A stretch of DNA of 20,000 nucleotides from an uncultured virus (IMG/VR IMGVR_UViG_3300049846_000440) (Duplodnaviria > Heunggongvirae > Uroviricota > Caudoviricetes): IMG/VR virus record IMGVR_UViG_3300049846_000440. One strand, written 5' to 3'. The notes beneath the pieces are model-generated. The model saw only the letters and a list, made by a program, of their open reading frames with translations, searched no databases and was not told the origin of the DNA. Below, one piece after another: positions 1-20,000 of this stretch. Numbering within the stretch: the stretch's first letter is position 1; each line of letters opens with the position of its first letter. A program made the position numbers and the translations under genes.

Positions 1-3000
1 AGACGAGGCTCAGTACGACTCCAACAGCTTCAGTGCCTTGACCCCATCTGAGCAGGCTCTGAAGTTTGAAGGCGTTGTAAACAAGGCCAAGGTGAGCGGG
101 ATTATCCCAAGTATCACGGAACTGGCCGCTACACTAAAAGCCAATAAGGTTGTAATCAAAAAGATATACGCAGACCTAAAGGCTGAGTACGAGCGGCAGT
201 ATCCGCCTGCTCCGATTCCTGAAGGACAGAAGGTTACACAAAAGCAGTTCCAGAACAATGGGTTTACCCGAATCAAAATGATCGGGGAAGAACCGTACTT
301 CGACAACACGGTCACCTCTGCGGCGAAAGCGATTGACCTCGGGTTGGAACTGACGGTCCCGCTCGGGGTTACTCCTCATCCGAACATCATAATCGACAAG
401 GACCGTAACGTAGTCCGGGTGTTTCATCCAACGTACGGATCGATTCGGCAACCGGGGGATTATGCGAAGGCGAGGGCAAATGATCCGGCGGTAATCCGCG
501 AAACCCTCAGACGAGAAGACGCTCGTTTGGAAGCCACGCACGAAGCCTATTTCAAGGACACCGTCAAAAACGAAATCGTACCAAGGTTTGCCGAACTGTC
601 CGACGAGGCGAAGATCGTTATTTACTCCAGCATAAAACAGGCGGACGGAAAAGTATTGGCTAACCGTAAAGCCAAACTGGAAAAACAAATTGCGAAGCTG
701 ACTACGCAATTGGAATCCCCGTTTTCTGCGTTGGAAGCGGACGCCCTCAACGAACAGTTGAACGCAGCAAAGGCTCAACTCAGCTCGCTGGAGGATCTTA
801 TTCAACGGGATATCTTCAACGCCCCAGAGTTGTTGAACTACGTCGATCCAGACACTCTGTACGATACCCTGACGAATCCCGCGTTGCAGAAGAAACAACT
901 CCCAGCCGAGGACATCGCCAAGATTCGGGACATCGCAAAGGTTTTCGCGGAGCGCACAGAGTTGATCGAAGAAGGATTGTTCCCCACGATCAACTCCAAC
1001 CTCAACTCCAAGGTGCAGCAGTTCTTGCAAGAGCAGTTCCGCAAGGAAGGCAAGAGCAACACCGTTGGTATCGTGGTCAGCATCGGGGATCTCACTGATC
1101 CAAACCATGTTCTTCTAAGTCGCACCATCGAATCCTTTTTCGGAAGTCCGGGAGCGTATAAAGTTCCGGCACCTGAAGGGGATATCCTTGTCAACGTGCG
1201 GGATTTGGAAACGGCACGGAACAGGTGGCTCGACTATTTGACTTCTGTTTCCAACGAGCTTCTTCAAAAGCGGCCTGAGATCCAGACATGGAACTCGTTT
1301 CTCAAATCTGCCGAAGGTAAACGCAACGCATTGGTAAAGCAGTTGTTTGAAAAAGCGCAGGTTGCGAAACAAGACCTGCTGATCGGTGCGGCCTACATGA
1401 ACACCGATTTCCTTCTGACGGTGTACCCAAATGTAAACCGGGATACCACATTGGACATCGTATCGGACAAACTCCGCAAATCCCTGCGCGAGTACCAACC
1501 TGCGTCCGCTTCCAGTGTGATGCGGTACGGGTCGTTCAAGATGGCGATGAAAGCCGTCACGGATATTCAACGGTCCAAACTAGGACGGATGCAAGAATCC
1601 GCTTTGTCCTTGGAGTCGTTGGAAGAAACGGGGGATGCGCTGTTGGTCGAAGGGATTCGGAATGGAAGCATAAAAGCGACCTCTACGACGAAGTCTTTAA
1701 GGGGCGCAATGGATGCGTTCATAGACGACACGCTCAAGACGACCAAGGTGTCCGTGCGTAAAGGTAAAGTAATACTGGATGCGAATAGCCCCATCGATCT
1801 TTGGGATGTGGTTAATGCTACATCCGTAAACATTCGGGAAGATGTAACCGTTTCCAAAGAAGAATACGGCATACTCAAACGGTTCGCCTTGAACGCGAAA
1901 CGCACCGTTGAAAAAGACCTCGCAACCCGCGCAGCGGCGGCACCTATTTTGCGCGAACAGAATGAGGCTTCCTTGTTCTTTGTTTTAGAGGAAGGGTACA
2001 AAGACACGCCTTCAATTGATCTTCCGAAAACCGAGTCGGGGGACGTTAAACCGTTTGAAAGTTTGACGTTCGCGGAATTGGCGAAGCTCAGTCTGAAGTA
2101 TAAGTACTCCAAGACCAAGGTCACCAACGTGATCCGCAGAGCAGTGGATCGTTCGATCTTGGAAGCCAAGGCAGCGGAACTCGGTGTTCGTGGGTTGCTC
2201 CAATACGGAACCCCGATTGCAGGGATTCAGGCTTACTACGATCCGTCTTCGGACGCCATCGTACTGAACACCGAGAACATTGACGGGACACAGATGGCGA
2301 TCCGCAAGCTCTACCATGAGTTGACGGAGCGGAACTTGGTTTACCTCAACGCTACAAAAGCAGGTAAGGCAGAACTCCAGACGATCTTCAACGGGGCGAA
2401 GAACGAACTGATGGCGTCGATCCCTGTAGTCCTGAAAGAATCAGGGTATGCAAACGTGCAGGAACTGATGGACGACTATGGGTTCGCCACGGAGGAAGAA
2501 CTCCTTGGTGAGCTTACTGCTCGGTACGCGGAACGTATCGCTGACAAGCCGAAGCCTTCTTGGTGGCAGACGCTGATGGCGAAGCTGCGGCTGTGGATGT
2601 CCAAACACTTCGGCTCCCACATCTCTGGGGAAACCTTGGAACACTGGCTTGCCGGAAACATCAAACGGTTCGCCGCTTCCAGCCCTAGCGCGGAGGTTCG
2701 TGAAGGAACCCTCTCCGAAAAACTCCAGCGTATTGACGAACGGTTTAAGCAAGTGGTCGATGCAGGCAATCAGGATATGCAGCGGATCATGGTGGACGCA
2801 GCGGCCAATACCGCTGGTCTGGTTGGTCCCCTCTGGCATTCTGGTACCTACGATCCTGCTTCTGGTGAAGCTCTCACCAAACCTTTGCACCTCGGCACCA
2901 GACAGGCTGCGGCAGAACGCAGCGTGGGCAAACCCGCCGACGACGAGATCGCTTTGGTGCAGGCGTACCAGACGGAAGACAACGAGTGGCACTGGGACGA

Positions 3001-6000
3001 TGGCCGGGGGACTACGTCCGAAAGCCTCGACGAAGGCGGATATGCAACGGAAGAGGAAGCCCTAGCCAGCGGAAGGAACTTCGTCTACAACGATCTTAAT
3101 TTTGACGAACTGTACAACGACGACACGAACATCAGTCGGTTGTTCATCGACGCCAAAAAAGTAAAGCGGGTTGAAGATGTAGGCGGAGCGAACGGCGAAT
3201 GGGATGCGGAGATCGAGAAGGCGAAGCAGGAAGGTTATGATGCCATCTCGTACATCAACCGCTACGAAGATCGCGGATCGGTTTCGTACCTCGTGTGGGA
3301 TACCCCGCAGGTCAGGAACGGGGAGCTTGTTACTTACGACGATGCCGGGAACCTGATCCCGTTGTCCGCACGGTTCAACCTCGACAATCCTTATCCTCGG
3401 TTCTCCAAGGAGAAGGCAGACGAGGAACGGAGCGAGTACGAGGAACGCTTGGATCAGCTCCAACTCAAGGTGGAGCAGGGCGAGATCAACTCTGCAATGG
3501 ATCGTTTTGAGGTCGCACCGGAAACTATGGTGTCCTCTGAGTTGAATAGCCCGAACCATTTCTGGACGGCAGCCCGGAGCGTGGCAATCACCTCGGACAA
3601 CGCATTCAGCCGAGAGATATATAACCTCATCAACAAGCTGAATATGCAGCAACTGCGTAAGGTCAACTTGCCTTCGCTGCAAATCCAACTGGAGAAAGGG
3701 TTGCCCACTGAAACCGTATTCGACCCAGCGCAGAACCTGATCCGTATCTCGGCGGATGCCGGGATGTCTTACGACGAGATGTCTGACGCAATCATGCGTT
3801 CAGGGTTACAGGCTGCCTTGTACAACGCGGCAAGCAATGGGTTGCCTACCATCGCAGGCAAATCTGGTGGTTCCGATCAGCGTGTGACCGAGGCGGTGCA
3901 GAAGCTGACGAGGGCGTTGAAGGCTTCGGGCAGCGGGTTGTCGTTGCAGGATTTCGCGTTACAGGCGTTCGATCCGGCATTCATTGACCGGATGCACATG
4001 ACCCACCCTCCCGGTAATCCTAGCGAGAACGTGGGCCGGATGATCATGGACTCGCTGTACACTTTGCTGGGGGTTGACCCAGCCAAAGGAACCGCCGAGG
4101 AAGTGGCGCGTTTGATGGGGTCTTCGGCAGAAGCTCAGAGGTTTGCCGAGTACAAGGTCAACGAAGCTGCGCGGTTCGGTGGAACCAAGCCGACGACCGC
4201 AGCCAAGTCGATTCTAGGCAATACCCCAGAAGTGGACGCGGCGTTGAAAGGCTCGACGTACTTCAACGAGTACGAGAAGGAGAACGTCGATAACGCCAAC
4301 GCATGGGTCGCCAACTTCAACGGGGATCTCGACGGAGCGTGGTTGGCATTGAAGTCCAACTCGACGGAGGCGAACAAGCTAACTACCCGTGAGCAAATCG
4401 TAGCCTACGCAATCGTTGCGCAGAAGTTCGCGGACCTGTCCGCCATCGCGAAGAAGAACAACGAGCCGTACGCCGCGCAGGATCTCATGCGCCAGTCTAT
4501 TGCAGTACGGCGTGACTTGGAAACCATCGGTAGCGCGGCGGGGCAGGAACTTCAGATCTTCGCCACACTCAAGCGGATGTTCAACGGAAGCTACATCCGA
4601 GCTGCAATCATTGACCCCATCGTGCAAACGGTAGGCAAGGCGGTGGGAGGCGAAGTGGTCGTGAAAGGTATCGAGGCGGCCCGTGCAACTGTATCCGAAG
4701 CAGCGGCGACTTCTACCGCAGCCAAAACTCAGCAGCTCATCAAGGCAATCGCTGGCGGAAAGGTGGATCAGAACACAGATCAATTGGTGTTCGACTTCTT
4801 CAACGCCGTGTACGACCCAACCAAGCTGAACGACAAGCTGATCGGGGAGATCGCCAAACGGTTGGTGGACTCCACCATTACTCGTTTGACTGGTGGCGTT
4901 GCCAAACCCCAAGTCGATTCCCTTCGGCAGAACCTGTACAAGTCGGTGGCGCAGCAGTTCAACGCTTTGATTTCGGTCGAACGTGCGAAGGTAGACCCGA
5001 ACTTGGAATCGATCTTGGTCGATAATCTGGATCTGGCGGAACGCTCATTTGAGGCGGCAAAGGAACAGTTGCTGGCGAGCAAGACGTTGACTCCTGAACA
5101 GGCGGCCTCGGTGCAAGCAGCGAAGTTTAGTTCGTTCGATTACAACAAGACACAGAAGATCCTGAAGAAGCATCTTGATATTGCCAAGCTGGTGCGGTCT
5201 TCGCTGGCGAACCAGAACGCTACGCTCGGCAGCCTGATCACGGAGTTGATCAATAAGGCGGGACTCAGTAAGGCAACCGCTGCGGAAGTGGCGAACGCTT
5301 TGACTGCTGTCTACAACGTCGAGGCTAAGAAGGAAGCTCGGAAACAGATCGACCGCATCGTCAACGCTCAACCGAATACGGCGAAGGTTAAGATCACCGA
5401 TTTCGAGAAGCTCGTTCAGTTCTTCAACATCGGCGCGTTCGATACCGAGGAGTATTGGAACGCAGTGGCGAAGCAGAATCCGAAGTTGAATCTTCCCACC
5501 TACGATCCCGCGTTCGTCAAGCAGTTGATGGAAGACGCGGACGCGGTGGCCGCGATGCCGGATAGCTTGGTCAAGCAGGAGCGCATCGTGAAGCTGATGA
5601 CCCGCGTGGCGGAGATGCATTCCAAGAACCTGAAAGGGTTCAAACAGAAGATCGCTTACTGGGGTGGTAACGTACTTCCCTCCGTTTGGACTGCGGGTAT
5701 TCTGTCTGGGGTGCCAACCCAGATGGTCAACTTGGTGGCTACTAAGTTGAACGTACTCCTACAATCAGGGTTTCAGGCTCTGGGCTACGGCTACGCTACC
5801 TACAAACAAACGGGCGATGTGTCGAAGGCGTTGGGGTATTTCAAGGACGTGATCGCTTCGTACCAGACTCTTGCGTCAGTGTTGGACAAAACCAATTCAC
5901 TGAACGTGGTGAGTAGGCAAGCGTTGGAGGTAGGGAAGAACCGCTTCGCCATGATGACGGGGCAACCGCTGAGTGTGTTGGAATCTTTGAAGTCCCCCAT

Positions 6001-7576
6001 CCTTCAAGGGCACAAGTGGGTCGGGCGTTTCATGTCTTCTGCGGATGCATTCAATACCCAGCTTGCCTACGAGATCAACCAGCGGTTGGCGTTCCGGTAT
6101 GCCAGCATTCAAGATCCTAGCCTATTAAAGGAAGGGCTTGCTTCCTTTAATCCGAACGCCGCTACCCAAGGGGCTATCGAAGCCCAGTTGAATTCGGAAG
6201 GATTGAAGGGGCGCGATAGGGATCTTCGTAGGGTAGAACTCACAGAGCAGTACCGCAAAGAGTTGGTGAACGACGAACAGTTCCTCACCAACACATTGTC
6301 CACGTCAATGGAGTGGACCATGAACAGCCAACCGAAAGGGTTCATCGGTCTCATATTCGCTGGCACTGCGGAGTTCTTGAGGAAGCAAACGGGAGGAGCA
6401 TCGCAGATGTTGCTCCCGTTTATGACCACTGTATCGAACCTCACAAACTCCTTATTGGATTTCACGCCAGTGGGTATTGCCAGAGCATTGGGGTTCCGCG
6501 CTTCCCGTATGCTTGAAGGGCGATACAAAGCGGAGACGCCAGCGGTAGGTACCCCAGAGTACCACGCCCTGTGGGCGAGGGCTATTGTGGGGAATGCTGC
6601 GCTGATGTTATTGGGATCGTTGGCGGCGATGTTCTTCGACGATGAGAAGAAAGGGAAGACCCCGTACTTCGCGATCTACGGGGCTGGACCAACAAATCCA
6701 AACGATCGCAAGCAATGGGAAGCCGCAGGTTGGTTGCCCTTCAGCGTTCGCGTAGGCGACCTGTCGATACCTTATCGGGATATGCCGGGGTTCAGTCTAG
6801 TTCTTGGGGCCTTAGGGAGTATCTTCGACACGGCGCGGTTCACACGAAACCCGGATAAGAAGACAGCAGCAGAGATGTCCATGTTCATGGCACTTGGAGT
6901 AGTCTCTACTCTGTTTGAGAAGAACCTATTGTCCGGTGTGTCCAACCTGTTTGAGGTGATCAGCAACCCGGATGCGCGAGGACTCGCCGCATTCCAAAAC
7001 ATGGCTGGATCATGGGTCGGTGGGGTTACCAATCCGCGTCTGGTCGATTACTTCACAAGCCTGCTGTTCCGCCGGGACGAGAATAACGACCTGATGAAGA
7101 TGGATCGTTCTACAGCAGGGTCGTGGTTTGCTTCGGTTGTCCCGGTAGTTGGTCCCCTGATCAACAACAAACCCGCACTGAATGTGTTGGGCGACCCTAT
7201 TACGGAGGCAAAACTGGAGCCGATCACTCGTCGATTTGTGGACATCTTCGGAGATCCGCATCCGATAATTGCCCCTCTGGTCAGGGCTGGGATGACCATC
7301 CCCGCTCCGTCTAAGTCAACCCAGTTCGCAGTGAACGGGCAGAAGTACACGATGTCAGATTCAGAGAACGCTTACCGCAGGTTCGTCGAACTGCGTGGGG
7401 ATCGGCTCAAGCAAGTGCTGACTCCTGCTGTTATTGAAAACCTTGTACGTATTGCCCAACAGTCTGGAGTGGACAAGGCTCAGAAGAAACTGGGAGATAT
7501 AACAGAGAACTGTAGGGATTCCGCAGTTCTCCGGCTACGGCAGGAGATTGCTTCCAACAAGCTATCACTGAAGTAG
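1..7576 (+). CDS. Giant phage polyvalent / internal virion (ejected) protein, 5'-truncated, >2500 aa; contains zincin-like, ART-like and C-terminal ejection-protein-like regions
   Basis: The frame is open from position 2 to TAG at 7574-7576, so the true start lies outside the window. Zincin-like segment YYDPSSDAIVL..LYHELTE..EEELLGE at ~2230-2540. ART-PolyVal-like segment WHSGT..LHLGT..A..GYDAISY.N..ED.GS.SY.V....QV at ~2830-3320, followed by VTYDDAGNLIPLSARFN. The C-terminal GAGP..RKQWEAAGWLPFSVRVGD motif with hydrophobic helices is typical of large phage internal proteins. Confidence 0.8.
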   Translation, partial: DEAQYDSNSFSALTPSEQALKFEGVVNKAKVSGIIPSITELAATLKANKVVIKKIYADLKAEYERQYPPAPIPEGQKVTQKQFQNNGFTRIKMIGEEPYFDNTVTSAAKAIDLGLELTVPLGVTPHPNIIIDKDRNVVRVFHPTYGSIRQPGDYAKARANDPAVIRETLRREDARLEATHEAYFKDTVKNEIVPRFAELSDEAKIVIYSSIKQADGKVLANRKAKLEKQIAKLTTQLESPFSALEADALNEQLNAAKAQLSSLEDLIQRDIFNAPELLNYVDPDTLYDTLTNPALQKKQLPAEDIAKIRDIAKVFAERTELIEEGLFPTINSNLNSKVQQFLQEQFRKEGKSNTVGIVVSIGDLTDPNHVLLSRTIESFFGSPGAYKVPAPEGDILVNVRDLETARNRWLDYLTSVSNELLQKRPEIQTWNSFLKSAEGKRNALVKQLFEKAQVAKQDLLIGAAYMNTDFLLTVYPNVNRDTTLDIVSDKLRKSLREYQPASASSVMRYGSFKMAMKAVTDIQRSKLGRMQESALSLESLEETGDALLVEGIRNGSIKATSTTKSLRGAMDAFIDDTLKTTKVSVRKGKVILDANSPIDLWDVVNATSVNIREDVTVSKEEYGILKRFALNAKRTVEKDLATRAAAAPILREQNEASLFFVLEEGYKDTPSIDLPKTESGDVKPFESLTFAELAKLSLKYKYSKTKVTNVIRRAVDRSILEAKAAELGVRGLLQYGTPIAGIQAYYDPSSDAIVLNTENIDGTQMAIRKLYHELTERNLVYLNATKAGKAELQTIFNGAKNELMASIPVVLKESGYANVQELMDDYGFATEEELLGELTARYAERIADKPKPSWWQTLMAKLRLWMSKHFGSHISGETLEHWLAGNIKRFAASSPSAEVREGTLSEKLQRIDERFKQVVDAGNQDMQRIMVDAAANTAGLVGPLWHSGTYDPASGEALTKPLHLGTRQAAAERSVGKPADDEIALVQAYQTEDNEWHWDDGRGTTSESLDEGGYATEEEALASGRNFVYNDLNFDELYNDDTNISRLFIDAKKVKRVEDVGGANGEWDAEIEKAKQEGYDAISYINRYEDRGSVSYLVWDTPQVRNGELVTYDDAGNLIPLSARFNLDNPYPRFSKEKADEERSEYEERLDQLQLKVEQGEINSAMDRFEVAPETMVSSELNSPNHFWTAARSVAITSDNAFSREIYNLINKLNMQQLRKVNLPSLQIQLEKGLPTETVFDPAQNLIRISADAGMSYDEMSDAIMRSGLQAALYNAASNGLPTIAGKSGGSDQRVTEAVQKLTRALKASGSGLSLQDFALQAFDPAFIDRMHMTHPPGNPSENVGRMIMDSLYTLLGVDPAKGTAEEVARLMGSSAEAQRFAEYKVNEAARFGGTKPTTAAKSILGNTPEVDAALKGSTYFNEYEKENVDNANAWVANFNGDLDGAWLALKSNSTEANKLTTREQIVAYAIVAQKFADLSAIAKKNNEPYAAQDLMRQSIAVRRDLETIGSAAGQELQIFATLKRMFNGSYIRAAIIDPIVQTVGKAVGGEVVVKGIEAARATVSEAAATSTAAKTQQLIKAIAGGKVDQNTDQLVFDFFNAVYDPTKLNDKLIGEIAKRLVDSTITRLTGGVAKPQVDSLRQNLYKSVAQQFNALISVERAKVDPNLESILVDNLDLAERSFEAAKEQLLASKTLTPEQAASVQAAKFSSFDYNKTQKILKKHLDIAKLVRSSLANQNATLGSLITELINKAGLSKATAAEVANALTAVYNVEAKKEARKQIDRIVNAQPNTAKVKITDFEKLVQFFNIGAFDTEEYWNAVAKQNPKLNLPTYDPAFVKQLMEDADAVAAMPDSLVKQERIVKLMTRVAEMHSKNLKGFKQKIAYWGGNVLPSVWTAGILSGVPTQMVNLVATKLNVLLQSGFQALGYGYATYKQTGDVSKALGYFKDVIASYQTLASVLDKTNSLNVVSRQALEVGKNRFAMMTGQPLSVLESLKSPILQGHKWVGRFMSSADAFNTQLAYEINQRLAFRYASIQDPSLLKEGLASFNPNAATQGAIEAQLNSEGLKGRDRDLRRVELTEQYRKELVNDEQFLTNTLSTSMEWTMNSQPKGFIGLIFAGTAEFLRKQTGGASQMLLPFMTTVSNLTNSLLDFTPVGIARALGFRASRMLEGRYKAETPAVGTPEYHALWARAIVGNAALMLLGSLAAMFFDDEKKGKTPYFAIYGAGPTNPNDRKQWEAAGWLPFSVRVGDLSIPYRDMPGFSLVLGALGSIFDTARFTRNPDKKTAAEMSMFMALGVVSTLFEKNLLSGVSNLFEVISNPDARGLAAFQNMAGSWVGGVTNPRLVDYFTSLLFRRDENNDLMKMDRSTAGSWFASVVPVVGPLINNKPALNVLGDPITEAKLEPITRRFVDIFGDPHPIIAPLVRAGMTIPAPSKSTQFAVNGQKYTMSDSENAYRRFVELRGDRLKQVLTPAVIENLVRIAQQSGVDKAQKKLGDITENCRDSAVLRLRQEIASNKLSLK

Positions 7577-7690
7577 CTTGAGTAAAGTTCCTACAATGAT
7601 GGCTGGGATGCATACAATTACGAGAGACGCCACGAACATTGCGGAGCACGCCGTAACGGCGAATGTTGCTAACTTGATTTTGTTTTCCAT

Positions 7691-8296
7691 ATGTTTGTAA
7701 ATAAAACTGACGCTACCCCTAACGGGGGTTGGAGATATACCCATCCCGTCACCGGGATGAAGTTCGGATCTATCGTTTACGGGGTTCTTTTGACATTGGT
7801 TCAGAAGCATTGCAAGGCGAACAATCTTCCATTCGATCTAGCTACATTTGAAGACGAGCTTTGTAAACAAGCGCACAACGGGGGCAACTGCGCGGAGGGT
7901 ACCAAGGAGTATCCGGTTCAGCCGAAGCGCACGACCATTGACGAAGCGGCGGGCTTCATCTCAGTCGTAAAGGAATGGATGAAGGACAGAGACTTCGTAC
8001 CTCAGGAGGAAGCAGAACGCCGCGCTGAGATCTGCGCTGCCTGCCCAGAGAACCAACAGATTGCGGGTTGCTCTGCTTGCCGTAACCTAGTTGGTAGGCT
8101 CACCCAATTGCTTGGGCAGCGTAGGACGAAGCGGGATTCAGAGTTACAGGGATGCAGGGTCTGTGGTTGCTCCAATGTGGCGCAGGTCCACGTTCCCTTG
8201 GACGCCTTGGCAAAGGGAATCAAACCGGACATGGTGTTCCCCGATCATTGCTGGAAGAAGGAAGCATATGCCCTACTCAAAACCGAAACTACGTGA
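7691..8296 (+). CDS. Cys-rich hypothetical phage protein (putative metal-binding), 201 aa
   Basis: ATG-started ORF co-oriented with the giant gene. Motifs CAACP, CSAC, CRVCGC and a terminal PDHCWK. Confidence 0.75.
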   Translation: MFVNKTDATPNGGWRYTHPVTGMKFGSIVYGVLLTLVQKHCKANNLPFDLATFEDELCKQAHNGGNCAEGTKEYPVQPKRTTIDEAAGFISVVKEWMKDRDFVPQEEAERRAEICAACPENQQIAGCSACRNLVGRLTQLLGQRRTKRDSELQGCRVCGCSNVAQVHVPLDALAKGIKPDMVFPDHCWKKEAYALLKTETT

Positions 8297-8663
8297 ATCA
8301 ATTAAGGACCGCATTATGTCCGGGTCCAAGGGAGGTCGTCCCGGCCAATGGTCTGCTCGAAAAGCCCAGCTTGTAGCGCAGGCTTACGAGAAGGCGGGGG
8401 GCGGATACACAGGGGCGAAGACTGCCAAGCAGAAGAGCCTGTCCAAGTGGACCAAGGAAGACTGGGGAACCAAATCAGGTAAGCCGTCAACCCAAGGTCC
8501 GAAGGCTACGGGCGAGCGGTACTTGCCGAAGAAGGCTAGGCAAGCATTGAGTTCCAGCGAATATGCTGCAACCACTCGGGCGAAGCGGGAGGGTACGCGG
8601 CAGGGAAAGCAGTTCGTCCGCCAACCCAAACCGATCGCCAAGAAGACGGCGCGGTTCCGTTAG
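8268..8663 (+). CDS. DUF5872-like highly basic phage protein, 131 aa
   Basis: ATG at 8268 (MPYSKPKLRE). Recognisable motifs GSKGG.PGQWSARKAQL....YEKAGGGY and SLSKWTKEDWGTKSGK..GERYLP. Overlaps the upstream gene by 29 nt. Confidence 0.75.
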   Translation: MPYSKPKLRESIKDRIMSGSKGGRPGQWSARKAQLVAQAYEKAGGGYTGAKTAKQKSLSKWTKEDWGTKSGKPSTQGPKATGERYLPKKARQALSSSEYAATTRAKREGTRQGKQFVRQPKPIAKKTARFR

Positions 8664-8866
8664 GTTTGATGCTCGCCACACTTACGAAGCGAATCGAGGT
8701 GGGTTAGCACCAACCCTAACGCTTCGTAGTAACTTCCCCCGTGATTCATAATGGAGGCAGTGTTCCCATCCGAATCCTCGTAGGCCACGGCGATGGTGTG
8801 CGAAGCGAAGTGTTCTCCCAACAGGTCGGACACTTTCTCAAGAATGTTGGCTTGCTGCTCAGTCAT
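8660..8866 (-). CDS. Hypothetical protein, 68 aa
   Basis: ATG start overlapping the upstream gene's end. Last gene of a tightly packed - strand run, convergent with the + strand block. Confidence 0.65.
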   Translation of the reverse strand: MTEQQANILEKVSDLLGEHFASHTIAVAYEDSDGNTASIMNHGGSYYEALGLVLTHLDSLRKCGEHQT

Positions 8867-9155
8867 TTTTGTTCAGGGCTTTGAGTAAATCTACTCGCGT
8901 CGTTGAGTACCAAGCAATCTCGCATTCCTTAAAGTCGCTCATGGCTTGAACCAAATACAGGATTTCCTCAGACACAATAGGAATCAACTTCTGCGACCAG
9001 CGTGGATCTGTAGGGCAATTCACGGTGGCGAATACCACGTCTTCGTCTGGTATTTCAAAGCGGTCAATGTCCGGTTCCGGGATCTCCACGCAGTCAAGAT
9101 CCTTGAGATTCACCTTCGCGTTTAATCCGTGTACTTCAAATTCTATGTCAGTCAT
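8859..9155 (-). CDS. Hypothetical acidic protein, 98 aa
   Basis: ATG start with 8-nt overlaps with both neighbours, consistent with translational coupling. Confidence 0.7.
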   Translation of the reverse strand: MTDIEFEVHGLNAKVNLKDLDCVEIPEPDIDRFEIPDEDVVFATVNCPTDPRWSQKLIPIVSEEILYLVQAMSDFKECEIAWYSTTRVDLLKALNKND

Positions 9156-9489
9156 TTCCCCAAATTTCTATTACCGAAGTTCGTTGTGTGTCTCCACCGC
9201 AAGCCCGCATCTTGGCGTAGGTTTCCGTATACCCTAGCATCACCAAAGCCTCGGCTAGTTTCAGGGGATCAGGCTCGGGAGTATGTCGGTCCCGGACCCA
9301 TTCCATGAACATCGGTGCAGGGATATTTAGTACTGCGTATCTATCCCACCATAGTAATCGCCCAGCCCAAGTACGGACAGGTTGCGGAAAGGTGGCTACC
9401 ATGTCCGCTACGGTTTGGGGGTCTTCTCCCAGTAGTCCCCATCGATAAAGGGGCGGGGGTGCTTTTGGCTTTTCGGAATCCATATTCAC
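9148..9489 (-). CDS. Hypothetical protein, 113 aa
   Basis: ATG start with a 4-nt overlap with the upstream ORF's stop; packed in an operon. Confidence 0.7.
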   Translation of the reverse strand: MNMDSEKPKAPPPLYRWGLLGEDPQTVADMVATFPQPVRTWAGRLLWWDRYAVLNIPAPMFMEWVRDRHTPEPDPLKLAEALVMLGYTETYAKMRACGGDTQRTSVIEIWGND

Positions 9490-9683
9490 TCAGTACGGAT
9501 CTCATCCGCGATGTCGTCAAGCCGTTGTTCTCGACGAACTTTCCTCGACTTTGCGGAGGTGCCCCCACGACAACTCGCGTTGATCGTGTCCCGCATCGTG
9601 TACATATGCCCCCGCTTGGCGAGCCACCTAGTGCAAGCTGCGTCCACAAGTTCCGAGTTCCGCATGACTCTTAGATTTTCCAT
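9486..9683 (-). CDS. Hypothetical basic protein, ~65 aa (possible alternative TTG start at 9719)
   Basis: Fills the gap in the - strand operon; ATG at 9683 (MENLRVM). Confidence 0.55.
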   Translation of the reverse strand: MENLRVMRNSELVDAACTRWLAKRGHMYTMRDTINASCRGGTSAKSRKVRREQRLDDIADEIRTE

Positions 9684-9722
9684 AGTTTGTATTCGTATTT
9701 TGAAGTCTCTGAACTGCAAGGA

Positions 9723-10181
9723 TTAAAACGAGAAGAATCCAAATAGGGTTTCTCCGTAGTAGTTCAACATCAGGGCCGCTTCGGGGGAGAAGACTACGGA
9801 GTATAGGTCTTCTAATACGATTGAAGCGTGGCCCGTAGAACGCATTCGCTCAACAAAATTATAGTACGCTTTAATGCAAGGTGATCCGGATCTATATTTG
9901 TTTCCTCCAAAATGAACCCATCCATCTAAAACGGTAACCCGTACAAACGGGGCGTCTTTAACGGAAATGCTGCAAGCAGGAGGTGCATACAGAAGGCCCA
10001 ATATGTCTTCGATGTTGTCGTCAATTTTTGTTATTGGCACACCTTCAATTTCCCTAACCTCAACGAACTTTTCCCAATACTCGGTTAAGGTTGTGTCGAT
10101 TCTTAACTTCGATTCGGGACTAGGGATGTACGCATAAACCTCCGGGTACCGACGTATCTTTAAGCCTGTTTTGTATGTCAT
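9723..10181 (-). CDS. Hypothetical protein, 152 aa; paralog of 10186-10578
   Basis: ATG start 4 nt after the upstream stop; aligns by eye with the neighbouring 130-aa protein. Confidence 0.75.
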   Translation of the reverse strand: MTYKTGLKIRRYPEVYAYIPSPESKLRIDTTLTEYWEKFVEVREIEGVPITKIDDNIEDILGLLYAPPACSISVKDAPFVRVTVLDGWVHFGGNKYRSGSPCIKAYYNFVERMRSTGHASIVLEDLYSVVFSPEAALMLNYYGETLFGFFSF

Positions 10182-10185
10182 AACT

Positions 10186-10578
10186 TTAGAAGTTAAGGAA
10201 TGCGGATAGGATTTTACCGTGGTGCTTGATCACAATGGCGGCTTCGTAGGACACGAAGCGTCGGTCTCCTACCGTAGTCGAATGCCCGTTGGCTTCTAGG
10301 TACTCGTAGATCTTCATCCGCTTTTTGTAGTCTTCGTCCATGTTATCCGCCGCCCACTTGGACCCGACCAAAACACGTTTTGACTTCTTCCCCTTGAGCG
10401 GTTGTACCGGAGGACAGGCCAAGTAATCCAACAGATCTTGAATGTCCGAGGACAGCTCTCGCACGGGAAGTTTCGGACGACTTAGGTTAGTGAGTACTTC
10501 GTGAGTAGATATGAGCTTTTCGTAGTGCCCTAAAGCGGGGATTACGTATGTGTGGTTATCTATTTTTAAGTTGTACAT
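10186..10578 (-). CDS. Hypothetical protein, 130 aa; paralog of 9723-10181
   Basis: ATG start 2 nt after the upstream stop; shares D..D.L..L..PP, RV.V...W, GH and S.EAA......G..L..F..F motifs with its neighbour. Confidence 0.75.
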   Translation of the reverse strand: MYNLKIDNHTYVIPALGHYEKLISTHEVLTNLSRPKLPVRELSSDIQDLLDYLACPPVQPLKGKKSKRVLVGSKWAADNMDEDYKKRMKIYEYLEANGHSTTVGDRRFVSYEAAIVIKHHGKILSAFLNF

Positions 10579-10580
10579 AA

Positions 10581-11228
10581 TTAGATCTTTTCGAGTTTGA
10601 TTTGTTTAGTTGCGTTGCGTTTGGCAAGTTCAATTGTGTCGCCAACCCCAACTATCTTCTCTTCTGGAATGGGGTAGAGGTACCCACGGCGAAGCTCCAG
10701 TTTCTCCCGGACGATGGAGACGAACTTGCATTCGTTCGTCTTCGGGTTGTGACTCAACAGAAAACTCCAGTGGCCATGCACCTCTTTCGGAAATGCCTCT
10801 ATGAGATGCTGATTTCTCCACAGGTACTCGCAGTCCTCGGGCGAGATGATTACCGTGTGGGTCACATTGGTTTTTCTGTACGCCACTCGGCTGGAATACC
10901 GATCCCCCTTAGAGGTGGCACTTAAAACCCCCGTCTCTCCGAACAAATGGTTCAGATAGGTGCTACCAGACATCGATCTCGGGGCCTTGGCGATAGTGTC
11001 CATGTACTTCAATGCCCATGCGCGTAGATCTTCAGCCTCCTTACGCTTTGCAGCAGGGAGTTTCCTCCACTCAGCCCAGAGTTCTTGTTCGCGTAGTGTT
11101 GCGGCGACCGCTTGATCCAAGAAGGAGTGTGCGTTCTGGCTTAGGATGTTTGCGAGTAGGATCGCCTTTGTCTCAGAGGCTTTGTTGATGGTGTAGTTTA
11201 GTTCGTTTAGTTTGTGTAGTGCTTTCAT
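10581..11228 (-). CDS. Hypothetical protein, 215 aa
   Basis: Long ATG-started ORF preceded by the AAATCAGT-ATG leader shared with other genes in this region. Confidence 0.8.
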   Translation of the reverse strand: MKALHKLNELNYTINKASETKAILLANILSQNAHSFLDQAVAATLREQELWAEWRKLPAAKRKEAEDLRAWALKYMDTIAKAPRSMSGSTYLNHLFGETGVLSATSKGDRYSSRVAYRKTNVTHTVIISPEDCEYLWRNQHLIEAFPKEVHGHWSFLLSHNPKTNECKFVSIVREKLELRRGYLYPIPEEKIVGVGDTIELAKRNATKQIKLEKI

Positions 11229-11252
11229 ACTGATTTTGTTTGTTGCAGTGGT

Positions 11253-11302
11253 CCCTGCCCTATGCCCCCGGTGGGGTTACCCACCAGAGGCAACAGGCAA
11301 GG
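11253..11302 (-). other. Intergenic RNA hairpin (possible processing or stability element)
   Basis: Minus-strand RNA CCUUGCC..UGCCUCUGGUGGG-UAAC-CCCACCGGGGGCA..GGCAGGG. Several G-U pairs form only on the - strand. Begins immediately after the VWA gene stop and has no U-tract. Confidence 0.55.
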
Positions 11303-12637
11303 TTACCGTTTGACCTTGACCACGGTTCCGAACGTGGGCTTGAATTTGCAGTTCCCCCACTGAACCCAGACAGTTGGGATGCCGGGATCGGAAGGAGGAA
11401 ACACCCCGTCCAAGTCGGTCAGGTACACGATCACCTTGGCATCTGGTACACGGCCACGCACGTGATCGAACACGGGACGGAAGTCCGTGCCACCACCTCC
11501 GACAGGGTGGGCTTCCACGGTGTCGCCCTTCTCAAACACGTCCACTCGGTGGATGCGGTCGTCGCAGTAGATGACGTGCAGGCGTTGAGGTTGCAGGGTT
11601 TCCATGCACTCCGCAGCTTCGACCATGAACTCCTTGAGAAGCCTATCGTCAACGGAACCTGAGGTATCGATGGCGAAGACGATATCCCCAGCGGCATCCT
11701 CAGAATGCATGGACGGCAGATAGATCCCACTCCCGATGAACCTGCGGTCGGGCCGCTGCCAGTCGTAATCGTTGTTCGCAAGTTCGGTCAGGTACTGGCG
11801 AAGGAGTTCCTGCCAAGGGGTCTCGGCGGGTTTGACTGCCTCGGCTACAAACCGCTTGGCGAAGGCACTGCCCTTGCCGATCTGCTGCGCGGAGATTGCC
11901 GCCTGCACCACGGCATTGGCCCAGTCCTGCTCCTTGTTCCCGGACTGTTCCCCCGGCTTGGATTTGCGGGGAGGTTGGAAGTCTCCGGTCGGGCAGGAGT
12001 CGTTGGTCTTGGTGCGCTTAGGCTGCCCTTCCTTACCGTCTCCGTCCTTGTCGTCCTTACCGTCTCCGTCCTTGCCATCGTCCTTACCGTCTCCGCCTCC
12101 GTCCTTGTCGTCATTACTGTCCCCGTCCTTGTCGTCCTTACCGTCTCCGTCATTGCCACCACCCCCGCCCCTGTCCCCACCGCTGTCTCCGCCTTCGGGG
12201 GAAGGATTAGGACTGTCCTGCTGCTGCGCTTTGCGGGACATGAGTACACCGTAGACTTCTTCCAAGGACTTGGAAGCCAGCGCAGGATCGCGCACTGCCC
12301 CATCGGGCAAGGGGAACGGGTTGTCGTTCGCCGCGTTGTACTCGTCGATCATTCCGTTGACGATGATGTCAGCGGCTTCATTGGCAGTGGCATGGTCCAT
12401 CTCGGATACACGCCAGTTGTGTCCGAGGGCTGGGTGCATCACCTCATGTACGAGAACCGCACGGAGTTGCTCGTCAGGCAGACTGTCTGCGTACTGAGAG
12501 TTGACCCAGAGGGTCTCGCCATCGGTGGACAGGGTCTTGATGTTGGAGTTCTCCACCACGTTCATGCGCATGAGAAGCGCACCGAAGAACGGATGGTCGA
12601 GGACCACCCGGATTTTTTGTTTCTCTAGTCTGTTCAT
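11303..12637 (-). CDS. DUF2201-type putative metallopeptidase plus VWA domain protein, 444 aa
   Basis: N-terminal PFFG.L...TLSTDG...HEVMH (HExxH), an acidic Gly/Asp/Lys linker, then PWQELLR..W.RP.RR, MIDAS motif AIDTSGS, GGGGTDFRPVF and YLTDLDG. Start placed at ATG 12637 after the AAATCAGT leader. Confidence 0.9.
   Translation of the reverse strand: MNRLEKQKIRVVLDHPFFGALLMRMNVVENSNIKTLSTDGETLWVNSQYADSLPDEQLRAVLVHEVMHPALGHNWRVSEMDHATANEAADIIVNGMIDEYNAANDNPFPLPDGAVRDPALASKSLEEVYGVLMSRKAQQQDSPNPSPEGGDSGGDRGGGGGNDGDGKDDKDGDSNDDKDGGGDGKDDGKDGDGKDDKDGDGKEGQPKRTKTNDSCPTGDFQPPRKSKPGEQSGNKEQDWANAVVQAAISAQQIGKGSAFAKRFVAEAVKPAETPWQELLRQYLTELANNDYDWQRPDRRFIGSGIYLPSMHSEDAAGDIVFAIDTSGSVDDRLLKEFMVEAAECMETLQPQRLHVIYCDDRIHRVDVFEKGDTVEAHPVGGGGTDFRPVFDHVRGRVPDAKVIVYLTDLDGVFPPSDPGIPTVWVQWGNCKFKPTFGTVVKVKR
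12030..12195 (-). repeat. Low-complexity coding repeat (DGKDDKDG-like) in the VWA protein linker
   Basis: Repeated ccttaccgtctccgt / ccttgtcgt units visible on the + strand. Confidence 0.8.
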
Positions 12638-12658
12638 ACTGATTTGGTTTTGTGTTGG

Positions 12659-12711
12659 GCATCCCTGAAGGCTGCGCCCCCGGTTAGGAGGACGCAGGGA
12701 TTCAGGGATGC
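12659..12711 (-). repeat. Conserved intergenic hairpin, copy 1
   Basis: + strand gcatccctgaa-gg-ctgcg...cgcag-gga-ttcagggatgc: an 11-bp outer stem, a 2x3 internal loop and an inner stem. Confidence 0.85.
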
Positions 12712-12720
12712 AGGGTTTGG

Positions 12721-13722
12721 TTAGCCAATGATTACGCCCTGATTCTTCGCGAACCACTTGATGAAGTCGGTCGTCTGCTGGATCTCCTTGCACTTGGCAA
12801 GGCCCGCCTTGACGGCAAAGACTTCAAAGTCCTTGGGCATACGAGCGAGGTACCGGGAGATGATCCCGAAGGACTTCTCGTTCATCCGACTAATAAGTCC
12901 CGCCGCGACGGCGTACCGCTCGTCCGGCTTGGTCGGAACGTCTGCGCCATCAGGATCGAGCATGATAGCGTTGATCGAAGGTACGCGCCCGTGTACCTGA
13001 AGGAAGCCGTTAAACTCCAACGCCGCTGCCTGACCAACGATACCCGTCAGGATGGTAGCCGTATGCTCCGAGCCAGAGGAGGCGCGAATGTATTTGCTGA
13101 CCATCTCCCAAGACCGGGGTGAAGGGAAGGCGGAGTACCCATCCCACTTGGCACCATCGAACTGGGAAAGGAGTTCGGGGCGGAACTGGATGAAGGCGAC
13201 AACTCGGGGGTCAACCGCACCGGAGGCGAAAGCCCACTCGGTCCAGTCGTCAACGGACGGGGCGAGGGTGATCAGCACCAGACGGTTGATCACGGCACTG
13301 CTCATGCGTTCCACGTGCGCCTTGTCAACGGCACGGTTTCCGGTGACGGACAACAACGTACCTTCCGGCACCTTGTACTCTCCGATGCACCGTTCTAAGG
13401 TCAATTGCAACGCGGCAATCTGGACCGCACGAGGAGCGCACGGAAGTTCTTCCAACGTCCAGACCGAGGACTCGGTCGGGTACTCCGCCGGGATGGCGTA
13501 GTTCATCTCGCCCTTCTGGAGGTAGGGCAAGCCGCGCACGTCAGTCGGTGCGCTATAAGCAAGCCGCGTGTCCACGTGGGGCAGACCAACGGACTCCGCG
13601 TACTGGCGGAAGATCGAGGACTTGCCAATGCCCGGAGCGGACATGACGTAGGGTACCAACCCAGCCTTGTGGAAAGCGGGGAGTTCGGAGAGGAGTTGCT
13701 TAGGAGTGAGTGTGAGGTTCAT
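12721..13722 (-). CDS. MoxR-like AAA+ ATPase, 333 aa
   Basis: Walker A SAPGIGKS, DTRL...PTDVRGLP, Walker B variant WTLEEL, sensor-1 TGN, Arg-finger NRL and PSPRSWE. Adjacent to the VWA partner. Start placed at ATG 13722 after the AAATCAGT leader. Confidence 0.9.
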   Translation of the reverse strand: MNLTLTPKQLLSELPAFHKAGLVPYVMSAPGIGKSSIFRQYAESVGLPHVDTRLAYSAPTDVRGLPYLQKGEMNYAIPAEYPTESSVWTLEELPCAPRAVQIAALQLTLERCIGEYKVPEGTLLSVTGNRAVDKAHVERMSSAVINRLVLITLAPSVDDWTEWAFASGAVDPRVVAFIQFRPELLSQFDGAKWDGYSAFPSPRSWEMVSKYIRASSGSEHTATILTGIVGQAAALEFNGFLQVHGRVPSINAIMLDPDGADVPTKPDERYAVAAGLISRMNEKSFGIISRYLARMPKDFEVFAVKAGLAKCKEIQQTTDFIKWFAKNQGVIIG

Positions 13723-13740
13723 ACTGATTTTTCTTTCTTG

Positions 13741-13858
13741 GTTACTGCATACCGAGGTTTGTGTTTGCCCCGGCATCTGGTCGGACTCCGTTGTGGAGTC
13801 CTACAAAACCAGACTACTGCCCTCCCCCGTAGAAGAGGACAGTGTGTCTAGCCTTGGT
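13741..13858 (-). ncRNA. Candidate structured cis-regulatory RNA (multi-stem, with a cUACGg tetraloop)
   Basis: Minus-strand RNA: ACUGUCCUCUUC-UACG-GGGGAGGGCAGU; UCUGGU..GGACUCC-ACAAC-GGAGUCC.ACCAGA; possible closing stem ACCAAGG/CCUCGGU. Not matched to any family I recognise. Confidence 0.45.
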
Positions 13859-14727
13859 TACGCCAAGCCCATCGAACGCAGGATGGCGTCCGCATCGGTG
13901 ACGACCTCCTTCCGCACGGCCTCATCGTCTTTGATGGTGTCGATCTCCCACCTCGCTACCCGTGCGAGCGTCTCGTTCTTGATCTGCTCGATCTCTGGGT
14001 CATCGTGAATATTCAACGCAGGGATCAGGCGGCAGATGTCGCGCACCCCTTCGATCAGGGTGCCGTGCAGACGCTTCCCTTCCCCGCCCGAGGCGTCGAA
14101 GTCTTTGAGCTTCTTGCTCAGGTGCCCAACCTTGGCACCGAGACGAGCGTAGATATCCCGTTTGATGACCGTCTCATGGTTCTTCAACTCGGCTTCGTAC
14201 TGAGCCTTCATCTCGTCAACGATATCGTTGTTGAGTTTTAGCCTGAAGTCTTCGGACTCTGGCAGTGGAGTGAAGACAACACTTACCCCGTACTTCTGAC
14301 GCACCTGCTCGGCTGTCGGGTAGTCGTTGGGGTTGAACATTGCCCCGAGGCGGAGCTTTGCCTCGGCAATGTATCCATCGTAAGCGGTGTCATTGAACTG
14401 CTGCGTCACCAGCGCAGCGTACTCTCCCCTCAACTGCCGCATCTTGTCGGCGTACTCCTGCTGCAACTCAGCAGGGAGAATCCGCGCGCCCTCGTCTAGC
14501 CAAGGTGACGTGAGGTTGTAGTGGAAGCGGCGGATGTTCTGGCTCATTGCCTGCAACGGACGATACGCGGCTTCCGGCAACACGTTCTTCTTGAAAGCCC
14601 CGGCATCGCTGGCAGCGGCCTTGGCAAGGATGACCTCGCTTGTGACCTGCTTGTCGGTCTTGCTGGGAATCCAGCAGGAGATGCGGAGGGACACGAGAAC
14701 GGCTTTGTTACTGATTTGGGTTTGCAT
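13858..14727 (-). CDS. DUF3150-like protein, 289 aa
   Basis: Motifs AVLVSLRISCW...K.DK, HY..T.PW.D.G.RILP, LG.MFN..DYP....VR.K and F.PLP...DFR. Lies upstream of the AAA+/VWA pair, the usual context for this type of gene. Confidence 0.7.
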   Translation of the reverse strand: MQTQISNKAVLVSLRISCWIPSKTDKQVTSEVILAKAAASDAGAFKKNVLPEAAYRPLQAMSQNIRRFHYNLTSPWLDEGARILPAELQQEYADKMRQLRGEYAALVTQQFNDTAYDGYIAEAKLRLGAMFNPNDYPTAEQVRQKYGVSVVFTPLPESEDFRLKLNNDIVDEMKAQYEAELKNHETVIKRDIYARLGAKVGHLSKKLKDFDASGGEGKRLHGTLIEGVRDICRLIPALNIHDDPEIEQIKNETLARVARWEIDTIKDDEAVRKEVVTDADAILRSMGLA

Positions 14728-14766
14728 GGTTTAGTTTTGATTGACTGAATTGATACTGCATTTTGT

Positions 14767-14795
14767 GTTTTATCTTACTGAACAGAACAAGTCAA
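14767..14795 (-). promoter_or_regulatory. Possible sigma70-like promoter for the DUF3150-like/AAA/VWA operon
   Basis: Minus strand TTGACT-N17-TAAAAC, about 40 nt upstream of ATG 14727. The -10 box is imperfect. Confidence 0.4.
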
Positions 14796-14829
14796 CCGCT
14801 ATTCTATACAGTAAGATTCAGGTGCGGAT

Positions 14830-14891
14830 TGCACTCCTGAAGGCTGCACCCCTGAGTGTTTGATTCAGGGATGCAGGGATTCAGGCTTGCA
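14830..14891 (-). repeat. Conserved intergenic hairpin, copy 2
   Basis: + strand tgca-ct-cctgaa-gg-ctgcacccctga...tcagggatgcag-gga-ttcagg-ct-tgca. The upstream gene's stop codon (14881-14883) lies within the arm. Confidence 0.85.
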
Positions 14892-15417
14892 GGGTACGCT
14901 TGACGGACTCCACGAGGTCCATCGGCCCGTCCTGCCGTTGTAACGAGCGCAGGTTCACCTCTACGGGATCGTTGTCGAGGAACGTATCGTCGAGGGGATC
15001 TTCCCCTGTCCTTACGACGTGGATTGAGTAGAGATACCCGTGTAGGATTGAGTAGTAGCAATGGTGCATGGCATTCCAGAACTGGAATTCGTCCAAGTCG
15101 CGCTCAGACAACGGTTCCCCTTGCTTGCGCTCAATCCGGCAATTCGAATCCCAATTACAATCCGCATCTACTGCCATAAACTCGACCCACTCGACTCCAT
15201 CCGCATCCCTTCCCATATTAAGTGAGTGTGCCTTCTTATACCACTCGCCACTATCATCGTAGTACACCCAGTCCCCGGCCTCAGACGCATCCCATTTGAA
15301 CTTCCCTTCTGGCGAATGTTCAAACAGTTCCTCCCACGTTCCGGAGAACTTAGCAGGGTTCTGTTCGATCATTCGAATGGCGTTTCTAACTTCTGATTCT
15401 AGTTTGTTTAGGTTCAT
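14881..15417 (-). CDS. Hypothetical acidic, Trp-rich protein, 178 aa
   Basis: ATG start after an AAACCAACAAACCAAC leader; stops inside hairpin copy 2. Confidence 0.75.
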   Translation of the reverse strand: MNLNKLESEVRNAIRMIEQNPAKFSGTWEELFEHSPEGKFKWDASEAGDWVYYDDSGEWYKKAHSLNMGRDADGVEWVEFMAVDADCNWDSNCRIERKQGEPLSERDLDEFQFWNAMHHCYYSILHGYLYSIHVVRTGEDPLDDTFLDNDPVEVNLRSLQRQDGPMDLVESVKRTLQA

Positions 15418-15431
15418 GTTGGTTTGTTGGT

Positions 15432-15755
15432 TTATGCTGCGTAGATTGCGGTGGCCCAGCTAGTCAGGCCCACTGAGTAGAAGCCATGCTTCTCCAAGTG
15501 GGTGTTCATCTTCCCGAAGAGGGGACTCTCGTAGTTCCGATTGAATACCGGAGCAAGGTCGCCCCCGTCATGCACGACAATAAGGACTGCGCCGCCTCCA
15601 TGCGTCTCACCCATCGTCTTCCATTCCTCGGGGGTGTAGAATGCACGGCAACCTCCGGTGTTGGTGAGTTTGCGTTTACGGAGGAAGGACATGATCGCCT
15701 TGTGGGCTTTCTCCCCAGCCTCAAATTTGAACGGGTTTTCTAAGTCGATGTTCAT
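15432..15755 (-). CDS. Conserved hypothetical phage protein, 107 aa (TGGC.AFY.P.EW...LIVVHDGGD motif)
   Basis: ATG start with a leader identical to that of the 15417 gene; the motif resembles small uncharacterised phage early proteins. Confidence 0.75.
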   Translation of the reverse strand: MNIDLENPFKFEAGEKAHKAIMSFLRKRKLTNTGGCRAFYTPEEWKTMGETHGGGAVLIVVHDGGDLAPVFNRNYESPLFGKMNTHLEKHGFYSVGLTSWATAIYAA

Positions 15756-15762
15756 GTTGGTT

Positions 15763-15820
15763 TGTTGGTTTGTGTTGCTCAGTCTTAAATCATAATGAGA
15801 TAAGCACTGAAGACTGCACC
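15763..15820. repeat. 58-bp direct repeat, copy A (leader + 19-bp palindrome + hairpin arm)
   Basis: Matches 16244-16301 at 56 of 58 positions by manual comparison. Confidence 0.9.
15785..15803. promoter_or_regulatory. 19-bp quasi-palindromic operator/promoter motif, copy 1
   Basis: TTAAATCATAATGAGATAA. Confidence 0.75.
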
Positions 15821-15854
15821 CCCGATGATCAAGTCAGGGGTGCAGGGTTTCAGT
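15806..15854 (-). repeat. Conserved intergenic hairpin, copy 3
   Basis: + strand actgaa-ga-ctgcacccc...ggggtgcag-ggt-ttcagt. The upstream gene's stop (15850-15852) lies within the arm. Confidence 0.85.
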
Positions 15855-16242
15855 TCTCGGTGGACTTGGTTGGCAGCCCGCTCACGTCAGACGGTGAGGC
15901 GGAGTCCAGCCGAACGTCAACGCAGGGCAACCCAGCGGACTCTGCGTACTGGCGGACGATATAGGACTTGGATGGGGTTGGGGTAAACGTGGCGAGGAAG
16001 TAGTGTTGGTACTCGTCAGAGTTGAAGGCGGGGCCAATTAGTTCCTCGCAAAGAACCATGTTGGCGTACTGCCAAGCCGCGTACCAGTGAGCGGACTCCG
16101 CTTCGTATGAGTAGGGATAGGTCTTGCTACCTTTCGGTCCGGTCACCTTGATCCTCGCGCCCTTGGTGTCGGTAGCGGGGAGATACTTGGTCTTGATAAG
16201 TTGGCTAAGTTGCATTGGCGTTCTGATTTCTTCGGTGTTCAT
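15850..16242 (-). CDS. Small phage hypothetical protein (IKTKYLPAT.TKG.RIKV type) with a C-terminal AAA+-derived segment, 130 aa
   Basis: The N-terminal ~90 aa resemble a common small phage family. The C-terminal KSYIVRQYAESAGLPCVDVRLDSASPSDVSGLP matches the AAA+ ATPase at 22 of 33 residues. Confidence 0.75.
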   Translation of the reverse strand: MNTEEIRTPMQLSQLIKTKYLPATDTKGARIKVTGPKGSKTYPYSYEAESAHWYAAWQYANMVLCEELIGPAFNSDEYQHYFLATFTPTPSKSYIVRQYAESAGLPCVDVRLDSASPSDVSGLPTKSTEN

Positions 16243-16243
16243 A

Positions 16244-16301
16244 TGTTGGTTTGTGTTACTCAGTCTTAACTCATAATGAGATAAGCACTGAAGACTGCAC
16301 C
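16244..16301. repeat. 58-bp direct repeat, copy B
   Basis: Matches 15763-15820 with 2 mismatches; period 481 bp. Confidence 0.9.
16266..16284. promoter_or_regulatory. 19-bp quasi-palindromic motif, copy 2
   Basis: TTAACTCATAATGAGATAA. Confidence 0.75.
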
Positions 16302-16337
16302 TCTGAGAGATTCAGGGGTGCAGGGATTCAGGGCTTA
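16282..16337 (-). repeat. Conserved intergenic hairpin, copy 4
   Basis: + strand taagc-a-ctgaa-ga-ctgcacctctga...tcaggggtgcag-gga-ttcag-g-gctta. The GP88-like gene's stop (16335-16337) forms the base of the stem. Confidence 0.85.
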
Positions 16338-17210
16338 GTGAATGCCGATGGCAATGGGGATGCCGTCAAACCGCCGGGAACCGCAGGCGTGGTTCCCATT
16401 CGCGCAGAACCCGCACAAGCCGGGGCAGACGAACACTTTAGGGTAGCCCTGCGCGGCGGCGGATTCCCGCACCGCTTTCTGATAGGCGGCCCATGCTTCA
16501 GGGCTTTCCACTTCCCCGGTTTTCGCGTCCCGCTTCGGGGCTTTGACTGCGGCCTTGAAGGCGAGGAACTCCCCGCGAACGCATGGCAACGCCTTCATGC
16601 GGTCCCGCATCTCCTTCCCGTAGCGGGAACCCCCGGAGAGGTTGAGCGTATAGTTCGGGGCGAACTCCCCCTTGTAGGCAAGGAAGAGTTCCCAGCTTTT
16701 GCTGTACCCATAAACCCGCAAGTCGGGGCGATTGGCGCAGAGACGCTGCCAGTACTCCAGAACGGGGGCGGATTCAATATCCCCGTCAACGTACAGGCGA
16801 ACCGTTCCGGCGGGGAGAATATCCCACGCCTCCGCCACCTTCGCACGCCCCTTCTCCGAGCGGAGCATGAGCGTGTTTTGTAACTGGCGGAAGAAGGCGT
16901 CTGGATACCGGAACGCCCGGAGCGAATAGCACCAGACCTTGCAAGCCCCAGCTCCGGGGCAGGTCACCAAAGGCAGGGCAGAGAATGCCCAGAAGGGTAA
17001 CTTACCATTACCCTTCACAAAGACGGAGAAGCGGGGCTTCCCGTCCTGAAGGAAGGCAAGGAATTTCTGGGCGGCTTTCTTCCATCCCGGCTTTACTCCC
17101 CGCCGAAGGAAGAGGGCGGGGATTAATTCGCGGAGGTCTTCCGCGTTGGCTCCCATGACCCGGAGCAGGGTTTCCCGCTTCATGGCGGGGAGTTCTGATT
17201 TTGTTTTCAT
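16335..17210 (-). CDS. GP88-like protein (Cys-cluster, putative Fe-S-binding), 291 aa
   Basis: Motifs GNGKL..F..LP..TCPGAGACKVWCY, VRL...GD, Y.Y.K.W, N..L..S, VCP..CGFC....ACG and a terminal H. ATG 17210 overlaps the upstream TGA (ATGA). Confidence 0.75.
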   Translation of the reverse strand: MKTKSELPAMKRETLLRVMGANAEDLRELIPALFLRRGVKPGWKKAAQKFLAFLQDGKPRFSVFVKGNGKLPFWAFSALPLVTCPGAGACKVWCYSLRAFRYPDAFFRQLQNTLMLRSEKGRAKVAEAWDILPAGTVRLYVDGDIESAPVLEYWQRLCANRPDLRVYGYSKSWELFLAYKGEFAPNYTLNLSGGSRYGKEMRDRMKALPCVRGEFLAFKAAVKAPKRDAKTGEVESPEAWAAYQKAVRESAAAQGYPKVFVCPGLCGFCANGNHACGSRRFDGIPIAIGIH

Positions 17211-17407
17211 GATTTTACTATCCTCCGCATAAGGGCTAGATCTTCGGCGGAACGGTGGGCGAGGTAGCAATCGGTGCAACGGCCACCTTTGGCGTCAATG
17301 AAGATTGCCTTGGCGGTTTTCCAAGGCATGCCCCGCTCTTTGAGCGAGGGTGTGAACGTGTGGGGTTTTCCGCAATCGCGGCAGTGTTTGTCTGATTTTG
17401 TTTTCAT
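17207..17407 (-). CDS. Small Zn-finger-like protein (CxxC...CxxC), 66 aa
   Basis: CRDC and CTDC motifs; ATGA-coupled to the GP88-like gene. Confidence 0.7.
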   Translation of the reverse strand: MKTKSDKHCRDCGKPHTFTPSLKERGMPWKTAKAIFIDAKGGRCTDCYLAHRSAEDLALMRRIVKS

Positions 17408-17420
17408 AGAATTGCTCCCC

Positions 17421-17615
17421 TCACAGCTTGGACAATCCGATTATGATCACCGCATACGCGGCGAGAATCCCGGCCACCAGTACCGCATGGGCGCAGGCAT
17501 CCAAAGCCCGGCAAATCCGGGCTATCCTGAGGGCCTTGTTATGCTCCGCCACCAGAGAGGCGACGGTGCGGGGGAGGAAGCGCCCCGTCTTGGGGCAGCG
17601 TTTGTTGTGTTGCAT
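17421..17615 (-). CDS. Small membrane protein, 64 aa
   Basis: ATG 17615 after an AAATCAGTAT leader; C-terminal hydrophobic helix AVLVAGILAAYAVIIIGL. Confidence 0.6.
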   Translation of the reverse strand: MQHNKRCPKTGRFLPRTVASLVAEHNKALRIARICRALDACAHAVLVAGILAAYAVIIIGLSKL

Positions 17616-17687
17616 ATACTGATTTCCTGTTGCCCTGTATTTTTGTTTCCAGAATCCCCCGTACAGGGGCCACAAGGGATTCTGGTG

Positions 17688-17706
17688 TTAAATCATTATG
17701 AGATAA
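17688..17706. promoter_or_regulatory. 19-bp quasi-palindromic motif, copy 3
   Basis: TTAAATCATTATGAGATAA, in the divergent intergenic region. Confidence 0.75.
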
Positions 17707-17774
17707 GGCGTTTCCTTGCAAAAAACTATTGCGTGTTTGGCGTTCAAGCCTTGAGAAGACAGGCTTTGAGAGGA

Positions 17775-17830
17775 CAGGCTTGCAGGCTTGCAGGCTTGCA
17801 GGCTTGCAGGCTTGCAGGCTTGCAGGCTTG
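17775..17830. repeat. Tandem octamer array (CAGGCTTG)x7
   Basis: Seven perfect units, preceded by degenerate units at ~17744-17774; ends 20 bp before ATG 17851. Confidence 0.95.
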
Positions 17831-17850
17831 CGTATATCGTTCACAGCGTT

Positions 17851-18285
17851 ATGCCCGGAAAACGATTTCCTTCTAGCCTTTTAGTGGAACTAGAATCCTT
17901 TGTGCGAATGGGTAATTCGTTCAAGGATGCGTCTGCAAAATTCAAAGTTCCATACTCTACAGTAAGAAAAATGGCTAGCCGTAAAGGTTGGACGAAGAAA
18001 GCCGTTGAGGAGTCTCAAAGAACTATTATCGAAAGGGTTTCGCAAATCGCCGCAGAAACATGGGCAGAGAAAGCGGAGGCCCACAGAAGGAAAATGTACG
18101 CTTTAGCGTCCGATGCTTTGGCTCAGGCTAAGCTTCCGCCACCCAAGAATTGGCGAGACGTGGAAACCGCTGACAAAATAGCCCGGAGGGCTGCGGGGCT
18201 GGAGGACGGGGAACAAGGAAGGCAGCTTGTCCAGATTGCCTTACTCGGGAGAGGCCCCGAACCAGCGGAAATTGACCCCGTTTAA
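17851..18285 (+). CDS. HTH DNA-binding protein, terminase small subunit-like, 144 aa
   Basis: N-terminal HTH SFKDASAKFKVPYSTVRKMASRKGW followed by helical segments and ARRAAGL. The ORF-track extension to 17788 is only the octamer repeat read in frame. Confidence 0.6.
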   Translation: MPGKRFPSSLLVELESFVRMGNSFKDASAKFKVPYSTVRKMASRKGWTKKAVEESQRTIIERVSQIAAETWAEKAEAHRRKMYALASDALAQAKLPPPKNWRDVETADKIARRAAGLEDGEQGRQLVQIALLGRGPEPAEIDPV

Positions 18286-18300
18286 CTCATTATGAGATAA
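18282..18300. promoter_or_regulatory. 19-bp quasi-palindromic motif, copy 4 (overlaps the HTH gene stop)
   Basis: TTAACTCATTATGAGATAA; the TAA at 18283-18285 is the stop codon. Confidence 0.75.
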
Positions 18301-18394
18301 CGGAGTAAGGTGAAAAAAGGTCAATTTGTCAGACTATAGGCAGACAAAACGGTGACTTCCTACGGGGCAAACGGTTTTCCAAACCGCTCCCCAC

Positions 18395-18425
18395 AAAAAA
18401 AGGGGGACCCCCGAAAGGGTCCCCC
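18395..18425 (-). terminator. Rho-independent terminator, possibly bidirectional
   Basis: Minus strand GGGGGACCC-UUUCGG-GGGUCCCCC-UUUUUUU, 13 nt downstream of the 18439 stop. Confidence 0.85.
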
Positions 18426-18438
18426 GTTTCTTAGATTC

Positions 18439-18909
18439 TTATACTTCCTTCGTCTCCGCCTTGGCCCAGCATTCGGCCATAAACGCCATGAACTCCGCTT
18501 GGCTCACGCCGTGCGCCTTGTGCGCCTTGGCGGTGGCGCGGGCTTGGGCTTTAGCGGTGGCGAGGGGGTCCGATTCCCGTTCCCTGATTTCAAACCCTAA
18601 CGTCCGCACGGTACGTTTCCACGTTGACTCACTCACGTTGGGGCGAATGGCTTTGATTAATCCAAGGGCCTCTTCCCGAATCCGCTTTTTAGCGGTGGAG
18701 GGGACGTCCTCCCATTGCTTCGGGAATGGAATCAGTAAGGAGAAGCCCCACATGGCGCGAATCTGTTTAAGATTCGCGGATTCACGGGACGCAAGAGCGT
18801 CCACTAGCTGGGCCAATTGCGCTTGGGCTTCGGTGAATGGCGCAAATTTGAATGCTTCGGTTGCGGTTGCGGTTGCGGTTGCGGTTGCGGTTTTAGCTGA
18901 TTTTTTCAT
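18439..18909 (-). CDS. Hypothetical basic, Ala-rich protein with N-terminal (TA)n repeat, 156 aa
   Basis: ATG 18909 after an AAACACAAAAACACAAA leader; has its own palindrome motif upstream and a terminator downstream. Confidence 0.7.
   Translation of the reverse strand: MKKSAKTATATATATATEAFKFAPFTEAQAQLAQLVDALASRESANLKQIRAMWGFSLLIPFPKQWEDVPSTAKKRIREEALGLIKAIRPNVSESTWKRTVRTLGFEIRERESDPLATAKAQARATAKAHKAHGVSQAEFMAFMAECWAKAETKEV
18858..18893. repeat. Hexamer microsatellite (CGGTTG)x5 plus one degenerate unit, encoding Thr-Ala repeats
   Basis: Seen directly; in frame within the 156-aa gene. Confidence 0.9.
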
Positions 18910-18986
18910 TTTGTGTTTTTGTGTTTCAGGGAAGCGGTCATTCGCTCCCTTCACAATAGATACGTAGCACCGTAAGAATCCGGCGC

Positions 18987-19005
18987 TTAAGTCATAATGA
19001 GATAA
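18987..19005. promoter_or_regulatory. 19-bp quasi-palindromic motif, copy 5
   Basis: TTAAGTCATAATGAGATAA, with the symmetry extended by flanking GCGC..GCGC. Confidence 0.75.
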
Positions 19006-19009
19006 GCGC

Positions 19010-19545
19010 ATCGAACCCCCACCCCCCGTGTACCCGTGGGGTATGAGTGGCGGAGGTCGGACACGCTACGTAACCGCCAGAAAAATTTTTTTCCTATTTT
19101 TAGAGTTGTGTAGTTACGTATTTATTTCGTTGCTGCTTTTACGGTGTAATTCAGCAGTAGGTAAATACTGTTCTATCTCTTTTCAGGGGTGCAGGCGAAG
19201 TGGGTTTCAGGAAGGGGACTAAGGGGGGCCAAAAAATCGCACCCCCCTTAATCCGATCCGCTGTCAGAGCCAATCCCAAGGACAAGTGGACTAAAGTGGA
19301 CTTAAAAAAAAAAGTATAGTAAAGTATATATATAAGGGGTACGGCACGGATCGCCAGCAGCGGGTGGCGGAGCGACAGCGGCGAATACGGCGCAGCGGAA
19401 AAGAGAGTTTTTGAATCCAGCCCACTTGGCCCACTTTCCCTCTTTTCCGCTCTGGTGGCGGAAAAGACGAAGGGGACCCTATTTTGGGGTCCCCTTTTCT
19501 ACCCCTTTGAGGGGTATATGAATCAGTTCTTGCGAGATTATTTCA
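19010..19545. other. Non-coding region rich in inverted repeats; candidate replication origin or packaging region
   Basis: No convincing ORF. AT-rich core at ~19302-19334. AAGTGG repeats on the left and inverted CCACTT repeats on the right. Inverted repeats at 19220-19250, 19441-19467, 19470-19496 and 19500-19516. Directly downstream of the primase-like gene. Confidence 0.45.
19470..19500. terminator. GC-rich hairpin, probable terminator downstream of the primase-like gene
   Basis: aaggggaccc-tattttg-gggtcccctt with imperfect U-rich tails on both strands. Confidence 0.5.
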
Positions 19546-20000
19546 TTAACACATCTCAAAGCGATACCTAGATATACCATCTTTGATTCTTACAGTTTTT
19601 AATGGTGAATATACACCTAAAAGGGTGCGCAGTTCTCTACCCAAACGAGTCGGTGTATACTGTCTCATTAAATCAGCACCACCGGGGATGTTACTCCTGA
19701 GTTTACCTAGCAACTCTGTTGAAGTTATTTCAACAATTGGATCGCATTTCATAACTTCAACTTCACCTTCAATCCATAGCTGCAACACTTCTTTCAACGA
19801 AGTCGCTGAATCGCTCTCCCTTGACGCATCCACCAATTCCTGATGGTGGAAACCCTGAATCCCAAAACGGCTGTTACCCGCTATGACGTAAGCCGGGGCT
19901 TGCCATTGCTTGAGCCATGCCAAGAAGTATGGCAGTTCCTTCGCCACATTCGCCTCTTGCAGGTGATTCGACTGGAAAGTCGGCATGTACCCTCCAAACT
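19546..20000 (-). CDS. C-terminal part of a probable phage primase/helicase (DUF5906-like), 5'-truncated
   Basis: The frame stays open to the window edge. ELPYFLAWL..W..P....RFGI..FHH.EL is followed by a winged-helix-like tail (ITSTELL...LGRELR). Catalytic motifs are not in the window. Confidence 0.5.
   Translation of the reverse strand, partial: FGGYMPTFQSNHLQEANVAKELPYFLAWLKQWQAPAYVIAGNSRFGIQGFHHQELVDASRESDSATSLKEVLQLWIEGEVEVMKCDPIVEITSTELLGKLRSNIPGGADLMRQYTPTRLGRELRTLLGVYSPLKTVRIKDGISRYRFEMC

Follow-up and report, generated by a model that had tools for sequence, protein, structure and literature searches.

In-frame fusion of a core ATPase gene fragment to the end of a small gene in an uncultured N4-like freshwater phage

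We analyzed a window of 20,000 nt, the whole stretch of DNA considered here, from a freshwater phage of about 67 kb that is a relative of coliphage N4. Among cultured phages, no DNA-level relative of the window was found. The window carries a 99-base copy of part of a core ATPase gene, which lies in frame at the 3' end of a small unrelated gene. The resident ATPase is of the gp24 type (MoxR-like) and is paired with the gene of its gp25 partner, a VWA/DUF2201 protein, at 11303-12793. An excerpt of PMC4193335 counts both gp24 and gp25 among the core genes of N4-like phages and gives their function as unknown. A tblastn search with the ATPase returned 825 phage records, and the matches listed were N4-like Schitoviridae of 70-77 kb. 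The two genes and their relevant parts are the following:

12721-13722, minus strand: gp24-type ATPase gene resident in the window, starting from the ATG at 13722 and encoding 333 aa (phrog_1297, E = 9.7e-79, positions 3-351)
13525-13623, minus strand: residues K34-P66 of the resident ATPase, with the helix after the P-loop, the next strand and the conserved P-T-D-x-x-G-L-P loop (aligned with 11 other gp24-type ATPases)
15850-16242, minus strand: open reading frame of the 130-aa chimeric gene, with N-domain, linker, ATPase-derived piece, tail and stop
15991-16242, minus strand: residues 1-84, a complete small phage protein domain of the phrog_3199 family ending in ...HYFLA (E = 5.5e-10)
15970-15990, minus strand: 7-residue linker TFTPTPS upstream of the insert, the native C-terminal tail of the small gene by its homology to TFTPPTSKP followed by a stop
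15871-15969, minus strand: ATPase-derived piece in codon register, K92-P124 (15872-15970 in the original prediction), matching at 74/99 nt and 22/33 aa
15853-15870, minus strand: 6-residue tail TKSTEN before the stop codon at 15850-15852, the same tail as in P0004, a protein of 97 aa

The N-terminal motif of phrog_3199 (T-K-Y-L-x-x-T-D-T-K-G-A-R-I-K) and the fold of this family are present in the window protein. Its length, however, is not that of a stand-alone member (about 80-110 residues), with 46 extra residues after ...YFLA. The original prediction had raised the possibility that homologs of the small gene end near YQHYFL and, indeed, 25 of 28 stop a few residues past the equivalent strand. 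The relatives in viral contigs all match residues 9-68 only (28/28, from 34 candidate stretches of which 28 were confirmed), and a close relative, P0003 (90 aa), has its stop six residues after YYLA. The CA-rich leader and the ATG context of the chimeric gene match those of neighbouring genes (repeat families D6 and D11). In BFVD, the fold of the N-domain matched uncharacterized phage proteins of 81-111 aa (E = 1e-4 to 8e-4), and Foldseek against the PDB gave no match at E = 0.001 or better. AlphaFold2 assigned a pLDDT of 72-91 to residues 11-60 and of 29-35 to residues 100-130, which predicts that the ATPase-derived piece is disordered and would have no fold of its own.

As originally described, positions 15872-15970 align without gaps to 13526-13624 at 74 of 99 bases (repeat family D4, 75%), and the peptides read in the minus-strand frame of the gene match the resident ATPase at 22 of 33 residues. 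The similarity of the flanking sequences along this diagonal is at chance level (22/72 for 15800-15871 and 21/70 for 15971-16040), and the linker has no similarity to the ATPase gene (7/20 bases). When L030, a contig of another metagenome, was compared to the window by BLASTN, the piece also paired with the ATPase gene (E = 8.9e-15 and 6.8e-10). In PHROG profiles, a match to the whole of phrog_1297 (about 330-350 residues) was not obtained, only residues 91-129 of the 130-aa protein falling on positions 37-75 of 356 (E = 5.6e-7). Residues 85-124 present 50% identity to N4 gp24. The nearest clusters in the ESM Atlas were short AAA-labelled viral proteins with scores of 0.75-0.81, which we treat as a lead only. 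Pfam yielded no match for the 130-aa protein, the resident ATPase or the giant open reading frame of the window, and the sequence comparison of the resident ATPase with solved structures gave insignificant P-loop matches only (E = 0.63 and above).

The piece starts at the Walker-A Lys-Ser, as had been proposed. Its other end had been placed 17 nt before a hairpin, a distance that is only approximate since the piece ends 25 nt before the first cassette stem (15845-15834); it lies 18 nt before the stop codon (15852-15850). The two copies differ at about 26 bases, corresponding to about 11.8 synonymous and 14.2 non-synonymous changes (Nei-Gojobori), and the frame is intact, which agrees with the synonymous differences first noticed. 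The extension is unable to act as an ATPase: it is homologous to family residues 34-66, that is 33 of about 333 residues, and has neither the glycine-rich part of the P-loop nor anything past the second strand. The Walker A loop G-x-x-G-x-G-K-S/T, whose context in the resident ATPase is GIGKS, is incomplete in the window piece, where the sequence P-T-P-S-K-S leaves Lys-Ser alone; P0004 presents Met-Ser at this position. The window piece retains 14 of 14 family-conserved positions. In the P-loop fold, the helix after the P-loop and the next strand are elements that we take to belong to the core and not to the surface.

The junctions of the piece and the surrounding intergenic sequences contain the following features:

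15964-15975, minus strand: upstream copy of a 12-nt direct repeat, CCATCCAAGTCC, whose final 6 nt coincide with the Lys-Ser codons of the ATPase
15862-15873, minus strand: downstream copy of the 12-nt direct repeat, CCAACCAAGTCC
15835-15877, no strand: patch divergent from L030 by difference counts, starting from the Gly-Leu-Pro codons that end the piece
15756-15849, minus strand: intergenic cassette after the gene, with a GC-rich 12-bp hairpin (15845-15814) and a second hairpin (15810-15779) around TTATCTCATTATGA
16243-16334, minus strand: another copy of this cassette, located upstream of the gene and sharing 90% identity over 71 nt with the downstream one (D6; fold z = -4.35)

The two copies of the direct repeat are 102 nt apart and identical at 11 of 12 positions, whereas only 0.6% of 4000 same-strand segment pairs do as well. 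In addition, the target and the donor share microhomology at both junctions, AAGTCC on the left and CC on the right. Templated insertions, which arise by template switching or microhomology-mediated break-induced replication, consist of a short copy from elsewhere with microhomology at its junctions and a duplicated target. The locus presents all of these: a short copy from elsewhere, microhomology at both junctions and a target duplication that flanks the insert. It differs in that the case of the window is deduced from sequence comparison, with a duplication of 11/12 nt and a weakly supported empty-site allele. This allele (X5 record 11) lacks the piece and joins position 15980 to 15853 through 15 other bases, ending in ...FLATFTPPTSKP and a stop. 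It is a single contig of 79 nt with a depth of 2, and its tail, TFTPPTSKP, resembles the linker without being identical to it. This tail is the exact product of neither a simple insertion nor a simple deletion.

The comparison with L030, in which the same fusion is found and which is colinear with and 90-92% identical to the window, reveals a recombination breakpoint at the 3' edge of the piece. Eight differences were counted in the 365 nt from 16242 to 15878, followed by ten in the 25 nt from 15877 to 15853. Beyond 15835, L030 has an extra gene where the window has a cassette. The extra genes of L030 lie at 2098-2397 and 240-542, and the one at 2098-2397 has no counterpart in the window. The flanking direct repeat, the breakpoint at the edge of the piece and the piece-free allele support the initial idea that the fusion could be a product of recombination.

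The fusion had been envisaged as possibly unique and decaying. This is refuted by the finding of six distinct alleles, all of them in frame, with no stop or frameshift. Four protein alleles (P0001, P0005, P0006 and P0007) were found on 8 contigs from JGI, ENA and NCBI sources; P0005 is identical to the window protein and occurs on 3 contigs, and P0001 is 95% identical to it and occurs on 2. The tail varies among carriers: TKSTEN in the window and P0004, TKTVEN in L030, and TSKP in P0006 and P0007. In P0004, an unrelated N-terminus of 59 residues precedes the piece and the identical tail GLPTKSTEN. That this N-terminus could be a decayed ATPase N-terminus found no support in BLASTP or in PHROG, where residues 60-96 only were matched. 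A metagenome scan yielded four loci, including an unrelated phage ATPase (L033) and two true ATPase genes (L031 and L032); the start codon of the ATPase is the same in L030, L031 and L032. Parts of the region occur in some 18 studies. In run X6, no contig covered 15710-15955, which proves nothing. These results indicate that the fusion is a real, inherited product of phage recombination whose readable state has been preserved. As the evidence stands, the locus is an ordinary product of phage mosaicism, and nothing shows that the ATPase-derived piece has a job of its own.

The original prediction viewed the piece as captured from the ATPase of a related phage. The capture of an AAA-type ATPase piece and its in-frame fusion were confirmed, and the diverged donor is modestly supported, with no closer donor found. 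None of the 11 residue differences between the piece and the resident ATPase falls on the 14 family-conserved positions (Fisher p = 0.0004). The differences thus avoid conserved positions, as would be expected had they arisen inside a working ATPase. This modestly supports a diverged ATPase, rather than the resident gene of today, as the probable donor. None of 11 candidates was a closer donor when the tail was compared with longer proteins, and the only matches in a representative protein library were P0002, P0004 and two long proteins of repetitive sequence, the latter attributed to chance. A degenerate DNA pattern for RQYAES-x-GLPCV had no match in viral contigs and none in genome contigs. 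Gp66 of Erwinia phage Fifi011, annotated as a "putative ATPase" beside the gp24 homolog, proved to be Gam-like and unrelated.

The sequence features of the junctions suggest that the fusion probably arose by microhomology-mediated templated insertion and was retained as a tail that is tolerated or under mild constraint. In this reading, a stretch of about 93-102 bases, running in a gp24-type ATPase gene from the codons of the Walker-A Lys-Ser to those of the conserved Gly-Leu-Pro, would have been duplicated into the 3' tail of a small gene of the phrog_3199 family that was already complete. The event may have consisted of a template switch or a templated break repair, and the template was probably the ATPase gene of a co-infecting relative or an ATPase allele replaced in the meantime. 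The insertion would have taken place in a plastic region of an N4-like freshwater phage where repeated hairpin cassettes delimit the small genes. By chance, the insert would have been in frame, so that the small protein presumably gained a flexible C-terminal extension of about 45 residues. It would then have been inherited and moved between alleles by recombination while staying readable, a history that points to a tolerated or mildly constrained tail and not to a decaying scar. It had also been proposed that the piece serves as a homology patch. We found no support for this idea. The longest near-identical run shared with the ATPase gene is of about 22 nt, and a recombination event at this place would remove three genes as well as the start of a core gene.

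Alternatively, a gene similar to P0003 with its own stop and a separate gene similar to P0004 could have been joined in frame by a deletion, the 3' end of the latter being all that was left of a second ATPase copy after its decay. The N-part of the window protein is identical to P0003 at 69 of 84 residues, and its piece and tail to P0004 at 29 of 39. Both proteins, one with its own stop (90 aa) and the other with the piece and the same tail (97 aa), come from ENA contigs, the longest of 13,576 nt, and they are possibly encoded on one contig. Moreover, the presence of the piece on the unrelated N-terminus of P0004 means that the insertion model needs a second rearrangement, whereas fusion by deletion does not. 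However, the N-part of P0004 has no similarity to the ATPase, and neither the flanking 12-nt repeat nor the homology of the linker to the tail of the piece-free allele is explained by a deletion. The contig of P0003 and P0004 was matched in none of the DNA collections searched, and the search of viral contigs with P0004 did not find its DNA. We consider this scenario unlikely.

Several observations bear on the readable state of the extension. Over codons 89-130, the window and L030 differ by 7 synonymous and 4 non-synonymous changes (omega = 0.18), values that come from very few changes and one DNA-level relative and ignore transition bias, with our binomial p at about 0.01-0.03. In the last 25 nt, there are 10 base differences and yet the peptide reads GLPTKSTEN in the window and GLPTKTVEN in L030. 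In the two most distant carriers, the identity of the piece (25/33 and 29/39) is near that of the N-domain (49/59 and 69/84). The differences among piece alleles are distributed nearly evenly, with 10 of 31 on ATPase-conserved positions, including the change of the Walker Lys to Met in P0004. Within the close group formed by the window protein, P0001, P0006 and P0007, a single residue of the piece differs, and these copies are therefore recent.

The piece could be a neutral scar, an unconstrained accident of recombination that is readable only through its youth. The recent copies of the close group fit such a view, as do the predicted disorder, the piece-free allele and a region that is full of insertions and deletions. 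It is nevertheless quite unlikely that the piece has been free of constraint: lineages whose N-domains are about 82-83% identical share a piece that is still 74-76% identical and in frame, the changes over codons 89-130 are more often synonymous than not, and the tail peptide is preserved where the underlying DNA has strongly diverged.

The latter two observations would also be expected of a functional module, in which a gp24-derived peptide of about 40 residues and the tail constitute a portable C-terminal tag mimicking part of the core ATPase. Such a module might attach small early proteins to the gp24/gp25 machine, act as a poison of the assembly of this machine or serve as a decoy for a host factor recognizing gp24. 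The identical GLPTKSTEN tail and the piece are indeed found on two unrelated N-parts (the window protein and P0004), and all 14 family-conserved residues are retained in the window piece. The excerpt of PMC4193335 that lists gp24 and gp25 as core genes of unknown function leaves room for such a role, and there is a proposed precedent. In an excerpt of PMC5871332, fragments of essential viral genes are fused to other proteins in Bodo saltans virus and a decoy role is proposed. The case of the window is similar, as part of an essential viral enzyme is joined in frame to a protein unrelated to it. Unlike what that excerpt describes, it is a single case, with no gene family and no binding domain such as ankyrin, and in both viruses the decoy role is a hypothesis. 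A functional module appears improbable to us, however, when one considers that the piece would correspond to elements of the P-loop-fold core, that AlphaFold2 predicts it to be disordered, that its alleles change on ATPase-conserved positions about as often as elsewhere and that a piece-free allele exists. Furthermore, none of the 466 cultured phage records carrying the ATPase region has a second copy of it. A broader version, in which a freshwater N4-like clade grafts the gp24-derived module on different small early proteins and thereby tethers them to the gp24/gp25 ATPase-VWA machine or lets them stand in for gp24 towards a host factor, is more doubtful still. That the tail is conserved in two gene contexts could nonetheless mean that a real function is underrated by the templated-insertion reading. 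If the tail were functional, it would offer a first approach to what the conserved gp24/gp25 pair does and a phage example of mimicry by gene fragments; the portable module, if real, would correspond in bacteriophages to the decoy fusions that have been proposed for giant viruses.

Although assemblers can be misled by repeats and several contigs break at 15980/15981, an assembly chimera or sequencing artefact is practically inconceivable and this concern of the original prediction is refuted: the junction at 15970/15971 occurs in L030, in the four protein alleles on 8 contigs and in bridging contigs of two further studies (two X5 contigs without differences and two X4 contigs), and the copies, being only 75% identical, are too diverged to collapse in assembly.

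Phage genomes are mosaic, and illegitimate or relaxed homologous recombination leaves chimeric open reading frames and gene fragments at the junctions. The locus resembles such chimeras in that a sharply bounded gene piece lies at a module boundary with short identity at its junctions, and relatives differ exactly there. It departs from them in that the donor belongs to a family represented in the same genome by a core gene, located 2.3 kb away, and in that the piece is in frame and present in several lineages and two carrier genes with signs of constraint. Excerpts of PMC2327257 and PMC3945230 concern temperate phages, whereas N4-like phages are lytic. The templated-insertion reading would make the locus a clean, datable example of phage genes gaining new ends, with the repeat, the likely empty-site allele and the breakpoint still visible in natural populations.

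In the surroundings of the chimeric gene, repeated stem-loop intergenic sequences lie on both sides of small genes, and the indels between close relatives are bounded by repeats, both in L030 and in an X4 contig that skips the 107-aa gene at 15412-15744 between D11 repeated leaders. These are features of the PeSL-type cassettes of T4-type phages, where repeated cassettes with promoter-like and stem-loop sequences delimit small genes whose function is unknown, and near-identical phages gain or lose genes at these cassettes, as do L030 and the X4 contig relative to the window. In its early region, the uncultured N4-like freshwater phage thereby shows the behaviour of the plastic, cassette-bounded regions described in T4-type phages. 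The window differs in the phage family and in the sequence of the cassette, whose role as promoter or terminator is putative here, and the ATPase piece lies inside a coding tail beside the cassette and not within it. The giant open reading frame of the window has three weak partial matches only, to proteins of phages of about 40 kb, and these do not show it to be an N4-type virion RNA polymerase. The cassette downstream of the chimeric gene (repeat families D5, D6 and D9) has a predicted DNA fold of -17 kcal/mol (z = -4.6), and the other three copies have fold z values of -0.24, -3.79 and -1.97. The cassette motif TTATCTCATTATGA occurs five times on the minus strand, against 0.01 occurrences expected.

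The stretch at 15872-15970 matches 13526-13624, within the resident ATPase gene, without gaps at 74/99 nucleotide positions, and the two peptides agree at 22/33 residues, as had been proposed in the original prediction. Both segments are on the minus strand, and each is in frame with its own gene. Identity falls abruptly on both flanks along the same diagonal (22/72 positions at 15800-15871 and 21/70 at 15971-16040), giving the piece a sharp edge on either side. A BLASTN comparison of the window with L030, a closely related metagenome contig, also paired the piece with the ATPase gene (E 8.9e-15 and 6.8e-10), and with PHROG profiles residues 91-129 of the 130-aa ORF matched the ATPase family phrog_1297 (E 5.6e-7) over positions 37-75 of its 356. 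The predicted distance of 17 nt from the end of the piece to the hairpin proved approximate: we measured 18 nt to the stop codon and 25 nt to the first stem. With 33 of ~333 residues and without the glycine-rich loop, the piece cannot be an ATPase. The two genes are:

12721..13722, minus strand: resident ATPase gene, 333 aa, matching phrog_1297 end to end
15850..16242, minus strand: 130-aa gene containing the piece

Residues 13-61 of the 130-aa protein match phrog_3199 (function unknown; E 5.5e-10), a family different from that of the piece. Of 34 candidate stretches in the viral-contig collection, 28 code for relatives of this carrier, each with a match limited to residues 9-68. The ORFs of 25 of these relatives stop a few residues past the final hydrophobic strand, which we aligned to HYFLA of the window protein; the remaining three comprise two 203-aa proteins that carry a C-terminal part of another kind and one with a different end. 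P0003, a 90-aa relative without the piece, is identical to the window protein at 69/84 positions and stops 6 residues past YYLA, so the expectation that carrier homologues end near YQHYFL was confirmed. In an AlphaFold2 model based on a 14-sequence alignment, pLDDT is 72-91 at residues 11-60, low at ~70-100 and 29-35 at residues 100-130, the region of the ATPase piece. Foldseek searches with this model found no match in PDB, and the BFVD matches were all uncharacterized phage proteins, 81-111 aa long. On this evidence, the carrier is complete before the piece. The gene reads as a complete small protein (residues 1-84), a linker (TFTPTPS), ATPase residues K92-P124, a tail (TKSTEN) and a stop codon.

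A 12-nt direct repeat flanks the piece (CCATCCAAGTCC at 15975-15964 and CCAACCAAGTCC at 15873-15862; 11/12 identical, 102 nt apart), and such a match was reached by just 0.6% of 4000 pairs of 33-nt control segments taken on the same strand. The final six nucleotides of the upstream copy double as the ATPase's Lys-Ser codons, such that target and donor share 6 nt at the left junction; CC is common to both at the right junction. The linker that precedes the piece has its homologue in the tail of a piece-less allele. Flanking repeat and microhomology form the pattern of a templated insertion, with a copying step that we infer. Copying would exit the target at the microhomology, ~93-99 nt of the ATPase gene would then be read as template, and copying would return a few bases upstream in the target, thereby duplicating it. 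The reading that we favor, and hold to be fairly probable, is a microhomology-mediated insertion in a plastic region bounded by cassettes, since kept as a C-terminal extension that is flexible and under mild constraint. Alternatively, a P0003-like gene might have been joined by deletion to a gene like that of P0004, a 97-aa protein with an unrelated 59-residue N-terminus, in which no ATPase similarity was found, ahead of the piece and a tail, GLPTKSTEN, identical to the window's. Such an origin fits the existence of both proteins but leaves the 12-nt flanking repeat unexplained, and we consider it unlikely. The probabilities that we attach to the different readings do not add up to one, since this alternative origin overlaps the others.

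Several alleles were found at the site. A 79-nt contig of depth 2 from X5, a sequencing run of another study, joins 15980 to 15853 via 15 other bases, and its gene ends in FLATFTPPTSKP and a stop codon, without the ATPase piece. Several contigs of X5 and of another such run, X6, break at 15981, as expected where alleles branch. The protein relatives P0006 and P0007 possess the piece and end in GLPTSKP, the tail of the piece-less allele, and P0002 has a different tail. Between the window and L030, we counted 8 differences in the 365 nt of 16242-15878 and 10 in the 25 nt of 15877-15853, a jump that places a recombination breakpoint exactly at the Gly-Leu-Pro codons ending the piece; past 15835, L030 has an extra gene and the window a cassette. 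Counting this one, two extra small genes of L030 (2098-2397 and 240-542; one matching phrog_4927 with E 1.6e-12, the other without a clear family) stand where the window has cassette sequence alone. One contig from a third run, X4, omits 333 nt (window 15412-15744), i.e., the entire 107-aa gene 15432..15755; this skip, bounded by two copies of the leader repeat GTTCATGTTGGTTTGTTGGTTT (family D11, 93% identical), is a natural deletion or insertion at the repeat. P0007 is nearly identical to the window protein except at residues 73-81, where it reads SSDGDTQYF, as in the more distant P0003, instead of NSDEYQHYF, which looks like a short recombination patch within the N-domain.

With 73-75/99 identical positions, the resident ATPase gene is a slightly better match to the piece than the ATPase gene of the relative L032 (70-71/99), and our donor searches found no ATPase closer to it than the resident one. 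Twelve gp24-type ATPases were aligned and conservation was scored on ten non-redundant sequences: 14 of the 33 piece positions proved conserved. Between the window piece and the resident ATPase there are 11 residue differences, all outside the conserved positions (Fisher one-sided p 0.0004); the P0002 piece differs from the resident ATPase at 9 positions, one conserved, and the P0004 piece at 12, four conserved, including the Walker Lys. Among these three alleles, differences are near-evenly spread (10/31 at conserved positions). On these sequence comparisons, most differences from the resident gene may be read as having arisen within a working ATPase, which would make the donor a diverged relative or a since-replaced allele; the proposed capture from a related phage thus gains modest support. 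After capture, the piece appears to have ceased evolving like an ATPase. This slightly disfavors, in its strict form, the idea that the piece is a portable functional module mimicking gp24, which we judge quite unlikely; for a decoy, as initially suggested, part of the published account of Bodo saltans virus (PMC5871332) offers a parallel.

None of the six alleles contains a stop or a frameshift. Between the window and L030, the changes in codons 89-130 are synonymous in 7 cases and non-synonymous in 4 (omega 0.18), and those in the 33 piece codons in 4 and 1, respectively. By hand count, 6/10 base changes in the diverged last ten codons are synonymous and the protein still reads GLPTK..EN. 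Binomial estimates against a 27% share of synonymous sites, which ignore transition bias, gave p ~0.01-0.03. For the two most distant carriers, identity is 25/33 and 29/39 in the piece and 49/59 and 69/84 in the N-domain. The sequences suggest some purifying selection on a translated tail, tempered by the few changes, the single DNA-level relative and the existence of a piece-less allele; a fully neutral scar seems quite improbable.

A word-indexed protein search yielded four relatives out of nine candidates, and a search with the tail only yielded three out of four. Cluster look-ups added P0005, which is identical to the window's protein and was found on a 66,883-nt contig, P0006 and P0007. 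The piece is present in six distinct alleles (the window's, shared with P0005, and those of P0001, P0006, P0007, P0002 and P0004), always in frame, and the same fusion occurs in L030, which runs colinear to the window (90-92% identity). Logan contigs from four other studies were compared with 15300-16500. Two X5 contigs with zero differences span 15779-15937 and 15920-16009 and two different X4 contigs span 15835-16003, so the junction 15970/15971 is bridged in two further studies. The six in-frame alleles, L030 and these bridging contigs show that the fusion is not unique and make an assembly chimera extremely improbable. The fusion is real and restricted to a small freshwater clade. Among cultured phages, 98 records match the 130-aa protein and none covers 80% of it; cultured-phage searches and a non-exhaustive search of the literature on N4-like gp24 found no published description of the fusion.

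The fusion, which we favor as an insertion, works like the chimeric ORFs of phage mosaicism, and the neighborhood of the 130-aa gene behaves like the PeSL cassettes known from T4-type phages (PMC2839356). Minus-strand small genes from ~19000 to 14800 are separated by a repeated cassette, composed of a GC-rich hairpin and then a second hairpin around TTATCTCAT(A/T)ATGA (5 minus-strand occurrences vs. 0.01 expected), and the 130-aa gene has a cassette on either side.

15779-15849, 16243-16334, ~17690, ~18285 and ~18990, minus strand: cassette copies, one before each of five genes
16335-17279, minus strand: gene upstream of the 130-aa gene, cysteine-motif-rich, matching Pfam GP88 (E 2.4e-17)

The motif sits in an imperfect hairpin with a 3-nt loop, preceded in two copies by a 12-bp GC-rich hairpin. 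The cassette is reminiscent of N4 early-gene hairpin promoters or of promoter-terminator cassettes. Arrays with an 8-nt period lie directly past minus-strand stop codons (17775-17831, 12690-12715, 14862-14894, 16309-16333 and 8134-8160), with CAGGCTTG repeated 7.1 times with zero mismatches and the related units GGATGCAG and GATTCAGG; in the 130-aa gene, the stop codon falls within unit one of such an array. The GP88-matching gene shares its start region with a 66-aa treble-clef-like zinc-finger ORF (17207..17407).

The resident ATPase matched 825 phage records by tblastn, all below 60% identity, and 23 of the 25 matches listed were phages of 70-77 kb. Of seven ATPase-bearing records inspected, five were 70-77 kb long and five were Schitoviridae, including N4 gp24. 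At the sensitivity of the search, no second N-terminal copy of the ATPase was found in 466 matching cultured-phage records (466 places). Two further features are:

11303..12793: gene after the ATPase gene, with DUF2201_N and VWA-like DUF2201
2-7576, plus strand: giant ORF, 2524 aa or longer, open at the start of the window

Since it follows the ATPase gene and has a VWA-like domain, the former was taken for the counterpart of N4 gp25. In PMC4193335 and PMC2784036, gp24, a putative AAA ATPase of unknown function, and gp25, with vWFA, are counted among the core genes of N4-like phages and among the middle transcripts of N4. The giant ORF matched no Pfam family and, by tblastn, gave three weak partial matches only, to hypothetical proteins of ~40-kb phages; in size and in its opposite orientation, it would be consistent with a candidate N4-like virion RNA polymerase. 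Two families of very short phage proteins, phrog_21479 (68 positions) and phrog_37661 (81 positions), align with the N-terminal region of gp24-type ATPases (E 3.9e-14 for the short-family match to the resident gene), and may represent recurring short ATPase-start ORFs in other phages or split or truncated gene calls. Within the DUF2201 gene, 12030-12156 consists of imperfect 24-nt tandem repeats that code for an acidic stretch rich in Gly, Asp and Lys; it separates the metallopeptidase-like domain from the VWA-like one, and L032 has a different, Ser/Asp/Gly-rich stretch in the same place.
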